Source of the DNA: a phage
DNA: 64,000 nucleotides
Strand: one strand, 5' to 3'
Sequence record: PZ386959.1
The notes under the pieces: model-generated
What the model saw: the letters and a program-made list of their open reading frames with translations, nothing else
What the model was told of the DNA's origin: nothing
The model's database searches: none
Translations under genes and position numbers: made by a program
In this document: piece after piece, positions 1-64,000 of the stretch
Position numbering within the stretch: the first letter of the stretch is position 1
How the letters are laid out: every line of letters starts with the position of its first letter

Positions 1-1602
1 ATGGACTTAAATGCTGTTAAGCAGAAGCGAGTGGAAGATGTTAGGAAAGTCCTAGCTGGAGAGTTGGGGCTTTCTGATGAAGTAAAAGAAATTATCAAAT
101 CATTCGGTAAAGACCCCTCTAAATTCCTTCCAACTCAAATTCTGACTTTATTAAGATACACACCAGACCAAGTGAGACTTATCTTCAAATTGATGACTGA
201 TAAGAATTATGTAGCCCCTCAACCGGGTTCTCAAGAGGTGTTTTTAAATACTAATGCTGACTTGGTTTTATATGGTGGTGCTGCTGGTGCTGGTAAAACT
301 GCTGCATTGTTAATGGACTCTTTAAGGTTTATTGAAGACCCTAACTATAATGCTGTATATTTCCGTCGAAATACAACACAGTTACAAGGTGGTTTATGGC
401 CTGCTGCAAAGAAACTATTTGGTAAGTTTGGTGGGGTTCCTCACGAGCAGAAGATGACTATCACATTCCCTTCTGGGGCAACTATCAAGTTTACCTACCT
501 AGAACTTGAAAAGCACGCTGAAGGTCATCAGGGTATTGAATACTCAGCTATTTACTTTGACGAAGGTACACACTTCTCTGCTTCACAGATTTCATACCTA
601 CAGACTCGTCTACGTTCTGGTGCTGAAGGTGACTCATACATGAAGATTTCCATGAACCCAGACAGAGACCACTTTATTTACGATTGGGTAGAGCCATTCT
701 TAGATGAAGAAGGCTATCCAGACCCTGAAAAATGTGGTCGTATTCGTTGGTATGTAATGAACGATGGTGTGATGGTTTCTGATTGGGAGAGAGACAAGAT
801 TCTTGAAATGTTCCCTCTTGAGATTCCTCAAACATACACCTTCATCTCTGGTACGATTGATGATAACCCAATTCTTGACTTCTTAGAACCAAAGTATCGC
901 GGTAAGCTTGAAAACAACACTCCTGTAAACGTTGCAAGACTTCGTTTCGGTAACTGGAAGGCTCGTGCAGAAGGTTCAAACTACTGGCAAAGACAATGGT
1001 GCGAGATTGTTGATTCACTCCCAGAAGATGTATTTGATGTTAGAGCATGGGACTTAGCAGCAACTTTACCATCTGAGGTTAACCCTAATCCAGACTGGAC
1101 AGCAGGTGTTAAGATGGGTAAATCTAAAAAAGACGGTTGCTATTATATCATTGATGTAGTAAGATTTAGAGATAGACCCTCTGGAGTCGAAACACAAATT
1201 AATTTGACTGCTGAAAGTGACGGTAAGCGAACTGGTATTTTTATCCCTCAAGACCCAGGCGCTGCTGGTAAATCCTACGCAACATCCCTCATCAGGAAAC
1301 TTGCCGAGAAAGGCTATCGTGCAAGAGCTAAACCAACAAATAAAGATAAAGTTACCCGATTTGCGGGGTTTTCTGCTGCTTCTGAAGCTGGACTTGTAAA
1401 AGTCTTGAGAGGTAGTTGGAATGAAGCTTACTTCCAAGAGCTTGAAGGCTTTTGTGGTGATGGTAAAACTAAAGATGACCAAGTGGATGCTACCAGTGAT
1501 GCTTTCAACAGTCTTAACGAAGTTAAATTATTCAAGCCACCATCAATGGGTGCTCACACAGACTTAGTGAGAGGAAACCCGTATGAGGGGCTTAGACGTT
1601 GA
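1..1602 (+). CDS. terminase large subunit (may be 5'-truncated at the window edge)
   Basis: 533-aa ORF with a P-loop-like GGAAGAGKT segment near the N-terminus; sits immediately upstream of the putative portal gene. Confidence 0.7.
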   Translation: MDLNAVKQKRVEDVRKVLAGELGLSDEVKEIIKSFGKDPSKFLPTQILTLLRYTPDQVRLIFKLMTDKNYVAPQPGSQEVFLNTNADLVLYGGAAGAGKTAALLMDSLRFIEDPNYNAVYFRRNTTQLQGGLWPAAKKLFGKFGGVPHEQKMTITFPSGATIKFTYLELEKHAEGHQGIEYSAIYFDEGTHFSASQISYLQTRLRSGAEGDSYMKISMNPDRDHFIYDWVEPFLDEEGYPDPEKCGRIRWYVMNDGVMVSDWERDKILEMFPLEIPQTYTFISGTIDDNPILDFLEPKYRGKLENNTPVNVARLRFGNWKARAEGSNYWQRQWCEIVDSLPEDVFDVRAWDLAATLPSEVNPNPDWTAGVKMGKSKKDGCYYIIDVVRFRDRPSGVETQINLTAESDGKRTGIFIPQDPGAAGKSYATSLIRKLAEKGYRARAKPTNKDKVTRFAGFSAASEAGLVKVLRGSWNEAYFQELEGFCGDGKTKDDQVDATSDAFNSLNEVKLFKPPSMGAHTDLVRGNPYEGLRR

Positions 1603-1619
1603 TAGCTAGGTGAAGAAGA

Positions 1620-3086
1620 ATGGCAGATATTACAGAAACACAAGAAAGCTTACCACCATTTAGAATGGGTGAAGTAGGTTCTTTGGGTCTGAAGGTTAAG
1701 AATGGAAGAATCTATGAAGAACCTCGTCAGGCACTAAGGTTCCCTGAAAGTATTAAAACTTTCCAATTAATGATGCGTGACCCTGCTGTAGCAGCATCTG
1801 TAAATATTATTAAGATGTTTGTCAGAAAAGTCAACTGGAGATTCGTACCTCCAAAGGGAAAAGAGCAAGACCCTAAAATGCTTGAGAGAGCAGACTTCTT
1901 TAATTCTTTAATGGATGACATGGAGCATGATTGGGCAGATTTTATTAACTCTGTAATGTCATTCTGCACTTATGGGTTCTGTGTTAACGAGAAAGTTTAT
2001 AAGAAGCGACAGGGTAAAAAAGGAAAGTACCAGTCAAAATTTGATGATGGTCTAATTGGATGGGCTAAATTACCAATCAGAAACCAATCAACACTTGATA
2101 AGTGGTATTTTGACGAAGACTTTAGAAAAGTTACTGGTGTTAGACAGAATCTGAGAAATGTTTCACATATTGCTGGAGCAATTAATCTTGGAGAAAGACC
2201 GCTAACAAGAAAACTTCCACGAGCTAAATTCATGCTGTTTAAGTATGACGATGAATATGGAAACCCAGAAGGTCGTTCACCATTACTTAATGCTTATGTA
2301 CCGTGGAAGTATAAAGTTCAGATTGAAGAGTACGAAGCTGTTGGCGTTTCAAGAGACTTGGTAGGTATGCCAAAGATTGGTTTACCACCAGATTATCTGG
2401 ATGAAAATGCAGAACCTGAAAAGAAAGCTTTCGTACAATACTGCAAAACTGTTGTTAACGATATGATTGCTAACGATAGAGCAGGTTTAATCTGGCCTAG
2501 ATATATCGACCCAGATACTAAAGAGGATATCTTTGAGTTCTCATTAGTTTCTAGACAGGGTGCTAAAGCATATGATACAGGTTCTATCATTGACAGATAT
2601 TCCAAGCAAATCATGATGGCATTTATGTCAGATGTTCTTGCTATGGGTCAGTCAAAATATGGTTCATTCTCTCTTGCAGATTCTAAGACAAGCTTACTAG
2701 CAATGTCAGTAGATATTCTGCTGAAGCAAATTAAGAACGTAATTAACCGTGATTTAGTTGCACAGACTTATGCTCTTAATATGTGGGACGATGAAGAACA
2801 TGTACAAATCACTTATGATGATATCGAAACTCCAGACCTTGAAGCAATTGGTTCTTATATCCAGAAGACTGTTGCAGTAGGTGCTTTGGAAGTTGACAAA
2901 GAGCTATCTAACAAGCTTAGAGAGCATATTGGTCTTCCTCCTGCTGATGAGTCTCAACCAGTATCTGAAAAGCTTTCTCCAAATAGCCAAAGCCGCTCAG
3001 GAGATGGTTATAAGACCGCTGGAGAAGGTACTGCAAAGACACCTTCAGCGAAAGACCCAAGCACAGCAAATAAGGCAAATAAATAA
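1620..3086 (+). CDS. portal protein (putative)
   Basis: 488-aa ORF directly after the terminase and before the prohead protease; call is from position and size only. Confidence 0.55.
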   Translation: MADITETQESLPPFRMGEVGSLGLKVKNGRIYEEPRQALRFPESIKTFQLMMRDPAVAASVNIIKMFVRKVNWRFVPPKGKEQDPKMLERADFFNSLMDDMEHDWADFINSVMSFCTYGFCVNEKVYKKRQGKKGKYQSKFDDGLIGWAKLPIRNQSTLDKWYFDEDFRKVTGVRQNLRNVSHIAGAINLGERPLTRKLPRAKFMLFKYDDEYGNPEGRSPLLNAYVPWKYKVQIEEYEAVGVSRDLVGMPKIGLPPDYLDENAEPEKKAFVQYCKTVVNDMIANDRAGLIWPRYIDPDTKEDIFEFSLVSRQGAKAYDTGSIIDRYSKQIMMAFMSDVLAMGQSKYGSFSLADSKTSLLAMSVDILLKQIKNVINRDLVAQTYALNMWDDEEHVQITYDDIETPDLEAIGSYIQKTVAVGALEVDKELSNKLREHIGLPPADESQPVSEKLSPNSQSRSGDGYKTAGEGTAKTPSAKDPSTANKANK

Positions 3087-3586
3087 TGGCTGAAGTTATC
3101 TCTATCTCAAATGCTACACGAGTGCATTCGTATAGGGGTGTCCTTATCATTACTGACAAGTTATCTGTAGAGGCTGGCTCAAGGGTCAGCCTTTCAGGTT
3201 ATGTTAGTGATGGTGGAATCTCTGACGTTTTCACTATTTGCAGGTTACTTGATGCACCAATGAGTGGAAAACCGTTTATTTCAGGAAATTGTAGTGAAAT
3301 TGTTAAAATTCCATTTGACAGTTCATGCCTTTTGGGTGTAAAGTTATATAACTGCGAGAATAAACGTGTCAATGTTAATAGCATTGAAGCCGCTTTCATT
3401 ACCCTCGATACTGCATTTCAATCTCCAATGACAGTTAATAAAGAAACAAACAGACTTGAATACATTTTTTCACAAAATGATTACAAAGTACTTGTCAAAG
3501 GTAAAGTATATGATATGATTGTAAATGTGGTAGATGAATCTGGTAACCATTCAACAGTCCTTAAACAAAAAGTAAGGTTTAATTAA
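3086..3586 (+). CDS. hypothetical head-module protein
   Basis: ORF whose start overlaps the portal stop; no motif recognised. Confidence 0.3.
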   Translation: MAEVISISNATRVHSYRGVLIITDKLSVEAGSRVSLSGYVSDGGISDVFTICRLLDAPMSGKPFISGNCSEIVKIPFDSSCLLGVKLYNCENKRVNVNSIEAAFITLDTAFQSPMTVNKETNRLEYIFSQNDYKVLVKGKVYDMIVNVVDESGNHSTVLKQKVRFN

Positions 3587-3918
3587 TGGGAACATTAACT
3601 ATTGATGGTAAGAATAAAATCCTCGCCACGCTAACCCCAACGACTATTATTTTACACAATGTAGACCCAACGGCAGACCCTACAGCAAATAAGGTTACTC
3701 AGCCAGTGGCTATTTATTTTTCTGAACCGGATAATGGCTTAATTGCCTCAGAAGACACAGTTAATATTACTGTCCCAGCTTCTGCAACGGTCTCACACTA
3801 TAGCTTGTGGGATGCTAACGATAAATGCGTGGCAACTGGTGCTCTTAGCAAACCTCAATTCTTTGCTGAAGAAGGTATCTATGTTATCTCTTCAGTCTCT
3901 GTAGATTTAAACAAATAG
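3586..3918 (+). CDS. hypothetical head-module protein
   Basis: ORF in the head module with an overlapping stop-start junction to the previous gene; no motif recognised. Confidence 0.3.
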   Translation: MGTLTIDGKNKILATLTPTTIILHNVDPTADPTANKVTQPVAIYFSEPDNGLIASEDTVNITVPASATVSHYSLWDANDKCVATGALSKPQFFAEEGIYVISSVSVDLNK

Positions 3919-3929
3919 GGTGAGTAAAA

Positions 3930-5276
3930 ATGAGTTCGAATATCTTCAGACTTGCTGATAGATTATTCAACCAACCTTTACTAGCCACTGAATCATTAGC
4001 TCACTCAGCAGCAACTTATGTGAATAACAGATTGCTGGGTGATGTCCAAGCAGCAGTAAACTTTGATAAACCCAAAGGTGAAGCAAGAAGTCTTTTAAAA
4101 GTAAAAGATGACATTGCTATTATCCCTATTATGGGTGGTTTAACCCATCGTATGACATTCATTGATGCAATGTGCACAGGTGGTTTAAGCTCTTATGAAG
4201 GTTTACGTAGAGGCTTTGACGAAGCTTTAGCAGATGAGTCAATTAAGACTATTGTTCTGCATATTGATTCTGGTGGTGGTGAAGCTTCAGGTTGCTTTGA
4301 ATTAGCACGTCACATTATGGCTTCAAGAGGCCAAAAGAAAATTATTGCTTATGTAGATGAGTTCGCTTGTTCCGCTGCATATGCTCTTGCATCTTCTGCT
4401 GAAGAAATTATTGCATCACCAGATGCAGATGTTGGTTCTATTGGTGTAATCATGGTTCATCAGGAATTAACTAAGGCATTTGAAAAGAATGGCGTAACAA
4501 TTAACGTCATCAAAGCTGGTGAGTTTAAAGGTATGGGTTCACCATTCCAAGCACTCTCAGAAGAAAGCAAAGAAAGACTTCAAAAGAGGATTAATGATAC
4601 CTACGCAACCTTTACAGGTTTTGTAGCCGAATCTCGTAATCTCTCTGAAGAAGCTGTAAAGAATACTGAGGCGAATGTTTATTCTGCTCAGGAAGCTCTT
4701 GAACTTGGTTTAATTAACTCAATCATGTCTCAAGATGATTTCTTAAATTACTTACAAGGTTCTGAAGAGGCTCCTGTAAGTTTAAACGTTAACAATTCAG
4801 GTGAAGAAATGACTGAACAAGAAAAGCAAGAACTAGAAGCTTTGCGTCTTCAGGTTGCTCAAATGAAAGCTAAAGAACAGGAAGCTGCTTTGTCAGATTT
4901 GACTAATAAGATTTCTGCTTCTGCTGAAGCTTTTGGATTTGATGCAAAAGAAGCTGCAACGACTATTTTAGGTGCTGGTCTTGATAACCCTCTGAGTGTT
5001 CTGTTTATGAATGCTATGGAAGGTGCTAACCAGAAACTTAATGAAACTATCGCGTCCCACGCTTCTGCAATGGAAGAAAAAGAATCAGAAATTACCAAGC
5101 TGAAAGAAACTGCTGGTGCTGTTCTTGAACATTCCAACGCTATGGAAGAAATGGGTAATGACGGCGAAGCTGATTTGGTTGAAGAAGAAAAAGAACCAGC
5201 TAAGAATGCTTCCGAAGACACCGCTGAACAACGCAAACTGGCTCTCCAGAATGCTCTAAAATCTCTTATTAAATAA
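3930..5276 (+). CDS. prohead protease of S49/SppA type with a C-terminal coiled-coil scaffold-like domain
   Basis: Segment HIDSGGGEASG...DEFACSAAYALASSAEEIIASPDADVGSIGV resembles the S49 peptidase core; the C-terminal third is Ala/Glu/Lys-rich and predicted coiled coil; sits between portal and capsid genes as lambda gpC/Nu3 does. Confidence 0.65.
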   Translation: MSSNIFRLADRLFNQPLLATESLAHSAATYVNNRLLGDVQAAVNFDKPKGEARSLLKVKDDIAIIPIMGGLTHRMTFIDAMCTGGLSSYEGLRRGFDEALADESIKTIVLHIDSGGGEASGCFELARHIMASRGQKKIIAYVDEFACSAAYALASSAEEIIASPDADVGSIGVIMVHQELTKAFEKNGVTINVIKAGEFKGMGSPFQALSEESKERLQKRINDTYATFTGFVAESRNLSEEAVKNTEANVYSAQEALELGLINSIMSQDDFLNYLQGSEEAPVSLNVNNSGEEMTEQEKQELEALRLQVAQMKAKEQEAALSDLTNKISASAEAFGFDAKEAATTILGAGLDNPLSVLFMNAMEGANQKLNETIASHASAMEEKESEITKLKETAGAVLEHSNAMEEMGNDGEADLVEEEKEPAKNASEDTAEQRKLALQNALKSLIK

Positions 5277-5287
5277 GGAACACAATA

Positions 5288-5665
5288 ATGGCATATGAAG
5301 GTTTTACTAAGCTAGGTAAAAGAGAACCTCTGAATGATATCATTCTTTGGGAACAGATTACCCCAACAGGCCACTCTCGTAAAGAGTACACTCCAGTTGC
5401 TTCAACAGAATACCGTGTAGGTGAAGTTTTGAAAGCAGATGGTACTAAAGTTGCAGCAGGGGAAGAAACTCAGGCTGATTCTGTATGTATCGTTAACTTT
5501 TATGCAGACCTGCAACTGTCTTACCACGGTCAGTTGAAAGTCGTTGGTATTTACCGCGACGCAGAACTGAAAGACCTGCTTACTCTTGAATCAGATGTTG
5601 ATGCTGCTGAGGTCAAGAAAGCTCTGGCTGCTAAAGGTATTGATTTCGTACCAACTGGCCTGTAA
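5288..5665 (+). CDS. head decoration protein-like
   Basis: 125-aa ORF immediately upstream of the major capsid gene, with the same high-expression codon usage (ctg/cgt/ggt); call is from position and size. Confidence 0.35.
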   Translation: MAYEGFTKLGKREPLNDIILWEQITPTGHSRKEYTPVASTEYRVGEVLKADGTKVAAGEETQADSVCIVNFYADLQLSYHGQLKVVGIYRDAELKDLLTLESDVDAAEVKKALAAKGIDFVPTGL

Positions 5666-5698
5666 TAACAATAATAAGACATTCTGGAGAATTTTACA

Positions 5699-6805
5699 AT
5701 GTTGACTAATTCTGAAAAAAGCAGATTTTTCCTTGCTGACCTGACTGGTGAAGTCCAGTCTATCCCAAATACTTATGGGTATATTTCCAACTTAGGTCTG
5801 TTCCGTTCAGCACCAATCACCCAAACTACTTTCCTTATGGACTTGACTGATTGGGATGTTAGCTTGCTTGATGCGGTAGACCGTGATAGCCGTAAAGCAG
5901 AGACTAGCGCACCTGAGCGTGTCCGTCAAATCAGCTTCCCAATGATGTACTTCAAAGAAGTTGAAAGCATCACTCCTGATGAAATTCAGGGTGTACGTCA
6001 GCCAGGCACTGCAAACGAACTGACTACTGAAGCAGTAGTACGTGCTAAGAAGCTGATGAAGATTCGTACCAAGTTCGATATTACTCGTGAGTTCCTGTTT
6101 ATGCAAGCTCTGAAGGGTAAAGTTGTTGATGCTCGTGGTACTCTGTACGCTGACCTGTACAAGCAGTTCGACGTTGAGAAGAAGACTGTTTACTTCGACC
6201 TTGACAACCCTAATGCTGACATCGACGCTTCTATTGAAGAACTGCGTATGCACATGGAAGACGAAGCTAAGACTGGCACTGTAATCAACGGTGAAGAAAT
6301 TCACGTAGTTGTTGACCGTGTGTTCTTCAGCAAACTGGTTAAGCATCCTAAGATTCGTGACGCTTATCTTGCACAGCAGACTCCACTGGCTTGGCAGCAG
6401 ATTACTGGTTCTCTGAGAACTGGTGGTACTGACGGCGTTCAGGCTCACATGAACACTTTCTACTACGGTGGTGTTAAGTTTGTCCAGTACAACGGTAAGT
6501 TCAAAGACAAGCGTGGTAAGGTTCACACTCTGGTGAGCATTGACAGCGTAGCAGACACTGTTGGTGTTGGTCATGCTTTCCCTAACGTTTCTATGCTGGG
6601 TGAAGCAAACAACATTTTCGAAGTTGCATATGGTCCATGTCCTAAGATGGGTTATGCAAATACACTTGGTCAGGAACTGTACGTATTCGAATACGAAAAA
6701 GACCGTGACGAAGGTATTGACTTTGAAGCTCACTCTTACATGCTGCCATACTGTACTCGTCCTCAGTTGCTGGTAGATGTTCGTGCTGACGCCAAAGGTG
6801 ACTGA
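5699..6805 (+). CDS. major capsid protein
   Basis: 368-aa ORF after the protease and decoration-like genes; strongly biased codon usage typical of highly expressed enterobacterial genes. Confidence 0.6.
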   Translation: MLTNSEKSRFFLADLTGEVQSIPNTYGYISNLGLFRSAPITQTTFLMDLTDWDVSLLDAVDRDSRKAETSAPERVRQISFPMMYFKEVESITPDEIQGVRQPGTANELTTEAVVRAKKLMKIRTKFDITREFLFMQALKGKVVDARGTLYADLYKQFDVEKKTVYFDLDNPNADIDASIEELRMHMEDEAKTGTVINGEEIHVVVDRVFFSKLVKHPKIRDAYLAQQTPLAWQQITGSLRTGGTDGVQAHMNTFYYGGVKFVQYNGKFKDKRGKVHTLVSIDSVADTVGVGHAFPNVSMLGEANNIFEVAYGPCPKMGYANTLGQELYVFEYEKDRDEGIDFEAHSYMLPYCTRPQLLVDVRADAKGD

Positions 6806-6825
6806 TAAATTTAGGAGGGTTATGA

Positions 6826-7275
6826 ATGTGTTATACAGGCGACCCAGCCAATAACCCTCTTGATAGAGTAAGAATCCTCTGCACAGACACTAATAATGAT
6901 GAAATCCTTATTGAGCAGTCTGTGCTAGAGTGGTTCTATCTAGAATCTGGAAAGGATGAAAAGAAAGCAGCCATCAAAGCTCTTAAATATTTACTCTTTC
7001 AAGTAGCCAAGATGGGAGATGAGAAGGTTGGTGGTGTTTATTTACGTAACTCTTCCAGATTCAAATCTCTGAAAGCTGTTTATGACGACCTTGTTAAAAG
7101 CTCTGTTTCAGGACTACCCTATGCAGGTGGTATTAATCAGTGTGATATTGACATGCGTCGTCAGAATCCTTGCTCTGTCAAGAAATACACAGAATATGGT
7201 GATGCTGCCAGATACGAAGGCAGAGATTACTGCAACCGTGTTAATGGCGTATTTATTATCGAGCGAGATGAATAA
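6826..7275 (+). CDS. head-tail joining protein (putative)
   Basis: ORF between capsid and tail genes; position only. Confidence 0.3.
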   Translation: MCYTGDPANNPLDRVRILCTDTNNDEILIEQSVLEWFYLESGKDEKKAAIKALKYLLFQVAKMGDEKVGGVYLRNSSRFKSLKAVYDDLVKSSVSGLPYAGGINQCDIDMRRQNPCSVKKYTEYGDAARYEGRDYCNRVNGVFIIERDE

Positions 7276-7757
7276 TGGTTAAAAGGGTTATTCACCCCGC
7301 TAGAGCAAAATTAGTCGGGGCTATGAAGAACTTGCAAACGGCTAATGCTCAAGTTGGGTATTTTCAAGAACAAGGTCAACATAGCTCTGGTTTTTCTTAT
7401 CCTGCTTTAATGTATTTACAAGAAGTTATTGGGGTTCCTTCAGCTTCTGGTAAAGTATATCGTAGGTTGTTTGAAATCACTATGATGCTAAACAAACAGA
7501 CCTTGTTAGAGCAGACTAAGAAGAATCTATATAAGCAACTTAGCAGTCTTAACACAGACCCTTCAAATACCTTAGAAGCATTTGCAAAGAATACTCAAAA
7601 GGCAATTAAAAGGGGTTTTGGTAATTCTGCTATCCTCCCTCCTAACGCACCTTCCACAGTCAAGAAAAAAGGCTTTAACGCACCTCTTGTTGAGACAGGT
7701 GACTTAAGAGATAACCTTGCTTATAAAATTTCTACTAAGAAGGGTATTAAGAAATGA
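7275..7757 (+). CDS. head-tail joining protein (putative)
   Basis: Start overlaps the previous stop; position only. Confidence 0.3.
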   Translation: MVKRVIHPARAKLVGAMKNLQTANAQVGYFQEQGQHSSGFSYPALMYLQEVIGVPSASGKVYRRLFEITMMLNKQTLLEQTKKNLYKQLSSLNTDPSNTLEAFAKNTQKAIKRGFGNSAILPPNAPSTVKKKGFNAPLVETGDLRDNLAYKISTKKGIKK

Positions 7758-8155
7758 GACTCTTAAACAGACACAGCTTTGTAGTAAAGCGTAAAGTCTC
7801 TGAAGATGGTTATTATAACGATGATGGTGATTGGGTATCTTCACAAGATATTGTGGAGGTTAACTGTAAAGGTAATATCCAGCCATATATCAAAGGTTCT
7901 GTAAAGAATGGTACACAGATTGCTTTACCGGAAGGTATTAGGCTCACCGATACAAGAATCCTGTACACCACATATAAGCTTAGAACTTCAGATGATGTAG
8001 AGTGGAATGAGTCTGACATTGTTATGATTGATGGTCATGAGTATGAAGTATTTATGACTATGGATTGGTCACAGCAATTAGCCCATACATCCCATTATGA
8101 ATATATCATTATTAGAAGGGATAAAATGAATGCAGTTAGAAACAGCAGAACTTGA
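7754..8155 (+). CDS. head-tail joining or tail completion protein (putative)
   Basis: Overlapping junctions with both neighbours; position only. Confidence 0.3.
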   Translation: MRLLNRHSFVVKRKVSEDGYYNDDGDWVSSQDIVEVNCKGNIQPYIKGSVKNGTQIALPEGIRLTDTRILYTTYKLRTSDDVEWNESDIVMIDGHEYEVFMTMDWSQQLAHTSHYEYIIIRRDKMNAVRNSRT

Positions 8156-8729
8156 AAAAGGTCTAGTTAGAACCTTAGTGGATGTTATTGGTCACAGATT
8201 AGCTCGTGATAAAAATAATAGACCAAACGTAATTAGAGCTTACCCTTCTGATAACTCAAATGACAAAGGTTTAAAACCTGACCAGCCATTTATTACCGTA
8301 TACTGTCAAGATGCTGCAACACCTTATGGTTGGGTTCTTGATAAGTTTGTTGAGGATGATGTAGTTTGCTACAGAATTGCTTTTCAGATTCCTGTATTAA
8401 TTACGGTGAATGGTAAAGGTGCTCACAGTATTATGCTTGAGCTTAAACAACGATTAGAGATGAGTTCAGTCAGAGATTTAATCCTTGAAGAAACAGGAGC
8501 TACAGTACTGGACACTGGAGCTATCCCGAATGACTATACTTATCTCAATACAGATTTCGAAAATTCTGCACCTCTTGTTGTAACTCTTGTAAAAAACTCA
8601 GTCCTGAAGGATGAACGTGGAAGTATTATTGAGCGTGTCATTGTTGATGGTGAGTTGGTTTATGAAGAAGGACAAGAGCCACCAGAATATACTATCCATC
8701 TAGATGTAGACTCCAAAGGGGTAAAATAA
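8130..8729 (+). CDS. tail completion protein (putative)
   Basis: ORF directly upstream of the putative sheath gene; position only. Confidence 0.3.
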   Translation: MQLETAELEKGLVRTLVDVIGHRLARDKNNRPNVIRAYPSDNSNDKGLKPDQPFITVYCQDAATPYGWVLDKFVEDDVVCYRIAFQIPVLITVNGKGAHSIMLELKQRLEMSSVRDLILEETGATVLDTGAIPNDYTYLNTDFENSAPLVVTLVKNSVLKDERGSIIERVIVDGELVYEEGQEPPEYTIHLDVDSKGVK

Positions 8730-10082
8730 ATGTGGAATCCAATTGTTAATGTAGATATTACATTGAACACCGCAGGAACTACAAGAGAAGGTTTTGGTTT
8801 GCCACTATTCTTAGCTTCAACAGATAATTTTGAAGAAAGAGTACGTGGTTACACTTCCTTAACTGAAGTTGCTGAAGATTTCGATGAAAATACTGCTGCA
8901 TATAAGGCTGCTAAACAACTTTGGAGTCAGACTCCTAAAGTAACTCAGCTTTATATTGGTAGACGCGCTATGCAGTACACTGTATCAATTCCTGATGCCG
9001 TTACTGAAAGCACAGACTACTCAATTACTGTAGCTGCTGGCGGTGGAATTTCTCAACCATACCAGTACACAGCACAAGATTCAGACACTGCTGAGGTAGT
9101 GTTGCAACAGTTTAAAACACAGATTGAAGCTGACCCAACAATCAAAGATAAGGTTTCTGTGAATGTAACTGGTAGCAATGGCTCTGCCACAATGATTATT
9201 ACCAAAGCTGGTGATAATGACTTTGTGAAAGTAACAACCACAGCACAGACTGTATATATTGCAAGTACAACTGCCGATACAGCATCAACTGCTCTGGCAG
9301 CTATCGAAGCTTATTCTACAGACTGGTATTTCATTGCAGCAGAAGACAGAACTCAACAGTTTGTCTTAGCAATGGCTTCTGAGATTCAGGCTCGCAAGAA
9401 AATCTTCTTTACAGCTAACTCCGATGTAACAGCCCTGCAAGGTACAGAATTAGCCAGTGCAAATGATGTTCCAGCACAGCTTGCTAAGAATATGTACACT
9501 CGTACAGTTTGCTTGTGGCATCACGCAGCAGCAGAAGACTATCCAGAGATGGCATACATTGCTTATGGTGCTCCATATGATGCAGGTTCAATTGCTTGGG
9601 GTAATGCTCAGCTAACTGGTGTAGCAGCTTCTCTACAACCATCTAATCAGAGACCTCTGACAAGTATTCAGAAGTCTGCTTTAGATGTACGTCACTGTAA
9701 CTTTATTGACCTTGATGGTGGTGTTCCAGTGGTTCGTAGAGGGATTACTTCTGGTGGGGAATGGATTGATATCGTCCGTGGCGTTGACTGGTTAGAATCA
9801 GACCTGAAAACTTCTCTGAGAGACTTGCTAATTAACCAGAAGGGTGGTAAGATTACTTATGATGATACTGGTATTACCCGTATTCGTCAAGTCATTGAAA
9901 CCTCTCTACAAAGAGCAGTCAACAGAAACTTCCTGTCATCTTACACAGTTAATGTTCCTAAAGCCTCTCAAGTTGCTTTGGCAGACAAGAAAGCTCGTAT
10001 CCTGAAAGACGTTACCTTCGCAGGTATCTTAGCAGGTGCTATCTTGGATGTTGACTTGAAAGGTACAGTGGCTTACGAATAA
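8730..10082 (+). CDS. tail sheath protein (putative)
   Basis: 450-aa ORF followed by a 148-aa tube-sized ORF, the chaperone pair and the tape measure; this is the canonical myovirus order. Confidence 0.45.
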   Translation: MWNPIVNVDITLNTAGTTREGFGLPLFLASTDNFEERVRGYTSLTEVAEDFDENTAAYKAAKQLWSQTPKVTQLYIGRRAMQYTVSIPDAVTESTDYSITVAAGGGISQPYQYTAQDSDTAEVVLQQFKTQIEADPTIKDKVSVNVTGSNGSATMIITKAGDNDFVKVTTTAQTVYIASTTADTASTALAAIEAYSTDWYFIAAEDRTQQFVLAMASEIQARKKIFFTANSDVTALQGTELASANDVPAQLAKNMYTRTVCLWHHAAAEDYPEMAYIAYGAPYDAGSIAWGNAQLTGVAASLQPSNQRPLTSIQKSALDVRHCNFIDLDGGVPVVRRGITSGGEWIDIVRGVDWLESDLKTSLRDLLINQKGGKITYDDTGITRIRQVIETSLQRAVNRNFLSSYTVNVPKASQVALADKKARILKDVTFAGILAGAILDVDLKGTVAYE

Positions 10083-10097
10083 TAGAGGTAAATTGGA

Positions 10098-10544
10098 ATG
10101 GCTATGTATCAGCAATATTCCCCTAAAGACGTTGTATGTAGCTGGAATGGTATTGCCATTGAAGGCTTTGCCCCAGATTCATTCTTGCGTCTACAGAGAA
10201 CATCACCGCTTGTGACACCAGTTGTTGGTGCAGGTGGTCAGGTTGCTCTGACAAGAAATGCAGACAAGACAGGTACTATTGAGATTGAGCTAATGCAGAC
10301 TTCTCTCTCTAACCAGATGCTTTCTGCAATTCAAGCTAAACAAGACAATATGGAACTTGAAGAAGATATCTCTTCTAACTTCGTAATCTACGACCCATCA
10401 GGCTCTGTTCTGGCAACTGGTATTAATGCTTGGTTGCAGGAATTACCGCAGATTGAACTTGGTCGTGACCAGAACTCTAAAACTTGGATTTTTGGTTGTG
10501 AGAAGCTAGACTACACTTCTACAATTCCAGCGTCAAGTGTTTAA
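10098..10544 (+). CDS. tail tube protein (putative)
   Basis: 148-aa ORF after the sheath candidate, followed by a strong terminator; position only. Confidence 0.45.
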   Translation: MAMYQQYSPKDVVCSWNGIAIEGFAPDSFLRLQRTSPLVTPVVGAGGQVALTRNADKTGTIEIELMQTSLSNQMLSAIQAKQDNMELEEDISSNFVIYDPSGSVLATGINAWLQELPQIELGRDQNSKTWIFGCEKLDYTSTIPASSV

Positions 10545-10554
10545 TAAATACTAT

Positions 10555-10588
10555 AAGGGGGAGACTTTAAAAGGTCTTCCCCTTTTTT
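10555..10588 (+). terminator. rho-independent terminator after the tail tube gene
   Basis: GC-rich stem GGGGGAGAC / GTCTTCCCC with loop TTTAAAAG, followed by TTTTTTGTTT. Confidence 0.6.
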
Positions 10589-10617
10589 GTTTCTTTTAAA
10601 AGTATTAAGGAATCACA

Positions 10618-11016
10618 ATGAAAACAGAATCTAGAGTAATTAATGGTAAGAAAGTAAATATCGTTCTGCTTGGGGCAAGAGATGGTATTAAGATGTCTAT
10701 GAAGTTGGGTAAAATTGTTGTTCCAACCTTTGCACAGATGCTATCAAGTCTGACTGACAAGGGTAAGAAGGAAGCTCCAATGGTTCCATTTAAAGAACTT
10801 GTTGAAGCTTGTTTTGACAGAATTGAAGAAATTAACCTTGAAGAGATGGCTACCCTGTTATTTCAAGGGGCAACTGTTGATAACTTCCCACTTAATATTG
10901 ATACATACTTCCAAGCAAACTATGGTGAATTTATTGATTACTTAGCATTTGCGCTGGAGGCAAACTTCGGAAGTTTTTTCGAAGCAAGCATTTTCAAAAG
11001 CCTAACTTCTCAGTAA
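10618..11016 (+). CDS. tail assembly chaperone (gpG-like)
   Basis: Lies immediately upstream of the tape measure gene; contains the slippery heptamer T_TTT_TTC at 10974-10980 near its 3' end. Confidence 0.5.
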   Translation: MKTESRVINGKKVNIVLLGARDGIKMSMKLGKIVVPTFAQMLSSLTDKGKKEAPMVPFKELVEACFDRIEEINLEEMATLLFQGATVDNFPLNIDTYFQANYGEFIDYLAFALEANFGSFFEASIFKSLTSQ

Positions 11017-11018
11017 AC

Positions 11019-11257
11019 ATGGGTAACACTCTACAGACACCACTAACTGATGCTGCTGTAGAGGCAACCTATGAAGAAGCAGACGAGATGAAATTTGTGC
11101 TTGCTATTTATGGTATGGAAGGGTGTAAAGAAACACTTGACCAACTCTTTGCTATGACATTCTCTGATTTATTATCATTGAGACAATTTCTTGAGATTCA
11201 GAGGTCGTATAAAGAGGAAATTGCTTACAACGAACTTAGAAGAGCAGGAAAAATGTA

Positions 11258-11258
<1 letters not shown>
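11019..11258 (+). CDS. tail assembly chaperone frameshift extension (gpGT-like)
   Basis: Its reading frame is -1 relative to the upstream chaperone and is open from 10938; no convincing Shine-Dalgarno before its own ATG; its stop overlaps the tape measure ATG. Confidence 0.45.
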
Positions 11259-19277
<8,019 letters not shown>

Positions 19278-19279
19278 TA

Positions 19280-20467
19280 ATGGCGGTAGGTGAAATTCAA
19301 ATTAGTGCCTTGCCTCAAGCAGCCTTACCAATTGACCTTAGTGATATCTTCCATCTTAAGCAGGGTATTGAGGATAAGAGATGTACTCTTGAGCAATTAC
19401 TTGCTCCACACTCAAGCCTAAGAAATAACCCTCATGGTGTTACTAAAACACAAATTGGTTTAGATAATGTTATTAATGCTCTTCAGTTAGTTGCTGCAAA
19501 TAACTTATCAGATGTTGTTAATGTAGCTGAGGCAAGAGCAAATCTACAGATTATGTCTTCAGAAGAGGTTAATAACCTTGTTCAACAGCATATTCAGGAC
19601 AAGAGCAACCCACACAATACAACTAAGGCACAGGTAGGGTTGAGCAATGTCCAGAACTGGACAACATCGAACCTTTATAACGAAGATGCAGATAAGTATG
19701 CTACAGCAAGAGCAGTAAATAACTTGTACAAGGCTGTTCAGGCTTCTTATCCAGTAGGTACTATCCATCTTTCTATGAACTCTGCAAACCCTTCTACATA
19801 CTTAATTTGTGGAGGAACTTGGGAGTTAGTTTCAAAAGGTAGAGCATTGGTTGGTTATGACTCTGACACAAGACCAGCAGGTTCTGTATTTGGTGCTTCA
19901 ACTGTTACTTTGTCAGTTAATAACATGCCTCAACATTCACACTCCGTGTCTCTTAGTGGTGGTGGTCATGCTCATAATGCAACTGTGTCAATTTCAGCTT
20001 TTGACTATGGAACTAAGACTACCAACTCTTTTGACTATGGAACTAAGACCACTAACACAACTGGTAACCATAACCATGTTGGTAGTGGGTCAACAAGTTC
20101 TGCTGGTGCTCATAACCACAGATTGACCTATGAATCAGGTGGTGGTTTATCGGAAAGACCTGCAATGGTTTGGTCTTCAAGGAATGACCAATCATGGTAT
20201 TCAGCAGATGCTGTCTGTGAAGTAGCTGGTGCACACACTCACTCTTTCAGTGTTACCACTAACACAACTGGTAACCACAACCATACGGTTGGTATTGGTG
20301 CTCACAGCCACACAGTTGGTATTGGTTCACATACACACAATGGTACTGTAACAGTTTCTTCTTCTGAGCATACGCATAGCGGGAACACTAATAGTGTTGG
20401 TGGTGGACAAGCTTTCAACATTGAGCAGCCATCCTTTGTACTGTATGTATGGCAGAGAACAGCTTAA
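19280..20467 (+). CDS. tail fibre protein with C-terminal His-rich collar-type domain
   Basis: C-terminal region has repeated HxH/HxHxH segments (HSHSVSLSGGGHAHNATVS, NHNHVGSG, AHTHSFSV, AHSHTVGIGSHTHNG) and the ending QAFNIEQPSFVLYVWQRTA typical of phage tail collar domains; contains a 30-nt tandem duplication. Confidence 0.65.
   Translation: MAVGEIQISALPQAALPIDLSDIFHLKQGIEDKRCTLEQLLAPHSSLRNNPHGVTKTQIGLDNVINALQLVAANNLSDVVNVAEARANLQIMSSEEVNNLVQQHIQDKSNPHNTTKAQVGLSNVQNWTTSNLYNEDADKYATARAVNNLYKAVQASYPVGTIHLSMNSANPSTYLICGGTWELVSKGRALVGYDSDTRPAGSVFGASTVTLSVNNMPQHSHSVSLSGGGHAHNATVSISAFDYGTKTTNSFDYGTKTTNTTGNHNHVGSGSTSSAGAHNHRLTYESGGGLSERPAMVWSSRNDQSWYSADAVCEVAGAHTHSFSVTTNTTGNHNHTVGIGAHSHTVGIGSHTHNGTVTVSSSEHTHSGNTNSVGGGQAFNIEQPSFVLYVWQRTA
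19999..20058 (+). repeat. 30-nt tandem duplication inside tail fibre 1
   Basis: TTTTGACTATGGAACTAAGACTACCAACTC followed by TTTTGACTATGGAACTAAGACCACTAACAC, encoding FDYGTKTTNS twice. Confidence 0.8.
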
Positions 20468-20476
20468 TTTCTTTAC

Positions 20477-20497
20477 AGGGGCTTGATAGCCCCTTTT
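20477..20497 (+). terminator. weak hairpin/terminator between the two tail fibre genes
   Basis: Stem GGGGCT / AGCCCC with loop TGAT followed by TTTT; short U-tract. Confidence 0.35.
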
Positions 20498-20513
20498 AAG
20501 AGGAAAATTTATA

Positions 20514-22901
20514 ATGGCAGATTACAAGTTGAGTGAATTAAACTCAATTGATACAATCCGTTCAGACGACCTTCTTCATGTCAGAGTTAAAAAGAGACCT
20601 GAAATGCTGGGTGATGAAGACCGTCGAATGACCTATCAAGACTTCTTAGCATCTTTTAAACTTGAAAGATTTGTTCAGATTGCTGGTAGTACTATGACGG
20701 ATGATTTAGGGATTGTTAAGCTACTTTATGGTGGTAAAGTAGTATTTAACCCAACAGGCTCTTCTGAGATTAATATTGGGGACGTTTTAAAGACTTTTAA
20801 AATTAACGCAAATGGTCTTAAGCTAACTGTTGCAGATGCTTCAAGGTCGGCAACTGTTTATCATACTCTGAATAAGCCAAGCCCTAGTGAGCTTGGGATG
20901 AGAACTAATGAAGAGAATGACACGAGATACTCAAGATTAGCTGCAAATAACACCTTTAGAGGTACTCAAGCTATTCTCTCTGACAATGAAGCCCTTATTG
21001 TTAAGAATATCACACAAGGGATGCCACTCTATATTCGTGGTCAAGATGCAGATGGCACCAACAGATGGTATCTAGGCAATGATAATAAAGGCACAGACAA
21101 CCTTGTTTTAAAAAACGTTAAATCTGGTGCATACGTAGCGATTTTAGCTAACCTAATCTCTGTGAATAAATCAATTCAAATCACTGGTCAAGTTCAACCT
21201 TCTGATTGGACTAACTTAGATGCTAGGTATTTTACTCAGACAGCAGCTAATCAGAGGTTTGCACAGTTAGCTGGTGATAATACCTTTAGAGGCGTGAATA
21301 CATTTAATCAAATCCTATCAATTGAGACGAATAGTGCAGCCTTAAGGTTAAAAAATACTGTAGCTAATGGTGCACTGTACATTAAAGGTGAAAGTAATGA
21401 TGGCTCTGGTAAGTGGTATGTAGGTAATGGTGATAATACACCTGCCGTATTAATTCACAACTATACATATGGGTCTAATCTTAGACTCGACAATGGTTAT
21501 GTTGAGGTTAATAAGCAACTTAAAGTCGTTGGTCAAGTTCAACCTTCTGATTGGACTAACATTGATTCTAGATACATTCCAGCGGCTACTTTGAGTAATC
21601 TTGCTAAACTAAGTGATGTAAACACTTTCAGGTCTGTACAGGTTATCAATCTGAATGGCTCATTATTACAGCTAAAGAACACTACACAAGACAGAGAGCT
21701 ATACTTTGCTGGTCATAATGCTGATGGTGTTAGAAGGTGGTACATTGGTAATGGGGAACCATCCAACCCAACAAGGTTTACTATCCGTAACGACAGAACT
21801 GCAACTACGCTTTATATGCAAGATGATTTCTTGTTGGATAAAAATGTCAGAATTACTGGTCAAGTTCAACCTTCAGATTTCTCTAACTTAGATGCTAGAT
21901 ATTTCTTGAAAACAAAACTATTAAACCAATCTTTAATGACAAGGACAGCTAATAGACTGGATGACCCATCATCATTCAACAAAGATTATTCAGGATTTGT
22001 AAGAAACAACGCTATTGAGCAGGGTCTGAAAGATTTAGCCATCCATGTAGCACATTCTGCTGGTATTGCTCATGCCAGAGGTATCGCTTTTACATATGGG
22101 TCTAAAGGTCTTGATGTCTTCACATACGCTTATGGGTCAGATGGAGCATATGTTGGAGAGGCACAGTTGTATTCAACGGTATTTAAACCAACCCCTTCAG
22201 ATATTGGTGCATACACTAAAGTAGAAACTGACCAGAAAATTGCAACAGCAATTAGTGACTCTACAGACCTTAATAAAATCTATCCAGTAGGCATTGTAAC
22301 GTGGTTTAACAGTAATGTTGACCCTAACACAGCGTTGCCTGGGTTAACTTGGACGTACCTGAACAATGGTGTTGGTAGAACTATCAGAATCGCAGCAGCT
22401 AACGGTTCAGATGTTGCTACAACTGGTGGTTCAGATTCTGTAACATTAGCTGTTGGTAACTTACCATCACACACTCACAGCTTCTCTGCTACCACTTCAT
22501 CTTTTGATTATGGTACGAAGAGCACTAATAGTACTGGTGGTCACACCCACACTGTAAGTGGTACAACAAGTGCTGCGGGTAACCATGCTCACCACTTAGG
22601 TCTGCTATTGGTTAATGGTGGTGATGCTCAGTACGGTTATACCACTATTGGTAACAATAAGACAAGAACTCTTGACTGGCTTGACAGAACTGATAACAAG
22701 TTCCCTAACACTAACACAACTGGTAACCATACACACACATGGTCTGGTACTACAAGCAACACTGGCGCTCACACCCACTCTGTAGGTATTGGTGCTCACA
22801 CCCATACAGTTAGTGGTAACACTGGTAGTACAGGTTCTGGTTCAGCATTTAGTGTTACTAACCAGTTCTATAAGTTAATGGCTTGGGTAAGAACTGCTTA
22901 A
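20514..22901 (+). CDS. tail fibre protein (long), with triplicated internal module and C-terminal His-rich collar-type domain
   Basis: Three copies of a module containing ITGQVQPSDWTNLDARYF / VVGQVQPSDWTNIDSRYI / ITGQVQPSDFSNLDARYF; C-terminus has HTHSFSATT, GGHTHTVSG, NHAHH, AHTHSVGIGAHTHTVSG and ends ...FYKLMAWVRTA. Confidence 0.65.
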   Translation: MADYKLSELNSIDTIRSDDLLHVRVKKRPEMLGDEDRRMTYQDFLASFKLERFVQIAGSTMTDDLGIVKLLYGGKVVFNPTGSSEINIGDVLKTFKINANGLKLTVADASRSATVYHTLNKPSPSELGMRTNEENDTRYSRLAANNTFRGTQAILSDNEALIVKNITQGMPLYIRGQDADGTNRWYLGNDNKGTDNLVLKNVKSGAYVAILANLISVNKSIQITGQVQPSDWTNLDARYFTQTAANQRFAQLAGDNTFRGVNTFNQILSIETNSAALRLKNTVANGALYIKGESNDGSGKWYVGNGDNTPAVLIHNYTYGSNLRLDNGYVEVNKQLKVVGQVQPSDWTNIDSRYIPAATLSNLAKLSDVNTFRSVQVINLNGSLLQLKNTTQDRELYFAGHNADGVRRWYIGNGEPSNPTRFTIRNDRTATTLYMQDDFLLDKNVRITGQVQPSDFSNLDARYFLKTKLLNQSLMTRTANRLDDPSSFNKDYSGFVRNNAIEQGLKDLAIHVAHSAGIAHARGIAFTYGSKGLDVFTYAYGSDGAYVGEAQLYSTVFKPTPSDIGAYTKVETDQKIATAISDSTDLNKIYPVGIVTWFNSNVDPNTALPGLTWTYLNNGVGRTIRIAAANGSDVATTGGSDSVTLAVGNLPSHTHSFSATTSSFDYGTKSTNSTGGHTHTVSGTTSAAGNHAHHLGLLLVNGGDAQYGYTTIGNNKTRTLDWLDRTDNKFPNTNTTGNHTHTWSGTTSNTGAHTHSVGIGAHTHTVSGNTGSTGSGSAFSVTNQFYKLMAWVRTA

Positions 22902-22908
22902 TCCCTTG

Positions 22909-22962
22909 TTGACTGATTGTTAAGATGGTGTTAATATTCTTTATGGGTATTCTCACCATCTT
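22909..22962 (+). promoter_or_regulatory. promoter-like site with a 9-bp inverted repeat spanning the -10 region
   Basis: -35 TTGACT (22909-22914), 17-nt spacer, -10 TAATAT (22932-22937); inverted repeat AAGATGGTG (22922-22930) / CACCATCTT (22954-22962). Confidence 0.35.
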
Positions 22963-22980
22963 GGCTGATGAGGTGATTAA

Positions 22981-23178
22981 ATGCCTACAATCCTAGCAAT
23001 TCTTCTAAAAAATCTAGGTAGCTTCTTCTGGAAACTCATTTTATCCCTTCTAAGTGAATACATGATTGAGAAAGTGTTCTTTAGGCTTGCAAGATACCTT
23101 GCGAGTAAAACAGACACACCTATTGATGATGAGTTCGTAGATAACTTAGAAAAAGCTTTTAAGGGGGAGAATAAATGA
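22981..23178 (+). CDS. small hydrophobic protein (possible membrane protein)
   Basis: 65-aa ORF with a hydrophobic N-terminal half (ILAILLKNLGSFFWKLILSLL); lies after the fibre genes behind a promoter-like site. Confidence 0.35.
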   Translation: MPTILAILLKNLGSFFWKLILSLLSEYMIEKVFFRLARYLASKTDTPIDDEFVDNLEKAFKGENK

Positions 23179-23546
23179 AGTGGCTAGAGGAAGCTTTTAA
23201 AAATAATATTGGTGCAATTGTAGTTGGTATTTTTAGTGTTATTGGGATGTATACCACGATGCAAGTTTCAAGTGGTAAACAAGAAGTGTCTGTCACAACA
23301 AAGTTACAGCAGCTAGATAATTATTCCAAAAGTAACTATTCAGCTATTCGTGATTTACAGTCTGACATGAGACTGATTCAGCTAGGGATGGAGAACCAGA
23401 AAGTTCAGTTAGAGAATGTTAAGGGTGAAAACGCAAAACTTACCAAAACTCTTGATAAATTCTCTGACAGTGTGAATAATCTGGCTCAATCAGTATCAGC
23501 CCTCCAAGCTATTACTGAGAAGAACACAAAGAATACTGAAAAATAA
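23175..23546 (+). CDS. single-pass membrane protein with coiled-coil domain
   Basis: 123-aa ORF with N-terminal transmembrane segment (IGAIVVGIFSVIGMY) followed by a heptad-like Q/L/N-rich region; followed by a bidirectional terminator. Confidence 0.35.
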   Translation: MKWLEEAFKNNIGAIVVGIFSVIGMYTTMQVSSGKQEVSVTTKLQQLDNYSKSNYSAIRDLQSDMRLIQLGMENQKVQLENVKGENAKLTKTLDKFSDSVNNLAQSVSALQAITEKNTKNTEK

Positions 23547-23552
23547 AATTTT

Positions 23553-23580
23553 AAGGCTCCTTTTGACGGGAGCCTTTTTT
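23553..23580. terminator. bidirectional rho-independent terminator between convergent blocks
   Basis: Stem AGGCTCC / GGAGCCT flanked by A-run upstream and TTTTTTGTTTT downstream, so functional in both orientations; sits between ORF 23175-23546 (+) and thyA (-). Confidence 0.65.
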
Positions 23581-23583
23581 GTT

Positions 23584-24483
23584 TTATTTACCTACTGACA
23601 AAGGTGCTTCAATCTTTCCTGCATGTTTGTAGTTGTTGATGCCACCAATAAAGTCACTTGCAGTAAGATGTTTTAAGTCACTTAAGGTGTTAAGTTGTAC
23701 ACCAATCTCAAAAGTAGGTGCATGGAACTCTTCATTGTTCATCAGTTCATAAACCTGCTTCATATGGTTCTGGTAAATCTGAGTATCCCCAAAGACACCT
23801 ATCAAGTATCGTGGAGTGTATCCAGTCATCTTACAAAGAACTTCCAGAATAAAACCATAAGACGCAATATTAAATGGAAGCCCTAAAAAGGTGTCTACAG
23901 AACGCTGATACCATTGCAAGTCAACTTCACCTTCGTTGGTGATATAAATCTGAAACAGAACATGACAAGGTGCTAAAGCCATTGAGTTTGCTGCAATATC
24001 TGCTGCATTCCAAGCATTAACAAGCATGTAACGGTCTGTGATATCACCTTTCATCTTCGTTACTAAGGTTTCTAACTGGTCTACAACACAACCATTATGA
24101 CCTTCAAAGTTTCTCCACTGAACCCCGTAGATTCTCCCACCTGCATCTTCTAACCAGTCTTGCTCAGAAGAATAGTTAGAGCTTAACCAACGTTTAAAAT
24201 CATCTGACCAGATAGTCCAACGTTCTCCATCATTTTCACCCCAAGTGCGATAACGGAGTTCACCAAGTTTATTCTCACCGTTCAGGAACCATAAAGCTTC
24301 CCCAATAACTTGCCGTGTAAACACCTGTTTAGATGTCAATAGTGGAAAACCAGTCCTCATATCAAAACGAAACTGAGGTGGAGCGAATGCAGAGATAACA
24401 TCTCCAGTTCGTGTAGTACGCAGTTCACCGACTGATAAAACATGGTTCAGGATATTTTTATAACTTGAATCTGCTTGTGACAT
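23584..24483 (-). CDS. thyA: thymidylate synthase
   Basis: Conserved ThyA segment ...AWNAADIAANSMALAPCHVLFQIYITNEGEVDLQWYQRSVDTFLGLPFNIASY... including the catalytic Cys motif. Confidence 0.9.
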   Translation of the reverse strand: MSQADSSYKNILNHVLSVGELRTTRTGDVISAFAPPQFRFDMRTGFPLLTSKQVFTRQVIGEALWFLNGENKLGELRYRTWGENDGERWTIWSDDFKRWLSSNYSSEQDWLEDAGGRIYGVQWRNFEGHNGCVVDQLETLVTKMKGDITDRYMLVNAWNAADIAANSMALAPCHVLFQIYITNEGEVDLQWYQRSVDTFLGLPFNIASYGFILEVLCKMTGYTPRYLIGVFGDTQIYQNHMKQVYELMNNEEFHAPTFEIGVQLNTLSDLKHLTASDFIGGINNYKHAGKIEAPLSVGK

Positions 24484-24484
24484 A

Positions 24485-25030
24485 TCAAAAGTGTCCTTTT
24501 ACTTGTGGAACATAAATTTCAAAGGTTGCTTTACCATCCTCTGATGGTTTTGACTGTACCTTTGTAAATACACGGTTATCATACAGCTTCTCAAAGAAGT
24601 TTTCAAAAGGTAAATGCACAGTGGCCTCTTCAGTAACTTTATGGAAGACTGTATGGAACACCACACCAGCATACGGTAAAGCATTGACAAGGACACCTGC
24701 ACCACCAATTACAAAGACATCTTCATCAATAGAGCTATCAAGATACTTCAAAAATGCTCCAAATGACTCTTTACTGGCTTTAGCATACATTACATCATCT
24801 TTGCCAAAGTCTATACCTAAGTATGGTACAGAATTTGTTAAGATGAGGTTTGCACGTTCTGGTAAAGGTTTACTACCCAGAGTCTTAAAAGTCTCATTAC
24901 CCATGACTACTAAGTTATTTTTAGTGAGTCTCTTAAACTCTTGCATGTCCTGTTTATGTCGAGGCCACGGCATACCAGTTGGAGTACCAAACTCTCCATT
25001 TTCACCGCTTGCAAAGATTAATTTAATCAT
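24485..25030 (-). CDS. frd: dihydrofolate reductase
   Basis: N-terminus MIKLIFASGENGEFGTPTGMPWPRHKQDMQEFKRLT resembles phage and bacterial DHFR; immediately upstream of thyA in the same operon. Confidence 0.8.
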   Translation of the reverse strand: MIKLIFASGENGEFGTPTGMPWPRHKQDMQEFKRLTKNNLVVMGNETFKTLGSKPLPERANLILTNSVPYLGIDFGKDDVMYAKASKESFGAFLKYLDSSIDEDVFVIGGAGVLVNALPYAGVVFHTVFHKVTEEATVHLPFENFFEKLYDNRVFTKVQSKPSEDGKATFEIYVPQVKGHF

Positions 25031-25287
25031 TTTGTAAATCCTCTCTTAATGAACCAGTTTATAACATTCTTCACAGCTTTATTACTATGGTAGATTAAGT
25101 GTGGTGTAGGTTGGTATGAACCATAAGCCCAGAATGATAGATGCTCACCGCAACCAACACATGTAGTACTCTCTTCAGCTATGTTCCCATTAACAATCAC
25201 ATGAACTTCACCTTGTAAGTCTGTACACCCACAATGTGGACAGCGGATAGGTGCTCCGTCAGGCTCATAGCAGTGTTCAATTTTCAT
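25027..25287 (-). CDS. small zinc-ribbon protein
   Basis: 86-aa ORF with CPHCGC ... CVGCGEH cysteine pairs. Confidence 0.4.
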   Translation of the reverse strand: MKIEHCYEPDGAPIRCPHCGCTDLQGEVHVIVNGNIAEESTTCVGCGEHLSFWAYGSYQPTPHLIYHSNKAVKNVINWFIKRGFTK

Positions 25288-25803
25288 CTATTTAACCTCA
25301 AAAACTGGCTCAAGAACTAATATAAAGTCTACACAGTCGTCTTCTTCATCCAGAATACCATCAAAATTCTTAGGAACGAAGTCGAAGAGGCTCATTGAGT
25401 AGCGGTCAGAAGTAACCCTGATAGCCCCTCCGATGTTCTCTACAGTTAATATTGTACGACTTTCTTTTACCTCATTCAGAAGATTACTCACAAAATCATC
25501 TAGGAAATACTTCATCAGTGACTTGAAACCTTTAGGGTAATCTGTACCAGAGTATGTTTCAATCTGCGGTACAAGCTTAACATTTATACTAGTCTTTGTT
25601 AAGAACGTTTTAGAGAACATACTATCAGGTAACTTACAAACAGTCTTTCCAGTACCTTCATGCTCAATCTCAACAAAACCAGCTTCATCGCCACATGTAA
25701 CTATTTTAAAAGATGCTTCATTCTCATACTGTGAAGCCATAAACTTTTTAAGCATCTCTTTAAGGAAATCTGCATGAGCATCTTGTAAGTAGATATCAAT
25801 CAT
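25288..25803 (-). CDS. hypothetical protein
   Basis: 171-aa ORF in the minus-strand early block; no motif recognised. Confidence 0.35.
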   Translation of the reverse strand: MIDIYLQDAHADFLKEMLKKFMASQYENEASFKIVTCGDEAGFVEIEHEGTGKTVCKLPDSMFSKTFLTKTSINVKLVPQIETYSGTDYPKGFKSLMKYFLDDFVSNLLNEVKESRTILTVENIGGAIRVTSDRYSMSLFDFVPKNFDGILDEEDDCVDFILVLEPVFEVK

Positions 25804-25816
25804 AGTTAATCACCTA

Positions 25817-26176
25817 TTATGGGAACAGACACTTAATGTCATCGTTTTTAAAAACAAAACTTGTGTAGTTGTGACCATCAACATCCAGCCAGACAGCCTG
25901 AACATCCACACCATCAAGATTGTGGTAAAGCTCTTTGATGAAGTGGTCTTTCACAATCTGACTGCTGGTTGTTTCTAGCTTAATGTTCGAGATTGCTGAA
26001 CCTACAGCCATATAGCCCATGACCCGTTTCTTCTCAGTATGCTTAATCTTACCATCTTTGTAAGCCATAATGAGATTGGAAAGAATTTTTACACCATAAT
26101 ACTTTTCAAGGTGAGTAGGTACACCATAAAAGCCTAATGCGAAGTTTTCAGAGTGGATAATGTTTTCACGTTTCAT
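25817..26176 (-). CDS. hypothetical protein
   Basis: 119-aa ORF; no motif recognised. Confidence 0.35.
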   Translation of the reverse strand: MKRENIIHSENFALGFYGVPTHLEKYYGVKILSNLIMAYKDGKIKHTEKKRVMGYMAVGSAISNIKLETTSSQIVKDHFIKELYHNLDGVDVQAVWLDVDGHNYTSFVFKNDDIKCLFP

Positions 26177-26177
26177 A

Positions 26178-26507
26178 TTAATCTGCCAACCTTAAATTGA
26201 AATTAACACCAAATTTTTCACATACTCCCAACATATACTCAAGGGAGACATTACCAGTGAGATGGATTATGTTGGATACACGAGCCTGAGAGATACCACA
26301 AATTTTAGCAACTTGCTCTTGAGAAAGACCTCTGGATTTAATCTCTCTCTTAAAACGATGTGCAACGAAGTCTCTCATTTCGTCTACATCCATTGGACAA
26401 ATATAACTCTCCATTTCAGCCTCTCTATCAGCCTCCCAATCATCTTGTGGGGCATAAGGGTCAAAAACCTCATTCATCTTTCTTCTTCCGTTTGCGTGAA
26501 GTGTCAA
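26178..26507 (-). CDS. helix-turn-helix DNA-binding protein (XRE-like HTH)
   Basis: C-terminal segment RGLSQEQVAKICGISQARVSNIIHLTGNVSLEYMLGVCEKFGV has the pattern of an XRE-family HTH. Confidence 0.5.
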   Translation of the reverse strand: MTLHANGRRKMNEVFDPYAPQDDWEADREAEMESYICPMDVDEMRDFVAHRFKREIKSRGLSQEQVAKICGISQARVSNIIHLTGNVSLEYMLGVCEKFGVNFNLRLAD

Positions 26508-26682
26508 TCAATGAATCTATGTTTGTAGCCCTAACCTTTTCACGTTCATCATTAAGATAATCATCAAGAGCCTTTTCAATCTGTGAATCATCTTGACAGA
26601 TGACTGTAAAGACTGTAAAGCCGTCTGTATCGTCAATTATCTTACCATAACCGCTTCTGGGATGTAACTTTTTAAGAGCCAT
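26470..26682 (-). CDS. hypothetical small protein
   Basis: 70-aa ORF whose 3' end overlaps the HTH gene start by about 38 nt; real status uncertain. Confidence 0.25.
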   Translation of the reverse strand: MALKKLHPRSGYGKIIDDTDGFTVFTVICQDDSQIEKALDDYLNDEREKVRATNIDSLIDTSRKRKKKDE

Positions 26683-26683
26683 A

Positions 26684-27067
26684 TCAAATACCTGTGCAGC
26701 TTCTGTTTTCTAAGAAATACTCCACACCATACATAGCTTTTTGCATCAAATCTTCTTTAAACTGGATACGATGATTGAGCATAGCCTGTACATCAATATC
26801 ATCAGGGTGCTTCTCTTTAATATTTGCAGATTGCAGGAAATACTCTGCAAGAACACGATACTGATAGTCAGTTACCTTATCAGTCATCTCTGTTAAAGAC
26901 TCTTCAGAGATTGGTTTAAGTAGTTCACCTTTAGATAGGGCAACACCTTTAACAATCTGGCAAGTGTCTTCTGGAACACCTGATAAGTCCACATTTGGAA
27001 GTTCTGTTGCATTGACTGGTAAATTCATTGCCATAACCATTGCAGCAGCTAATAAAATCTTTTTCAT
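26684..27067 (-). CDS. secreted (signal-peptide) protein of unknown function
   Basis: N-terminus MKKILLAAAMVMAMNLPVNA looks like a Sec signal peptide with an AxA-type cleavage site; first gene downstream of intergenic module R1. Confidence 0.45.
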   Translation of the reverse strand: MKKILLAAAMVMAMNLPVNATELPNVDLSGVPEDTCQIVKGVALSKGELLKPISEESLTEMTDKVTDYQYRVLAEYFLQSANIKEKHPDDIDVQAMLNHRIQFKEDLMQKAMYGVEYFLENRSCTGI

Positions 27068-27111
27068 AATGACCTCAAAGTTATATTAAATTTTGTATTA
27101 CATTGAGTATA

Positions 27112-27140
27112 AAAATAAGCTATAACACCTGACTTGTCAA
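27112..27140 (-). promoter_or_regulatory. candidate minus-strand promoter for the secreted-protein gene
   Basis: On the minus strand: -35 TTGACA (plus 27140-27135), 17-nt spacer, -10 TATTTT (plus 27117-27112), about 45 nt upstream of the ATG at 27067; lies in the leader segment shared by modules R1 and R2. Confidence 0.3.
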
Positions 27141-27242
27141 CAGATTTTATAGCTTATTTGGCAGATTTTTTATAAGGCTACTGCCATCCTTCCATACCAC
27201 ACCTCACCCAACCATACCATGCCTTACCAGACCGCACCTTGC

Positions 27243-27316
27243 CTTATTAAAAGACCCTGTTTAAAGACCTTTTAAAAAGGTGAGTCTCATTTTAATGTAG
27301 CTGAGACTAACTACCC
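27243..27316. repeat. conserved 74-nt box, copy 1 (contains hairpin AGTCTCA / TGAGACT)
   Basis: CTTATTAAAAGACCCTGTTTAAAGACCTTTTAAAAAGGTGAGTCTCATTTTAATGTAGCTGAGACTAACTACCC; 73/74 identical to copy 2; a degenerate third copy lies at 27519-27553. Confidence 0.85.
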
Positions 27317-27389
27317 ATACATTACCTCGCCTAACCGCACCCGAATCAACCGGACTAGACCAAGCCCCACTGCACATCACCGAACCAAG

Positions 27390-27428
27390 CATCACTTAAA
27401 AATCCTCTTAGAAGACTCTTAAGTGATG
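27390..27428. repeat. long hairpin, copy 1 (10-bp stem, 19-nt loop)
   Basis: CATCACTTAA-aaatcctcttagaagactc-TTAAGTGATG; the two arms are perfect reverse complements. Confidence 0.8.
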
Positions 27429-27541
27429 TAATCGAATTTTTATGTAGCTCCGATTAACTACCCGCACTTTACCAAACCTCACCCTACCCTACCAGACCTT
27501 ACCTAACCGCGCCGTACCTCATTAAAAGACCCTCTTAAAGA

Positions 27542-27569
27542 CCTTTTAAAAAGGAGCCTCCGAAGAGGC
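27542..27569 (-). terminator. minus-strand terminator after the two-gene cassette
   Basis: Plus-strand GGAGCCTCCGAAGAGGCT hairpin (stem AGCCTC/GAGGCT, loop CGAA) preceded by CCTTTTAAAAAGG, i.e. hairpin plus U-tract on the minus transcript, 13 nt after the stop of 27582-28022. Confidence 0.5.
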
Positions 27570-27581
27570 TACCTAGTCAAC

Positions 27582-28022
27582 TTAGAAAGGTTTTCTACGT
27601 TGCTTGTTAATGTTAGCTTTCATAGCAGCTAAATGGTTTTGCTGTTCAATTAGTCGTGAACGTTCTTGATGACTAAGTGCCATAGTGTTCACATTCTCAA
27701 TCGCTTGAGTGGCTTGCTTTAAAGCACGACCAATCTTACCAGACATTTTACGTTTTGCAATAGTTGCTTGATGCTTAGGTTCAACCACACGATAACCAAC
27801 ACCCATTGAAGCAACCAGATAAATCTTCTCTTCTTTAAGAAGCTTCTCAATAAACTTCTCAAGTCGGTTTAGACGTGTAAGCGCATAAGCCTTCATTTCA
27901 TCTTCGTACTTAACAATGTCACCTTGATAAGTTGGTTTCACAATACCTAAGAAGGTATCCATCTCAGAATGTGATACAGTGTCACCGTAACTAAACTTTG
28001 CTGCTAATGCTTTTGTATTCAT
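27582..28022 (-). CDS. hypothetical protein (cassette gene 2)
   Basis: 146-aa ORF with a basic, helical C-terminal half; its stop is followed on the minus strand by a hairpin/U-tract terminator. Confidence 0.4.
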   Translation of the reverse strand: MNTKALAAKFSYGDTVSHSEMDTFLGIVKPTYQGDIVKYEDEMKAYALTRLNRLEKFIEKLLKEEKIYLVASMGVGYRVVEPKHQATIAKRKMSGKIGRALKQATQAIENVNTMALSHQERSRLIEQQNHLAAMKANINKQRRKPF

Positions 28023-28024
28023 AA

Positions 28025-28630
<606 letters not shown>

Positions 28631-28710
28631 TTAGTTGATTGTTAAGTTGTTTGTAAAGAACCCTCAACAGAAGACTCTTTAGAAACTTGGTAGATTTTTA
28701 ACGTGGCTAC

Positions 28711-28900
28711 TACCATCCACCCATACCAGACCAGACCAAGCCAAGCCCAACACTACCGAACCGGACACGACCAGACCTTATTAAAAGACCCTGTTTAAAG
28801 ACCTTTTAAAAAGGTAAGTCTCATTTTAATGTAGCTGAGACTAACTACCCACACCAAACCATAGCATACATCGCATTACCGGACAGAACCATACTTTACC
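28711..28900. repeat. intergenic module R2: two arrays of 5-nt-phased NNACC pentamers (D 28711-28777, E 28841-28900)
   Basis: CC dinucleotides recur at 5-nt (occasionally 10-nt) spacing, for example 28722, 28727, 28732, 28737, 28742, 28747 and 28850, 28855, 28860, 28880, 28890, 28900. Confidence 0.8.
28777..28850. repeat. conserved 74-nt box, copy 2
   Basis: Identical to copy 1 except one G to A change (GGTGAGTC versus GGTAAGTC). Confidence 0.85.
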
Positions 28901-28903
28901 AAA

Positions 28904-28942
28904 CATCACTTAAAAACCCTCTTAAAAGACTCTTAAGTGATG
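28904..28942. repeat. long hairpin, copy 2 (10-bp stem, 19-nt loop)
   Basis: CATCACTTAA-aaaccctcttaaaagactc-TTAAGTGATG; stem identical to copy 1, loop differs at 2 positions. Confidence 0.8.
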
Positions 28943-29157
28943 CTGGTGAGTACCTGTTGGTTTATGCTGCTCAGTATACTCACCAAATTTTCTATGTCAA
29001 CAACTTTTTATAAAAAAGTTCTGATAGCTATATGTGTCACGAAACAAAAGATTGTAAACAAGACACCCATTGCAAAAGATGTGTCCAAAAGCTTACTTGC
29101 AACGTATGACAATACAAAGACAACCAGTATAAACAGAATGACTGTACTGAGCATAGT

Positions 29158-30294
29158 TTATTCATAATCCCTAATAACTAGCCCTACAGGGAACTGTAAA
29201 GACCCCTTACGAGTCATCTTCTGGAACTGAACCGTTAAAGGTTTCCCGATAAACTCTTCAGGATGTTCAGCAAGATACTGTTTCTTCTCGTGTGTAGTTT
29301 TCCATGAAACATCTACAAAGACGTTAGGAAGAGTCTCTACAACGAACTTACCATGACCACGCTTATCGGTCTTTACACCAGTCACTTTAAACTCTTCAGT
29401 GTGCATCTTCTTGTGCTTAATCAAGAAGTATGAACGGTGACAACACTCATAGAAGGAGTCTTCAGAGATTGAACGGTACATTGCACCTTCAAACTTAGCT
29501 TCAACCCACTTATCATGAGCTTCATCAAACTCTTCCCAAGAATTTACACGGATAGTCTGTACAGGAACCACTCTACAGGTATCCCCAAGCTCAACAATAG
29601 GTGAGTTATCAATAACTTCACGACGCTCAGGCCAAGATTTTGAATTGTCACAGATATCATACCAGTAGAATCTAAGAAGGTGACGGTCTGGATTGTCAGC
29701 ATTCTTAATCATAGATACAATATCTTCTAAGTCCCAACCATGAGCATAAATCTCTCCGTCAAAGTCTTCAACTTGCGGATGTAATTTAAGCAACAAAAGC
29801 AAATCTGGGATTAGTTCTGTTGGAACGTTGTAAACAGTATTCTCACGAGAATAAGCTGTGAAACTGACTGAATCAGCATCTCTTGAAATTCTACAACGGA
29901 CACCATCAAGTTTTGGTTGAGCATCAGCAGGGAACTTCAGATACTTTGCATGACTAACCTTTGCAGCATCATGAGCAAGCTGTACACCTACCTTCTCAGT
30001 ATTCTGTGCAGATTCTTTTGTGTAAGCATAACCTTTACGGTCAACTTGCTTTTTATACTTAGCAGCAACTTCAAAGAGAGCTTGCTGTTCAGCGTTACGC
30101 TCATTCTTTTTACCGATGTTTTTAGGTTCTGCTGTATACTCTTCAAACATCATCTTGCCATTTTCTTTACCGTAGGTTGTAATAACTTTGTCACCTACAG
30201 CAACACATGACCAGACGTTGAAGGAACCGTCTTTATTTTGTTTGTACAGAATTGTCATTTTTAACCTCTGAGTGATACCAAGTGTCGCAAGCAT
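29158..30294 (-). CDS. ATP-dependent DNA ligase
   Basis: Contains the adenylation motif I KLDGVRC (KxDGxR); size (378 aa) fits phage ATP-dependent ligases. Confidence 0.8.
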   Translation of the reverse strand: MLATLGITQRLKMTILYKQNKDGSFNVWSCVAVGDKVITTYGKENGKMMFEEYTAEPKNIGKKNERNAEQQALFEVAAKYKKQVDRKGYAYTKESAQNTEKVGVQLAHDAAKVSHAKYLKFPADAQPKLDGVRCRISRDADSVSFTAYSRENTVYNVPTELIPDLLLLLKLHPQVEDFDGEIYAHGWDLEDIVSMIKNADNPDRHLLRFYWYDICDNSKSWPERREVIDNSPIVELGDTCRVVPVQTIRVNSWEEFDEAHDKWVEAKFEGAMYRSISEDSFYECCHRSYFLIKHKKMHTEEFKVTGVKTDKRGHGKFVVETLPNVFVDVSWKTTHEKKQYLAEHPEEFIGKPLTVQFQKMTRKGSLQFPVGLVIRDYE

Positions 30295-30451
30295 TACATG
30301 CGTAAAGCTCTAAGTCGTTTTTATCTGGTTTATGGAAACAGTTTGACCCACAACGACACCGGAATAACTTACCATCAACACGAAGAATGAATGTTTCAAG
30401 CTCACCATCTTCTGTAAGAACTGCGTTCTGAAATTTATTATCTTTACCCAT
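30233..30451 (-). CDS. small zinc-binding protein
   Basis: 72-aa ORF with CRCGSNC ... CNAC cysteine pairs. Confidence 0.35.
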   Translation of the reverse strand: MGKDNKFQNAVLTEDGELETFILRVDGKLFRCRCGSNCFHKPDKNDLELYACNACDTWYHSEVKNDNSVQTK

Positions 30452-30607
30452 TTGTACTCTCGCCTGTGTCAGATTTCATATAATACCTATCACTACGTCT
30501 TTTAATGAAATGTACAACGCATTTTGGTGTATTTTTTGCATCTTTAATGTGCAACCTTTCGAAACTGTGTACTGTGAAGATTGCATCTGTCATTGTTTGC
30601 TTAGATT

Positions 30608-30913
30608 TCATTTTCTCTTACTGCCAATCTCTACGTCGATAACTTGAACATAACCAGCAACATCAAACTTATGAATGATGCTTTCCACAGTGTAAGTCCA
30701 ACCATCAATGCGAACCAACTCACCTTCTCGTGGGACGATGGGATTACGTTGAGCTAAGGTTGTAGTGGAGTGAACAACATCATAACAATAGATATAGTTT
30801 ACTAGGACTTCCATCGTGAAAACCTCACTCAATAACCGTAGTGTGTGATTGACCATTTTTGCCATAGCTATAAGATGTTGTTGTTTGGGAGTTTGGACAT
30901 CTGACAACAACAA
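30608..30913 (-). CDS. hypothetical protein
   Basis: ORF from the track; an internal Met start near 30814 would nearly remove the overlap with the upstream lipoprotein gene, so the 5' boundary is uncertain. Confidence 0.3.
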   Translation of the reverse strand: MLLSDVQTPKQQHLIAMAKMVNHTLRLLSEVFTMEVLVNYIYCYDVVHSTTTLAQRNPIVPREGELVRIDGWTYTVESIIHKFDVAGYVQVIDVEIGSKRK

Positions 30914-31094
30914 TATCTCTGCTTATAGCATCACCATGTAACTTGTATACTCTGCAATCTTGCATCTCTGGTGGGAGACTGTAAGAAGCATTTTTATCTT
31001 CATAAGAAGGGTTGCAGCCAGATAGAAAAACAACACCAAGCGCAATTACTGCTTTCCACATAATACTCCCCCAGAGACTGTACATTTTCTTCAT
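30825..31094 (-). CDS. putative lipoprotein
   Basis: N-terminal signal sequence ending in lipobox-like FLSGC (MKKMYSLWGSIMWKAVIALGVVFLSGC). Confidence 0.45.
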   Translation of the reverse strand: MKKMYSLWGSIMWKAVIALGVVFLSGCNPSYEDKNASYSLPPEMQDCRVYKLHGDAISRDIVVVRCPNSQTTTSYSYGKNGQSHTTVIE

Positions 31095-31324
31095 AGCAAC
31101 TCCAGAATATCAATACGTTCACCTTTGAGTACTCCAGTACGGTCTTTTGCAATCTTACCTTCAACAATAAGAATGTGTGCAGACCTTAAAGTGTCACTGT
31201 TAAAGGTTTTTACGAACCTACTAGGCATGACTACAATGCACATCTCCTGAATCAGCTCTGGAGTATAGCAGTTATCATGAAGTTGCTGAATAACGTCTGC
31301 AAGTGTCATTTTTGATGTCTCCAA
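31091..31324 (-). CDS. hypothetical protein
   Basis: 77-aa ORF, overlapping junctions with both neighbours. Confidence 0.3.
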   Translation of the reverse strand: METSKMTLADVIQQLHDNCYTPELIQEMCIVVMPSRFVKTFNSDTLRSAHILIVEGKIAKDRTGVLKGERIDILELL

Positions 31325-31515
31325 TATTCAATGTCTATAAGCTCTTGTGCAATGCTTTTCAGATTACCTTTCAAGAAAACCTTCTCAGAACCTGAAAGAG
31401 ATGAATTATCAATTAGCCTGTTCATTCTCTCAAACAACTTCTGCTTACGATTCTTGATGGTTTCCTTTGAAGCACCTTTCATCATTGCTGCATGAGTTCT
31501 TCCACGGTGGCTCAT
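31306..31515 (-). CDS. hypothetical small basic protein
   Basis: 69-aa ORF immediately downstream of the polymerase gene on the minus strand. Confidence 0.3.
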   Translation of the reverse strand: MSHRGRTHAAMMKGASKETIKNRKQKLFERMNRLIDNSSLSGSEKVFLKGNLKSIAQELIDIEYWRHQK

Positions 31516-31576
31516 AAGCCCTCCTATATAAGATACAGTATAAGGTACTCTTCCATGAGAACCTTGTCAATACTAA

Positions 31577-34276
31577 TCAGTGAACCTCAAGCCAACTCTT
31601 TCCAACCTTACCTGTACCAGTTACAAGTGTTTCTTTCTTAAGACCTAAGTTCTTAGAAGCTTGCCCGTAATACCAATCAGTAACTGCTTTTACTTCTGCC
31701 GTCATACTCTCTGGACATTCCCAGCTAGTCTCATCGTGATATGCGCACAATAAGCGAGCACCTATAGCTGGTTTACGCCCATTTAGCTTCATCAACCCTT
31801 CGTCAATCATGCGACGACAAGCAAGGTTAATTGCCTCATTTTGAATCTGGGCCTCTGAACCCATCAAAAGGTAGTTCAACAGTTTGTGTGGAGATTTACA
31901 CCACAACCAAGCTCCAGCAACCTTTACAAAACCCCCTTTAGAGATTGCAGCAGTCTTACCAAACACCTCTTCAAGTGCCTTTTTAGTTGCTTTGTAGTCA
32001 GCTTCCAAGTCATCTAGTAGCTTCTTAATTTTAGGCAAACGAATAAAGTAAGTTTGTTTAGTCAGTGCACCTTCCTGAGTAGTTGCAGCTTTAATCGTCT
32101 TAGCAAACTTCTCATCCCCTGCACCGAACAGCAGTGCATAGATACCATTCTTAGCTTTCTTACGGCCTTTGCTAATCTCATGAAGAAGGTTCTCATCCTG
32201 AGTAGCTCGACAAGTCAAGATGTCCTGCTCATCATTCAAGCTAAAGTAAATACTGTTCAGTGTATGTGCATCAGTCCCTGAATAGACAACGTACAGGTCA
32301 TTCTCAGAGTCATAGCGAAGGTACTTATCAATCTCTGGGTTGAGGTACTCATCAAAATGTTTGCAGTAATAGCGTCCATCTTCTTGACGAATAAACTCAA
32401 TCTCTTCTTTACCTTGCGTTACCGCTTTGGTGAACTCTTTATCACCCATAAAGTTACAAAGAAGAACTAGCTGGGCTGAGTTCATATCTACAGAGACAAC
32501 GTTAGTACCTTCCTCACAAATCCACACTGCCCTCATTGGTTCCCCATAGACAGCAGCACCAGACGGTACGTTTACAATACCATATTGTGTCATACGTCCA
32601 GTTGAAGTACCAAACACCATTGCGCCAGCACTAAGGCGACCATCAGGACGAATCTGGTTCAACCAACCTTTTTCATCATCCTTTGAGTTCTCAATAGTTC
32701 TGCGTCTGTGCATCAAAGTATAGTACTTAGCAATCTTCTGTCCAAGCTCACCTTCAATCGTATCATAAGATGATTCCGTAAGTTTTGGTGAAGTACGGAT
32801 TAAGCAAGGTTCAAGCAAATCTGTGTACTTCTTCACAGACCAGTTATGCTCGATGTACTGGACGCCTTCATGCTCGACATAACTCAATCCACACCGTTCT
32901 ACCATCTCCTGCCACTTAGGATGTTTTGTAATCATCTTTTTATTGTCTTTGAAACGACAAACTTTGACAGGGCGACCGTCTGAGTCTTTCTTGTAGTTCC
33001 AGTCATCTGGAATCCAACCAACTGATTTCAAGTAGTCTTTTACAACTGCTACCTGAGTCATACGAGAAACTTCAAACTCAATTGGTGTATATGGTGCATC
33101 AATCAATCCTGTGTAGCGACTTGACTCAAGTTCAAAGTGGTTAACAACGTGGCTGTTATAGTACTTCACAGTTTTGACTGTTTTTACTGGCTTCCAGTCT
33201 TTGCATTTCTTACCAATCTTTGCATTCAACTCATTGCAAATTGCACGAGCATCCTTCATTGCTACAAAGCCTTCCTTGTACTCTTCACCAGTTACAGAGT
33301 TGGTTGGTGTATAGCAATTTCTCTTTTCAATGTTAAAAATCTTTGTAGTTGGCTTACCAAATGGTTTGATTTCATAAGTCTGCATCTCACCATTACGCAC
33401 CTGCTGACGATACTTCGTCTTAGGGTACTTGGTAATTCTTTTCAGTCCATCTGCATGACCAAATGCTTCAACATACTCATTCCAAGCTTTTGCAAACTCT
33501 TCTCCAGTGACTTTACCTTTGGTCTTAATAGTTGGAGGTAGATGTGGTTCAACCTCTGAAGCAAGCTCATTAGTCAACTTGTCAAGTTCCTTTACATGGA
33601 ACTCCATAAGCTCTTTATCAGCTTTCCAACCATTGATAGCTTGTTGACTCATCCAGAAAGATGTTTCTTTAGCTCGCATATAGGTTTCATAAGTGTCTAT
33701 ACCACACTTCTTAAGCTTCAGGTATTCATTATCCAGTGCACGTTTAGTTTTGGCGTTAATACGGATATCTTCTACAACACGAGTGAAGATTTCTGCATTC
33801 CACACACCCCAATGTTCAATCTCTGGTTTACGGACACCAACACGAGCACCCCATGCAGCCAAGCCATGAGCACCTTTATAGCCTTTTGGAGTTGGTCTAT
33901 CCATCCACTGAACACGAGACTGGATAAGAGAATCCTGAAAGAAATTACTCCACGGTTTACACTTTGGATTATCAAAGTTCCACAAATCAGGTGCAATGTG
34001 ATTGAAAACCCACCAGTCATATCCTAGACCATTGTGGATGCAAAGTCGTTTTGCCTTTAACGCAAACTCAATACCTTCACGTAAGCCGCCCTTAATGTAC
34101 TTGGTATACTTGTGACCGAGGATAGGCTCATCTGTAAAGACCCATACAGGTGGCTCTTCATCGTCAGATTTATAGTCTGCGAAAGCCATTACGTGCACTT
34201 TAGTGAACTCAAGGAGTAAACCATCAGTTTCTGTATCACCAACTAAATGTAAGTTTTTAAAATCTACGTTTTCCAT
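31577..34276 (-). CDS. DNA polymerase, family A, with 3'-5' exonuclease domain
   Basis: Exo I motif DTETDGL near the N-terminus; motif B-like RKKAKNGIYALLFGAG and motif C-like YHDE; start moved to MENVDF (RBS GAGGGAG upstream) rather than the track start at 34306. Confidence 0.8.
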   Translation of the reverse strand: MENVDFKNLHLVGDTETDGLLLEFTKVHVMAFADYKSDDEEPPVWVFTDEPILGHKYTKYIKGGLREGIEFALKAKRLCIHNGLGYDWWVFNHIAPDLWNFDNPKCKPWSNFFQDSLIQSRVQWMDRPTPKGYKGAHGLAAWGARVGVRKPEIEHWGVWNAEIFTRVVEDIRINAKTKRALDNEYLKLKKCGIDTYETYMRAKETSFWMSQQAINGWKADKELMEFHVKELDKLTNELASEVEPHLPPTIKTKGKVTGEEFAKAWNEYVEAFGHADGLKRITKYPKTKYRQQVRNGEMQTYEIKPFGKPTTKIFNIEKRNCYTPTNSVTGEEYKEGFVAMKDARAICNELNAKIGKKCKDWKPVKTVKTVKYYNSHVVNHFELESSRYTGLIDAPYTPIEFEVSRMTQVAVVKDYLKSVGWIPDDWNYKKDSDGRPVKVCRFKDNKKMITKHPKWQEMVERCGLSYVEHEGVQYIEHNWSVKKYTDLLEPCLIRTSPKLTESSYDTIEGELGQKIAKYYTLMHRRRTIENSKDDEKGWLNQIRPDGRLSAGAMVFGTSTGRMTQYGIVNVPSGAAVYGEPMRAVWICEEGTNVVSVDMNSAQLVLLCNFMGDKEFTKAVTQGKEEIEFIRQEDGRYYCKHFDEYLNPEIDKYLRYDSENDLYVVYSGTDAHTLNSIYFSLNDEQDILTCRATQDENLLHEISKGRKKAKNGIYALLFGAGDEKFAKTIKAATTQEGALTKQTYFIRLPKIKKLLDDLEADYKATKKALEEVFGKTAAISKGGFVKVAGAWLWCKSPHKLLNYLLMGSEAQIQNEAINLACRRMIDEGLMKLNGRKPAIGARLLCAYHDETSWECPESMTAEVKAVTDWYYGQASKNLGLKKETLVTGTGKVGKSWLEVH

Positions 34277-34472
34277 TTTTACTCCCTCTAAAATCATTAA
34301 CCTCATACATTACTGCAAAAAATTATAAAAAGCAAGTTGACAATGTACTTGACAAGGTGTTAATCTTTGCGAAGTGGGTTTTTACTTAAAAGGTTACTTA
34401 ACAGTTTAACTATACAGATACTTTAAAACTCTTAAAAGATTATTTAATAGCTTTTAAAAAGCTTTAAAGTAT

Positions 34473-34489
34473 AACGTATAGAATACGTT
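34473..34489. promoter_or_regulatory. near-perfect palindrome (possible operator) in the divergent region between polymerase and rightward block
   Basis: AACGTAT-AGA-ATACGTT, 7-bp arms with a 3-nt spacer, in an AT-rich intergenic region rich in TTAAAAG-like motifs. Confidence 0.3.
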
Positions 34490-34533
34490 AAGATAAAAGA
34501 TTAAAACTTAATAGTTACTTAAAAGAGGCTTAC

Positions 34534-34956
34534 ATGCAGAAAATGTTTGTTCACCCAGACATAGCTGACTTTGTTAGAGCTTTGCAGAAGTTGGAAGAAC
34601 TTGACATTGCTGCTCAACGGGAATATGCTCACCATCACAGGAGAATGGTTGATATACAACATGAGATAGAGTTATCCGAAGACTATGAAGATGACTTAAA
34701 ATGTTCTGTATTTGAGCATATGAAAGATGTTGCTACAGCTAGACGTAAAGCTAAAGATACAGTTGCTTTACTAGATTCTCTTAAAAAGAGGTTGCAAAGT
34801 GGTACAGACCTGTGTAACCTAGCATCACTGATTAACGATGTTGAAACGTCTTGGGACAGGCATTACTATCCACGTTCTGAAAAGACACTTGACTTTTCTT
34901 CATCTGAAAACTTAAAATGTTCTAGAAAGAAACTTAACCAACTGAGAGAGAAATAA
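34534..34956 (+). CDS. hypothetical protein
   Basis: 140-aa ORF, first gene of the rightward block after the divergent regulatory region. Confidence 0.35.
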   Translation: MQKMFVHPDIADFVRALQKLEELDIAAQREYAHHHRRMVDIQHEIELSEDYEDDLKCSVFEHMKDVATARRKAKDTVALLDSLKKRLQSGTDLCNLASLINDVETSWDRHYYPRSEKTLDFSSSENLKCSRKKLNQLREK

Positions 34957-34957
34957 T

Positions 34958-35770
34958 ATGAACATGACTGTAGACCAAATGCTTAAAGAAAAAGGTATTG
35001 ATGAAGCATTTTTAATCAATGCTGTAGAAAGCATGGCTATGATTCTTCGTGGAAACAACTATACAGAACAGTTTATGCCAAAAAGCTATAACTTGCCTGA
35101 AGATAAAACTGATAACGGTGCTTTTGCAGAGCAGGTTAATATGATGCTGTGCGACAAAACACTTGCTTTAGCATCTATCGTTGTAGGTGTTGATGCTCTT
35201 GCAGAGTTCATTTTTTATGAAATGCAGAAAAATGACTATGTTGCCATGACCTCTGAAGAGAAAGACCTGCTACTACTCGCAGGTAATGATGAACTAATTA
35301 ACCTGTTAATTTCATCAACGAGTGCTGTAATGGCTGCTCTTGAGAAGCGCATGGAAGAGAAACTTTCACGATATGAAAAACTTGATTGGGGCGTAGAAGA
35401 ATTAAACCCACGAATCAAAGAGATTATCCAGCAAACTAAAGAGTCTTTGGAAAAAGCTGTTGAAAATGACTCTGTAGCTGATATAGAACCACTTCAGGTG
35501 AAAGTTGCACTGATGATTCCAGCTATCTCTACGATGATGAATATCGTTGCACTAATCCAACTTTCACAGATGATGGGTGTGAGTGTTGAGTTCATTGAGG
35601 AGATGACTGGTGGCGTTAGTATGCAAGCAATCAATGATGTTCTTATGAGCATCGGTGCATCAATTATTGAAGAGAAACTACGCATCAACTTTGGTGATGA
35701 GTTTGTGAAGCAAGTTGCAGAGATGGCTGAAAAAGAATCTTCTCAAGTGACTGCTAAACAATTGCACTAA
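34958..35770 (+). CDS. hypothetical acidic protein
   Basis: 270-aa ORF; no motif recognised; followed by a terminator. Confidence 0.35.
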   Translation: MNMTVDQMLKEKGIDEAFLINAVESMAMILRGNNYTEQFMPKSYNLPEDKTDNGAFAEQVNMMLCDKTLALASIVVGVDALAEFIFYEMQKNDYVAMTSEEKDLLLLAGNDELINLLISSTSAVMAALEKRMEEKLSRYEKLDWGVEELNPRIKEIIQQTKESLEKAVENDSVADIEPLQVKVALMIPAISTMMNIVALIQLSQMMGVSVEFIEEMTGGVSMQAINDVLMSIGASIIEEKLRINFGDEFVKQVAEMAEKESSQVTAKQLH

Positions 35771-35785
35771 TCATTTATAAACTTA

Positions 35786-35813
35786 CAAGCCTCCTTAGTT
35801 GGGGGCTTTTTAG
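35786..35813 (+). terminator. rho-independent terminator
   Basis: Stem AAGCCTCC / GGGGGCTT with loop TTAGTT, followed by TTTTAG. Confidence 0.5.
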
Positions 35814-35830
35814 TAATTGATGGAGATAAA

Positions 35831-36574
35831 ATGAGTAATATCATTGCATTTACTGGAAAGGCACGTTCTGGAAAGGACACCTCTTGTTCTATTGTGAAGG
35901 CTATTTTGGAAGATGAGTATGGTTACAATGTTGCAGTAATGGCCTTTGCAGATAACCTTAAGATATCTGCTTCCAAGATATTTGACCTTACTTGGAATGA
36001 CCTTTATGGTGAAACTAAAGAGACTCCACAAGTATTTGATTTATCATACCATGAACTTATGTTTAAAGTTGCGGAAGCTATGGAGTTCACCTTCAAAGAT
36101 GAGAGATACCATCTTGACTTTAAGCTTATGTCAGAATTAACCGGACGATTAATTATGGAGCTTAAAAAGGTTGCTAAACCAACTTTATTAACACGTCTGG
36201 GGTTTAGTAAAAAATATAAATTCTCATCAAGGCAAATCCAACAGATTTGGGGTACTGAAGTTATCCGTAAAGTTATGGGTGATAAATTCTGGTCTAAAGA
36301 CCTTGAAAAAAGGATGGTTAACTTCTTTGACGCTTGTGCAATAAGATATCAAGATGGTGTTGTTTTAATCAGTGATTTGAGGTTTGACTCTGAAGCTGAG
36401 TGGCTTGGAAGATTTCCACACCAAACTATTGAAGTAAAAAGAGACAATGTGGATAAGATTTCGTCACATGTTTCAGAAAATGGTATTTCCACCAAATATG
36501 AGCGTGACATTATTCATAATAATGGTACTCTTGCAGACCTTGAGAACAAGCTAAGAGCTATTCTGAAAATTTAA
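35831..36574 (+). CDS. deoxynucleoside monophosphate kinase
   Basis: N-terminus MSNIIAFTGKARSGKDTSCSIV closely resembles the T4 gp1 dNMP kinase N-terminus and P-loop (…SGVKRSGKDTT…), recalled from memory. Confidence 0.6.
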   Translation: MSNIIAFTGKARSGKDTSCSIVKAILEDEYGYNVAVMAFADNLKISASKIFDLTWNDLYGETKETPQVFDLSYHELMFKVAEAMEFTFKDERYHLDFKLMSELTGRLIMELKKVAKPTLLTRLGFSKKYKFSSRQIQQIWGTEVIRKVMGDKFWSKDLEKRMVNFFDACAIRYQDGVVLISDLRFDSEAEWLGRFPHQTIEVKRDNVDKISSHVSENGISTKYERDIIHNNGTLADLENKLRAILKI

Positions 36575-36582
36575 AAGAGAGA

Positions 36583-36783
36583 ATGAAGATGAGAGTAAAA
36601 GATAATTTTAAAGTTATTGACCATCGTTTAGTGGAACTCTCATCTCTTTCCAATGAAGTGATGTTTGAACGTCTTAAAAGAGTTGAATCACGAAGGAAAG
36701 AGATTGCAGATGAGATTTATGAACTGGACAAGATTGAGAATGGTTTAAAAGCAGAACTACAACGAAGAGGTGCTAATGTCTAA
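36583..36783 (+). CDS. hypothetical small coiled-coil protein
   Basis: 66-aa ORF; overlaps the primase-helicase start. Confidence 0.3.
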   Translation: MKMRVKDNFKVIDHRLVELSSLSNEVMFERLKRVESRRKEIADEIYELDKIENGLKAELQRRGANV

Positions 36784-38761
36784 AGGTCGTAAATTAAAAG
36801 AGGCTGGTCAGTTTGTAGGTCATTGTGCATGTCCACGTTGTGGTTCGTCAGATGCTGGTTCAATCTATCACCATGACGATGGCTCTTACTCAATGACTTG
36901 CTTTAGTTGTAACAAAGGTTTCCCAGAATGGGATTTTGATAAAGGACAAATCGTGAGCACTTATTCTACTGGTTCAGATAGCAAAAATCGTACATTCCGT
37001 GGGATGGATTTAGATGATGTAAAAGATAACCTTGAAGCTATGGACTTAAAAGACAGGAAGATTCCTGCAAAAGTCCTTGAGAGATTAGGTATCAAGGTTG
37101 ATATTGATAGTGATGGTGAAATTGATGCACACTTCTATCCAACTTACAAACGTAATGAAGATGGAAAGCTAGAGCATGTTGGTTACCGTGTTCGTCATCG
37201 TTATCCAGAAGACCACCCAAAAGAACACCTACGTGGTAAGTTAAAAGATTTTTCAGGTGGCGTTGGAGACATCAAAGGTGAACTGGCAATGTTTGGTTCA
37301 TGGATTGCTCCAGAAGGTGGTAATCGCCTATTTATCTGGGAAGGTGAGATGGAATGTGCTACAGCAATCTATATGACTTCTCTTGCGATTAAGGACAAAT
37401 CTCGTCGTAAGAATTACTGTCATGTGTCCGTTCCATCAGGTGCAAACATCAAGTCTATCAAAGATAATTATCAGTACATTACATCATTTGATGAAATTTA
37501 CTTGTGCTTTGATAACGATGAAGCAGGTGCTAAAGCTACTAAGGAGGCTGCTGGTATCTTACCTATTGAGAAGGTTCGTTTATTCCAGTATCCAGAGGGT
37601 GTAAAAGACCTTAACGAATGGTGGACAAAGTTCTATAAAGAGAAAGACACAGTTCTGGAAGGGTTTAAGCAGCGTATCTACAATGCACCTCGTTATTGCC
37701 CTGCTGGTATCAAGAACTTTGCAGATGGTTTTGAGGCAATGAAGAATCGTGGCCAGATTCCATTGATTCCTTTCCCAGAGTCTTTCGGGGATTTGAACAG
37801 ACTGACTTATGGTGGTTATGGTTTAGGTGAGATTACAACTATTGCAGCACCATCTTCAGTAGGTAAGTCAGCTTACACTCGTGAGATGATTTATTCAGCT
37901 TGGAAAGAAACTGATTATAATATCGGTGTAATTCCTGTAGAAGATACTTATGAAGAACTTATGGAAATGCTCTGTGCAATCCACCTAAGTAAGCAGATTT
38001 CTGAGATTCCTTATGACGAACGTGATTGGGATGAATTAAAAGGGGCACACGCAGAACTTTCAAAAGGTCGTCGTATCCACATCGTTGACCATCAAGGGGC
38101 AATTGACCAAGATAACTTACTGGAGTTTGTTGACTATCTGGTTAACAGCCTAGATTGTAAGATTATCATTCTTGACCCTATTACATTGGCTCTGTCACGT
38201 TCCGATACGGATGAAGAGGAAGTTTTGTCTGAGCTATTGCGTCGTTGCAAACGCTACCAGTATGCACAGGTAAACGTCTGTCACGTTCGTAAGAGTGCAG
38301 GTGGTCAGAAAGCTAACTCTGAAGGTGGAGATATCTCTGAAGAGGATATTAAAGGCTCTGGTGCGTATTTCCAGATTTCTATGAACAACATTCTGTTAAT
38401 GCGTAACAAGGTTGACCCAGACCCTGTTAAGAAAAACTTGACAAAAATCAAGTTAACTAAATGTCGTCGTCATGGTAAGTCAACGGGTATTGCTGGTCAT
38501 ACTTGGTACAATCCAGATACAGGACGTCTCATTAAAGCATCTGGTTGTGGAGTTGACATTGATGGTGCAGCAGAAAATATCCGTCAACAGTTTGGTATTG
38601 GTGAGGCTGAAGACCATTACGATGACTCTTTGCCACATTATGAGGATGAAGTGTTTGACCGTGAGACTGGTGAAGTCTATACTGATGAGCAGCGTCAAAG
38701 TTCAACAATTCCACCAGTCGTAAGTGAGGATGCAGATGACTGCCCGTTCGAAACTGAGTGA
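36770..38761 (+). CDS. DNA primase-helicase (T7 gp4-like)
   Basis: N-terminal zinc ribbon CACPRCGSSD...CFSCNKGF; central primase-type acidic region; C-terminal P-loop IAAPSSVGKSAYT of a DnaB-like helicase. Confidence 0.8.
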   Translation: MLMSKGRKLKEAGQFVGHCACPRCGSSDAGSIYHHDDGSYSMTCFSCNKGFPEWDFDKGQIVSTYSTGSDSKNRTFRGMDLDDVKDNLEAMDLKDRKIPAKVLERLGIKVDIDSDGEIDAHFYPTYKRNEDGKLEHVGYRVRHRYPEDHPKEHLRGKLKDFSGGVGDIKGELAMFGSWIAPEGGNRLFIWEGEMECATAIYMTSLAIKDKSRRKNYCHVSVPSGANIKSIKDNYQYITSFDEIYLCFDNDEAGAKATKEAAGILPIEKVRLFQYPEGVKDLNEWWTKFYKEKDTVLEGFKQRIYNAPRYCPAGIKNFADGFEAMKNRGQIPLIPFPESFGDLNRLTYGGYGLGEITTIAAPSSVGKSAYTREMIYSAWKETDYNIGVIPVEDTYEELMEMLCAIHLSKQISEIPYDERDWDELKGAHAELSKGRRIHIVDHQGAIDQDNLLEFVDYLVNSLDCKIIILDPITLALSRSDTDEEEVLSELLRRCKRYQYAQVNVCHVRKSAGGQKANSEGGDISEEDIKGSGAYFQISMNNILLMRNKVDPDPVKKNLTKIKLTKCRRHGKSTGIAGHTWYNPDTGRLIKASGCGVDIDGAAENIRQQFGIGEAEDHYDDSLPHYEDEVFDRETGEVYTDEQRQSSTIPPVVSEDADDCPFETE

Positions 38762-39017
38762 TAGCTATAAAAGAGAGGGGTTCATACCCTTCTTTGAAGA
38801 AAAAAGTTTAAATAAATTTCAGGAAGAGTGTTTGACAAAGGTTGATAGGTTCTATAGAATGCTCTACATGAAATGTGATGGGGGTGTCGAAGTAGAGAAA
38901 AAGTCCTATCACAATACTGTCACAGTCATCATCACTATACCTGAACATAATATTGGTTGGCTGTTTGTAATAAAAGAAAATGTGTTTGAATATCAAGTAT
39001 ATCGGAGAATATCATGA
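38724..39017 (+). CDS. hypothetical protein
   Basis: 97-aa ORF overlapping the primase-helicase 3' end; no motif recognised. Confidence 0.3.
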   Translation: MRMQMTARSKLSDSYKREGFIPFFEEKSLNKFQEECLTKVDRFYRMLYMKCDGGVEVEKKSYHNTVTVIITIPEHNIGWLFVIKENVFEYQVYRRIS

Positions 39018-39170
39018 AACACTCTAAAGCATTTGAAAAAGTTTTTGGGGATTCCTTAAAAGCCACTGCTGGAAAACCAGCAAAATACTATGAAGAGAAG
39101 CGTGTAAGAACTGGAAAAACTGCACGCAAAGCATCTTCTAAAGATAAGCACAACTTCCAGTAATTAATGT

Positions 39171-39199
39171 TTGACAATAGAGTATCAACAAATTAGAAT
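39171..39199 (+). promoter_or_regulatory. sigma70-like promoter upstream of the SSB-like gene
   Basis: -35 TTGACA (39171-39176), 17-nt spacer, -10 TAGAAT (39194-39199), about 37 nt upstream of the ATG at 39236. Confidence 0.5.
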
Positions 39200-39235
39200 T
39201 GGTACTCTTCATAAATTGAGATAGAGGTTTAAATA

Positions 39236-40093
39236 ATGTCTAAAGTTGTTAAAATGAAAGCTCCGGTAGAGAAGTACAACGGTACTGAACGTCAAACTCT
39301 GCGTTACCTTCTGAAAGATGTCTGGTTTTATTACCTGAACACTTCACCACGTCCGGGAAAAGGTAAGTCCATTGATAAGAAATTCCCAGGCAAAGACTGT
39401 AACTACAGCGTTTCAATTCTGGCAGAAGATGGTAACAAGCTGTTTAAAGAGTTTACTAAGTCTAAGAAAAACCCAGAAGGTTGGGATAAAGTTACTACTG
39501 AAGCAGTTGATGCAGATGACTTCGAAGAGAAGTTTGGTTGTAAACCACCTTTTGAAGCAGACACTTACTACATCTTGAAAGTAAGTCGTGCAGCAGCTTA
39601 TAAAGACGGTGCTGTGTGGACAGCTAAACAGTCATTCCCTGTGATGCTGATTGAAGAAGTAAATGGTAAGCGTGTAGCTGTTAAACAGCCGATGAAGAAA
39701 ATCAAAGCTCAAGCATCTGATAAACATGAAGATGACAAGAACTATGATGTAATTCATCCAGATATTGCAGTCGGTAACGGTTCTTTTGGTAGTGTGATTC
39801 TTTCTACTCACTTCTACACTTTTGAGAACAATGTTCTTACAAAACCTATTCAGGAACAGTTTATCATTGATACCCTTGTACCTTACACTGGTGGTAACGG
39901 TGCTAATGGTGAACCTGAACTGGATGAAGATGAACTGGCTATGCTTGGTCTTGATGGTGTTGAAGATAACGGTGAAATCACTGAAGAAGATGCAACAGAC
40001 CACAAACCTTCTAATGCCTCTGATGATGGCGATGACGAAGACTTGCCAGACCCAGATGACGAAGAAGATGAAGACTTCGATACAGAAGACTAA
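39236..40093 (+). CDS. single-stranded DNA-binding protein-like (acidic C-terminal tail)
   Basis: Extremely acidic C-terminus (DDGDDEDLPDPDDEEDEDFDTED) as in phage SSBs (T4 gp32, T7 gp2.5); high-expression codon usage; good promoter and RBS upstream. Confidence 0.45.
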   Translation: MSKVVKMKAPVEKYNGTERQTLRYLLKDVWFYYLNTSPRPGKGKSIDKKFPGKDCNYSVSILAEDGNKLFKEFTKSKKNPEGWDKVTTEAVDADDFEEKFGCKPPFEADTYYILKVSRAAAYKDGAVWTAKQSFPVMLIEEVNGKRVAVKQPMKKIKAQASDKHEDDKNYDVIHPDIAVGNGSFGSVILSTHFYTFENNVLTKPIQEQFIIDTLVPYTGGNGANGEPELDEDELAMLGLDGVEDNGEITEEDATDHKPSNASDDGDDEDLPDPDDEEDEDFDTED

Positions 40094-40110
40094 TCTCTAA
40101 AAAGTTACTT

Positions 40111-40142
40111 TAAAGCCCTGTACTTAGTATGGGGCTTTTTCA
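40111..40142 (+). terminator. rho-independent terminator after the SSB-like gene
   Basis: Stem AAGCCC / GGGCTT with a long loop, followed by TTTTTCAT. Confidence 0.45.
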
Positions 40143-40156
40143 TATGGAGAGCCATA

Positions 40157-41197
40157 ATGGAGAAGTACACATTAACAAAACTTCCAGATTCAGTTACACA
40201 TGTCTTTATTGACTCTGACAGCATTGCCTATAAAGGTGCTTGTGTAGTTGAGAAAGCAAAGTATAAATACGTTAATAAACTCACAGCAGAAGAATCTGAA
40301 CCATTTGATAATGCGAAAGATGCTGCAAGATGGTTAGCAGACCAGAGAATCCTTGTGGAAGAGCTTGGCCTGACATTTGATGAAGATGAATGGGAAAGAC
40401 AAACTTGGAAAGAAGCTAAGAGTGAAAAAGAAGCTATCATGGCTACTCAACAGGTGCTTCAGGAATGGCTTAAGATTGTTGGTAAAGAAAGAACTTGGGT
40501 AGGTTATTTAACAGAGAAGGGTGTGCATAAACATAAAGACATTAAAGGTCTTGAGCACCAATATCAAGGTAACCGTAAAGATGCCGTCACACCAACACAC
40601 TTAGTCGCTTGTCGTGAATACCTTTTATCCAGACCAGAGTTCAAGCTCTTAAAGGGGGGCTTCGAAGCCGATTCAATCGTAATTGCTAAAGCTGAAAATA
40701 TGGGTAAGAAGGCTGCTCTTATGAGTATTGACAAAGACCTTCGACAAGCTGAAGGAACTTATTGTATTGATATGACTTATGAAAAATCACCACTAATCTT
40801 TATTGCTGATAATAATGTTGGTGATATCTGGGATTGTCCTATCAAATCAAAACCAAAAGCTGCAAAAACAGTTGGTGTAGGTTTTAAATTCTTGTGCTAT
40901 CAGGCTGTTGCTGGAGATAATGCAGACAACTACTTCGGACTTAAAGGTGCTGGTAAAGTAGCTGTGATGAATGCTTTAGATGGTAAAGAGACCTACAAAG
41001 AGTGTCTTGATGCTATCTATGAACTTTATGCTAAAAAAGACTCTTATACCTATGTGTCATGGGATGGACAGACTGTTACAAAGACACCGTTAGAGTTAAT
41101 GGAACAGCATTTCTGGATAGCATATCAAGAGAGAAATCCAAAAGATAATTTCTCTTTTAAGAAATATAATTGGGAGCCGTGTATGAATGAAGATTAA
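40157..41197 (+). CDS. 5'-3' exonuclease / flap endonuclease
   Basis: N-terminal acidic motif VFIDSDSIAYKG and an H3TH-like segment VAGDNADNYFGLKGAGKVAVMNAL, both typical of FEN-family 5' nucleases. Confidence 0.6.
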   Translation: MEKYTLTKLPDSVTHVFIDSDSIAYKGACVVEKAKYKYVNKLTAEESEPFDNAKDAARWLADQRILVEELGLTFDEDEWERQTWKEAKSEKEAIMATQQVLQEWLKIVGKERTWVGYLTEKGVHKHKDIKGLEHQYQGNRKDAVTPTHLVACREYLLSRPEFKLLKGGFEADSIVIAKAENMGKKAALMSIDKDLRQAEGTYCIDMTYEKSPLIFIADNNVGDIWDCPIKSKPKAAKTVGVGFKFLCYQAVAGDNADNYFGLKGAGKVAVMNALDGKETYKECLDAIYELYAKKDSYTYVSWDGQTVTKTPLELMEQHFWIAYQERNPKDNFSFKKYNWEPCMNED

Positions 41198-41684
41198 AGG
41201 ATTTGGCAATTGCCCCACCTATGGTCATTGGGTATCTTTATGTGGGGAAGTTGACCCCACTAAACATTTTGGTTTTGTATATTTAGTATATTGTAAGAAA
41301 ACCAGACAATATTATATAGGGAAGAAACAGTTTAATAGCGTGACCAAAAGAAAAGTTGCTGGCAAGACTCGGAAGAAGGTAGTCACTAAGGAGAGTGATT
41401 GGATGACTTACGAGACTTCTTCTGAGTATATTAAAAAAGATATTGAGAGCTTTGGAAAAGAATTTTTTGACTTTTACATTATCCAAACCTACTACACGAA
41501 AGGTGGCCTAGTTTATGGTGAAGCAAACCTCCAACATAAATTCGATGTAATGACAAAAAGGATTGACTCTAAGCTCAGACTCTTCTACAATGCCAACATT
41601 GCAGCAATTAAGTTTATCACTAAAGAAACTTATGAGGATGCTGAAAAAAGAATCCATAAGGTAATGAAAGCAAATTGTGCTTGA
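41187..41684 (+). CDS. GIY-YIG-like nuclease (possible homing endonuclease)
   Basis: Segment FGFVYLVYCKKTRQYYIGKKQ resembles the GIY...YIG motif; small basic protein inserted among replication genes. Confidence 0.35.
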   Translation: MKIKGFGNCPTYGHWVSLCGEVDPTKHFGFVYLVYCKKTRQYYIGKKQFNSVTKRKVAGKTRKKVVTKESDWMTYETSSEYIKKDIESFGKEFFDFYIIQTYYTKGGLVYGEANLQHKFDVMTKRIDSKLRLFYNANIAAIKFITKETYEDAEKRIHKVMKANCA

Positions 41685-41690
41685 TAACTA

Positions 41691-41936
41691 TTGAGAGAGA
41701 ATAAAATGTTTAACAAAAGTAAAGCTGTGAGTCATGTAGCAAAAGTTGACAGCAAGATTGAAGAACTTGAGCGCATCCTTGCAAATGCCAGAGAGGCAAT
41801 AATTAAAGAAGTTGAAGCTGTTGAATCTCAAATGCAGCACCTAATGCTTAAACGTCAAGAGTTACGTGAGCATCTGGAATATATTGAAACACGAGAGCTA
41901 AAAGTTAACAGATTTTTAAGGAGTCCGAATGTTTAA
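41691..41936 (+). CDS. hypothetical coiled-coil protein
   Basis: 81-aa ORF; no motif recognised. Confidence 0.3.
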   Translation: MRENKMFNKSKAVSHVAKVDSKIEELERILANAREAIIKEVEAVESQMQHLMLKRQELREHLEYIETRELKVNRFLRSPNV

Positions 41937-42684
41937 CTCAAGAGAATCAGTAAAAAACTGGAATCTTCGTTGCGGAAACACCCAAAAGCAACCTTACAGT
42001 GATGAGTATTGGGAATCTTTGAAATCCCAGTCTCTGTGTATGCTTGAAGAAGCAAAAGAGCTTGTAAAAGCAATTGAAGAGAAAGACCCCATTGAGACAC
42101 TGGATGCTCAGGCAGATTTACAATATGTTCTTGACGGTTTGATTTACCTGTCACAACATGACCATAACGGTGCTATGGAAGCTGTTTGCCATAATAATGA
42201 CCTGAAGTACACAGATGACTATGAAGAAGCTTTAAAACGTCTTGCAGATATTGAGAAGCGTACTGGTCAAGAGTGTATTATCAGAATGTCAGTAGTTGAT
42301 GGTAAAGAATGGTATGCGATTGTTCGTGCAGCCGATGGGAAGATTATGAAGCAATCAAATCTCCCTAAAGTACAGCTTGGTGAATACATTGTAGAACTTG
42401 AAAGCCAAGAACTTTTTGTGGTAGTATCTGAGACATGCGTTATCTGCAAAGGTATTGTAGATAGCTTAAAGGATTTGGGTGTAGATGGTTTTGTAGAAGT
42501 TAATCCAATTACCTCTAAAGCAGATAAAGATTTCTGTAAAGAGAATGGACTATGGATTGCAGATATTGTCTACTATAATGGTGAGCAGTTCCATGTAACC
42601 TCATACCCGAAACTGAATTATGATGCTAATAACCTGAAGTGCTGGTTAAAAGGGGTTGGTTATAATGGATTCACAGAACATTAA
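41929..42684 (+). CDS. hypothetical protein with a possible MazG-like NTP pyrophosphohydrolase N-terminal domain
   Basis: N-terminal helical region with the EE..EL...E pattern (LEEAKELVKAIEEKDPIETLDAQADLQYVLDGL) loosely resembling MazG-type domains; weak call. Confidence 0.25.
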   Translation: MFNSRESVKNWNLRCGNTQKQPYSDEYWESLKSQSLCMLEEAKELVKAIEEKDPIETLDAQADLQYVLDGLIYLSQHDHNGAMEAVCHNNDLKYTDDYEEALKRLADIEKRTGQECIIRMSVVDGKEWYAIVRAADGKIMKQSNLPKVQLGEYIVELESQELFVVVSETCVICKGIVDSLKDLGVDGFVEVNPITSKADKDFCKENGLWIADIVYYNGEQFHVTSYPKLNYDANNLKCWLKGVGYNGFTEH

Positions 42685-42988
42685 TAAAGAAGGTGTGGCT
42701 CAGAAGAGCCACTTCTCAAACTACAATATTTCTATGACGGTGTTTATGAATGACCCGTTACTAGAAAAGTACGGAGAAACTCCAGATACACTTCTGGATA
42801 ATGAACAAGTTTTAAGAGCAGTTCTGTACAAATACGGGATTGATATTGAAAAAGAGTATTCTTTTGAAATTTGCCAACATAGAAATACTTTTGGTAAAGT
42901 TGTAGTCGCCCCCCTATTCATGGGTGTAGAAAGAACTGACTATGGTTGGTTGTATCTAAAAAGAAACTTGGAGAAATACCGTGTCTAA
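42656..42988 (+). CDS. hypothetical protein
   Basis: 110-aa ORF. Confidence 0.3.
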   Translation: MVIMDSQNINKEGVAQKSHFSNYNISMTVFMNDPLLEKYGETPDTLLDNEQVLRAVLYKYGIDIEKEYSFEICQHRNTFGKVVVAPLFMGVERTDYGWLYLKRNLEKYRV

Positions 42989-43316
42989 AACAAAAAAGCT
43001 ATCTTATGATGACATCATCTCAGGTGCTAAGTTAGGTGTTGACAGTATCGGACAAGATATCAAGCACGGGGACACAGTGATGTACTGTGATGACCGAAGA
43101 GGAAGAAGTGCAATCTTGTTTGGAAGAATTGTTTGCAAGATGCGAGGTAATTACGTTGTTGCAGACATGGATGAGAACACTACACAAGAGCTTGAAGCAA
43201 TTATGAATGGCAACACCTCATCGTGGTTCCTGAATTGTATGCACACTGCTTCAGTCACAAAGGTAAGTGATAAGTTTTACGACATGTGGCAGAATGAGCA
43301 AATTTTCAAGATTTAA
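42981..43316 (+). CDS. hypothetical protein
   Basis: 111-aa ORF followed by a strong terminator. Confidence 0.3.
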   Translation: MSKTKKLSYDDIISGAKLGVDSIGQDIKHGDTVMYCDDRRGRSAILFGRIVCKMRGNYVVADMDENTTQELEAIMNGNTSSWFLNCMHTASVTKVSDKFYDMWQNEQIFKI

Positions 43317-43320
43317 ACTA

Positions 43321-43345
43321 GGGAGCCTCTTCGGAGGCTCTTTTC
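43321..43345 (+). terminator. rho-independent terminator upstream of nrdA
   Basis: Stem GGAGCCTC / GAGGCTC with UUCG-type loop TTCG, followed by TTTTC. Confidence 0.65.
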
Positions 43346-43362
43346 ATCTGTAGGATTTAAAA

Positions 43363-45597
43363 ATGATTAAGACAATTAAAAAATCAAACGGTACAGTAGT
43401 AAGCTTTGACCCAGAAAGACTGAATAAGTGGGCATCATGGGCAGATAAACGTGGAATTATCTGGTCAGAAGTCACTATGGAAGCTATGAAACGTGTCTAT
43501 GAAGGTTGCACTACAAAAGAGATGCACCAAGCCATGATTGATGTTTGTGTTGATAAACAAACTCAAGAGTACTCAGATATGGCTGGACGGCTACTTCTGG
43601 GGATTATCTACAAAGAAGCCTTTGGAGGCTTTACTAAGGTTCCTACGCTGATTACCTTCGTTAAAAATATGGAGAGAGCAGGACTTTGGGAGAAGATGGA
43701 CTATTCACAGGAAGAGCTTGAATACCTGCAAGGTTACATCGTGCACTCAAAAGATATCTCCTACGGTTATGCAGTCTTGAAACAGTTCAGAGACAAGTAT
43801 GGCATCCGTGATATTAAAACGGGAAGACTTTTTGAGTCACCACAATTTATGTTCATGGGTATGGCTATGAAAGCCTTTGAGAAGCAACCAAAGCACCGTA
43901 GACTGCAAGATGTTATCAAGCTGTACACTTACCTATCTGACCTAAAGATTAACGCCCCTACACCTTATTTAAACGGTTTAAGAGCTACTAAATCAGGTTA
44001 TGCGTCATGTTGTTTGATTAAGGCGAACGATACTGCCGAATCACTTGGTATTGCTGCAAAGGTTGCTTATGACATGACTACAAAGCAAGCTGGTATCGGG
44101 ATGCTGATGGAGACTCGCACTATTGGTGATGGTATCCGTCAAAACACGATTGAGCACATGGGTAAGCTGCCTTATTATAAGCTTGTACGTTCATCTGTAG
44201 AGGCAAACAAACAGAAGAGTCGTGGTGGTTCAGCTAATAACTTCTACACTGCTCTAGACCCGCAGATTGAAGATTTACTGCGTTTGAAGCACCCGACAAC
44301 GGTTCCTTCTAAACGTATTAATGAGATGGACTACTCATTCGGCACAAACGATTATTTCTGGCAGTGTGTTCAGTATGATACAGACTGGTTGCTATTCTCT
44401 TACAAAGATGCACCAAAACTCTATGACATGTTCTACACAGCATCTGCTGATGAGTTTGCTATGGCAGTTGGTCACGCAGTACATTCAGGAGTCAAGCACA
44501 GACGAGTCAAGGCTCGTGAAATTGCTAAGCTGTTTATTCAACAGCGTTATGCTACAGGTCGTGTGTATCCATTCTTCACTAACAATGCAAACACACATAC
44601 ACCATTTAAAGAACCATTGAAGATGTCAAATCTTTGCATGGAAATTGTGTTGCCAGTGTATGGTTTTGAGAAAGAGACAGACCTTTACAGAGACGATGCT
44701 GTGAAAGAGGATGGTGAGGTGGCTCTTTGCTTCCTAGCTAGTTTGGTTGCAGGGAGAATTTCAGAAGATGAATACGCTGACGTTGCTTATTATGCTCTTG
44801 CAATGGTTGACTCCGTTATTGACCTTATGGATTATCCGTATCCGTCGATGCGTAACCATGTTCAGAAGCGTCGTTCTGTTGGGATTGGCCTTACAAATGT
44901 GGCTCATTACCTTGCGAAGAACTACGTGAACTACTCTTCACGAGCAGGTAAGACAAAGCTTCATGAGCTTGCTGAAATGCACTCTTACTATCTACATGAA
45001 GCCTCTCTGAGACTTGCTAAAGAGCGTGGAGTTCCAGAGTACATGAAGTTCACTAAGTACCCTGAAGGCTGGGTTCCTCCAAAGACAGCTAACAAGAAGA
45101 TTGATGAAAAGCATGATGCAAAACTACGATATGATTGGGATAACTTAGCACAACGTATCAAAGAAAATGGTGGAATCCGAAACTCTGTATTAGAAGCTTA
45201 CATGCCTAATGAGAGTTCTTCACTAGCAACTAATACGACAAATGGTTTGTACCCAATTCGTGACTTTATTTTAACTAAAAAGTCTGCAACTGGTAACGTA
45301 CTGTTTATTGTTCCAGATTATGAAGAGTTGAAGTATGTCTATGAAATTGCTTGGGATATCGACACCTTTGATATGATTGACTGTTATGCAATTGTTCAAA
45401 AGTTCACTGGTCAAGCTATCTCTTCAGACTTCTATGTTGACTATGCAAAGTCTAAGAAGGTATCATTGGCTCAAGCTCTGAAGTACATGATTTATGCCAA
45501 CTCGGTAGGTATGAAAACCATGTACTATCTGAACAGCCGTATCGGTGTAGGTAAATCTGCACTGCAAGATGCTTATTGCGAGGGTTGTGGTGTTTAG
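43363..45597 (+). CDS. nrdA: ribonucleotide reductase class Ia large subunit
   Basis: 744-aa ORF with an ATP-cone-like N-terminus, the RNR active-site region and a C-terminal Cys pair (CEGCGV); adjacent to nrdB. Confidence 0.85.
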   Translation: MIKTIKKSNGTVVSFDPERLNKWASWADKRGIIWSEVTMEAMKRVYEGCTTKEMHQAMIDVCVDKQTQEYSDMAGRLLLGIIYKEAFGGFTKVPTLITFVKNMERAGLWEKMDYSQEELEYLQGYIVHSKDISYGYAVLKQFRDKYGIRDIKTGRLFESPQFMFMGMAMKAFEKQPKHRRLQDVIKLYTYLSDLKINAPTPYLNGLRATKSGYASCCLIKANDTAESLGIAAKVAYDMTTKQAGIGMLMETRTIGDGIRQNTIEHMGKLPYYKLVRSSVEANKQKSRGGSANNFYTALDPQIEDLLRLKHPTTVPSKRINEMDYSFGTNDYFWQCVQYDTDWLLFSYKDAPKLYDMFYTASADEFAMAVGHAVHSGVKHRRVKAREIAKLFIQQRYATGRVYPFFTNNANTHTPFKEPLKMSNLCMEIVLPVYGFEKETDLYRDDAVKEDGEVALCFLASLVAGRISEDEYADVAYYALAMVDSVIDLMDYPYPSMRNHVQKRRSVGIGLTNVAHYLAKNYVNYSSRAGKTKLHELAEMHSYYLHEASLRLAKERGVPEYMKFTKYPEGWVPPKTANKKIDEKHDAKLRYDWDNLAQRIKENGGIRNSVLEAYMPNESSSLATNTTNGLYPIRDFILTKKSATGNVLFIVPDYEELKYVYEIAWDIDTFDMIDCYAIVQKFTGQAISSDFYVDYAKSKKVSLAQALKYMIYANSVGMKTMYYLNSRIGVGKSALQDAYCEGCGV

Positions 45598-45652
45598 TTT
45601 TAACAACTATGAGGGTCGTAAAAGACCCTCTAAAAATAACTTTGGAGAGAGT

Positions 45653-45910
45653 ATGAAGGACTTAATAGCAAATCATGAGTGGCCAATTTATCTGCTCTAC
45701 AAACCTCGGAAAACGTTGTACTATGTAAGTAGTACAGATATGATGATAAAACAAAATGATGACTCATGGGTCGATGGTGTGTCATACATCTCTACAGCAG
45801 ATGGTAAAATCTATGCAAGACCATATGAGATGTTCAATGAAGAAAATTGGGAAGTTCTAGACCGAAAACAAGCCTTAGAAATGATAAAGAAAGGAGAAAT
45901 CACACTATGA
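45653..45910 (+). CDS. hypothetical small protein
   Basis: Start moved to MKDLIANHEW (RBS GGAGAGAG upstream) because the track start at 45569 overlaps an intergenic hairpin; stop overlaps the nrdB start (ATGA). Confidence 0.35.
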   Translation: MKDLIANHEWPIYLLYKPRKTLYYVSSTDMMIKQNDDSWVDGVSYISTADGKIYARPYEMFNEENWEVLDRKQALEMIKKGEITL

Positions 45911-46980
45911 TTAACCAACACCCAATCTTTTTAGGTGGTGAGAGAAAGACATTTGACTCACTTAATAAACACTACCCAAAAATCTTTGAGCTTTATAAAC
46001 AACAAAAAGCACAAGATTGGTCAGAAGATGAGTTCCCTTTTGAACAATCACGTCTTGATTTTGAGAGTGTCCCAGCATCAATGTCAGGTGTAATGCTTGA
46101 GATTCTTAAGTGGCAGTGGGAAGCAGATACCCAAGTTGCTAAGAGCTTGGCATTCGCCTTTGCACCATTCATCTCTGATGACATCTATGCAACTGCAATT
46201 ATGAAGCAGTCTGAGATTGAAAACCTACATGCTCTTACTTACTCAGAGATTGTAAGGCAATGTATTAAAAACCCTGAAACAATTTTAGATGAGATTAACC
46301 AGAATGTTGCTGTACAAGACCGATTAAAAACTGTGAATCGTGTTCTTGAAGAATTACTGGATGAAGGTATAAACTACCGCCTGAGTTATGTCCGTGATTC
46401 ACTTCTGGACAAAGACCCTTTACACTTCCATAAAGTGATTCTGAAAGGGCTGTTTGCAGTGACTGCACTTGAAGGCATTTCCTTCATGGCATCCTTTGCA
46501 TGTACCTTTGCACTTGATGCTCAGGATAAATTTCAGGGTATTGCTCAAGCTGTCCAGAAAATTATGCTTGATGAAATCCTTCACACCAAAATTGATATTG
46601 AAGTTTTAAAAGAAACTTTAAGAGATGATGAGTGGCAGAAAGCTTTTCAACAAATTCTTCCAGAGATTAAAGTAATCTTAGATGAAGTAGTTGAAAGTGA
46701 AGAGAAATGGTCGTATTATATCTTCTCCGAAGGACGTGCTGTAGTTGGCTTAAACACAAAACTTCTTCATGAGTGGGTTTACTATAATGCTGCCCCACTG
46801 TATGATATGTTTGGCATTCCCAGAGATTTTGTAGCTCCTAAAGAACCACCTTTGAAGTATATGATTAAGAAGATGGAAATTGATAAAGAGCAGAATGCTA
46901 ATCAGGAGCAACAGAACGGTGCGTACCTGTTGAATACTGTTGTAGATGATTTGAATAGTGGATTTTTAGAGGTTCCTTAA
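45907..46980 (+). CDS. nrdB: ribonucleotide reductase class Ia small subunit
   Basis: Start set at MINQHPIF; iron-binding helical protein of the expected size directly after nrdA. Confidence 0.8.
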   Translation: MINQHPIFLGGERKTFDSLNKHYPKIFELYKQQKAQDWSEDEFPFEQSRLDFESVPASMSGVMLEILKWQWEADTQVAKSLAFAFAPFISDDIYATAIMKQSEIENLHALTYSEIVRQCIKNPETILDEINQNVAVQDRLKTVNRVLEELLDEGINYRLSYVRDSLLDKDPLHFHKVILKGLFAVTALEGISFMASFACTFALDAQDKFQGIAQAVQKIMLDEILHTKIDIEVLKETLRDDEWQKAFQQILPEIKVILDEVVESEEKWSYYIFSEGRAVVGLNTKLLHEWVYYNAAPLYDMFGIPRDFVAPKEPPLKYMIKKMEIDKEQNANQEQQNGAYLLNTVVDDLNSGFLEVP

Positions 46981-47222
46981 TGACTTATGTGATTTACTCC
47001 AAAACTGGATGCCCTCAGTGTGAGACTGCAAAGAATTTTGCAAAAGCTCGTGGTATTGACCATGTTGTGAGAATGTTAGGGCAGGATTATGAACTGTCAG
47101 ACCTGATGGATATTGCACAGATGCCAGTTCGTCAGATGCCATTCATCATGAAAACTGATGGACAAAACCTAAAACCTGTTGGAACGCTACAGAATTTTAT
47201 GGCAGAGGTGAATAATGCTTAA
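46980..47222 (+). CDS. glutaredoxin/thioredoxin-like redoxin (RNR electron donor)
   Basis: 80-aa ORF with CPQC active-site motif (MTYVIYSKTGCPQCETAK) immediately after nrdB. Confidence 0.7.
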   Translation: MTYVIYSKTGCPQCETAKNFAKARGIDHVVRMLGQDYELSDLMDIAQMPVRQMPFIMKTDGQNLKPVGTLQNFMAEVNNA

Positions 47223-47421
47223 ACGCCTTTGGGAAGGTCTGGTTGTTGATGCACCAGCCATTGTGATTGGTATGCTGATTGTTAACCTATTTACTGATTT
47301 TGAACAAGGTTCATTGTTTGGGGCCATGTTACTATGGGTTATCTTTGAAATATTAGAGATACAGTTAGGCATCACTGAAAAACTAAGAAAACTCGTTTCG
47401 AAGTTTTCTAAAAAGATTTAA
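47215..47421 (+). CDS. small membrane protein
   Basis: 68-aa ORF with two hydrophobic segments; followed by a terminator. Confidence 0.3.
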   Translation: MLKRLWEGLVVDAPAIVIGMLIVNLFTDFEQGSLFGAMLLWVIFEILEIQLGITEKLRKLVSKFSKKI

Positions 47422-47426
47422 AATGA

Positions 47427-47452
47427 AAGGGTCTCTTCGGAGACCTTTTTAG
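47427..47452 (+). terminator. rho-independent terminator upstream of nrdD
   Basis: Stem AAGGGTCTC / GAGACCTTT with loop TTCG, followed by TTTTTAG. Confidence 0.65.
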
Positions 47453-47469
47453 CATGTAAAGGGGCAATA

Positions 47470-49614
47470 ATGAACAAAGTACAGATTATTAAAAAGAATG
47501 GCTCACTCGAAGAACCTGATATCAAAAAAGTTTTAGCAGCAGTCACAAAGTCAGCTAATAGGGTTGGGTATAAAGAACTCCCACCAGATGTTACTCAAGC
47601 TCTTGAGTCAGCATTTATGAGGATTCTGGTAAAATCTACTAAACAGAATAATTTACTAATTTCGGTAAACGATATTCACAGTATTGTTGAAGGTGCTTTG
47701 GCAGAGGTCAATCACGAGATTTATGAGTCTTACTCAACATACAGAAATTACCGTAAAGAGGTTGCTCAAAATTGGGATGAACTTTACCAAAAGACTAGAG
47801 ACACACTCTTCTTAGGTGACCGTGAAAATGCTAACTTTGACAGCAGTTTAATTTCTACGAAAGGTTCAATTATCCGTGGTTACCTGACTAAAGAAATCTT
47901 TAAACAGTATCATCTAACACCAGAGGAACTTGAAGCCATTGAGAAAGGCTTTATCTATATCCATGATTTGAGAGACCTGATTTTTGGTGGTATTAACTGT
48001 TGCCTGTTTGACATTGGTAAAGTACTAAAAGGCGGCTTTGAAATGTCCGGCATTGAGTACTGTGAACCTAAATCTGTACTGTCAGCGTTGCAGGTTATTG
48101 GTGACGTAGTACTTTCAGCAACTGCACAGCAATTTGGTGGTTTTACTTTAGCAGAGATTGATAAGGTACTTGTACCGTATGCTAAGAAGTCTCTACGCTA
48201 TCATGCTGAGAAAGCATCATCTTATGGTATTCCTAAAGAGCATTACCACAATTATGTAATGGAGCAGTTACAAATTGAACTGACTCAAGGTTTTCAGTCA
48301 CTTGAGATGAAACTAAATACCGTACCTTGTAGCCGTGGTGATTTTGCATTCACAACTTTAACATTTGGTTTACTTGACTCAGATATGTCTAATGATGATA
48401 ATCGACTACAATACATGATTGCAAGTACTCTCCTAGATGTTCGTATGAATGGACAAGGCAAGAGCAAAAAACCTGTTGTATTCCCTAAACTGGTTTATAT
48501 TTATGACCAGAAGAGACATGATGAAAATATCTGTCAAGGTCACCTGTACAGTAAAGCTATTGAGTGTTGCTCTAAAGCAATGTACCCAGATTTCTTAAGT
48601 GTGTCTGGTCATGGTGCTGTAGCAGAGGCTTTTGAGCGTTCTGGTAAGGTAATTTCACCGATGGGTTGCAGAGCCTTTTTATCTCCATATCTTAATGAGG
48701 GTGGAGAAGAGTTCTACGTTGGTCGTGCTAACATTGGTGCTGTATCTTTGAACTTACCAATGATTTACCAGTATTCTAAAGAGAATGGCTTAGATTTCTG
48801 GAAAGAGCTTGATAAGTACCTAGAGATGATTCGTAGTTTCCATAAGAAACGCTACGAAATGATTGCTAATATGCCAGCAAGCTCTAACCCTCTTGCATTC
48901 ACACAAGGTGGTCTGTACAAAGGAACTAAGAAACCTACTGACAAGGTTGGTTGGGATATTGTGAAGTCCTTCACAGCTTCTTTTGGTGTTACTGCGCTTG
49001 ATGAGTTGTCTGTTCTTGCTGAAGGTAAACGACTGCATGAAGTTGGAAGCTATAGTTTTGCATATGATGTTCTGGCATACATTAACATGAAAACCGAAGA
49101 GTTTAAAAATGAAGATGGCTTCTTATATGCCGTCTATGGTACTCCAGCAGAATCACTTTGCGGAACTCAACTAAAACAGTTCAGAGATATGTTTGGCGTT
49201 ATCAAAGGCGTTTCTGACAAGGAATACTTTACAAACAGTTTCCATATGAATGTTGCAGCAGACATCTCACCATTTGAGAAGCAGGACTTAGAAGAACCAT
49301 TCTTCCATATCTGTAGAGGCGGTAGAATCCAGTATGTAAGAGTAGCTAACCCAGAAAACTTATCAGCACTTAAGAGCTGTATTACAAGAGGGATGTTGAA
49401 AGGTTTCTATCAGGGACTTAACTTTGACTTAGCAATCTGTGAGCATTGTGGTAACAGACCAAAATCAGATGTTGAAGAGTGTGAAGTTTGTCACTCACAT
49501 GATATCTCTGTGATTAACAGGGTGTGTGGGTATCTTGGGTGGACTAAGATTAAAGGTGAATCCCGAATGAACGATGCAAAAATCGCTGAGATTCGTGACA
49601 GAGTTTCTATGTAA
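47470..49614 (+). CDS. nrdD: anaerobic ribonucleoside-triphosphate reductase (class III)
   Basis: C-terminal glycine-radical motif NRVCGYLGW and a zinc ribbon CEHCGN...CEVCHSHD; 714 aa. Confidence 0.85.
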   Translation: MNKVQIIKKNGSLEEPDIKKVLAAVTKSANRVGYKELPPDVTQALESAFMRILVKSTKQNNLLISVNDIHSIVEGALAEVNHEIYESYSTYRNYRKEVAQNWDELYQKTRDTLFLGDRENANFDSSLISTKGSIIRGYLTKEIFKQYHLTPEELEAIEKGFIYIHDLRDLIFGGINCCLFDIGKVLKGGFEMSGIEYCEPKSVLSALQVIGDVVLSATAQQFGGFTLAEIDKVLVPYAKKSLRYHAEKASSYGIPKEHYHNYVMEQLQIELTQGFQSLEMKLNTVPCSRGDFAFTTLTFGLLDSDMSNDDNRLQYMIASTLLDVRMNGQGKSKKPVVFPKLVYIYDQKRHDENICQGHLYSKAIECCSKAMYPDFLSVSGHGAVAEAFERSGKVISPMGCRAFLSPYLNEGGEEFYVGRANIGAVSLNLPMIYQYSKENGLDFWKELDKYLEMIRSFHKKRYEMIANMPASSNPLAFTQGGLYKGTKKPTDKVGWDIVKSFTASFGVTALDELSVLAEGKRLHEVGSYSFAYDVLAYINMKTEEFKNEDGFLYAVYGTPAESLCGTQLKQFRDMFGVIKGVSDKEYFTNSFHMNVAADISPFEKQDLEEPFFHICRGGRIQYVRVANPENLSALKSCITRGMLKGFYQGLNFDLAICEHCGNRPKSDVEECEVCHSHDISVINRVCGYLGWTKIKGESRMNDAKIAEIRDRVSM

Positions 49615-49624
49615 AACTTGACAT

Positions 49625-49662
49625 GGTGGTGTGAGTCTTGATAGGCTTACATCACCTTTTTT
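49625..49662 (+). terminator. rho-independent terminator after nrdD
   Basis: 11-bp stem GGTGGTGTGAG / CTTACATCACC (two G-U wobbles) with 10-nt loop, followed by TTTTTT. Confidence 0.6.
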
Positions 49663-49676
49663 ATTGGAGTTGTATC

Positions 49677-50021
49677 ATGGACTTGTGGCTTTATGTAGCA
49701 GTTTGTGGCCTTGCATGTCTCATCATATTAATCATTATCGGTGTCATGCGTTTTAAAGACATTATTTGCTCAGATTTTTGGCCTGAGTTTATCTTTAAAG
49801 CTATGGTAGTGGTATTCCTTATATTTTGTGCTTTTGTTGTATATGATTCGTATAAGGTAATGGCATGGATGGATGCAAACAATTGTGTAAAAACCTCTCA
49901 AAACCGTGAGGTCACTTATTTTGTGAGCGTGCTTAGTGGGAGTACCACTATACTTGTTCCACAAACTTCTGTAGAATATCTTTACACATGTGATAATGGG
50001 AAAACTATATGGTGGAATTAA
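49677..50021 (+). CDS. membrane protein (two predicted TM helices)
   Basis: Start moved to MDLWLYVAVCGLACLIILIIIGV (RBS GGAG upstream) because the track start overlaps the nrdD terminator hairpin. Confidence 0.35.
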   Translation: MDLWLYVAVCGLACLIILIIIGVMRFKDIICSDFWPEFIFKAMVVVFLIFCAFVVYDSYKVMAWMDANNCVKTSQNREVTYFVSVLSGSTTILVPQTSVEYLYTCDNGKTIWWN

Positions 50022-50224
50022 TTATGTCTAAGCTTTTAAAGGTGTCGATACCCATACTGCATATAGCGGTATTCTTCATTGGGGTTAGTGTCACAGTATG
50101 GGGTTTCTCAGACCCACAATGGGAGTTTTCATATCAGGGTCAGATGGATTTGTGGTCATGCTTCAAACCATTTTTAGGGTTAACTATTGCATTTTCTGCA
50201 ATACCAACTAAGGTCAAATTATGA
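50009..50224 (+). CDS. small membrane protein
   Basis: 71-aa ORF with hydrophobic segments (IPILHIAVFFIGVSVTVWGF). Confidence 0.3.
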   Translation: MVELIMSKLLKVSIPILHIAVFFIGVSVTVWGFSDPQWEFSYQGQMDLWSCFKPFLGLTIAFSAIPTKVKL

Positions 50225-50616
50225 TTAAGTTAAGCCAAAAACAATTAGAGTGGATTAAAGATTACGCCTCAGAGTGTGGCTCTTGCGAAAAGAATCACGT
50301 AAAATACTCAACATTTCATACGACCTTCACATTGTATGTTGGTGACAACGTTCTAAGTGATTCCGTAGAAGATGGTGTAGCTTTGCCTAATGAATTACTT
50401 GACAAATTAGCTGTAGTCACTGGAACTTGGTCTGAAGAAGATGGTCACGGGCTATCTGACGATGTTGTCTTCTACAGTCTTGAAAATATTATGAATCCAG
50501 AGTACATTATGCTAATGACTTGTGCACAAGACTGTGTGCCATTACAAAACTTCATTAAAGAGCACTGCGAAGAGTTTATTACTAAACAGGTTCCTTGTCA
50601 GGTGGTGTTTGAATGA
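50221..50616 (+). CDS. hypothetical protein
   Basis: 131-aa ORF; Cys-containing; no motif recognised. Confidence 0.3.
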   Translation: MIKLSQKQLEWIKDYASECGSCEKNHVKYSTFHTTFTLYVGDNVLSDSVEDGVALPNELLDKLAVVTGTWSEEDGHGLSDDVVFYSLENIMNPEYIMLMTCAQDCVPLQNFIKEHCEEFITKQVPCQVVFE

Positions 50617-50912
50617 GTAAAACAATTCGAAGAAAAGGTTTGAAGAACGTTCATGGACTCTATGAGTGGAGAAATGAGGTACGTAACAGAGAAAATGCTT
50701 CAGATGTCTACTTCCATTCTGATATGATGTCCAGAAAAGGTGGCTCTTATGACTTCACAAGCCAGCCTTGTAGGGAGATTAAGAAGGCTACTAAACGTCT
50801 TACAAGAACACAAATCAGGCAGCTTTCTAAGACATCCTTCTTAGACGAAGACTTTGACATTGATAGTAAGTCTCCAAAGAAAGCCGCTAAGAACACTTAT
50901 ATGTATTGGTGA
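50613..50912 (+). CDS. hypothetical basic protein
   Basis: 99-aa ORF. Confidence 0.3.
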   Translation: MSKTIRRKGLKNVHGLYEWRNEVRNRENASDVYFHSDMMSRKGGSYDFTSQPCREIKKATKRLTRTQIRQLSKTSFLDEDFDIDSKSPKKAAKNTYMYW

Positions 50913-50921
50913 GGTAACTAG

Positions 50922-51407
50922 ATGAATTACATGGAGATTCGACCATTTGACACAGCTAATGGTGAAGGGGTTCGTGTAAGCCTCTTCGTAGCTGGTTGTA
51001 AGCATCACTGTGAAGGCTGCTTTAACAGGGAGTCTTGGAAGTTTAATGCTGGTAAAGTGTTTACTTATGCAAACCTCTACGGCATCATTAAATTAATGGA
51101 TGATGAGGCCATCAGTGGGTTGTCAATACTTGGTGGAGAGCCTCTGGATGATAGAAATATTCAAGAGGTTACCAACATATGCAAACGTATTAAAACAGTT
51201 TACCCAGAGAAGTCTATATGGCTCTGGACAGGTTTTCAACTACACGAAAAAATTCACTTAGATGTGATGAAATATGTTGACGTGGTGATTGATGGTAAGT
51301 ATGATTCATCTAAACCAACAGTCAAACCTTATCGTGGTTCTGATAACCAAAACCTCTGGAGAAAAGAGTATGGGTGGCAAGGTGATTGTCAATGGCGAGC
51401 AGAATAA
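50922..51407 (+). CDS. nrdG: anaerobic RNR activating protein (radical SAM)
   Basis: Radical-SAM cluster motif CKHHCEGC (Cx3Cx2C) near the N-terminus; 161 aa. Confidence 0.8.
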   Translation: MNYMEIRPFDTANGEGVRVSLFVAGCKHHCEGCFNRESWKFNAGKVFTYANLYGIIKLMDDEAISGLSILGGEPLDDRNIQEVTNICKRIKTVYPEKSIWLWTGFQLHEKIHLDVMKYVDVVIDGKYDSSKPTVKPYRGSDNQNLWRKEYGWQGDCQWRAE

Positions 51408-51488
51408 ATTTAAATGTTGGTGACAGTATTGTTGGTGTCACTGAAAAGAACTTAAAACATTTTGTGAAAAGATTGAGAGAGATATGAA

Positions 51489-51746
51489 ATGGGACTCTGG
51501 AATAGTTTTAAATCAAAAGTAAAAGCAGCACTAGCTTCATTAGGTATGCTCACTGGTGTTGATGTGGCTCATCTTATGCAGAACTTCAAGATGGATGAGA
51601 AGCTGGCTAATGAGATTATGAAAAGTATCTATGTAGGCCGTGGTAAAGGTGGTAAGAAACAAGCACATCGACCAACTGGTGCAGCAGCAATTAAACGTGC
51701 AGCTAAGAAAGCTCGTAACCGTAAACGTAACAAGAAGGCTAAATAA
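51489..51746 (+). CDS. small protein with highly basic C-terminal tail
   Basis: C-terminus GRGKGGKKQAHRPTGAAAIKRAAKKARNRKRNKKAK suggests nucleic-acid binding. Confidence 0.3.
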   Translation: MGLWNSFKSKVKAALASLGMLTGVDVAHLMQNFKMDEKLANEIMKSIYVGRGKGGKKQAHRPTGAAAIKRAAKKARNRKRNKKAK

Positions 51747-51748
51747 TC

Positions 51749-52069
51749 ATGAGCAAAGTTTATAACACTCGTAAATTACAGATTTTCGTACTGTGCCAGT
51801 TTATGGCTAAAGAGCATAACTACTACTATTGTGGTACAGGATTCATTAGTGATAATGACGGCTCATATCTACCATTCAAAGAGGCTGTAAAGCTCTTCAA
51901 TGAAGAGAAAAGCTCTAAGAAAGATATTGAAAAGGTTAAGCTAACCTACAGCAAGAAAGACAAGAAGATTATCTGCCTAGATAACTTTGTAAAAGTTACT
52001 GGAGAAGCAAAAGAGTTTATGGATGAGAGTGAGATTTCATTCACAAGCATCTTGAAAGTAGCTCAGTAA
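51749..52069 (+). CDS. hypothetical protein
   Basis: 106-aa ORF followed by a terminator. Confidence 0.3.
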   Translation: MSKVYNTRKLQIFVLCQFMAKEHNYYYCGTGFISDNDGSYLPFKEAVKLFNEEKSSKKDIEKVKLTYSKKDKKIICLDNFVKVTGEAKEFMDESEISFTSILKVAQ

Positions 52070-52082
52070 AAAGATACTATAA

Positions 52083-52108
52083 GGGGACTGTAAAGGTTCC
52101 CTTTTTAT
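52083..52108 (+). terminator. rho-independent terminator
   Basis: Stem GGGGAC / GTTCCC with loop TGTAAAG, followed by TTTTTATTTTT. Confidence 0.55.
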
Positions 52109-52123
52109 TTTTGTGGAGATACT

Positions 52124-52639
52124 ATGTACCTGTCAAACCTGAAACGTTCTGCTGCAATATCTGTTCTGAGACTAAGCTTTGAAGAGCGTCAAGAGTTCAT
52201 TGATTCTCACCAATATGACCCTTCCAATTCCAATCACATGATTCTCTGGAACCGTGATAACTTCCGTGAAAGAGCACTTGTCCGTTATTACCCACACTAC
52301 ACAATAGATAACCTGTATGAATGGTGTGTTGTGAAGAACACTATTGCAACACTTAACAATCTTTGCAGGTATACAGGCAAGCAAACATTTACACTAGGTC
52401 ACCACAAGCCTGTTACAAAAGGTGGTGAACATCACTGTGCAAACTGGTTTATCCAAACTAAAGCTGATAACCAGAAGCAAGGAGATAGACTCCTAAGCAT
52501 CCCTAAGATGACCTATGAAGAGCAAGAGAGATATATCAAAAATAATATGCCAGATGTGCTTGACAACAACTATACAGATTTGGCAATATCTCTCCTGTTG
52601 AAGTTCGAGACAGTTTATAGGGCAACTTACAATGGCTAA
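52124..52639 (+). CDS. HNH endonuclease-like protein
   Basis: Segment LGHHKPVTKGGEHHCANWFIQTKADNQKQG fits the HNH (His-Me finger) pattern H-H...N...H/N. Confidence 0.5.
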   Translation: MYLSNLKRSAAISVLRLSFEERQEFIDSHQYDPSNSNHMILWNRDNFRERALVRYYPHYTIDNLYEWCVVKNTIATLNNLCRYTGKQTFTLGHHKPVTKGGEHHCANWFIQTKADNQKQGDRLLSIPKMTYEEQERYIKNNMPDVLDNNYTDLAISLLLKFETVYRATYNG

Positions 52640-52910
52640 AGAGAAGTGGGAAATTTTACCATTAGTGAGTGAAGGCGGTAACGGTTGTGAGATGTACATG
52701 ATACGTGGTCATGTACCAGAACCAATTGCACTTGAGATGGTAAACAATTTTACAGATGGCTCTTACAAAGATTTAGGAGAGCCAACTATAAAGCATCAAT
52801 GGGTCAAACCTGTACCAGACAGCACAGGTAACTGTAGTGTACTTTATCACGTTGTAGACCCTGCAAAATGCAAATCTGCAATGGCAGTAACAAACGTAAC
52901 TTTTGATTGA
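52632..52910 (+). CDS. hypothetical protein
   Basis: 92-aa ORF overlapping both neighbours. Confidence 0.3.
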   Translation: MAKEKWEILPLVSEGGNGCEMYMIRGHVPEPIALEMVNNFTDGSYKDLGEPTIKHQWVKPVPDSTGNCSVLYHVVDPAKCKSAMAVTNVTFD

Positions 52911-53803
52911 GAGAGAAAACTATGAAAACTGTTATTGAAGTCGTTGTCACCGCACAAGAGAAATTCTTCCACACAGAAAAATTTAATATCATCCAATTCC
53001 CATCTGGAGAAATTGGTGGAAACTTCTCTGAAGAATTTGTTAAGTTTACTGAGCGTAATGCTGGTAAGATTGACAATGTTATACTTACTGTGCAGGGATA
53101 TGATAAAGATACTCTGTTTGCATTAGCTTTGGCTAAGGATGCCGTTGACAGTCTTGTTCCATATAAGTCAGCGATGAAAACCGTTGTTTTCGGGTTCTTA
53201 CCAAATGCTCGGTATGACCGCCATATGTTCAAAGGTGATTCAGCAGCACTGAAAGCTTTTGCCAACCTCGTTAATGCAATGGGTTTTGATGCAGTATGTG
53301 CTCTTGACCCTCACAGTAATGTTGCAGAAAACTTATTTAAGTGCTTTCAGAGCATGAAGCAAAAAGATGTAGCAGTACACTTTGCAAGTGACCCACGCAT
53401 TGATTTCTTGGTAGCCCCAGATGCAGGCGCAGCTAAGAAGACTGAAGAGGCTGCTAAAGAGGTGGATAAACCATATATCACAATGTCTAAAGTGCGCAAT
53501 CTTAAGACTGGAGAAATCACTGGTATGCGAATCCTTGACGATGTTGATTTGACCGATAAAACTGTCATGATTCTCGATGATATCTGTGATGGTGGTCGAA
53601 CCTTCATAGAGGCAGCTAAACATCTTCGTGAAGCAGGTGCAAAACGTGTGGAACTCTATGTAACTCATGGCATTTTCTCTAAAGGGGTTGAAAACTTACT
53701 TGACAATGGTATTGACCATATCTACACTACAAACTCTTTAGGAGAAGCTAAAGACCGTGGCTTAACACATTATGCCCAAGTTACTGTAATTACCATTGAT
53801 TGA
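52907..53803 (+). CDS. ribose-phosphate pyrophosphokinase (Prs) family protein
   Basis: Matches Prs blocks: FGFLPNARYDRH (cf. FGYARQDR), LDPHSN (cf. DLHA), and the PRPP-binding loop VMILDDICDGGRTFIEAAKHLREAGAKRVELYVTHGIFS (cf. VLVDDMIDTGGT...THPIFSG). Confidence 0.8.
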   Translation: MREKTMKTVIEVVVTAQEKFFHTEKFNIIQFPSGEIGGNFSEEFVKFTERNAGKIDNVILTVQGYDKDTLFALALAKDAVDSLVPYKSAMKTVVFGFLPNARYDRHMFKGDSAALKAFANLVNAMGFDAVCALDPHSNVAENLFKCFQSMKQKDVAVHFASDPRIDFLVAPDAGAAKKTEEAAKEVDKPYITMSKVRNLKTGEITGMRILDDVDLTDKTVMILDDICDGGRTFIEAAKHLREAGAKRVELYVTHGIFSKGVENLLDNGIDHIYTTNSLGEAKDRGLTHYAQVTVITID

Positions 53804-53849
53804 AACTTTATAGGGGCTTCAAAGCCCCATTTTGAGAGAGATTAAAAAG

Positions 53850-55631
53850 ATGACTAAATCACTTTATGCAGTACCAGCAGGTTTAAACGCAGATGCTTAC
53901 AAATCTGGTCACATTTACCAGTACCCTAGTGCAACAGAGTACTTGATGTTTAACCTGACACCACGTAGTGACAAATGGTTTAACAGTCCCTTAGCAATTG
54001 ATGGTGTGGTTGCTTTTGGTATTCAACGTTTTGTTAAAGATTACTTGATAGACCACTGGAACGCCACCTTCTTTGAACGTGACAAAAAAGAAGCAATTGA
54101 CGAAATCTTAGAAGTCATGAACGGTGTTCTGGGTAAAGATGCTATTGGTCGAGAACATTGGGAAGCACTCCATGACTTAGGTTATCTTCCAGTTGAAGTA
54201 TACGCTGTAGAAGAAGGCACAGTTGTCCCTATGCGTGTACCAATGATTGTCTTCCAGAACACTGTCTCAGGTTTCCATTGGGTAGCGGGGTATCTGGAAG
54301 ATGCTTTCTCTGCTGAGATTTGGAAGGCTTGTACCATTGCAACTATTGCATTGCACTACAAACGTATTTGTAAGAAGTGGTCTGACCTTACTTGTGACAA
54401 TGACTTACATTTGCCTTATCAGTGCCATGACTTTGCTATGCGTGGTATGTCTGGCTTTACTGATGACGCATTTAATGCTGTAGGTCACTTAACCAGCTTT
54501 AAAGGGACTGATAGCTTCCCTGCTGTATACACGGCTAAACGCATCTATGGGCAGTCCTACCCAATCTCTGATATTGGTAGTTCTGTACCAGCCACTGAAC
54601 ACTCTGTAATGTGTGCAAACATTGCTTGGGAAGGTGGTAATGAGTTGATTGAAGAAGAAAGACGCTTTAAAGGTGAGTTACAAACCTTCCGTCGTTTCTT
54701 AACAGAAACTTACCCAACTGGTATTGCAAGTGTTGTTTCAGATACTTATAACTTCTGGAGAACTGTATCAGTTATATTACCAGAACTTCGTAAAGAGATT
54801 ATGGAACGTGATGGTAAACTGGTAATTCGCCCTGACTCTGGAGACCCTGTACATATTGTCACAGGTTATAAAGCAATCCACTTAGAATGTGCTAAGAAGG
54901 CTTATTACGAGCACCTAAGCAAGCTGGAAGCTAGTGACACAATGTTGAATGCTGTTCTGAACATGAAGCTTGAAAACATCAACTATGGCATTGCTGGATG
55001 GCTACTGTCAGAAGGATACGAAATGGTTGTTGACAGAGAAGACTTTGAAGTTGCTGATACAGTGATGTTGAAAAATGCTTATATGGTTGGTTCTGCAAAC
55101 GTTGTAACACGTCCTGTAGCTGAGATTGATGGAGCTATTAAGACACTGTACAACATCTTTGGTGGAGCTATTAACTCTAAAGGGTTTAAGGTACTGGATG
55201 AGCATATCGGCCTTATCTATGGTGACTCTATCACTCTGGAACGTGCAAACGAAATCCTGAAGCGTCTGTATGAAATGGGTTTTGCAAGCTCTAACGTAGT
55301 GTTTGGTGTAGGCTCTTACACTTACCAGTACATGACTCGTGACACCTTTGCATTTGCTGTCAAAGCAACTCTTGCAAGCATTGGTGGTAAAGAGATTATG
55401 CTTGCAAAAGACCCTAAAACAGATAGTGGTGTTAAGAAATCTGCCTTTGGTGGTGTAGCACCTATGTGGGATGGTGATAAGCTGAAAGCTGTAGATGGCT
55501 ATGGATTCCAGAGTTTTGCAGATGTACTTGACCACCCAGCTTGTGCTTTACGTTTAGTCTTTAGTGACTCTGAGCAGTTTGGTTACACAACTCTTGGTGA
55601 TATTCGAAATAATATTGACAAGCAGCTTTAA
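53850..55631 (+). CDS. nadV: nicotinamide phosphoribosyltransferase (NadV/NAMPT) family protein
   Basis: N-terminal ADAYKSGHIYQYP matches the NAMPT TDSYKVTHYKQYP signature; about 593 aa; start set at the ATG (MTKSLY) rather than the upstream TTG used by the track. Confidence 0.8.
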   Translation: MTKSLYAVPAGLNADAYKSGHIYQYPSATEYLMFNLTPRSDKWFNSPLAIDGVVAFGIQRFVKDYLIDHWNATFFERDKKEAIDEILEVMNGVLGKDAIGREHWEALHDLGYLPVEVYAVEEGTVVPMRVPMIVFQNTVSGFHWVAGYLEDAFSAEIWKACTIATIALHYKRICKKWSDLTCDNDLHLPYQCHDFAMRGMSGFTDDAFNAVGHLTSFKGTDSFPAVYTAKRIYGQSYPISDIGSSVPATEHSVMCANIAWEGGNELIEEERRFKGELQTFRRFLTETYPTGIASVVSDTYNFWRTVSVILPELRKEIMERDGKLVIRPDSGDPVHIVTGYKAIHLECAKKAYYEHLSKLEASDTMLNAVLNMKLENINYGIAGWLLSEGYEMVVDREDFEVADTVMLKNAYMVGSANVVTRPVAEIDGAIKTLYNIFGGAINSKGFKVLDEHIGLIYGDSITLERANEILKRLYEMGFASSNVVFGVGSYTYQYMTRDTFAFAVKATLASIGGKEIMLAKDPKTDSGVKKSAFGGVAPMWDGDKLKAVDGYGFQSFADVLDHPACALRLVFSDSEQFGYTTLGDIRNNIDKQL

Positions 55632-55644
55632 AAGTATATGATAA

Positions 55645-55670
55645 GAGGCTCCTACGGGAGCCTTTTTAAT
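55645..55670 (+). terminator. rho-independent terminator after nadV
   Basis: Stem AGGCTCC / GGAGCCT with loop TACG, followed by TTTTTAATTT. Confidence 0.65.
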
Positions 55671-55684
55671 TTCTGGAGAAGACT

Positions 55685-56020
55685 ATGAAAATCAAAGAAA
55701 TGAACATCAACATTGTCTTAGAAGAACGTTGGGAGAACATCAAGAAGACTGAAGATGGTCATAAGTTCCTCAACAAAATTTTAGTAGCAGCTAAAGAAGA
55801 ACTGACTGGAAAGGTTGCAGCAGCAATCACAATAAAGGTTTGTGTAAAAGGTCTTCCACAACATCACCAGTTTGCGCTTGACGAGTTTAAAGAAAGCTTC
55901 TACAATCCAAACAAACAGATGCTTGAAAGTAACTTTGCAGTGTCTACAAGTATCGTCCATGACAGAAGCTTTATCCTTTACAAGAATATGAGAGGTGAGT
56001 CATGCAAGCATATTGGATAG
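55685..56020 (+). CDS. hypothetical protein
   Basis: 111-aa ORF after the nadV terminator. Confidence 0.3.
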   Translation: MKIKEMNINIVLEERWENIKKTEDGHKFLNKILVAAKEELTGKVAAAITIKVCVKGLPQHHQFALDEFKESFYNPNKQMLESNFAVSTSIVHDRSFILYKNMRGESCKHIG

Positions 56021-56178
56021 AAATTTTACTGTCACTTGGTAGTGTAGCAGTATTTGTCTACCTCCTTTGTAAGTACTTTGCAGAGCACAAAAAATGTGAC
56101 TACTGTAATGGAGAGGGGTACATAAGGGCAGGTTGTTGCCCTATGTGTGGTGGTTCTGGTAAAATGTTTAATAAGTAA
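56002..56178 (+). CDS. small membrane-anchored DnaJ-type zinc-finger protein (58 aa, absent from the ORF track)
   Basis: ATG at 56002 preceded by AGAGGTGA; translation MQAYWIEILLSLGSVAVFVYLLCKYFAEHKKCDYCNGEGYIRAGCCPMCGGSGKMFNK has one TM helix and two CxxCxGxG motifs. Confidence 0.45.
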   Translation: MQAYWIEILLSLGSVAVFVYLLCKYFAEHKKCDYCNGEGYIRAGCCPMCGGSGKMFNK

Positions 56179-56206
56179 TTTAACAGTAAACTAAGAGGAA
56201 AGTATT

Positions 56207-58573
56207 ATGCGCATGGTAAACGACCACGCAGAAGTGATTAAGAGTTCAACTTCTTTAGAGACGTCTCAAGCACAGATTACAATGACACCTGAAATGTTCA
56301 GCCTTTTGAGTTCCGGTGTATACACATTTAAAGAAAGGGCAGTGATTCGTGAACTGTCATGTAACGCAGTAGATGCTCAAAAAGAAGCTGGAAAAGAGAA
56401 CATCCCGTTCCATGTGCATTTACCTACTCGATTTGAGCCTTACTTTGAAGTCCGTGACTTTGGAACTGGTTTAACCCATGACAAAGTAATGAGTTTGTAT
56501 CTGAACTATGGGGCTTCTACGAAGAATGACTCTAATGACTACATTGGTGCAATGGGTATCGGCTCAAAGTCACCGTTTGCGATTGCTCAGTCATTCACAG
56601 TGTCTAGCTATGTTGATGGTGTTGTTAATAAGTACTCTGTTTACCTTGAGAATGGTATTCCTCAAGTAACTAAGCTTACTACTAACCAAACAAATGAACC
56701 TAATGGTTTAGCTGTACGTGTGGCAGTTGCTGACCACCGTATTTCAAAGTTCTTTGAAGAGGCTGGTAATGTATACTCATACTTTGCTGTAAAACCAGAG
56801 AGTAATGTGGAGTATAATGATATATTAGCAGATATGGATGTGATTGCTCGTGAAGAAGGTGTCTATGATGCCATGACTCATAAGCATAGCTGGCGTTCAA
56901 GCAGCAATAGAACAGAGTTTAACGTGGTTATGGGTAATATTGCCTACCCAGTTAATATGGAGGCATTACTTGGTGATGATTTCTTCAAAGTATTACCAGA
57001 ATTTTTCCGCAGGAGCATAGACCTTGTAAACATCTACATGCCTATTGGTTCAGTTGCTATTGCAGCTTCTCGTGAAGCATTGCAGATGAATGACACGACA
57101 AAAAATGTTATCATCGAGGCTACTAAAAAGATAACTGAAGCAATTACAAAGGATGTTATCAAGAAAGTTAATAGTCAACCTACACTCATGGATGCTGCAC
57201 AGGCTTATGCTGAGTTACGCTTGAACTCACGAGAGATGTTTAATGCTGTGTGTCCAAAGCTAGAGTGGGGAGGCGTTAAGCTTGATTCTCTGGAAGAAGA
57301 ATTACTAAACATTCGTCGTGGGATTATCTACGCAGAAGACGGCTCAGTCATTTATGAACGTGACGGCAAAGGCAATATTAAGGTTGACAGCAAAGGAAAC
57401 AATATCCCTAAAGTTGACTACCTATACAATCCAGTTGCTTATGTCAAGTTCAACTCTTTAGAGAGTAAGATTCGTGCAACAGCACTTTCCTACACTCAAG
57501 AGGCAAGTATGTTCAATATCTTTGGTGCAATGCGTAAAAGTCAAATTGAACAGTTTTTGTTTGTTATTAATGACCGTCGCAATAAAAACGGTACTGAGAA
57601 GACTGTAGGCCGCAATCAGATTCTGCGTGGTGCATGTCGAGACTACGCCAGTGAGTCCAGTCTGTTTCACAGATATAATGGCATTGTGTTTGTATTCTCG
57701 ACTGAAAAAGAGTTAGATGATTTAATCAATCTACACAAACTTGATAAAAGCTTGTTAAAGATTGTGAAAATGTCTGATAAGGAGCACCATTACCAGCGTA
57801 AAGAAGCTGTAAGGGGTGTTGTAAAACTCTGGAAAGCTGTTCCAGCAGAAGGTGTAGCTTCCTATAAAGAGGTTTCAGAGGACTTTGATACAATTGAAGA
57901 GCCTCAGCTTTACATTAAGGCAGTTGGCGACACAGTTGATGGCGAATGTTTTTGCTCATCTCCAGAAGATGTAGCCAAGTCAGTTGCTAATGTTACAGGG
58001 AAGACAGTCTATGTTTTCCGAAAAGCAAATTGGAAAAAGATACCAGAAGACTGGATTGAAGTAGATGAGAAACTCTTGAACGACAGCTTAACTGATGTTC
58101 ATTGGATTAATCATAACAGATATATGACACGCATCTACATGAATGGTGTTCTTGACCTGACAAGCAGTTGGATTATTGCCAGAAACTTTACGTTCAATAA
58201 CAGGAAGATTTCTCGTGGCTATTGCTATTCACGGGATACAAACAAAACTATCTTCCTAGAAGGAAATGAAGATGCTGTAGAGGCAATGTTTGGTAAAATC
58301 CAATACGTTGCTGCACCATTTGCATACACTTATACTATTAGTGTATTGAAAACTTTGAAAGACTGTCTTGACAATGATACAAAGCTTTACAAGAAAATTA
58401 AGAAAGCTGGTGACCGTATGGTCATTAAGGTGACAAACTACCTTTCAAAAAGAAAACAAGAAAACTTCTTGCTTTCTCATTTGGATTGGAATAAAGTGTC
58501 ACCCATCGAAGTGAGTAAGTTCTTAGGCTTTGATGTAAAATGTGTTCCAGAAGGGACTACAATTTACGATTAA
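56207..58573 (+). CDS. rIIA: rIIA-like protein (GHKL/Bergerat ATPase fold N-terminus)
   Basis: RAVIRELSCNAVDA, VRDFGTGLT and SNDYIGAMGIGSKSPF match the T4 rIIA N-terminal blocks as I recall them (RAVVRELITNMIDA, CRDFGPG, SNDFIGGFGLGSKSPF). Confidence 0.8.
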   Translation: MRMVNDHAEVIKSSTSLETSQAQITMTPEMFSLLSSGVYTFKERAVIRELSCNAVDAQKEAGKENIPFHVHLPTRFEPYFEVRDFGTGLTHDKVMSLYLNYGASTKNDSNDYIGAMGIGSKSPFAIAQSFTVSSYVDGVVNKYSVYLENGIPQVTKLTTNQTNEPNGLAVRVAVADHRISKFFEEAGNVYSYFAVKPESNVEYNDILADMDVIAREEGVYDAMTHKHSWRSSSNRTEFNVVMGNIAYPVNMEALLGDDFFKVLPEFFRRSIDLVNIYMPIGSVAIAASREALQMNDTTKNVIIEATKKITEAITKDVIKKVNSQPTLMDAAQAYAELRLNSREMFNAVCPKLEWGGVKLDSLEEELLNIRRGIIYAEDGSVIYERDGKGNIKVDSKGNNIPKVDYLYNPVAYVKFNSLESKIRATALSYTQEASMFNIFGAMRKSQIEQFLFVINDRRNKNGTEKTVGRNQILRGACRDYASESSLFHRYNGIVFVFSTEKELDDLINLHKLDKSLLKIVKMSDKEHHYQRKEAVRGVVKLWKAVPAEGVASYKEVSEDFDTIEEPQLYIKAVGDTVDGECFCSSPEDVAKSVANVTGKTVYVFRKANWKKIPEDWIEVDEKLLNDSLTDVHWINHNRYMTRIYMNGVLDLTSSWIIARNFTFNNRKISRGYCYSRDTNKTIFLEGNEDAVEAMFGKIQYVAAPFAYTYTISVLKTLKDCLDNDTKLYKKIKKAGDRMVIKVTNYLSKRKQENFLLSHLDWNKVSPIEVSKFLGFDVKCVPEGTTIYD

Positions 58574-58578
58574 AGTGT

Positions 58579-58608
58579 TTGACAAGGGGCTTCAAAGCCC
58601 CTTAAAAT
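58579..58608 (+). promoter_or_regulatory. promoter-like site upstream of rIIB with a GC hairpin in the spacer
   Basis: -35 TTGACA (58579-58584), about 18-nt spacer containing hairpin GGGGCTTCAAAGCCCC, -10 TAAAAT (58603-58608). Confidence 0.3.
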
Positions 58609-58652
58609 GGCATCACAAAATGATTTATTAACTAACAAGAGAGAGTAATAAG

Positions 58653-59762
58653 ATGACTACTAAAACTAAAGCACAGATTGACGCAGAAATTTACAAACTG
58701 GTTAAAGAGGGCAAGCTGACTAAAACCGCTATTGCACAGAAATTTAACACCTCAACCCGTTCAGTCGGTCGTGCTGTAGAGCGTCATGAAGCAACCTTAA
58801 AAGGGAATAAGAAGGTGACTTCTACACCAGCTACGAAGACTTTGAAGCAAGTTGCTAAGACCTTTAAAAAGAAAGCTGACAAACCAGTTGAAAAGGTTGT
58901 TAAAGATGCTGTACAGAAAGCTCCAGTAAATAAACTGCATGAAGCTATGCAGAAAGATGACAAGATTGAGTACATGATTACTGGTGACTCTGTAATTATG
59001 ACTTACGGTTCAGAGTCTGAAATTGTTGAATCTACTCATCCGAACTATCAAGAGATTGTAGTTCATGTTGTGAAAGGTGAGTTTAAGAAAGCCTTTGAAC
59101 TGATGAACATTCGTAAGTCTATCGAAAACTTCACTCAGGGTGCTATCACAATCAAAGGCGACAAACTATTCTACGGTGCTGTTGAGATGCGTTCTACTCT
59201 GGTTGACCGTATTCTTCACATGATGAAGACTGGAGATAAAGGTTTCGAACGCCTTGTGATGTTCTTCGAAAAACTGATGGAAAACCCATCTAAAGATTCC
59301 GTAGAACAACTTTGGGGCTTCGTATCTCACCTTGATGTTGAAATTGATGAAGAAGGCTACATCATTGGTTGGAAGAAAGTATCTACTCGTGAAGGCAAGC
59401 TGGTTGACTCCCACACCTACAGAGTACCTAATGATTTGGGTAACATTGTAGAAATGCCACGTTGGATGGTTGATAATAACCGTAACGTGACTTGCTCTCA
59501 AGGTCTTCATGTTGGTGCTTGGGATTATGTTCGTTGTTTCTCAGGTGATACAATTCTGAAGGTTCGTGTCCATCCACGAGACGTTGTATCCGTACCAACT
59601 GATTACAACGATATGAAGATGCGCTCGTCTCGTTATGAAGTTGCAGCAATCGTTGATAATCAACGTAAAGTGCTGAAAGCATGGGATGGCAAGACTGAAG
59701 CTTTACATGTCATCGTTGGTACTGCTGGAGAACTTATCTCCCAACGTAAACGTGAAATCTAA
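58653..59762 (+). CDS. rIIB: rIIB-like protein
   Basis: C-terminal VHPRDVVSVPTDYNDMKMR and CSQGLHV match recalled T4 rIIB blocks; immediately downstream of rIIA as in T4. Confidence 0.65.
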   Translation: MTTKTKAQIDAEIYKLVKEGKLTKTAIAQKFNTSTRSVGRAVERHEATLKGNKKVTSTPATKTLKQVAKTFKKKADKPVEKVVKDAVQKAPVNKLHEAMQKDDKIEYMITGDSVIMTYGSESEIVESTHPNYQEIVVHVVKGEFKKAFELMNIRKSIENFTQGAITIKGDKLFYGAVEMRSTLVDRILHMMKTGDKGFERLVMFFEKLMENPSKDSVEQLWGFVSHLDVEIDEEGYIIGWKKVSTREGKLVDSHTYRVPNDLGNIVEMPRWMVDNNRNVTCSQGLHVGAWDYVRCFSGDTILKVRVHPRDVVSVPTDYNDMKMRSSRYEVAAIVDNQRKVLKAWDGKTEALHVIVGTAGELISQRKREI

Positions 59763-59778
59763 TAAGTAATTTCTTAAA

Positions 59779-59808
59779 AGGCTGCTTCGGCGGCCTTTTT
59801 TATTTGTA
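59779..59808 (+). terminator. rho-independent terminator after rIIB
   Basis: Stem GGCTGC / GCGGCC with loop TTCG, followed by TTTTTTATTT. Confidence 0.6.
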
Positions 59809-59862
59809 TTTTGTGCAGAGTGCTGTATAATTGTTGTCACGATAAACTAAACAGGAGAACCA

Positions 59863-60411
59863 ATGAAGAAATTGATTCTAGGTTTGTGCTTAATGTTTAC
59901 AGCACACTTATCTTATGCAGTTGACTGCCCAGAGCTATCAATTAGCCAAAAAGTAAACATGTTAAAAGCTTACCAGTATGGTGAGAATAACATGGGTAAA
60001 GGTTGGGGTATCACTCTAGCTGCTATAGCCTTACAAGAGTCAGAGTTAGGTCTGAAGGTAGAGAATAAAAAGACACATGATTATGGTATTTTCCAGAATC
60101 ACTTGAAGACTGTTGTAAAGCGTAACAAAATTAGTCCTAATGTGGCTAAAAAGAAACTCTTAAGAGACTTTGACTATGCTGCAAAGGAAACGCACAAAGA
60201 ACTTGAATTTTGGACAAAGGTGCATGGTCAGCCAAAGTCAAAGAAAACTTTACAAAAAGTTTTAGCATCATATAATGCTGGGTATTCGTACAGAATCCCT
60301 AAAGCTAAAAAATATTCTCAAGATGTCTATAACAACATGAAAGTTATCGCTCAATGTGAATTTGCAACAAACATTTCTAAGGTAAATCATGAAAAAATTA
60401 AGAAAGTTTGA
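59863..60411 (+). CDS. secreted lytic transglycosylase (SLT domain); candidate endolysin or periplasmic murein hydrolase
   Basis: Signal peptide MKKLILGLCLMFTAHLSYA; SLT-like motifs AIALQESELG, DYGIFQ and AYNAG-like LASYNAGYSY. Confidence 0.55.
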   Translation: MKKLILGLCLMFTAHLSYAVDCPELSISQKVNMLKAYQYGENNMGKGWGITLAAIALQESELGLKVENKKTHDYGIFQNHLKTVVKRNKISPNVAKKKLLRDFDYAAKETHKELEFWTKVHGQPKSKKTLQKVLASYNAGYSYRIPKAKKYSQDVYNNMKVIAQCEFATNISKVNHEKIKKV

Positions 60412-61084
60412 TGAAGTACTGTGTCATGCTTATGACTTACATCCTCATGAGTTAGGTCTTGATTCCTGTGTATGGACTCCAGAACAGTGTAGGGATTTTG
60501 AAGACACTGCAAGAGAAGTTGTATGTTCACTTGAAGAGTTTCACACATCAGAGCCAATTGTGAATGTTGTAGATAAAGAGACTGGACAAACTATAGGGGT
60601 AAGTCGTGATAGTTTAGTCATAGTCAATAAAGACCTTGTAGAAAAAGGTAACCTCATCTTAGCAGATATTGATGGTGTTCTTACAAATTTTAATCACGAA
60701 GATTGCTCAACGGAATTGACTGATGGGTCATTCTCACAGTACACTAATCTTCTTGACTCTGTAAGAGCAAAACCAACGTATGTTTTTAGTATTATTGATG
60801 CAATTGCTAATCATGCTGCCATTGGACTCTTGACAGCGAGAGGTGAATCTCAGAGAATACCTACTGAGATGTTTTTAAGGCATAACATAGAGCATGATTA
60901 CTTGCTTTTTATGCGTGGTTTTGGAACTAACTCTATAAGTGCAGAAAGTTTGAAAGTGAGGATGATTCAGTCTTGCATTCTTCCTTACTTTAATATAGTA
61001 TGCTTTATAGAAGATACAGAGAAGAATGTTCAGAAGGTAAACAGAATCCTTCCACACATTAAAACTATGTTAGTTAAACATTGA
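60389..61084 (+). CDS. HAD-superfamily hydrolase-like protein
   Basis: Motif LILADIDGVLTNF resembles HAD motif I (DxDGT/V); otherwise unassigned. Confidence 0.35.
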   Translation: MKKLRKFDEVLCHAYDLHPHELGLDSCVWTPEQCRDFEDTAREVVCSLEEFHTSEPIVNVVDKETGQTIGVSRDSLVIVNKDLVEKGNLILADIDGVLTNFNHEDCSTELTDGSFSQYTNLLDSVRAKPTYVFSIIDAIANHAAIGLLTARGESQRIPTEMFLRHNIEHDYLLFMRGFGTNSISAESLKVRMIQSCILPYFNIVCFIEDTEKNVQKVNRILPHIKTMLVKH

Positions 61085-61560
61085 GAGAAGAACTTATGAA
61101 CAATATCATTACGGTAGCACTGGACGATACGGCAAACAAATCTGAAGTAGTTCGTAAAATGATTCAAGGTAACTTTGAAGGTAAAATTTTCCGTGCTGTT
61201 AATGTAAAAGCTGATGGTAGCATTCGCGAATATCGTGCATTGTTGAACGTTAAGAAGCACGTAAAAGGTGTTGGTTCAACGACTGCACACAAAGAAAACC
61301 TGATGACTATCTATGATATGGGTAAGGCTTCAGAGTTAGGTGCTGAAGGTATCGTTAAAGAAGGCGCTCCGTATCGCTCTTTCAATCTGGAAACTACTCT
61401 TATGCTTTCCTTTACAAGTGGTTCCAAAACAATCACTTATCTCTTTACTGATGCTGCAACGGTATCTGCTATTAAGGATAGTACTGTCAAAGCTGGCGTA
61501 GTTGCTGCTGCAAAAGCTTCTTCGATGGCTGCGAATATCCTTGCTAAAGTCCTCGGTTAA
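61081..61560 (+). CDS. hypothetical protein (highly expressed by codon usage)
   Basis: 159-aa ORF with strongly biased codons (cgt, ggt, ctg, gaa) similar to the capsid gene; strong terminator downstream. Confidence 0.4.
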   Translation: MREELMNNIITVALDDTANKSEVVRKMIQGNFEGKIFRAVNVKADGSIREYRALLNVKKHVKGVGSTTAHKENLMTIYDMGKASELGAEGIVKEGAPYRSFNLETTLMLSFTSGSKTITYLFTDAATVSAIKDSTVKAGVVAAAKASSMAANILAKVLG

Positions 61561-61571
61561 GGTTAAGATAC

Positions 61572-61600
61572 AGGCTCCTTCGGGAGCCTTTTTCATTTTA
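61572..61600 (+). terminator. rho-independent terminator
   Basis: Stem AGGCTCC / GGAGCCT with loop TTCG, followed by TTTTTCATTTT. Confidence 0.65.
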
Positions 61601-61612
61601 GGAGATTGTTAA

Positions 61613-61960
61613 ATGACATTTAAAGAGTTCTGTCAAGCTACTTTCATAATTGTTTTCTTAGTTGGGGCGGGTGTCTGGGGAGGGTACTCTTACAGAGACT
61701 ACCAAGTTGCTGAAACTGAGCTAAACAATCAAAAGCTCATAAGTGTTGCTAAAGATGCTTATCAGGAAGGATTAGTTACACTGAGCACCAATTACAAAAA
61801 TGATTTGAAAGATGTGCTTGCTAAGAATAAGCACACAAAAGAGGTACTAACATATGAAAAAACTAAGCCAGAGTTTTATAATGTTTGTGTTACTGATAAT
61901 TATGTCAGGGTGTTCAACGAACAAAGTGAACAGTACATTCAAAAACTCCCAAGTAAGTGA
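61613..61960 (+). CDS. i-spanin (Rz-like inner-membrane spanin)
   Basis: N-terminal TM helix (ATFIIVFLVGAGVWGG) then a charged helical periplasmic domain; an embedded out-of-frame lipoprotein gene starts within it. Confidence 0.5.
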   Translation: MTFKEFCQATFIIVFLVGAGVWGGYSYRDYQVAETELNNQKLISVAKDAYQEGLVTLSTNYKNDLKDVLAKNKHTKEVLTYEKTKPEFYNVCVTDNYVRVFNEQSEQYIQKLPSK

Positions 61961-62123
61961 GAGTGATAAGTACACTCAAGAAGAGTCAAGATTCACTGTC
62001 AAAGGTAATACTGGTAGTGATGTGGCAGCAGCCCTTGAGTTTTATCGTGATGGTTTTTACCAGTGCACAATTAAAGCTAATAACCTTATTGACATGATTT
62101 TATTAGGGAATAAGCAGCAATGA
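61854..62123 (+). CDS. o-spanin (Rz1-like outer-membrane lipoprotein)
   Basis: Signal peptide with lipobox LIIMSGC (MKKLSQSFIMFVLLIIMSGC); begins inside the i-spanin gene in another frame and extends past its stop. Confidence 0.5.
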   Translation: MKKLSQSFIMFVLLIIMSGCSTNKVNSTFKNSQVSESDKYTQEESRFTVKGNTGSDVAAALEFYRDGFYQCTIKANNLIDMILLGNKQQ

Positions 62124-62389
62124 CAGAGAATCAAGACACTTTCTATGTAGAAGGTTACTTACTGTTGCCACGACCAAAAGAAACTTATATGCGAATTGAT
62201 TTCTTACCAACCATTATGGATAATGTGATGTGCCATATCTTTATGCAAGGTGTCACAGCACAGCTTAAACATGTTGGTAAAGAGTGCAAAATAAAGGTTG
62301 ACACTCATCCAGAAATCAAAGAGAATCACTACACATGGTTCTTACCAGATTCTAAAGAAATCTTAGCAGTTCTTAAAACGAGGAAGTAA
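62120..62389 (+). CDS. hypothetical protein
   Basis: 89-aa ORF. Confidence 0.3.
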   Translation: MTENQDTFYVEGYLLLPRPKETYMRIDFLPTIMDNVMCHIFMQGVTAQLKHVGKECKIKVDTHPEIKENHYTWFLPDSKEILAVLKTRK

Positions 62390-62391
62390 CT

Positions 62392-62718
62392 ATGCAGATT
62401 AATGGAAGAGACTTTGTAGCCGTTTACTACGAGAAAGATAAAGAAGTTGGCGTAGCACAAGTGTCTTATGGCAATGGTAAGTGGCTATATGGAACAATCG
62501 CAGTAGTTGGAACAAGAAGTGATACAAAAACTTTTAAAGATTGTGTTGACCTTCTTGAAGAATCCATTCAGAATCATTGGTGTCTGATATGGATGACTGA
62601 CAATGAAGTGATAGAACGCTTCAAAAAGATTGATATCAACATTGATAGTATTGAGCATGTTGATTTATATGAGCTAACTGAGAAGGTAAACTATGAGAGT
62701 AATTCTAGCCAGAGATAA
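62392..62718 (+). CDS. hypothetical protein
   Basis: 108-aa ORF. Confidence 0.3.
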   Translation: MQINGRDFVAVYYEKDKEVGVAQVSYGNGKWLYGTIAVVGTRSDTKTFKDCVDLLEESIQNHWCLIWMTDNEVIERFKKIDINIDSIEHVDLYELTEKVNYESNSSQR

Positions 62719-62920
62719 AAAGACACGGAAACTCATCCGGTCAGCAGTATTCATTGGAAGAAATGAAGTCATCCCGTTTACAGCAAACGATGTGATAGCC
62801 TACAGGAAAAACTTAGTATTTAGTGATTGCTTGCGTGGCTTCATCTCCCAACCGTTGGAAGACTTTAAAAGCCGTTGTGGTAAAGGTATCATCATTCAAG
62901 AGGCAATTATCAATGGCTGA
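62693..62920 (+). CDS. hypothetical protein
   Basis: 75-aa ORF. Confidence 0.3.
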   Translation: MRVILARDKKTRKLIRSAVFIGRNEVIPFTANDVIAYRKNLVFSDCLRGFISQPLEDFKSRCGKGIIIQEAIING

Positions 62921-63113
62921 CTTCTGCAAAGACTGTTCTATAGAAATGTTTGGACGTGATACAGGTGACTTAAAAGGTCTTATCACTGAAGATGACTTTA
63001 AAGCTGGCTATGCAATGCCAGTAATCTGTGAAGGTTGTGGATGTATCTGGGTAGACCACGAAGGACAGCGTGTAAAACCTTCAGAAGATAAAGAGTCTTG
63101 GGAGAGATGTTAA
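62913..63113 (+). CDS. small zinc-binding protein
   Basis: Start set at MADFCKDCS; two Cys clusters (CKDC ... CEGCGC). Confidence 0.35.
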   Translation: MADFCKDCSIEMFGRDTGDLKGLITEDDFKAGYAMPVICEGCGCIWVDHEGQRVKPSEDKESWERC

Positions 63114-63899
63114 ATGGGTATTGTAAAAATCATCAATGGTGATATCTTTGCAGCATTTGATAAAGGTAAGTTTGATGTCATCGGTCACGGTTGCAACTGT
63201 ATGAATTTAATGGGTGCAGGTATCGCTGACAAGATTTCTAAACTTTACCCAAAAGCATATGAGACCGATACAGAAGTTTATCTATATGCAGGTGGTATAG
63301 GACATAAACCCTGTGAGGATTTACTAGGTAATATCTCTGTAGCACGTTTAGAACAAGGCCGTATAGCTAACCTCTACACTCAGCTTAAAACTGGTAAAGA
63401 TGCCAGATACAGTGCTTTAGAGTCATCTTTGAAGAAACTTAACAGGTACTGTGAAGTCAATCAGTTGAAGAAAGTTGGTTTACCTATGATTGGTGCAGGT
63501 ATCGGTGGACTTGACCCTCAAGCTGTCACCGTTATCATCAATCAGGTGATGAAGAGTGTAGATGTGTATCTATATGTCTATGAAGGAGAGATGTACCACA
63601 AGTTACGCTCAGGTTGGAAGAACTACTGTGAACCAGAATACTTTGCAGGTGTAGTTGTGTTCACGGATAATGCAGTTACCCTCTTCAGACGAAGAAAAGG
63701 TAAGATACATCAAAGTAACCCTCCGGTTGAGAAGATGTCTCTAAGTAACGCTCTAGTTACCCACCTGTCGAAGAGCAATCACAGAATTGCAGTAACATTT
63801 GGCAGTGATGCAGATGCTTATGCCTATGCAAGAACTGATGAGGATATTGAGTTAATCTTCTCTTCACCAGAGCTTACCTTCTTAGACGCAAAGAACTAA
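63114..63899 (+). CDS. macro-domain protein (ADP-ribose binding/processing) with C-terminal extension
   Basis: N-terminal IINGDIFAAFDKGKFDVIGHGCNCMNLMGAGIADKI and later GLPMIGAGIGGLDPQAV resemble the two conserved macro-domain blocks (GDIT...AIVNAAN..GGGV and ...P.I.TG..G). Confidence 0.5.
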   Translation: MGIVKIINGDIFAAFDKGKFDVIGHGCNCMNLMGAGIADKISKLYPKAYETDTEVYLYAGGIGHKPCEDLLGNISVARLEQGRIANLYTQLKTGKDARYSALESSLKKLNRYCEVNQLKKVGLPMIGAGIGGLDPQAVTVIINQVMKSVDVYLYVYEGEMYHKLRSGWKNYCEPEYFAGVVVFTDNAVTLFRRRKGKIHQSNPPVEKMSLSNALVTHLSKSNHRIAVTFGSDADAYAYARTDEDIELIFSSPELTFLDAKN

Positions 63900-64000
63900 G
63901 AAACTTCGTAGTATATTCACAATAGACTAAGCCTTTCTTATCTGGTAAATTTTTCAGGTAAGGAGGGCTTTTTCATTTCAGATTTGTGCAGGTAGAGTTC

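What the first reader, a model, noticed from the sequence alone, without database searches (positions are those of the whole stretch)
10938..11258. Programmed -1 frameshift site in the tail assembly chaperone pair
The heptamer T_TTT_TTC (10974-10980) lies in the zero frame of ORF 10618-11016, twelve codons before its stop. The -1 frame is open from 10938 and continues into ORF 11019-11258, which lacks a convincing ribosome-binding site and whose stop overlaps the tape measure ATG. This matches the conserved G/GT-type frameshift of tailed-phage chaperone genes and would give a fusion of roughly 214 aa in addition to the 132-aa product.
Basis: partly seen in the sequence, partly recalled or inferred. 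Interest (0 to 1): 0.45.

Follow-up and report, generated by a model that had tools for sequence, protein, structure and literature searches.

The report
Tail chaperone frameshift site, already annotated
This is the standard programmed -1 ribosomal frameshift that lets a Felix O1-like phage make a short and a long tail-assembly chaperone from one start codon; the site is real and well conserved, but the same site is already annotated in a sister phage, so it is ordinary.

Summary
T_TTT_TTC sits at 10974-10980 in the zero frame of the 132-aa chaperone ORF (10618-11016). The -1 frame is open from 10938 to 11258 and ends in TAATG on the tape measure start. ORF2 (11019-11258) has no Shine-Dalgarno. 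The fusion is 213 aa, not 214.

The window is a Felixounavirus (97-98% identical to many records). Gene order is sheath, tube, chaperone pair, tape measure.

The frameshift reading is strongly supported by comparison:
- T_TTT_TTY is kept in the shifty frame, with an open -1 ORF, in 35 of 36 IMG/VR relatives. It is also kept in rV5-like, phiTE and Alteromonas phages with only 27-32% protein identity.
- Several relatives have no start codon for the downstream part, and one Felixounavirus contig has ATG changed to ATA.
- Synonymous sites after the heptamer are frozen.
- Among 62 in-frame slippery heptamers in the window, this one has by far the longest -1 extension.

No conserved downstream stem-loop exists. 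An upstream GGAGG and a 121-nt long-range fold are clade-specific candidates only.

The site is already known. The identical junction is deposited for Salmonella phage Mushroom (AJF40599.1) and for Mordin, Michonne and Moogle, and is mentioned in their genome announcements. I found no experimental proof in this phage group.

The parts
10618..11016 (+). G-like tail assembly chaperone ORF (zero frame), 132 aa, 14.8 kDa
   Evidence: Pfam PF21822 Phage_TAC_15, E 1.9e-19, covering residues 9-124. PHROG 1613 tail assembly chaperone, E 2.9e-48. SD duplex -6.1 kcal/mol.
10974..10980 (+). Slippery heptamer T_TTT_TTC, with P-site TTT and A-site TTC before the slip
   Evidence: Sequence and frame. It is the only in-frame TTTTTTC on the + strand. 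It is invariant in 22 distinct Ounavirinae-type sequences. It is kept as TTTTTTC or TTTTTTT in rV5-like, phiTE and Alteromonas-type relatives, where the preceding codon is AGT, ACT or TGT and always ends in T.
10972..10999 (+). 28-nt block AGTTTTTTCGAAGCAAGCATTTTCAAAA that is almost invariant; read in two frames (FFEASIFK in frame 0, FFRSKHFQK in frame -1)
   Evidence: Alignment A2 columns 29-56: only 2 variable columns across 22 sequences, including phiEa21-4, whose chaperone is 40% identical. It is the only stretch that blastn finds between the window and the Erwinia phages (query 404-444). Codons for identical amino acids are the same in 9/9 cases here, against 20/40 upstream (Fisher p 0.005).
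10980..11258 (+). T part: -1 frame read after the slip, 92 codons plus a stop; includes the 13-codon linker RSKHFQKPNFSVN and ORF2
   Evidence: The linker pattern [KR]-x-F-[QR]-K-P is shared with the rV5-like phage FV3 although the nucleotides differ.
11019..11258 (+). ORF2 as usually annotated (79 aa). ATG lies 2 nt after the ORF1 stop, with no SD
   Evidence: PHROG 4963, E 2.8e-55. SD duplex +0.7 kcal/mol, weaker than all 56 reference ORFs. The ATG is ATA in L016 and no start codon exists in phiEa21-4 or LPML1.
10956..10960 (+). [quoted passage not shown]
   Evidence: It meets the Sharma et al. [quoted passage not shown] It is present in Felixounavirus, Mooglevirus, Suspvirus and FV3, with SD-like motifs at 12-13 nt in L044, L045 and L048. 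It is absent from P778, LPML1, phiEa21-4, L009, L047 and phiTE.
10984..11104 (+). Candidate long-range RNA domain closed by GCAAGCAUUUUCA / UGAAA(UUU)GUGCUUGC, starting 3 nt after the heptamer (inconclusive)
   Evidence: -36.3 kcal/mol over 121 nt. Only 1 of 55 random positions gave a more stable qualifying hairpin. The 120-nt fold has z -1.84. There is no covariation, and pairs break in P778, LPML1 and the three Erwinia-type sequences. The alignment consensus fold does not recover it.
11258..13486 (+). Tape measure protein gene, the presumed client of the chaperones
   Evidence: PHROG 4036, score 1532; Pfam TMP_3, E 7.8e-17.
10098..10544 (+). Tail tube gene, presumed partner of the T part by analogy (context)
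   Evidence: Pfam KPP10_Orf10, E 3.2e-7; PHROG 280, E 1.2e-47. It follows the sheath gene 8730-10082 (PHROG 205, E 3e-122).

Best explanation
Ribosomes start at ATG 10618 and translate the chaperone gene. Most terminate at TAA 11014-11016 and release the 132-aa G-like chaperone.

A minority slip while tRNA-Phe occupies both the P site (TTT 10975-10977) and the A site (TTC 10978-10980). Both tRNAs move back one base and re-pair with TTT TTT (10974-10979). Decoding then continues in the -1 frame from CGA 10980 through the linker RSKHFQKPNFSVN and the whole of ORF2 to TAA 11256-11258. The product is a 213-aa GT-like fusion with the same N-terminus.

By analogy with lambda G/GT and P2 E/E+E', the shared G part coats the tape measure protein, and the rarer T extension recruits the tube protein. 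Tail length and assembly would then depend on a fixed G:GT ratio set by slip efficiency, and neither protein would end up in the virion.

Shown here: the sequence anatomy, the family membership of the parts, and evolutionary conservation of the signal. Inferred: that the slip occurs, how efficient it is, and what the two products do.
For: 1. Anatomy: the heptamer is in the shifty frame, the -1 frame is open from 36 nt upstream of it to the tape measure ATG, and ORF2 has no SD.
2. Context: sheath, tube, TAC (PF21822), ORF2 (PHROG 4963), tape measure.
3. Uniqueness: it is the outlier among 62 in-frame heptamers in the window.
4. Conservation of the heptamer: T_TTT_TTY sits at the homologous FF dipeptide with an open -1 ORF reaching or nearly reaching the tape measure gene in 35 of 36 IMG/VR loci. 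It is also present in P778, LPML1, phiEa21-4, Alteromonas PT11-V22, phiTE and FV3. The base before the run is T in three different codon families: AGT, ACT and TGT.
5. Where the slip can occur: stops in the -1 frame lie only 2 codons upstream of the heptamer in P778 and L045. The zero-frame stop lies 11-35 codons downstream. The shift is therefore confined to a short window that contains the heptamer.
6. No independent start: phiEa21-4, L043, LPML1, L009, L045, L047, L048, phiTE and FV3 have no plausible start codon ahead of the conserved T core. Felixounavirus contig L016 has ATA in place of ATG 11019.
7. Synonymous sites are frozen from the heptamer onward, and the -1 linker peptide is conserved at protein level in FV3.
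8. Heptamer type: U_UU.C is the second most shift-prone A-site motif in E. coli, and all-pyrimidine heptamers are generally favourable (Sharma et al. 2014, PMC4066793).
9. Prior annotation: my predicted junction for Mushroom, Mordin and Michonne is exactly the deposited protein (AJF40599.1/YP_009600435.1; AKU44019.1/YP_009177317.1). Moogle's 212-aa fusion, AIW03804.1, is in the same cluster.
10. Negative control: an in-frame A_AAA_AAG inside the tape measure gene (11545) is not conserved in Mooglevirus or Suspvirus.
Against: - I found no experiment (junction peptide, reporter assay or mutant) for any Felix O1-like phage. The literature holds only one-line statements in genome announcements.
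- No conserved downstream stimulator exists. In E. coli, heptamers without stimulators gave only 2-10 times a 0.055% background, so efficiency could be very low unless the GGAGG or the long-range fold helps.
- In this window ATG 11019 lies 2 nt after the ORF1 stop, so termination-reinitiation could also make free ORF2 product.
- In Mooglevirus an ATG with a good SD (-7.2 kcal/mol) precedes the T core.
- Most database records annotate two separate genes.
Confidence: 0.9

Rival explanations
1. ORF2 is made only as a separate 79-aa protein. It would start at ATG 11019 by termination-reinitiation coupled to the ORF1 stop 2 nt upstream. On this view the T-run is simply the codons of a conserved Phe-Phe dipeptide.
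For: The stop and start are 2 nt apart. Most GenBank and RefSeq records annotate two genes. Mooglevirus has an ATG with a decent SD ahead of the T core.
Against: ORF2 has no SD: +0.7 kcal/mol, weaker than all 56 reference ORFs. The ATG is not conserved. It is ATA in L016, only a TTG is available in P778, and no start codon exists in phiEa21-4, L043, LPML1, the Alteromonas-type loci, phiTE or FV3. The -1 frame stays open 40-154 nt upstream of the ORF1 stop in every relative with the T-run heptamer, which a separate gene would not need. The base before the run is always T at a synonymous site. Synonymous sites downstream of the heptamer are frozen.
Confidence: 0.04
2. The fusion is made, but by transcriptional slippage. 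RNA polymerase would add one extra U in the T6 run, giving a minority mRNA in which ORF1 and ORF2 are in frame.
For: The slip site is a homopolymer (T6; T7 in the Alteromonas-type relatives). One inserted U has the same coding outcome as a -1 ribosomal shift.
Against: From established knowledge (Atkins et al. 2016 review, PMC5009743, and work cited there), efficient bacterial RNA polymerase slippage needs runs of about 8-9 or more. This run is 6. It is kept at exactly 6-7 and always in the X_XXY_YYZ register relative to frame 0. That register matters for tRNA re-pairing and not for polymerase slippage. P2 E/E+E', with TTTTTTG, is described as a translational frameshift (PMC3091744).
Confidence: 0.04
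3. Both routes operate in this phage. Frameshifting would give GT, and reinitiation at ATG 11019 would give some free T, so three products are made.
For: ATG 11019 is present in almost all Felixounavirus sequences, 2 nt after the stop.
Against: There is no SD. L016 lacks the ATG. In the studied systems (lambda, per PMC5009743) the T part is reported only as part of GT.
Confidence: 0.2

Closest known systems
Salmonella phage Mushroom (Felixounavirus) tape measure chaperone, joined CDS AJF40599.1 / YP_009600435.1; also Citrobacter phages Mordin/Michonne (AKU44019.1, YP_009177317.1), Moogle (AIW03804.1) and Mijalis
   Same: Same gene pair, same heptamer, same junction (...ANFGSFF|RSKHFQKP...). 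The -1 part of Mushroom is identical in amino acids to the window. My predicted fusions match the deposited proteins exactly. [quoted passage not shown]
   Different: The window's own 213-aa fusion is not in the protein collection, and its nearest relatives annotate two separate genes. The published statements are annotations by analogy, not experiments.
Bacteriophage P2 E / E+E' (contractile tail)
   Same: A -1 frameshift on a T6-type heptamer (TTTTTTG) near the end of a small chaperone gene next to the tape measure gene of a myophage. There is no downstream RNA structure (PMC3091744, citing Christie et al. 2002 and Xu et al. 2004).
   Different: The last base is G in P2 and C here. The proteins are 91/142 aa in P2 and 132/213 aa here. 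No sequence relationship was tested or seen; ORF1 belongs to Pfam Phage_TAC_15.
Bacteriophage lambda G / GT
   Same: The founding example: a -1 shift near the end of G makes GT at about 1:30. The G part binds the tape measure protein, the T part binds the major tail protein, and both are absent from virions (PMC5009743). The gene position, between the major tail gene and the tape measure gene, is the same.
   Different: Lambda is a siphovirus, and its heptamer is G_GGA_AAG (my recollection, not checked here). No sequence similarity was detected.
E. coli dnaX and IS911/IS3 -1 frameshift signals
   Same: An X_XXY_YYZ heptamer with an SD-like element upstream. GGAGG at 14 nt falls within the 6-17 nt range used by Sharma et al. 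2014.
   Different: Those signals have a proven hairpin or pseudoknot 4-10 nt downstream. Here no conserved structure exists, and the GGAGG is not conserved across the family.

Membership tests
G/GT-type tail assembly chaperone frameshift (Xu, Hendrix and Duda 2004) | Two overlapping ORFs located between the major tail (tube) gene and the tape measure gene | tested here: met
   Sheath 8730-10082, tube 10098-10544, ORF1 10618-11016, ORF2 11019-11258, tape measure 11258-13486.
G/GT-type tail assembly chaperone frameshift (Xu, Hendrix and Duda 2004) | The upstream ORF is a tail assembly chaperone | tested here: met
   PF21822 Phage_TAC_15, 70.8 bits against a cutoff of 22. PHROG 1613 and 3840.
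G/GT-type tail assembly chaperone frameshift (Xu, Hendrix and Duda 2004) | The downstream ORF is in the -1 frame, open across the end of the upstream ORF, and lacks its own initiation signals | tested here: met
   The -1 frame is open 10938-11258, a 79-nt overlap. SD duplex +0.7 kcal/mol. The start codon is absent in several relatives.
G/GT-type tail assembly chaperone frameshift (Xu, Hendrix and Duda 2004) | A slippery X_XXY_YYZ heptamer in the zero frame inside the overlap | tested here: met
   T_TTT_TTC at 10974-10980.
G/GT-type tail assembly chaperone frameshift (Xu, Hendrix and Duda 2004) | The arrangement is conserved in divergent relatives although the proteins diverge | tested here: met
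   35 of 36 IMG/VR loci and 10 GenBank phages, down to 27% identity. Synonymous-site conservation.
G/GT-type tail assembly chaperone frameshift (Xu, Hendrix and Duda 2004) | Both the short and the frameshifted long protein are actually made, at a fixed low ratio | not testable with these tools
   Needs a western blot, MS or a reporter assay. No such data were found in the literature.
G/GT-type tail assembly chaperone frameshift (Xu, Hendrix and Duda 2004) | Both products are required for tail assembly and are absent from virions; G binds the tape measure protein and T binds the tail tube protein | not testable with these tools
   Inferred only by analogy with lambda (PMC5009743).
Stimulated bacterial -1 PRF signal (dnaX / IS911 type) | [quoted passage not shown] | tested here: met
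   GGAGG 10956-10960, at 14-15 nt. It is not conserved in P778, LPML1, phiEa21-4, L009, L047 or phiTE, so its function is uncertain.
Stimulated bacterial -1 PRF signal (dnaX / IS911 type) | A hairpin or pseudoknot starting 4-10 nt after the motif, conserved or covarying | tested here: inconclusive
   A 121-nt domain (10984-11104, -36.3 kcal/mol) formally qualifies and ranks about second among 56 positions. However, 40% of random positions also qualify, there is no covariation, pairs break in distant relatives, short-range folds have positive z-scores, and there is no consensus structure.
Transcriptional slippage site | A homopolymer run long enough for RNA polymerase slippage (about 8-9 or more in bacteria; from established knowledge) | tested here: not met
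   The run is T6 here and T6-T7 in all relatives.

The most novel reading that the evidence does not exclude
In the Felixounavirus/Mooglevirus/Suspvirus clade the heptamer may not act alone. The GGAGG 14 nt upstream, together with the long-range helix GCAAGCAUUUUCA/UGAAA-GUGCUUGC that closes a 121-nt domain starting 3 nt downstream, would form a clade-specific dnaX-like three-part signal. That signal would set a higher or tunable G:GT ratio than in relatives that lack both elements (P778, LPML1, phiEa21-4).
Probability: 0.2. Interest if true: 0.3.

Novelty: already known. Interest (0 to 1): 0.12.

Why it matters
The main value is for annotation. Most Felixounavirus records, including the window's nearest relatives and several RefSeq entries, list two separate chaperone genes and omit the 213-aa fusion, so the joined CDS should be propagated. 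A few records mislabel ORF1 as a head closure protein.

The comparison also gives one of the broader conservation series for a U6-type chaperone frameshift. It spans Ounavirinae, Vequintavirinae and marine Alteromonas-type myophages. It also supplies natural variants that lack an ORF2 start codon.

Felix O1-like phages are used for Salmonella typing and biocontrol. Anyone engineering or recoding this region must keep the heptamer and the two-frame block 10972-10999 intact.

Tried and rejected
- **Local downstream stem-loop.** Folds of 50, 80 and 121 nt around and after the heptamer have positive z-scores. The alignment consensus fold gives -8.2 kcal/mol with no covariation downstream. Rejected as a conserved element.
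- **Hairpin enclosing the heptamer** (CUUCGGAA/UUUCGAAG). It is not conserved in P778, LPML1 or phiEa21-4, and a translating ribosome would melt it. Rejected.
- **Weak terminator-like hit at 10954-10970 followed by the T-run**. It has 6 pairs including 2 G-U, the region gave 4 hits against 3.4 expected, and it is not conserved. Rejected as a terminator.
- **Rfam scan of 10400-11500.** Only sub-threshold chance hits.
- **PDB sequence search with the fusion.** Nothing meaningful; best E 0.3.
- **Search of the large protein database with the fusion.** It returned only 124-136-aa unfused G homologues. The deposited fusions were found only by exact look-up.
- **Second slippery site.** A_AAA_AAG in the tape measure gene (11545) has a 7-codon -1 extension and is not conserved. 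Incidental.
- **Phage tRNA-Phe that might modulate slipping.** The window has no tRNA genes.
- **Literature.** Searches for experimental evidence in Felix O1-like phages found only annotation statements.
- **Not run.** Structure prediction and fold search, because they would not bear on whether the shift occurs.

Full report
**What the window is.** The 4.8-kb region around the finding is 97-98% identical to many Felixounavirus genomes, the Felix O1-like myophages of Escherichia and Salmonella. The local gene order is:
- tail sheath, 8730-10082 (PHROG 205, E 3e-122);
- tail tube, 10098-10544 (PHROG 280; Pfam KPP10_Orf10);
- ORF1, 10618-11016;
- ORF2, 11019-11258;
- tape measure protein, 11258-13486 (PHROG 4036; Pfam TMP_3).

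ORF1 is a Pfam Phage_TAC_15 tail assembly chaperone (E 1.9e-19). ORF2 matches PHROG 4963, also labelled tail assembly chaperone (E 2.8e-55).

**Checking the observation.** Every coordinate in the finding holds.
- ORF1 codons run AGT (10972), TTT (10975), TTC (10978), so TTTTTTC at 10974-10980 reads T_TTT_TTC in the zero frame.
- TTC is codon 121 and the stop is codon 133.
- The -1 frame has a TGA at 10935-10937 and is open from 10938 to the TAA at 11256-11258. That stop overlaps the tape measure ATG as TAATG.
- ORF2 lies in that -1 frame, and its ATG comes 2 nt after the ORF1 stop.
The short product is 14.8 kDa.
- "No convincing RBS" is quantitatively true. The best anti-SD duplex upstream of ATG 11019 is +0.7 kcal/mol. 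That is weaker than all 56 ATG-started ORFs of at least 100 aa on the + strand (median -6.15) and weaker than the median random position.

**More than chance.**
- ORFs of at least 100 aa in the window contain 62 in-frame X_XXY_YYZ heptamers. This one has by far the longest -1 extension: 94 codons, running 242 nt past the ORF end to the next gene's start codon.
- The next longest extension is 45 codons. The only other heptamer that passes its ORF end extends 29 codons and 68 nt, in an ORF antisense to a 909-aa gene.
- TTTTTTC is depleted in the window: 10 copies against 26.5 +/- 5.7 expected. Two are on the + strand, and only this one is in the shifty register.

**Comparative evidence.** I collected the homologous locus from GenBank phages and from 36 IMG/VR contigs.
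- Heptamer conservation:
  - T_TTT_TTC or T_TTT_TTT lies at the homologous Phe-Phe dipeptide, in the shifty register, with the -1 frame open to (or nearly to) the tape measure start, in 35 of the 36 IMG/VR loci.
  - It is also present in Mordin, Silverhawkium, SUSP2, Yersinia phage P778, LPML1, Erwinia phage phiEa21-4, Alteromonas phage PT11-V22, Pectobacterium phage phiTE and the rV5-like phage FV3.
  - The last three share only 27-32% chaperone identity with the window.
- The base before the T-run is always T, although the codon that carries it differs (AGT, ACT, TGT).
- In P778 and L045 a -1 frame stop lies two codons before the heptamer, and zero-frame stops follow 11-35 codons after it. 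The frame change is therefore confined to a short window that contains the heptamer.
- Many relatives have no plausible start codon ahead of the conserved core of the downstream part: phiEa21-4, L043, LPML1, the Alteromonas-type loci, phiTE and FV3.
- P778 offers only a TTG. One 87-kb Felixounavirus contig (L016) has ATA where the window has ATG 11019.
- A 28-nt block, 10972-10999, is nearly invariant across 22 distinct sequences. It is the only stretch blastn finds between the window and the Erwinia phages.
- Within that block, codons for identical amino acids are the same in 9 of 9 cases, against 20 of 40 upstream.
- The -1 frame linker pattern [KR]-x-F-[QR]-K-P recurs in FV3 with different nucleotides, so the constraint is most simply two-frame coding.
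- As a control, an in-frame A_AAA_AAG inside the tape measure gene is not conserved even in Mooglevirus and Suspvirus.

**Mechanism.** The best-supported reading is a tandem -1 slip of two tRNA-Phe from TTT-TTC to TTT-TTT. Decoding then resumes at CGA 10980.
- In E. coli, U_UU.C is the second most shift-prone A-site tetramer, and all-pyrimidine heptamers are generally favourable (PMC4066793).
- Without stimulators, heptamers gave only 2-10 times a 0.055% background in that study. Efficiency here is therefore unknown.

**Stimulators.** I applied the criteria of the same study.
[quoted passage not shown] It is present in Felixounavirus, Mooglevirus, Suspvirus and FV3, but absent from P778, LPML1, phiEa21-4, L009, L047 and phiTE.
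- Downstream, short-range folds are no better than shuffles, and the alignment has no consensus structure.
- A 121-nt domain at 10984-11104 is closed by GCAAGCAUUUUCA pairing with UGAAA(UUU)GUGCUUGC. It formally qualifies, and only 1 of 55 random positions gave a more stable hairpin.
- However, 40% of random positions also qualify, there is no covariation, and the pairs break in the distant relatives. I treat both elements as clade-specific candidates only.
- The lack of a stimulator fits the class: P2 E/E+E' slips on TTTTTTG with no downstream structure (PMC3091744).

**Rivals.**
- Independent initiation or reinitiation as the sole route to ORF2 is contradicted by the missing SD, the non-conserved start codon, the long open overlap and the synonymous-site pattern. 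Some reinitiation in addition to frameshifting cannot be excluded for this phage.
- Transcriptional slippage is unlikely on a T6 run that is held in the ribosomal register.
- A weak terminator-like hit that uses the T-run is at chance level and is not conserved.

**Comparison with what is known.** This is a member of the G/GT-type chaperone frameshift class (lambda G/GT, P2 E/E+E'; PMC5009743; PMC3091744). The site itself is already annotated.
- Salmonella phage Mushroom, a Felixounavirus, carries a two-piece joined CDS at the homologous position, as does Citrobacter phage Mordin.
- The fusions I predicted from the heptamer are exactly the deposited proteins AJF40599.1/YP_009600435.1 (Mushroom) and AKU44019.1/YP_009177317.1 (Mordin/Michonne). 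Moogle's 212-aa fusion AIW03804.1 falls in the same cluster.
- The Moogle and Mijalis announcements state the frameshift.
- Most other records, including the window's nearest relatives and RefSeq entries such as Alf5, list two separate genes. The window's own fusion sequence is not in the protein collection.
- I found no experimental demonstration for this phage group.

**Verdict.** Its value lies in annotation hygiene and in a well-documented conservation series. Confidence in the frameshift is 0.9 and interest is 0.12.

Noticed in passing
window 10555-10594 (+): A strong intrinsic-terminator-like hairpin (13-bp stem, 6 G-C pairs, then TTTTGTTTCT) lies between the tail tube gene and the chaperone gene. 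It would lower transcription of the chaperone and tape measure genes relative to sheath and tube. The records of Mordin and the KhF phages annotate a terminator here.
   Followed up: partly
L016 (IMGVR_UViG_3300045988_004167), locus 1902-1904, homologous to window 11019-11021: This 87-kb Felixounavirus contig has ATA in place of the ORF2 start codon ATG, while the heptamer and the -1 frame are intact. It is a natural start-codon knockout, or a sequencing error.
   Followed up: partly
GenBank GU169904.1, OK283618.1 (L012), MG065666.1, MG065672.1: Host labels look wrong. 'Staphylococcus phage SA1' carries a segment 97% identical to this Felix O1-like region. 'Listeria phage LPML1' is classified in Ounavirinae and its TAC-tape measure module matches this one. 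Two 'Campylobacter' phages are rV5-like coliphage relatives. A Staphylococcus hyicus assembly also holds the 132-aa chaperone.
   Followed up: no
Relatives of window 10618-11016: The chaperone ORF1 is labelled 'Hc1 head closure protein', 'head closure protein' or 'tape-measure protein' in several records (VpaE1_ev78, SUT_S820, C600M2, BPSELC-1). These look like off-by-one annotation transfers.
   Followed up: no
window 11545-11551 (+), inside the tape measure gene: An in-frame A_AAA_AAG, the most efficient E. coli slippery heptamer, with a -1 extension of only 7 codons. It is not conserved in Mooglevirus or Suspvirus (GGT AAG AAA / GGT AGA AAA), so it is probably incidental.
   Followed up: yes
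window 1-64000: TTTTTTC is about 2.6-fold depleted (10 copies against 26.5 +/- 5.7 in dinucleotide shuffles). Eight of the ten are on the - strand, which is antisense for most genes here. This suggests selection against T6 runs in coding sense.
   Followed up: partly
window 34006-34012 (+): An in-frame A_AAC_CCA near the end of ORF 33596-34027 has a 29-codon -1 extension running 68 nt past the ORF end. The ORF lies antisense to the 909-aa gene 31577-34306 and is probably not a gene.
   Followed up: no
window 1-64000: ARAGORN finds no tRNA genes in the window, so the tRNA cluster typical of Felix O1-like phages lies outside these 64 kb.
   Followed up: no

Follow-up and report, generated by a model that had tools for sequence, protein, structure and literature searches.

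Two adjacent tail fibre genes, at positions 19280-22901 of a 64,000-nucleotide stretch of phage DNA (record PZ386959.1; the whole stretch is called the window here), contain internal repeats, and they raise the question of how such fibres diversify. Do recombination events at the repeats change the length of the fibre, or do they exchange its segments? The sequence-only reading had allowed for a change of length or of receptor specificity and had proposed a likely host-range hot spot. The locus is indeed the variable, host-associated part of the genome, and as a hot spot it acts by cassette exchange, not by length change. The architecture of T4-like His-rich tips combined with repeated shaft modules was already published in 2025 for phages Bas63 and Sf14; what is added here is that phages trade shaft modules and tips as cassettes, with short conserved joints as the boundaries. 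We hold with high confidence the overall reading of a short and a long Felixounavirus fibre with gp37-type tips and repeated shaft modules that vary by cassette exchange.

The two ORFs, which like their parts described below lie on the + strand, occupy exactly 19280-20467 (395 aa) and 20514-22901 (795 aa). Fibre 1 matched PHROG 2097 'tail fiber protein' over its full length (E 7e-138) and Pfam Gp10_C (E 7e-19), and fibre 2 matched PHROG 4277, also 'tail fiber protein', over its full length (E 0). In a megablast search the region matched 237 Felix O1-like phage records at 80-96% identity, the best deposited match having 95.8% identity over 93% of the region, and 24 syntenic IMG/VR loci were found. 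The earlier call of both ORFs as tail fibres thus stands, and by sequence the pair is assigned to the short tail fibre (STF) and the long tail fibre (LTF) of a Felix O1-like E. coli myophage of the genus Felixounavirus. Taking the lengths from the Bas63 and Sf14 virion structures, fibre 1 would be the short fibre of ~430 Å and fibre 2 the long fibre of ~630 Å. STF homologues of 354-453 aa occur across Ounavirinae, and LTF homologues measure 777-857 aa. Upstream lie a baseplate J-like gene (16646-18115), a wedge gene (18118-18975) and a 100-aa ORF, and the gene order after the baseplate wedge genes is like that of gp26/gp27 in Bas63 (JohannRWettstein) and gp52/gp53 in Sf14 (Ounavirinae). The sizes are also nearly equal, with 395/795 aa here and 391/792 aa in Sf14 (PMC11821841). 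Two small ORFs downstream (22981-23546) gave PHROG matches only of unknown function. No chaperone gene of the gp38 or gp57A type was seen among the ORFs adjacent to the fibre genes; a Mu-type chaperone is not reported for Sf14 either (PMC11821841).

Both fibres carry a C-terminal part homologous to the tip of T4 gp37. In a phmmer search against the PDB, aa 146-367 of fibre 1 matched residues 18-228 of 2XGF (E 8e-27) and aa 646-775 of fibre 2 matched residues 92-219 (E 4e-20), a significant homology from collar through needle. The STF collar (~aa 141-215; 19700-19924) is assigned the fold of T4 gp10/gp12/gp37 D10 from alignments, AF2 and Foldseek: it aligns to the T4 gp10 C-terminal domain (2FKK/5HX2) and to 2XGF residues 18-90, it is the highest-confidence part of the AF2 model (pLDDT 81-89), and it had a weak Foldseek match to 2FKK/2FL8 (probability 0.82). 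It is followed by the outward strand of the needle (~aa 216-280; 19925-20119), whose HxH motifs at 219, 230, 264 and 278 align to T4 gp37 HxH 1-3, by a hypervariable and presumably receptor-contacting head cassette (~aa 281-316; 20120-20227) delimited by an identity drop among homologues, and by the return strand (~aa 317-370; 20228-20389), whose motifs at 319, 333, 342, 351 and 364 align to T4 gp37 HxH 4-7. In the LTF, the collar (~aa 585-650; 22266-22463) was placed by conservation, which reaches 97-100% in 116 LTF homologues, and by a match of aa 587-706 to Pfam Gp10_C (PF21939) that lies below the gathering cut-off; many matches in a search of representative proteins were restricted to this collar. 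The needle-head-needle tip covers aa 651-795 (22464-22898), with HxH motifs at 653, 677 and 691 on the outward and at 739, 753 and 762 on the return strand, one FDYGTK unit at aa 664-673 and a head cassette at ~aa 695-735. The PF07484 Collar model matched neither fibre at E up to 0.1; Gp10_C (PF21939) matches instead. PF07484 is present in more distant matches.

The fibres are dense in HxH motifs, as had been noticed: fibre 1 has 9 between aa 219 and 366 and fibre 2 has 6 between aa 653 and 764, whereas the remaining ORFs of the window that reach 150 aa together have 10 in 14,757 residues, and none of 5000 shuffles of either fibre protein reached the observed count. Two details of the earlier description had to be corrected. 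The fibres contain no literal HxHxH, only a single HxHH at H691/H693/H694, and the alignment to T4 gp37 puts the HxH motifs in the needle after the collar, so that their placement in collar-type domains had conflated collar and needle. The likeness to metal-coordinating fibres was well founded, as the HxH stretches share ancestry with the needle in which T4 gp37 binds iron (PMC6957217; PMC12609058). In T4 gp37 the tip holds iron at seven sites and its collar has the shared fold (PMC6957217), and the T4 iron-binding motifs aligned at 7 of 7 positions in the STF and 6 of 7 in the LTF. By analogy, each chain would end in a receptor-binding tip of the T4 gp37 type, with a collar, a needle running outward, a small head and the needle running back. 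From T4 (PMC6957217) and Bas63 (PMC12609058) we infer that both tips are homotrimers with axial metal ions, in which each HxH motif would give six His around an axial ion, iron in the case of T4. The hypervariable insert has HxH groups 1-3/4 on one side and the return group on the other, a position consistent with such a reversal of the chain. The AF2 monomer models were poor (pLDDT 63.8 and 45.6, with the STF head below 50), and a fold search with them returned nothing significant.

The needle is made of short tandem units, a 10-aa FDYGTK unit on the outward strand and a 9-aa GxHxHxVxI unit on the return strand. The outward units of the STF form the 30-nt tandem repeat (19998-20059, aa 241-260, two FDYGTKTTN decapeptides), which Tandem Repeats Finder reported as a 30-nt unit in 2.0 copies at 19998-20056 with 93% match and no indels. 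The duplication described earlier is therefore real and in frame, encoding AFDYGTKTTN-SFDYGTKTTN, but it is not private to this phage: STF relatives carry 1 to 4 copies of the decapeptide, and two FDYG[TS]K is the commonest state. The two copies are identical at 27 of 30 nt here versus 16-25 of 30 in other loci. T4 gp37 likewise carries two decapeptides (DLGTKTTS-SFDYGTKGTN), and as in T4 the two STF copies sit between HxH motifs 1 and 2, so the repeat itself must be old. A second short tandem array, missed earlier, consists of 27-nt 'His-box' units at 20269-20339 (Tandem Repeats Finder period 27, 2.0-2.1 copies).

The LTF shaft starts with a conserved N-terminal part (aa 1-140; 20514-20933), which by comparison with Bas63 would hold the baseplate-binding region and the first shaft domain (PMC12609058). 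It is 88-100% conserved in the 116 homologues and is represented by one allele in 21 of 22 sequences (window plus 21 loci). Three modules delimited with a module HMM follow: module 1 (M1; aa 141-241; 20934-21236; core 21185-21215), module 2 (M2; aa 251-356; 21264-21581; core 21530-21560) and module 3 (M3; aa 365-465; 21606-21908; core from 21857). Domain 5 (aa 466-584; 21909-22265), marked off as a separately exchangeable cassette by the allele table and breakpoints, ends in the KPTPSDIGAYTKVETDQKI linker. Neither domain 5 nor the N-terminal part showed a sequence relation to the module profile. The three modules of ~110 aa that had been described for fibre 2 were recovered by a nucleotide repeat search (copies at 21162, 21507 and 21834, spaced 345 and 327 nt), by Pfam PF20744 gp37_trimer in three stretches (E 6e-59, 196.5 bits against a cut-off of 21.7) and by the module HMM (aa 141-241, 251-356 and 365-464). 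Of the near-identity claimed for their cores, the starts at 21185, 21530 and 21857 were as given, but the modules are only 39-41% identical in protein sequence and the near-identical core extends over only 18-31 nt (31 nt exact between M1 and M2, 18-20 nt with M3). At its end, every module carries the conserved protein core ITGQVQPSD(W/F)xN(L/I)D(A/S)RY. Against the PDB, the module profile matched T7 gp17 (7BOZ residues 369-435, E 5e-7; 4A0T/4A0U, ~1.5e-6) and the Mu fibre protein S (5YVQ residues 354-441, E 0.009); judged by these sequence matches, the modules belong with Pfam gp37_trimer and are relatives of the pyramid domain in T7 gp17.

Do these repeats change the length of the fibre? Alteration of length by the 110-aa repeats, as had been suggested, is not the usual mode of variation, since three LTF modules were present in 142 of 144 relatives. 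The comparison of module copy number with related phages did find variation, and found it to be rare. The two exceptions among the 144 are short Logan contigs with two modules (P0048/L025 and P0052/L026), each with its junction exactly within the GQVQPSD core; a separate search recovered a syntenic 77-kb contig (L027) with a five-module LTF of 1015 aa, and one representative protein has four modules. These cases, and the FDYGTK decapeptide at 1 to 4 copies, would fit an alternative in which unequal recombination at internal repeats mainly changes module number and so fibre length. The k-mer size of the Logan assemblies, however, is 31 nt, and the junction in L025 lies in an exact repeat of that very length, which makes an assembly collapse plausible. 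With mutual identities of 37-64%, the five modules of L027 do not reflect a recent expansion. Among deposited phage records, none carries the tested M2/M3 deletion junction and none contains a close relative of the five-module fibre, and the Bas63 paper describes no variation in repeat number among ICTV felixounaviruses (PMC12609058). We consider length change improbable as the main outcome; only the 10-aa FDYGTK unit of the STF truly varies in copy number.

What varies instead is the content of the segments between conserved borders. Six cassettes are exchangeable: the STF head, the three LTF module bodies, LTF domain 5 and the LTF head. Identity in the STF head falls to 0.31-0.45 across 47 homologues, the locus heat map shows it at 10-20% between conserved flanks, and 7 alleles of the head were distinguished among 24 sequences (window plus 23 loci). 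The LTF cassettes have 10-14 alleles each, in free combination, in the allele table of the window and 21 loci (10, 14 and 13 for the bodies of modules 1, 2 and 3, 13 for domain 5 and 11 for the head). In domain 5, identity is 0-20% in many loci between flanks of >90%. Transitions between high and low identity in the LTF cluster at aa 121-150, 226-255, 331-375, 556-585, 646-675 and 751-780, so that breakpoints gather at the conserved cores and the outer HxH boxes; this clustering is partly built in, as conserved segments always border variable ones. The mosaic is seen in individual loci. L004 has M1 in common with the window but not M2, L005 has M2 in common but neither M1 nor M3, and L008 shares only domain 5.

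Module bodies also change slot. Two module alleles, at 94-97% identity, occupy either slot 1 or slot 3 depending on the phage. For one, module 1 of L011 and module 3 of L018 agree at ~95% of ~270 nt of DNA, while their flanks are unrelated; the other fills slot 1 in 29 proteins and slot 3 in 8 more, with up to 97% identity. No slot-2 body turned up in any other slot. The conserved cores are the borders at which one phage's module bodies are replaced by divergent ones from another, with an occasional transfer between slots 1 and 3.

Could the variability of the shaft result from relaxed constraint only, without segment exchange, the cores being kept alike by protein constraint and codon bias? 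Relaxed constraint is one of three possibilities in the Discussion of the Bas63 paper (PMC12609058), the core residues are nearly invariant, and the codon usage of the phage is biased, GGT for example making up 67% of Gly codons. This bias does not account for the cores. Of 39 sites with identical residues in the core, 31 use the same codon versus 17.0 expected from codon usage, about twice the expectation, whereas outside the core the same codon is used at 36 of 78 sites versus 33.6 expected; the test comprises three pairwise comparisons that are mutually dependent. The core DNA thus appears more alike than protein constraint predicts. Together with the reassortment of cassette alleles in L004, L005 and L008 and the near-identical bodies at different slots between unrelated flanks, this makes relaxed constraint as the sole cause very unlikely. 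Recombination at the cores would have produced the mosaic, as allele reassortment and cross-slot identity suggest. From phage to phage, the DNA of the cores and of the outermost HxH boxes remains similar, and these would serve as crossover points, so that each module body, domain 5 and either head reassort independently, with bodies sometimes moving between slots 1 and 3.

How would such exchange affect the host? The STF head allele of the window was found in 29 records and its LTF head allele in 36, nearly all from E. coli or Shigella phages, and Salmonella phages make up 79 of the 237 records that match the region as a whole, an association of head allele with host that is confounded by phylogeny and by isolation hosts. 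The head cassettes most likely set the LPS structure that is bound, and hence the host range, and the receptors are probably LPS core, where T4 has OmpC or LPS. Among the 116 closest LTF homologues, conservation is 81-100% in the tip and falls to 44-78% in the module bodies; the shaft could therefore carry part of the specificity, if one bears in mind that this set is biased to sequences with the query's tip. On such an explanation the shaft modules too are determinants of specificity or evasion, through lateral glycan binding or as a target of defence or antibodies, and have diversified for that reason. The 10-14 alleles per slot are as divergent as paralogues (median module identity 0.35 within a slot versus 0.31 across slots), and the Bas63 authors, to whom the variability was unexpected, proposed both options (PMC12609058). 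Against this, the homologous pyramid domain of T7 gp17 is not the receptor-binding part of the T7 fibre, and the Sf14 paper puts LPS contact in the tip domain (PMC11821841). A role of the shaft in specificity is possible, and we do not expect it to hold. A bolder version, which we regard as doubtful, is that the shaft is a three-slot combinatorial array drawn from a shared pool of divergent pyramid-like cassettes, exchanged at 30-50-nt joints, also between slots 1 and 3, under diversifying selection through glycan contact or defence recognition; host range would then be set by a combination of five or six cassettes and not by the tip alone.

Felix O1-like phages are used in Salmonella typing, in food biocontrol and in E. 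coli phage therapy. Cassette exchange offers a practical rule for engineering their host range, namely to place the joints of a swap in the GQVQPSD cores and the outer HxH boxes. The question raised for Bas63 is also narrowed, that of why the shaft repeats vary so much, pointing to the exchange of old alleles and not to drift alone.

Apart from cassette exchange, the fibres are ordinary members of the fibre type described for Bas63 and Sf14. They share with both the T4 gp37-like tip with collar, HxH needle and head, which in Bas63 is found in gp26 and gp27 (PMC12609058), an LTF shaft of repeated beta-domains with helical linkers between them, and variability in the tips and shaft repeats at a constant repeat number (PMC12609058, PMC11821841). 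As in Bas63, the LTF has six HxH and one extra His (PMC12609058), although the extra residue makes HxHH here and HHxH in Bas63. The allele set differs from both phages, the STF has 9 HxH as compared with seven reported for Bas63, and the shaft has three homologous modules by sequence as compared with five beta-helix domains by structure in Bas63 (PMC12609058). Recombination and cross-slot cassettes are not discussed in the Bas63 and Sf14 papers (PMC12609058, PMC11821841).

More distant systems resemble individual parts of these fibres. As in T4 gp37, a variable insert occupies the head position, the head sequences being unrelated; unlike in T4, where the fibre consists of four proteins, the tip is carried by a single-protein fibre of 395 or 795 aa. 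The LTF modules resemble T7 gp17 and Mu protein S in their profile, each lying above the PF20744 cut-off, but three modules stand in tandem here versus one in T7 gp17, and they are followed by a T4-type tip and not by the T7 tip domain. In work by Tétart and colleagues from 1996 and 1998, conserved Gly- and His-rich 'His boxes' reportedly flank the variable segments of gp37 or gp38 as crossover points that swap specificity, and duplicating a small segment of the tip is said to change the host range of T-even phages. The plasticity seen here is similar, as breakpoint clusters coincide with the first and the last HxH box and short units vary in number. It differs from that of the T-even adhesins in that the shaft is included: the GQVQPSD cores of the pyramid-like modules are additional joints, and modules change slot.

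A megablast search with the 3.6-kb fibre region matched 237 phage records, nearly all of Felix O1-like phages of Escherichia, Salmonella and Shigella, with Felixounavirus NRG857CP1 as the top match (95.8% identity over 93%). The two adjoining plus-strand ORFs, 19280-20467 (395 aa) and 20514-22901 (795 aa), are covered over their full length by the PHROG families 2097 and 4277 ("tail fiber protein"). The fibre genes are preceded by genes for a baseplate J-like protein (16646-18115) and a wedge protein (18118-18975) and by an ORF of 100 aa. Judged by homology, these matches and the upstream genes identify the window as part of a Felixounavirus genome and the two ORFs as the genes of the short tail fibre (STF) and the long tail fibre (LTF), the counterparts of gp26/gp27 of phage Bas63 (PMC12609058) and gp52/gp53 of phage Sf14 (PMC11821841). 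The PHROG families and the Felix O1-like records bear out the fibre identity assigned to both ORFs by the sequence-only reading.

A repeat search found module copies in the LTF gene at 21162, 21507 and 21834, the Pfam family PF20744 (gp37_trimer) matched three stretches of the protein (E 6e-59), and an HMM built from the modules placed M1, M2 and M3 at aa 141-241, 251-356 and 365-464. Three modules of about 110 aa with near-identical cores had been described from the sequence; the three modules stand, but their protein identity is only 39-41%, and near identity is confined to the short GQVQPSD-type core that ends each of them (TGGTCAAGTTCAACCTTCTGATTGGACTAAC; starts at 21185, 21530 and 21857 for M1, M2 and M3), of which 31 nt are exact between M1 and M2 and 18-20 nt are common to M3. 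A profile of 44 modules matched the pyramid domain of T7 gp17 (residues 369-435, E 5e-7) and the Mu fibre protein S (E 0.009), in agreement with the structure-based view of the Sf14 authors (PMC11821841). When the profile was compared by hhalign with LTF aa 44-140 and aa 466-584, no relation was detectable, so that by sequence the fibre has three modules, and a count of five was rejected.

AF2 monomer models, computed for both fibres from alignments A1 and A2, were poor and unusable as a guide to an intertwined trimer, with a mean pLDDT of 63.8 for STF and 45.6 for LTF. A Foldseek search with the STF model against the PDB returned no match at E <= 0.001; the collar alone was matched, weakly, to T4 gp10. 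Poor models and the lack of a significant fold match are expected for intertwined trimers. Helices in the LTF model fall at the conserved linkers 132-143, 244-253, 357-360 and 569-581; these predicted positions agree with the "beta-domain plus helical turn" pattern of Bas63, though weakly because the pLDDT there is 40-60.

Changes in length and copy number of the 110-aa modules had been expected as the main outcome at this locus, which proved wrong: of 144 LTF relatives, a set made up of the window, 23 IMG/VR loci and 120 proteins from databases, 142 have three modules. The other two have two modules and come from short single Logan contigs of the runs SRR8427688 and ERR6121481, named L025 (LTF at 44-2086, 680 aa) and L026 (1560-3620, 686 aa). 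In each of them the deletion junction falls precisely within the GQVQPSD core, through either genuine recombination or a collapse of the assembly at the repeat. The junction in L025 is located in the 31-nt exact repeat, and since 31 nt is also the k-mer size of the Logan assemblies, this fibre may be a collapse at the repeat. The L026 junction joins M2 to M3, where the window shares only 18 nt, and is harder to dismiss in that way; a search of the phage collection for this junction found it in no record. Longer fibres also exist. Among 1.8 billion cluster representatives there were one four-module protein and one LTF of 1015 aa with five pyramid-like modules (P0241), the latter encoded at 4001-7048 of L027, a syntenic 77-kb Felix O1-like contig from Logan SRR22802239 whose gene neighbourhood is otherwise unchanged. 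Its modules are 37-64% identical to one another, so the array is not a recent expansion, and tblastn with P0241 found no deposited phage above 49% identity. The constancy among the relatives and the few two-, four- and five-module cases show that module number can change, but rarely, the same view as that taken for ICTV species in the Bas63 paper (PMC12609058). In two IMG/VR contigs the LTF gene is interrupted, with an ORF of 541 aa in L015 (3755-5380) and of 453 aa followed by one of 311 aa in L021 (3750-5111 and 5158-6093). Either the sequencing was in error or the fibre is split or truncated in nature; the Bas63 paper, too, mentions LTFs suspected of being truncated, in EC6 and Si3 (PMC12609058).

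LTF is conserved over its 135 N-terminal aa, in the three cores and their linkers, in the collar (aa 585-650) and over the 45 aa at its C-terminus; sharp and independent differences between loci affect the three module bodies, domain 5 (aa 480-570), which lies between M3 and the collar, and also the head (aa 690-750). STF is variable only at about aa 260-330, the head and its adjacent strands, where identity to other loci is 10-20%. The earlier reading of a variable host-range locus was right in this respect. At a threshold of 85% identity, the 22 sequences (the window and 21 loci) carry 10 alleles of M1, 14 of M2, 13 of M3, 13 of domain 5 and 11 of the head, in many combinations. The window shares M1 and not M2 with L004, M2 and neither M1 nor M3 with L005, and domain 5 only with L008. 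Over all 210 pairs, transitions from >93% to <80% DNA identity cluster at LTF aa 121-150, 226-255, 331-375, 556-585, 646-675 and 751-780, which are the cores and linkers together with the first and last HxH boxes.

Alleles of the same slot are about as divergent as modules of different slots (median identity 0.35 versus 0.31). In DNA, M1 of L011 is about 95% identical to M3 of L018 from the NTF motif up to the core, and the flanks of the two are unrelated. In a larger protein set one body allele occupies slot 1 in 29 proteins and slot 3 in 8, with identity of up to 97%, and slot-2 bodies were never found in another slot. The DNA similarity of the core exceeds what protein conservation requires: where residues are identical, the same codon is used at 31 of 39 sites in the core against 17.0 expected from window codon usage, and at 36 of 78 sites outside it against 33.6 expected. 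Taken together, the reassorted alleles, the clustered transitions, the cross-slot identity and the codon excess indicate that the diversity of the locus probably stems from homologous exchange at conserved joints, which takes place between phages and on occasion also between slots. The Bas63 authors found the variability of the shaft repeats unexpected and offered mutational tolerance, host recognition and defence evasion as explanations; recombination was not considered, and the word is absent from their text (PMC12609058). As the fibre architecture has already been published for the same genus, the finding belongs to a known type, to which the map of cassettes and joints and the transfers between slots add modestly; they could be of use in engineering fibres.

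The deposited phages that carry the head alleles of the window (29 for STF and 36 for LTF) come almost all from E. coli or Shigella; by contrast, 79 of the 237 records retrieved with the whole region are of Salmonella phages. This distribution fits a role in host range, with common descent of the phages as a confounder. Felix O1-like phages have been reported to depend on LPS, often its outer core (PMC8594841, PMC11821841).

Both fibres are rich in HxH motifs, with 9 in STF and 6 in LTF compared with 10 among the 14,757 residues encoded by the remaining long ORFs in the window, and the observed number was never reached in shuffles of either protein. Each has a C-terminal region homologous to the T4 gp37 tip, known from the crystal structure 2XGF (E 8e-27 for STF and 4e-20 for LTF). 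Of the seven HxH motifs of T4, all have an HxH counterpart in the STF alignment and six in the LTF alignment. The T4 needle binds seven iron ions through its HxH histidines, and the T4 collar (D10) has a fold common to gp12, gp10 and gp11 (PMC6957217). The Bas63 tips have been published as collar-needle-head, with six HxH motifs and one extra histidine in LTF (PMC12609058). The T4 alignment and the Bas63 description assign the histidines to the needle rather than to the collar, which corresponds to the Gp10_C-like segment directly before it. Of the collar-type domains dense in HxH and HxHxH that had been proposed, the enrichment in HxH and its metal-binding type hold; literal HxHxH is absent from both fibres and the location shifts to the needle.

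The in-frame 30-nt tandem duplication noticed in the STF gene was confirmed by TRF (19998-20056, 2.0 copies, 93% match). Its units agree at 27 of 30 nt and encode AFDYGTKTTN-SFDYGTKTTN, on the outward strand of the needle between HxH motifs 1 and 2. STF relatives have 1 to 4 copies of the FDYGTK decapeptide, most commonly 2, and T4 gp37 has two as well; a recent, private duplication was therefore rejected and two copies are ancestral. The unusual likeness of the two copies in the window suggests that they were converted or duplicated anew in this lineage not long ago. A second array in the STF gene, absent from the sequence-only list, consists of 27-nt units at 20269-20339 (2.0-2.1 copies, 80-85% match) encoding GNHNHTVGI, GAHSHTVGI and GSHTHNGTV, which are the His boxes on the return strand of the needle. 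In the N-terminal half of STF the motif NPHxxTKxQ(I/V)GLxNVxN occurs twice, 60 aa apart (19424-19477 and 19604-19657), and its residues are nearly invariant in 44 STF homologues.

A scan for promoters and terminators inside the fibre genes gave no signal above shuffle expectation. About 20 nt past the LTF stop lies an imperfect 15-nt inverted repeat (22922-22962, 87% complementary, 11-nt loop), which was not called by the terminator scan because it has no T-run. Directly downstream of the LTF gene are two small overlapping ORFs of 65 aa (22981-23178) and 123 aa (23175-23546). The former matches phrog_402, and its counterpart in related contigs has Pfam PF26925 (Phage_PM2_Gpl); the latter matches phrog_4038 and, faintly, an Rz-like spanin. 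Their products may be membrane or lysis proteins and not fibre chaperones. A strong hairpin at 23553-23576, a predicted intrinsic terminator on both strands, separates the plus-strand fibre operon from a thymidylate synthase gene on the minus strand. The thymidylate synthase-like (299 aa) and dihydrofolate reductase-like (181 aa) genes on the minus strand at 23584-25030, whose families were assigned from the Pfam domains marked in L026 and L027, two syntenic loci, are convergent with the fibre operon.

Follow-up and report, generated by a model that had tools for sequence, protein, structure and literature searches.

The window analyzed herein, a stretch of 64,000 nucleotides of phage DNA (sequence record PZ386959.1), carries on its minus strand, which the original prediction had left unspecified, at positions 26684..27067, a coding sequence for a protein of 127 aa, which was identified as the orthologue of ORF87 of phage Felix O1 (Felix01p159, NP_944938) and as a member of PHROG 4332. 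The HMM of this family matched residues 1-127 of the protein with profile positions 1-126 of 126 (E value of 5.7e-66), and a tblastn search found ORF87 in 259 phage records. A further orthologue is bumzen_41, the annotation of bumzen having the pVOG label VOG4947. In all relatives, including PHROG 4332, the annotation reads "hypothetical protein". Within Felixounavirus, synonymous changes in ORF87 far outnumbered the non-synonymous ones, with dN/dS values of 0.06-0.12. The full-length family match, the number of records, the low dN/dS and the transcript detected in Felix O1 (see below) thus established ORF87 as a genuine, conserved gene of Felix O1-like phages under purifying selection.

The 4-kb neighbourhood of ORF87 was 93-97% identical to many genomes of Felixounavirus, a genus of Felix O1-like myophages that infect E. 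coli and Salmonella. When the records with an Ounavirinae-type major capsid protein were counted by host, ORF87 was carried by all of those from Escherichia (120/120), Shigella (23/23) and Citrobacter (11/11), and by 76 of the 81 from Salmonella. ORF87 was missing from 44 records in which the identity of the capsid protein is only 60-80%; these come from phages of Erwinia, Pectobacterium and Hafnia and from a small number of Salmonella phages, SE5 among them. The Erwinia Kolesnikvirus genomes were devoid of the whole six-gene block from ORF87 to ORF82, having instead a single unannotated 184-aa gene between the ligase and dihydrofolate reductase (DHFR) genes. The diverged orthologues from Mooglevirus, Suspvirus and a metagenomic relative exhibited 31-42% identity. 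One further metagenomic sequence of 57 aa (P0029) was revealed to be a frameshifted ORF87, 73% identical over residues 1-41 and in frame to approximately residue 30, which may reflect either an occasional inactivation of the gene or an assembly error.

ORF87 is the first gene of a tight operon with 1-nt spacings or overlaps. It is followed by ORF86 (26470..26682, minus strand; 70 aa, PHROG 4473), which starts 1 nt past the ORF87 stop, and, as the third gene, by a Cro/C1-type HTH regulator corresponding to Felix O1 ORF85 (26178..26507, minus strand; Pfam HTH_3, E value of 3.1e-09), for which the start annotated in relatives is window position 26477. Three more small genes complete the operon, with the DHFR and thymidylate synthase genes lying beyond, and the gene order was kept in all relatives, even in the 31%-identical metagenomic one. 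One gene of the operon, ORF83 (25288-25803, minus strand), is the second most diverged of the shared genes with 35.5% identity to its phiSUSP1 counterpart, and ORF82 (25027-25287, minus strand; 86 aa) has a CxxC...CxxC zinc-ribbon and a sub-threshold likeness to Lar-type restriction-alleviation proteins (NCBIfam TIGR03655, E value of 0.0027; Pfam, E value of 0.067).

Upstream of the ATG, a Shine-Dalgarno sequence GAGG (27073..27076, minus strand) lies at a distance of 5 nt and was conserved among the relatives compared (alignment A3). As the original prediction had proposed, ORF87 proved to be the first gene after the repeat region and to be preceded by a candidate promoter: motif and conservation both pointed to a sigma-70-type promoter, TTGACA-17-TATTTT followed by TATACT (27112..27140, minus strand), of which TGTTGACA and the downstream TATAC were invariant in eight diverged Ounavirinae, including the most distant one. 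The -35 hexamer of this promoter lies within the 9 nt that separate the arms of a 19-nt inverted repeat (27113..27159, minus strand). This repeat, after which comes a T-run, has a folding energy of -17.8 kcal/mol as RNA, and could be either a hairpin, serving as a terminator for read-through, or an operator. In a distant relative (L007 in alignment A3) the arms of the repeat differ in such a way that G-U pairs would be kept, a hint that the repeat acts as an RNA hairpin, perhaps to terminate read-through, and not as a DNA operator.

Farther upstream on the same strand, two arrays of GGTNN units with a strict 5-nt period and approximately 10 units each were found at 27186-27523 and 28715-28905, with about 45 nt between the end of the one nearest to ORF87 and the -35 hexamer. 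The pattern (GGTNN)5GGT, allowing up to 3 mismatches, matched 29 times against 0 expected, and all the matches fell in the two intergenic regions that flank a two-gene cassette. The GGT period was kept in Felix O1, bumzen, SUSP1 and SflM004, the spacer bases being variable, and no such arrays were present in Mordin, ESh22 or the metagenomic relative. A search of Rfam with the repeats upstream of ORF87 gave no match, and folding of the arrays, by ordinary or G-quadruplex-aware calculation, was no better than that of shuffled sequences. The cassette itself (27582-28627, minus strand) encodes members of PHROG 5926 and PHROG 4652, both of unknown function, has its own promoter TTGACA-16-TATACT (29000-28973) and terminator (27570-27555), and is bracketed by 129-nt direct repeats of 82% identity (27192-27320 and 28726-28854). 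It was missing from Felix O1 and Mordin, in which the ligase gene directly precedes ORF87, and was 98-99% identical to that of phiSUSP1, as against 32% for the adjoining ORF87; it thus looks like a recently exchanged mobile cassette.

With regard to timing, end-point RT-PCR of S. Typhi infected with Felix O1 detected the ORF87 transcript (supplement of PMC3185647). It fell outside the 5-min and 10-min classes and was maximal at 25 min ("middle"), together with the transcripts of the ligase (88), polymerase (96) and thymidylate synthase (80) genes (PMC3185647). Apart from this 2010 RT-PCR table, a search of the literature on Felixounavirus transcriptomics, signal peptides or exclusion returned nothing bearing on ORF87. 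The original prediction had described the protein as early. This was borne out insofar as the gene has its own conserved sigma-70-type promoter within a unit for replication and nucleotide metabolism, but not in the strict sense of the word, since the RT-PCR maximum coincides with that of ligase and polymerase; ORF87 is pre-late and co-expressed with replication functions.

It had also been proposed that the product has a Sec-type signal peptide with no lipobox and is probably periplasmic, and our rule-based and comparative evidence agreed well with each of these points. The predicted signal peptide MKKILLAAAMVMAMNLPVNA (codons 1-20; 27008..27067, minus strand) is followed by TELP and comprises an n-region with a charge of +2 (MKK), an uncharged h-region of 11-13 hydrophobic residues from I4 to M14 (or L16), and a c-region with the helix-breaking P17 at -4, V at -3 and A at -1, so that cleavage is expected after A20 (V-N-A/T, the slash marking the cleavage position). 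The MKK n-region (+2) was present in all 18 distinct N-termini of the family, as was A at -1, the relatives having the sites A-A-A/M, A-S-A/M, A-Y-A/D and A-S-A/N, and the uncharged run including the c-region was 15-20 residues long in every member. In the diverged orthologues the individual residues of the N-terminal 18-20 drift and the layout of the n-, h- and c-regions stays the same. Furthermore, the Shigella phage vB_SflM_004 was found to carry a natural chimera of the gene, in which Felix-type sequence extends from the promoter through the leader and the signal peptide and gives way to Moogle-type sequence after approximately codon 20; its breakpoint, between nt +47 and +77 (codons 16-25), coincides with the predicted cleavage site, indicating that the signal peptide was swapped as a module. 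In the AlphaFold2 (AF2) model described below, residues 1-19 had pLDDT values below 50, as would be expected of an unstructured signal segment. In an hhalign comparison with T4 Spackle, whose signal peptide is experimentally known to be cleaved (PMC7677548), the signal segment was also the sole part of ORF87 to align, its partner being the Spackle signal peptide. A lipobox (L-[AS]-[GA]-C, with Cys at +1) was looked for in ORF87 and was absent, as the first Cys of the protein in the window is residue 36; one clade has a Cys7 inside the h-region, likewise with no lipobox, and this residue is replaced by Tyr in P0017. The mature part contained no second hydrophobic segment, its maximal Kyte-Doolittle mean over 19 residues being 0.6.

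Two other readings of this N-terminus were considered. The Ala/Met-rich h-region somewhat resembles a SAR domain, and the segment might stay uncleaved and tether ORF87 to the inner membrane as a periplasm-facing signal-anchor/SAR protein. However, the h-region, at 11-13 residues, is too short to sit comfortably with such an anchor and is followed by Pro and a conserved small-x-small site having A at -1 throughout, and the recombination boundary in vB_SflM_004 falls at the position of the cleavage site, making this reading quite improbable. That ORF87 is cytoplasmic, its hydrophobic N-terminus being part of the fold, is exceedingly improbable, because the N-terminus is unstructured in the model, varies in sequence with constant signal features and is exchangeable as a module, and because two lone invariant Cys residues in the remainder of the protein fit an oxidizing compartment. 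ORF87 is thus very probably exported and cleaved, and its periplasmic location is well supported in silico by the conserved cleavable signal, its modular exchange, the unstructured signal segment and the two invariant Cys residues of the mature part.

A crude scan of the 159 ATG-initiated ORFs of at least 50 aa in the window found this type of N-terminus in four, namely ORF87, an SLT-like protein and two lipoproteins. The SLT-like protein (59863-60411, plus strand; 182 aa), encoded directly after rIIB, has the Sec-type signal peptide MKKLILGLCLMFTAHLSYA followed by VD and a weak, below-cutoff match to the SLT lytic transglycosylases (Pfam, E value of 0.0012), and is predicted to be the second soluble exported protein of the phage. 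Its relatives occurred in 2124 phage records, many of them genomes of 150-180 kb from phages of Escherichia, Klebsiella, Salmonella, Vibrio and other hosts. The o-spanin at 61854-62123 is one of the two lipoproteins. The gene of the other, at 30825-31094 (minus strand) in the pre-late region between the ligase and DNA polymerase genes, encodes a predicted lipoprotein of 89 aa that begins with MKKMYSLWGSIMWKAVIALGVVFLSGC, has the lipobox LSGC and has no counterpart in phiSUSP1; in formal terms it may be a better match than ORF87 to an exclusion factor of the Llp/Cor type.

The predicted mature domain of ORF87 (26687..27007, minus strand) consists of 107 aa and is acidic (pI 4.6). It contains exactly two Cys residues, Cys36 (26960..26962, minus strand; codon read directly) and Cys124 (26696..26698, minus strand), and both were invariant in all 29 family sequences aligned (alignment A2 plus P0030), including the 31%-identical metagenomic member. 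While an AF2 model from the single sequence was useless (pLDDT 39.5), the model built on a 28-sequence alignment reached a mean pLDDT of 85.4 and a pTM of 0.75, and predicted three helices at residues 31-45, 55-86 and 93-121. A natural 3-aa deletion (P0003) maps to the predicted loop between helices 2 and 3. The segments of both Cys residues had pLDDT values of at least 95, and the high value of the Cys124 block (95), which is C-terminal and lies past the last helix, would fit its being pinned to helix 1 through a disulfide. Given the invariance of the two residues down to 31% identity and the confidence of both segments, Cys36 and Cys124 are probably disulfide-bonded. Approximately 22 positions of ORF87 were invariant in total. 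Those other than the two Cys residues include G47-E48-L49-x-K51-P52, D63, D67, Y70, Y76, D90, G114, F118, R122 and G126, and the charged residues E48, K51, D63, D67, D90 and R122 appeared to be exposed; several of the invariant residues look like helix caps or packing residues.

In order to place ORF87 among known proteins, sequence, profile and structure searches were combined. Pfam gave no match, and the sole NCBIfam match (16.6 bits) aligned residues 1-45 with the start of a fimbrial subunit, probably a mere resemblance between signal peptides. A word-indexed protein search together with an exhaustive HMMER search of 1.84 billion representatives yielded five clusters at 50% identity, all belonging to this phage family, and no bacterial relatives. 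With Foldseek, nothing in the PDB scored below E = 1 and only a member of the same family was recovered from BFVD, and a profile search of the PDB sequences (E up to 10) returned nothing meaningful, T4 Spackle not being matched. Comparisons by profile, Foldseek and hhalign with known exclusion factors likewise revealed no match in sequence or fold. A relationship with T4 Spackle was rejected, since the hhalign probability was 13% and just the two signal peptides aligned (residues 1-25), the mature domains having no similarity, and no shared fold was found. A relationship with T4 RI was also rejected (hhalign probability of 0.2%). ORF87 therefore belongs to no characterized family.

The divergence of ORF87 places limits on its possible role. 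When every gene of the window was compared with the phiSUSP1 genome, ORF87 was the most diverged of the 84 shared genes, with 32.3% identity against a median of 81%, and only ORF83 approached it. For comparison, the identity was 93% for the major capsid protein, 92% (91.9%) for the holin, 80% for the tape measure protein, 76% for the i-spanin, 75% for the SLT-like protein and 51% for the distal tail fibre. ORF87 is thus strongly constrained inside a genus, diverges extremely from one genus to another, and has alleles that recombine. A gene that determines specificity or competition would be expected to behave in this way, and the pattern is compatible with such a role, though it is no proof of one.

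On the basis of these observations, we propose that ORF87, which heads an accessory operon specific to the clade, is expressed ahead of the late genes from a host-type (sigma-70) promoter of its own, that its precursor is very probably exported by the Sec pathway and cut after Ala20 by signal peptidase I, and that the acidic mature protein would fold in the periplasm into a three-helix bundle with the Cys36-Cys124 disulfide formed by DsbA. Since no catalytic motif or cofactor site was found in ORF87, the mature protein might then act as a stoichiometric binding or blocking protein. The genus-specific hyper-divergence led us to propose, tentatively, that its role lies in competition between phages, the already infected cell being shielded from other phages, be it from their entry or from the damage that they do to the envelope. 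We rank exclusion or competition first among the possible functions, at a probability of roughly 0.3, mainly on the evolutionary pattern and on an architectural analogy with T4 Spackle, which inhibits the gp5 tail lysozyme in the periplasm. Next in rank is a target in the host envelope, and a role in lysis control is unlikely. The two roles suggested in the original prediction, superinfection exclusion and inhibition of host envelope functions, are both retained as candidates.

A role in competition is favoured by the fact that ORF87 is core to the records from Escherichia, Shigella and Citrobacter with an Ounavirinae-type capsid and that its alleles recombine. On the other hand, conservation between the genera is 80-93% for those parts of the tail that reach the periplasm, which would not by themselves drive ORF87 to 32% identity, and the RT-PCR class of the transcript is middle and not immediate-early. 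The receptor of this type of phage is LPS, as described in the Bas63 cryo-EM paper, so that a soluble periplasmic protein would be unable to mask it. In addition, the tape measure protein and the Dit-like, hub and puncture proteins gave no Pfam match to a hydrolase domain, the Bas63 virion paper describes no tail peptidoglycan hydrolase, and the only GH24 lysozyme found was the 154-aa endolysin. With no peptidoglycan-hydrolase domain found in baseplate, hub or tape measure, self-exclusion of the Spackle type lacks an evident target. A more specific version, which we regard as rather unlikely, is that ORF87 binds a component of an incoming tail once it appears in the periplasm, such as the end of the tape measure or the helical cap that covers the puncture tip, and blocks DNA entry without inhibiting a lysozyme. 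The Felix-, Moogle-, SUSP-type and other alleles would then define genus-specific "exclusion groups" in Ounavirinae, and ORF87 would stand for a new kind of superinfection-exclusion factor, soluble and periplasmic, among myophages that bind LPS.

The same anatomy of a small, exported, disulfide-bonded binder would also fit modulation of the host envelope, in which ORF87 would bind a periplasmic component of the host, inhibit or redirect it, and thereby condition the cell for infection; candidate targets are, for instance, enzymes that cleave or synthesize peptidoglycan, proteases such as DegP and Prc, sensors of envelope stress, and components of the Tol-Pal or Lpt system. Expression alongside the replication genes and the approximately 22 invariant positions with their exposed charged residues are consistent with such a function, as is the distribution of the gene: the clade of Escherichia, Salmonella, Shigella and Citrobacter phages has it as a core gene, and the clade of Erwinia, Pectobacterium and Hafnia phages lacks it along with the whole six-gene block. 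Felixounavirus and Suspvirus, however, share E. coli K-12 as a host, and yet their ORF87 proteins are only 32% identical, which is unexpected for one conserved target and makes a single such target in the host awkward. Most of the invariant residues, moreover, can be read as structural (helix caps, packing Gly and Cys), and homology to known inhibitors was not found. We consider a host-envelope target conceivable but doubtful.

Control of lysis timing, in which ORF87 would act either as an RI-like antiholin on the periplasmic part of the holin or as an inhibitor holding back the secreted SLT-like muramidase of the phage until lysis, draws on the gene content of the phage. The phage possesses rIIA and rIIB genes, a holin-annotated protein whose one hydrophobic segment is N-terminal and whose C-terminal part of about 95 aa is predicted to be periplasmic, and the signal-peptide-bearing SLT-like protein, and T4 RI is also small, helical and periplasmic. 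The similarity to T4 RI was negligible, as mentioned above, and the holin and the SLT-like protein are conserved at 92% and 75%, respectively, where ORF87 is at 32%; the absence of co-divergence argues against a tight partnership with either of them, and hence an involvement in lysis timing is unlikely. A coupling to the SLT-like protein in particular was rejected, as its 2124 records include Erwinia Ounavirinae that lack ORF87. Finally, ORF87 is predicted to be small, helical, acidic and periplasmic and the phage encodes several exported proteins, but a helper in the periplasmic folding or assembly of phage envelope proteins such as the spanins, the lipoproteins and the SLT-like protein is highly unlikely.

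All in all, ORF87 is a reasonable but ordinary candidate for follow-up by experiment. The current gain is an upgrade of its annotation from "hypothetical protein" to "predicted secreted periplasmic protein", and no discovery is claimed. Felix O1-type phages are widely used in Salmonella typing, biocontrol and therapy cocktails, and most of their pre-late genes are of unknown function. ORF87 offers a cheaply testable candidate for a determinant of the outcome of mixed infections, that is, of compatibility within cocktails and of exclusion between related phages. If it proved true that ORF87 targets a host envelope protein, it would constitute a small natural inhibitor of that target.

Among the known systems, T5 Llp and Cor of phi80, N15 and T1 are exported phage envelope proteins that are made before lysis and are able to block reinfection. 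They are lipoproteins masking the outer-membrane receptor FhuA, whereas ORF87 has no lipobox. T4 RI is a small helical phage protein of the periplasm with an N-terminal export signal, but it keeps an uncleaved SAR domain where ORF87 has a predicted canonical cleavage site, and ORF87 does not co-diverge with the holin. Generic antiparallel three-helix bundles, such as domain I of the ribosome-recycling factor and designed bundles, are also among the closest known systems. In its general architecture ORF87 resembles T4 Spackle (gp61.3, sp), whose signal peptide has been experimentally shown to be cleaved (PMC7677548). The genes of both proteins sit among replication genes, and the two have in common a cleaved Sec signal, a small size, an acidic alpha-helical bundle that holds one disulfide, and a periplasmic location, all known for Spackle (PMC7677548) and predicted for ORF87. 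In contrast, mature Spackle is a flat bundle of 75 aa with five short helices, as compared with the 107 aa and three long helices predicted for ORF87, and it is an early gene product, while ORF87 of Felix O1 peaks at 25 min. If the proposed role in competition holds, ORF87 would be analogous to T4 Spackle in function while being unrelated to it.

What the first reader, a model, noticed from the sequence alone, without database searches (positions are those of the whole stretch)
27181..27518. Three arrays of strictly 5-nt-phased NNACC pentamers in the intergenic region downstream of the cassette
Between 27181 and 27518 the plus strand is almost purine-G-free, and CC dinucleotides recur every 5 nt over runs of 10 to 13 units (array A: atacc acacc tcacc caacc atacc atgcc ttacc agacc gcacc ttgcc; array C: ttacc aaacc tcacc ctacc ctacc agacc ttacc taacc gcgcc gtacc). 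The pentamer sequences vary, but the phase is kept, which suggests selection on periodicity rather than on an exact word. On the minus strand, which is the coding strand of all neighbouring genes, these read as (GGTNN)n, that is GG doublets separated by 3-nt loops. Such a tract could form two-quartet G-quadruplexes in DNA or RNA, could be an iteron-like binding array for a phage or host protein, or could be a priming/origin zone given the adjacent ligase, polymerase and T7-type primase genes. I do not recognise this architecture from any described phage element, and all functional readings are inference.
Basis: seen in the sequence. Interest (0 to 1): 0.8.

Follow-up and report, generated by a model that had tools for sequence, protein, structure and literature searches.

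The report
Phage VIPR guide RNAs (GGYNN repeats)
The 5-nt-phased repeats are real and are the genes for the guide RNAs of a phage-encoded, CRISPR-like DNA-targeting system (VIPR) that was described in two 2026 preprints, so the finding is genuine and remarkable biology, but it is already explained.

Summary
CC recurs every 5 nt on the + strand in three arrays (27194-27243, 27317-27391, 27464-27518), far above shuffled controls. Two more arrays lie in the next intergenic region (28723-28777, 28851-28905).

On the minus (gene-sense) strand they read (GGY-NN)n: G75% / G98% / Y100% / N / N over 52 related arrays, mostly 10-16 units. Each is followed by a conserved hairpin tail.

This is a type II VIPR locus (bioRxiv 10.64898/2026.04.26.720920 and .720927). 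One Vipr protomer binds each GGY, and the NN dinucleotides pair with DNA while skipping every third target base.

I re-tested that rule. Four of the five window guides match an E. coli chromosomal phage satellite at 86-95% of NN positions. The fifth reaches 77% (85% without its last unit). Skip rules 0, 2 and 3 give background only.

The G-quadruplex, iteron and origin readings are not supported. Novelty: already known.

The parts
   Evidence: Under the 1-nt-skip rule it matches satellites at 21/22 NN positions (L032 9533-9565, L035), versus 16-17 under other skip rules; 0/100 unit-order permutations reach this.
27428..27463 (-). 3' tail of vrRNA-C (tail X2): GGGTAGTTAATCGGAGCTACATAAAAATTCGATTAC. 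Hairpin AATCGG/TTCGATT with the conserved loop AGCTACAT(A/T)AAAA.
   Evidence: The stem covaries with tail X1 (3 pairs changed on both sides, all cells paired). A G.U variant fits RNA of the minus strand.
   Evidence: 24/28 NN match inside the satellite large serine recombinase gene (L032 14431-14472, L043), with the skip base at the codon wobble position. Controls give 18-20; 0/100 permutations reach this.
27279..27316 (-). 3' tail of vrRNA-B (tail X1): GGGTAGTTAGTCTCAGCTACATTAAAATGAGACTCACC, followed by a T-run
   Evidence: The hairpin AGTCTCA/TGAGACT is predicted in the minimum-free-energy fold. It is compatible with an H-type pseudoknot (GTAGTT/AGCTAC), whose stem is invariant.
   Evidence: 18/20 NN match (17/18 without the last unit) in the satellite intergenic region upstream of the ~236-aa gene (L036 9516-9545, also L038, L042, L046). 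Controls give 15; 0/100 permutations reach this.
27160..27193 (-). 3' tail of vrRNA-A (tail Z): GGAAGGATGGCAGTAGCCTTATAAAAAATCTGCC
   Evidence: essentially invariant in 29 copies. The stem GGCAG/CTGCC covaries with GGTAG/CTACC in tail Z' and with GTCG/CGAC in the satellite copies.
27244..27278 (-). 'Box X' spacer between the tail of vrRNA-B and the tract of vrRNA-A (…CCTTTTTAAAAGGTCTTTAAACAGGGTCTTTTAATAA). Other copies lie at about 27519-27549 and 28778-28812.
   Evidence: Found only in these two intergenic regions of the window. Its role (weak promoter or processing signal) is inferred, not shown.
27390..27428 (-). 'Hairpin Y' (CATCACTTAAGAGTCTTCTAAGAGGATTTTTAAGTGATG), the alternative 5' flank of a repeat tract. 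A second copy lies at 28906-28944.
   Evidence: It precedes about half of the arrays in related phages, including SUSP1 vrRNA1.
27582..28022 (-). vap1, the Vipr-accessory protein gene (146 aa)
   Evidence: 145/146 identical to the SUSP1 gene downstream of vipr. No Pfam match; PHROG 5926, function unknown. The single-sequence AF2 model has pLDDT 68 only.
28025..28612 (-). vipr, a Cas7-like RAMP protein (195 aa from the ATG; the ORF is open from the GTG at 28627)
28723..28777 (-). vrRNA-D repeat tract, 11 units (not in the original finding)
   Evidence: Best match 17/22 (17/20 without the last unit), at a homologous site in the recombinase gene of 5 satellites, with the skip base at wobble. 6/100 permutations reach it, so the target is not established.
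28689..28722 (-). 3' tail of vrRNA-D (tail Z'): GGGTGGATGGTAGTAGCCACGTTAAAAATCTACC
   Evidence: Identical to the tail of SUSP1 vrRNA1.
28851..28905 (-). vrRNA-E repeat tract, 11 units (not in the original finding)
   Evidence: 19/20 NN match inside the satellite ~236-aa gene (L045 7242-7271), rising to 21/22 when the first unit is included (the identical array in L008). The skip base is at wobble. Controls give 15.
28813..28850 (-). 3' tail of vrRNA-E (tail X1)
28973..29000 (-). Sigma-70-type promoter TTGACA-16-TATACT at the head of the locus, downstream of the ligase gene
   Evidence: 11/12 match. Conserved in Felix O1, wV8 and SUSP1. Its use is inferred.
27555..27570 (-). Intrinsic terminator after vap1

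Best explanation
The arrays are the guide segments of five small VIPR RNAs (vrRNAs), transcribed from the minus strand on both sides of a vipr-vap1 cassette. This is a type II VIPR system of the SUSP1 clade.

How it works:
1. Each vrRNA is a tract of 10-15 GGY-NN pentamers capped by a conserved 3' hairpin/pseudoknot tail.
2. Vipr, a minimal Cas7-like RAMP, polymerises along the RNA with one protomer per pentamer. It locks G1, G2 and Y3 in protein pockets and presents N4N5.
3. The presented dinucleotides pair with double-stranded DNA that reads xNN-xNN-..., flipping out every third target base.
4. The bound filament represses transcription.

In this phage the guides are aimed at an ~11-kb chromosomal phage satellite of E. 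coli. That satellite carries a tape-measure gene and a baseplate gene about 92% identical in DNA to the phage's own. Targets are its large serine recombinase gene, a ~236-aa gene, and the region upstream of that gene.

Shown here:
- the repeat anatomy and its conservation pattern;
- the RAMP fold of Vipr and its 98% identity to the characterised protein;
- covariation in the tail hairpin;
- guide-target matches specific to the 1-nt-skip rule.

Taken from the two preprints (shown for SUSP1, 98% identical, not for this phage): expression as ~100-nt RNAs, co-purification with Vipr, filament and triplex structure, and transcriptional silencing.

Inferred: that the purpose in this phage is to suppress the satellite.
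For: Anatomy:
- Five arrays share one orientation, each followed by a conserved tail.
- The GGY/NN conservation profile holds over 52 arrays, mostly 10-16 units long.

Synteny and identity with the experimentally characterised SUSP1 locus:
- The order ligase - IGR with vrRNA - vipr - vap - IGR with vrRNAs is the same.
- Vipr is 191/195 identical and Vap1 145/146 identical.

Fold:
- RNA-contact residues H17, K33, E71, M72, R138, C173, D177, W178 and R179, named in 10.64898/2026.04.26.720927, are all present.

Tail:
- The hairpin has 3 pairs with compensatory changes, 100% of cells pair, and 0/500 shuffles reach the covariation score.

Targets:
- The satellite was located through the phage gene 13486-14286. 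A copy of ~92% identity occurs in 474 of 5,426 E. coli genomes.
- Window guides match at 21/22 (C), 19/20 (E), 18/20 (A) and 24/28 (B) under 1-nt skip, against 15-20 under skips of 0, 2 or 3.
- 0/100 unit-order permutations reach the observed score for C, B and A.
- All three in-gene sites put the skipped base on the codon wobble position.
- There is no self-target in the window.
- Across 48 arrays from related phages, 39 reach >=80% NN match with 1-nt skip, versus 2, 0 and 3 with the other rules.

Published description of the system.
Against: - No expression data exist for this particular phage.
- The 5' ends of the vrRNAs and what makes them (promoter or processing) are undefined.
- Guide D reaches only 17/22, and 6/100 permutations do as well, so its target is not established.
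- No guide has a perfect match among the 15 satellites sampled.
- The last repeat unit usually does not match its target (74% mismatch), so the guide boundaries are approximate.
- The pseudoknot stem of the tail is invariant, so it is untested by covariation.
- Both source papers are preprints from one laboratory.
Confidence: 0.93

Rival explanations
1. The GG doublets with 3-nt loops form two-tetrad G-quadruplexes in DNA or RNA, and these regulate transcription or replication.
For: There is a regular (GG-N3)n pattern with 10-15 doublets per tract.
Against: - G4-aware folding (ViennaRNA gquad) gives the same structures and energies as ordinary folding for all five tracts. No quadruplex is predicted.
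- Position 3 is a pyrimidine in 100% of units. Position 1 tolerates A or T in 25% of units. That fits a protein pocket but not a G4 requirement.
- The NN positions carry target-matching information, which a G4 has no reason to carry.
- In the cryo-EM work the guanines are held individually by Vipr.
Confidence: 0.02
2. The arrays are DNA-level iterons, or a priming or origin zone for the phage replication proteins encoded nearby (ligase, polymerase, T7-type primase-helicase).
For: The arrays lie close to replication genes. Box X contains GGGTC and AGGTC, which resemble T7 primase sites (the comparison with T7 is from my own knowledge).
Against: - The arrays and the cassette are accessory. Felix O1 has ORF87 directly next to the ligase gene with one degenerate array, and only about half of related phage records carry the cassette.
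- Array number varies from 1 to 5 or more between near-identical phages.
- The repeat words are hypervariable, unlike iterons.
- The same arrays occur in non-replicating chromosomal satellites.
Confidence: 0.02
3. The arrays are binding sites on a leader RNA for a ring-shaped protein of the TRAP type. That protein switches a terminator/antiterminator to control the downstream genes. This was my own first hypothesis.
For: The arrays have 5-nt spacing of a trinucleotide over about 11 units, as in the TRAP-trp leader (own knowledge). Hairpins with T-runs follow two of the arrays.
Against: - The associated protein is a Cas7-type RAMP, not a TRAP-like ring.
- An attenuator has no need for hypervariable spacers that match a foreign element under a gapped code.
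- Published structures show a helical filament that binds DNA.
Confidence: 0.02
4. The arrays are decayed pentanucleotide microsatellites produced by replication slippage, with no function.
For: Runs of identical units occur (GGTCA x3-4, GGTAA x3) and their number varies between phages.
Against: - Neutral decay would erode all five positions equally. Here positions 2 and 3 are 98-100% constrained while positions 4 and 5 are free.
- The arrays are always followed by a conserved structured tail.
- The guides match satellites far above controls.
Confidence: 0.01

Closest known systems
Type II VIPR system of Escherichia phage SUSP1 (Vipr + Vap1 + vrRNAs); bioRxiv 10.64898/2026.04.26.720920 and 10.64898/2026.04.26.720927
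   Same: - Gene order and genomic position are the same (between the DNA ligase gene and the ORF87 homologue).
- Vipr is 98% identical and Vap1 99% identical.
- The same tail types (X, Z, Z'), box X and hairpin Y are present.
- The GGY/NN tracts have 10-15 units.
- The guides point at the same kind of E. coli satellite under the 1-nt-skip rule.
   Different: - The guide (NN) sequences are different.
- Two vrRNAs lie upstream of vipr here (E and D), against one in SUSP1, so the total is five rather than four.
- The host phage belongs to Felixounavirus rather than Suspvirus.
Class 1 CRISPR-Cas effector backbones (Cas7/Csm3/Cmr4 filaments on crRNA)
   Same: - One protomer binds per fixed RNA step.
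- The thumb flips bases out of the guide-target duplex periodically.
- The guide is capped by a conserved structured handle.
   Different: - There is no repeat-spacer array, no Cas6, Cas5 or large subunit, and no Cas1-Cas2.
- The step is 5 nt, with 3 nt sequestered and 2 nt read, instead of 6 nt with 5 read.
- The guide is non-contiguous.
- The target is read as xNN.
- The locus is encoded by a lytic phage.
Phage ICP1 CRISPR-Cas directed against the PLE satellite of Vibrio cholerae (own knowledge: Seed et al. 2013)
   Same: A lytic phage carries an RNA-guided system whose guides target a chromosomal satellite that parasitises it.
   Different: ICP1 uses a complete type I-F CRISPR-Cas with adaptation and DNA degradation. 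The system here is two genes plus fixed vrRNA genes. It has no known adaptation module, and in SUSP1 it represses rather than cuts.
TRAP-trp leader RNA of Bacillus (own knowledge)
   Same: A trinucleotide is repeated at about 5-nt spacing, roughly 11 times, and each repeat is bound by one subunit of a protein oligomer.
   Different: TRAP is a closed ring of an unrelated fold. Its spacers carry no information, and its output is attenuation, not DNA targeting.

Membership tests
VIPR (type II, SUSP1 clade) | A Vipr protein: a single-RRM RAMP with a glycine-rich loop and a thumb | tested here: met
   [not shown]
VIPR (type II, SUSP1 clade) | >90% identity to SUSP1 Vipr (the paper's definition of the clade) | tested here: met
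   191/195 identical. The definition is quoted.
VIPR (type II, SUSP1 clade) | Residues that hold G1, G2 and Y3 and the skipped base (H17, D177, R138, W178, R179, E71, M72, C173, K33) | tested here: met
   All are present at the same positions (compared). Position 175 is V both here and in GenBank SUSP1, whereas the preprint writes T175.
VIPR (type II, SUSP1 clade) | An adjacent vap gene, giving a two-gene operon without cas genes or a CRISPR array | tested here: met
   The 146-aa gene is 145/146 identical to the SUSP1 gene downstream of vipr. The flanking intergenic regions hold only the pentamer arrays and their tails.
VIPR (type II, SUSP1 clade) | vrRNA tract of YNNGG/GGYNN tandem repeats (at least 4, typically 9-16), with GGY conserved and NN hypervariable | tested here: met
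   There are five tracts of 10-15 units. The position profile is G75/G98/Y100/N/N over 52 arrays.
VIPR (type II, SUSP1 clade) | An invariable structured 3' tail (hairpin and pseudoknot) after the last repeat | tested here: inconclusive
   The tails are conserved and the hairpin is supported by 3 compensatory pairs. The second (pseudoknot) stem never varies, so covariation cannot test it.
VIPR (type II, SUSP1 clade) | Guides recognise DNA through NN pairing with a one-nucleotide skip | tested here: met
   Window guides reach 86-95% (C, E, A, B) on satellites only with the 1-nt skip. 39/48 related guides reach >=80%, versus 2, 0 and 3 for skips of 0, 2 and 3. Permutation control.
VIPR (type II, SUSP1 clade) | No self-targeting | tested here: met
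   The best matches inside the 64-kb window are 15-18, at background level.
VIPR (type II, SUSP1 clade) | vrRNAs are expressed as ~100-nt RNAs and co-purify with Vipr; the complex represses transcription | not testable with these tools
   Shown for SUSP1 only.
CRISPR-Cas class 1 | A repeat-spacer array with contiguous spacers, and a multi-subunit effector (Cas5, Cas7, large subunit), usually with Cas6 and Cas1-Cas2 | tested here: not met
   Only one RAMP gene is present. There are no direct repeats separated by spacers, only 5-nt units. So it works like a Cas7 filament but is not a CRISPR-Cas locus.
G-quadruplex-forming element | A predicted or stable G4 fold using four G-runs | tested here: not met
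   G4-aware minimum-free-energy folding predicts none in any tract.

The most novel reading that the evidence does not exclude
Guide genes circulate independently of the protein.

Evidence that guide genes occur without vipr:
- vrRNA modules with intact GGY/NN tracts and satellite-matching guides (83-95% NN match) sit in Felixounaviruses whose ligase-ORF87 locus lacks the vipr-vap cassette. One of them, UAB_Phi87, was checked genome-wide and has no vipr or vap anywhere.
- Such modules also sit in the satellites themselves, which likewise have no vipr.

The proposed reading: these could be functional 'guide-only' elements that borrow Vipr from a co-infecting or helper phage. The shared tails, box X and hairpin Y could serve as recombination handles through which guides are exchanged, taking the place of a Cas1-Cas2 adaptation step.

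The preprints mention vrRNAs in satellites but not vipr-less phages or a route of guide acquisition.
Probability: 0.2. Interest if true: 0.6.

Novelty: already known. Interest (0 to 1): 0.3.

Why it matters
The element belongs to a newly described class of RNA-guided DNA recognition: a non-contiguous, 2-of-5 nucleotide guide code read by a minimal Cas7-like protein. Its authors propose that the class predates CRISPR.

For this window the value is confirmatory:
- An unaided reader picked the vrRNA genes out of raw sequence.
- The published 1-nt-skip rule and the satellite targeting reproduce on independent phages and on independently retrieved satellites.

It also supplies a concrete guide-to-target map for a Felixounavirus, covering the recombinase gene, a ~236-aa gene and that gene's upstream region. 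That map could be used to test whether VIPR protects these widely used therapeutic and typing phages from satellite parasitism.

Tried and rejected
Searches that found nothing:
- Rfam scan of 26500-29500 at E<=10: only chance snoRNA-like hits.
- Pfam on Vipr, Vap and neighbouring genes: no family. PHROGs gave only 'unknown function' families.
- The Felix O1 genome paper mentions neither the arrays nor an origin here.
- BLAST of the whole intergenic region against 5,426 E. coli genomes: no match, so the satellites' own vrRNA modules are too diverged or too short for that search.
- Exact scan of IMG/VR for the full 22-base gapped pattern of guide C: no hit, because the scan needs a perfect match.
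- The preprint's supplementary target tables are not held. I therefore found the satellite through the phage baseplate-like gene instead.

Analyses that were uninformative:
- Single-sequence AF2 of Vap1 gave pLDDT 68. I did not run a fold search on it, because the result would be unreliable. Vap1 has only 3 database relatives.
- There is no correlation between GGY variants (A/T at position 1, C/T at position 3) and the skipped target base (p=0.35 and p=0.24).

Ideas I considered before finding the preprints and then dropped:
- a TRAP-like attenuator;
- an R-loop or ColE1-type origin;
- T7-type primase sites;
- Rho loading or anti-Rho tracts;
- a BREX (GGTAAG) decoy;
- boxA-like CUCUUA motifs in hairpin Y;
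- consensus pause sites every 5 nt.

None of these explains both the strict pyrimidine at position 3 and the information content of the NN positions.

Full report
**1. The observation**

The window is a Felix O1-like myovirus (Felixounavirus). 255 phage records match 26000-29000, the best at about 93-95% identity.

Reading 26800-27900 and counting in-phase CC dinucleotides in 50-nt windows confirms three + strand arrays with a strict 5-nt phase:
- Array A scores 10/10.
- Array B scores 7/10.
- Array C scores 10/10.
- Shuffles of the whole window never exceed 6/10.

The same scan finds a fourth array at 28711-28785. Inspection of 28600-29200 adds a fifth, looser array at 28851-28905. No array has the opposite orientation.

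The + strand is G-poor rather than G-free.

Between the arrays lie conserved non-periodic modules that occur nowhere else in the 64 kb:
- a hairpin with the loop TTTTAATGTAGCT followed by AACTACCC, in three copies;
- an AAAAGACCCTnTTTAAAGACCTTTTAAAAAGG box;
- a 10-bp-stem hairpin, CATCACTTAA…TTAAGTGATG.

**2. Context**

All neighbouring genes are on the minus strand. The arrays occupy the two intergenic regions that flank a two-gene cassette: 28025-28612 (195 aa) and 27582-28022 (146 aa).

Felix O1 itself lacks the cassette. Its ORF87 is followed after 282 bp by the ligase gene, and that spacer holds one degenerate array plus the CATCACTTAA hairpin.

Across 24 IMG/VR contigs and several GenBank phages the locus exists in three sizes: about 155, about 300 and about 1,550-1,860 bp between fixed anchors. 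The flanks are nearly identical, while the arrays differ almost completely in sequence yet keep their phase.

Some GenBank records mark parts of the region as 'repeat_region' or 'DR_4' without comment.

**3. Anatomy on the minus strand**

Read in gene sense, each array is (GGY-NN)n. Over 52 unique arrays from 30 related loci the profile is:
- position 1: G 75%, otherwise A or T;
- position 2: G 98%;
- position 3: T 89% and C 11%, never a purine;
- positions 4-5: near random.

Most arrays have 10-16 units.

Each tract is followed by one of two conserved tails, GGGTAGTTA…AGCTACATTAAAA… or GGAAGGATGGCAGTAGCC….

The first tail exists in two forms whose hairpin stems differ by compensatory changes (AGTCTCA/TGAGACT versus AATCGGA/TYCGATT). 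Three pairs are changed on both sides, 100% of cells pair, and 0/500 shuffles reach the covariation score. A G.U variant fits an RNA of the minus strand.

A second stem (GTAGTT/AGCTAC) would make an H-type pseudoknot, but it never varies, so it is untested.

The repeat tracts themselves are no more structured than shuffles (z between -0.9 and +0.6). G4-aware folding predicts no quadruplex.

**4. Identification**

My own first ideas failed to explain the purine exclusion at position 3. These included a TRAP-like attenuator, an R-loop origin, primase sites, Rho and BREX decoys.

A full-text search for 'pentanucleotide repeats' plus bacteriophage returned a June 2026 preprint, 10.64898/2026.04.26.720920. 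It describes VIPR systems:
- a phage-encoded ancestral RAMP protein (Vipr);
- an accessory protein (Vap);
- vrRNAs made of 9-16 YNNGG repeats capped by an invariable 3' tail.

The representative locus is Escherichia phage SUSP1, another member of the Ounavirinae.

A companion preprint, 10.64898/2026.04.26.720927, reports cryo-EM structures:
- One Vipr protomer binds per repeat, forming a helical filament.
- G1, G2 and Y3 are locked in protein pockets.
- N4N5 pair with the target while every third target base is flipped out.

**5. Membership tests run here**

Proteins:
- The window's 195-aa protein is 191/195 identical to the SUSP1 protein. The 146-aa protein is 145/146 identical to its neighbour. 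This is inside the paper's clade definition of >90% identity.
- An AF2 model built on 53 homologues has pLDDT 95.6.
- The RNA-contact residues named in the structural preprint are all present.

Locus modules:
- The SUSP1 intergenic regions contain the same modules as the window: hairpin Y, box X and tails X, Z and Z'.
- SUSP1 has one vrRNA upstream and three downstream of the genes. The window has two upstream and three downstream.

**6. Independent test of the targeting rule**

The preprint states that the SUSP1-clade guides converge on a satellite whose baseplate protein is 72% identical to the phage's.

I located the corresponding phage gene, 13486-14286, just after the tape-measure gene. 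A copy of about 92% DNA identity occurs in 474 of 5,426 complete E. coli genomes.

That copy lies in an ~11-kb island. The island carries a tape-measure gene, the baseplate gene and a large serine recombinase. It is inserted next to tonB or inside a DUF72 gene.

I scanned 15 such loci with the five window guides under skip rules of 0-3 nt. Only the 1-nt skip gave strong matches:

| Guide | NN match | Location of best match |
|---|---|---|
| C | 21/22 | upstream of a ~236-aa gene |
| E | 19/20 (21/22 with its first unit) | inside that gene |
| A | 18/20 | same upstream region as C |
| B | 24/28 | inside the recombinase gene |
| D | 17/22 | inside the recombinase gene |

Controls:
- The other skip rules give at most 15-20.
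- Unit-order permutations reach the observed value 0/100 times for C, B and A, 3/100 for E (scored at 17/20 on the first nine satellites) and 6/100 for D.
- The three in-gene sites all place the skipped base on the codon wobble position.
- The window contains no self-target.

Generalising to 48 arrays from related phages, 39 reach >=80% NN match with the 1-nt skip, against 2, 0 and 3 for the other rules.

Mismatches concentrate in the last unit before the tail (74%) and the penultimate unit (29%). Central units mismatch in 0-3% of cases. The conserved final GGTAT is therefore probably part of the cap rather than of the guide. Without it, guide D reaches 17/20.

**7. Verdict**

The arrays are vrRNA genes of a type II VIPR system.

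The proposed functions (G-quadruplex, DNA iteron, origin or priming zone) are not supported.

Because the system, including this clade, was described and mechanistically dissected in 2026 preprints, the novelty class is 'already known' and the interest score is low. The biology itself is striking.

**8. What remains open**

- How the 5' ends of the vrRNAs are made.
- What box X and hairpin Y do.
- How new guides arise without an adaptation module.
- Why vipr-less phages and satellites keep apparently intact, satellite-matching vrRNA genes.

Noticed in passing
L040+L041 (UAB_Phi87, NC_027360.1, whole genome); L007, L008, L013, L021, L026; L003 1300-1480 (Felix O1): Felixounaviruses without the vipr-vap cassette at this locus still carry one or two vrRNA-like modules between ORF87 and the ligase gene. 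For UAB_Phi87, tblastn over the whole genome finds no vipr or vap (E<=1). [quoted passage not shown]
   Followed up: partly
L031 6866-6925, L036 5646-5720, L037 5694-5763, L038 5909-5983 (all on the minus strand of the locus): 4 of the first 9 E. coli satellites carry their own GGYNN array (10-13 units) with a Z'-type tail. The tail stem covaries (GGTAG/CTAC versus GTCG/CGAC). None of the 9 satellites encodes vipr or vap, so these guides would need Vipr supplied by a phage.
   Followed up: partly
all arrays; window 27194-27198, 27317-27321, 28723-28727: The last repeat unit before the tail is nearly always GGTAT. It mismatches its target in 74% of confident guide-target pairs, the penultimate unit in 29% and central units in 0-3%. 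The effective guide appears to end one unit before the tail.
   Followed up: yes
window 27244-27278, 27519-27549, 28778-28812 (box X); 27390-27428, 28906-28944 (hairpin Y): Every repeat tract is preceded by one of two alternative conserved modules. One is an AT-rich box with a tandem GGTCTTT(T)AA motif (a weak TTAAAA-18-TTTAAT promoter-like site). The other is the 3' arm of a 10-bp hairpin. Whether these are promoters or RNA-processing signals is unknown, and I did not find it addressed in the parts of the preprints I read.
   Followed up: no
window 27114-27158: A 12-bp inverted repeat (AATAAGCTATAA / TTATAGCTTATT) directly follows the tail of vrRNA-A. It encloses the -35 hexamer of the sigma-70-like promoter of ORF 26684-27067 in its loop and is followed by a T-run. 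This is a possible terminator-promoter overlap that couples the end of the vrRNA array to expression of the next gene.
   Followed up: no
L032 9505-9590: The satellite site matched by guide C lies inside the loop of a long inverted repeat (TTCAGTTTTTAAAAAGCACAC … GTGTGCTTTTTAAAAACTGAA), 48 nt upstream of the ~236-aa gene. Guide A matches about 60 nt further upstream in other satellites. This looks like a regulatory region, but it is uncharacterised.
   Followed up: no
window 13486-14286 and 11258-13486; L031-L039, L042-L047: 474 of 5,426 complete E. coli genomes carry an ~11-kb island at tonB/yciI or inside a DUF72 gene near yecN/yecD. One sampled island (L044) lies near wrbA instead. Its baseplate-like gene is about 92% identical in DNA to the phage gene over roughly 70% of its length, so the exchange between phage and satellite is recent.
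   Followed up: partly
window 28025-28612, residue 175 of Vipr: The structural preprint names T175 as part of the Y3 pocket. Both the GenBank SUSP1 protein and the window protein have V at position 175 (…LCGVGDWRP…). This is probably a numbering or typing slip in the preprint.
   Followed up: no
L001 2825-2876, L002 2831-2877, L004 2710-2767 and 4103-4160: Public records of phages dune, bumzen and wV8 annotate pieces of these modules only as 'repeat_region' or 'DR_4'. No record inspected here annotates vipr, vap or the vrRNAs by function.
   Followed up: no
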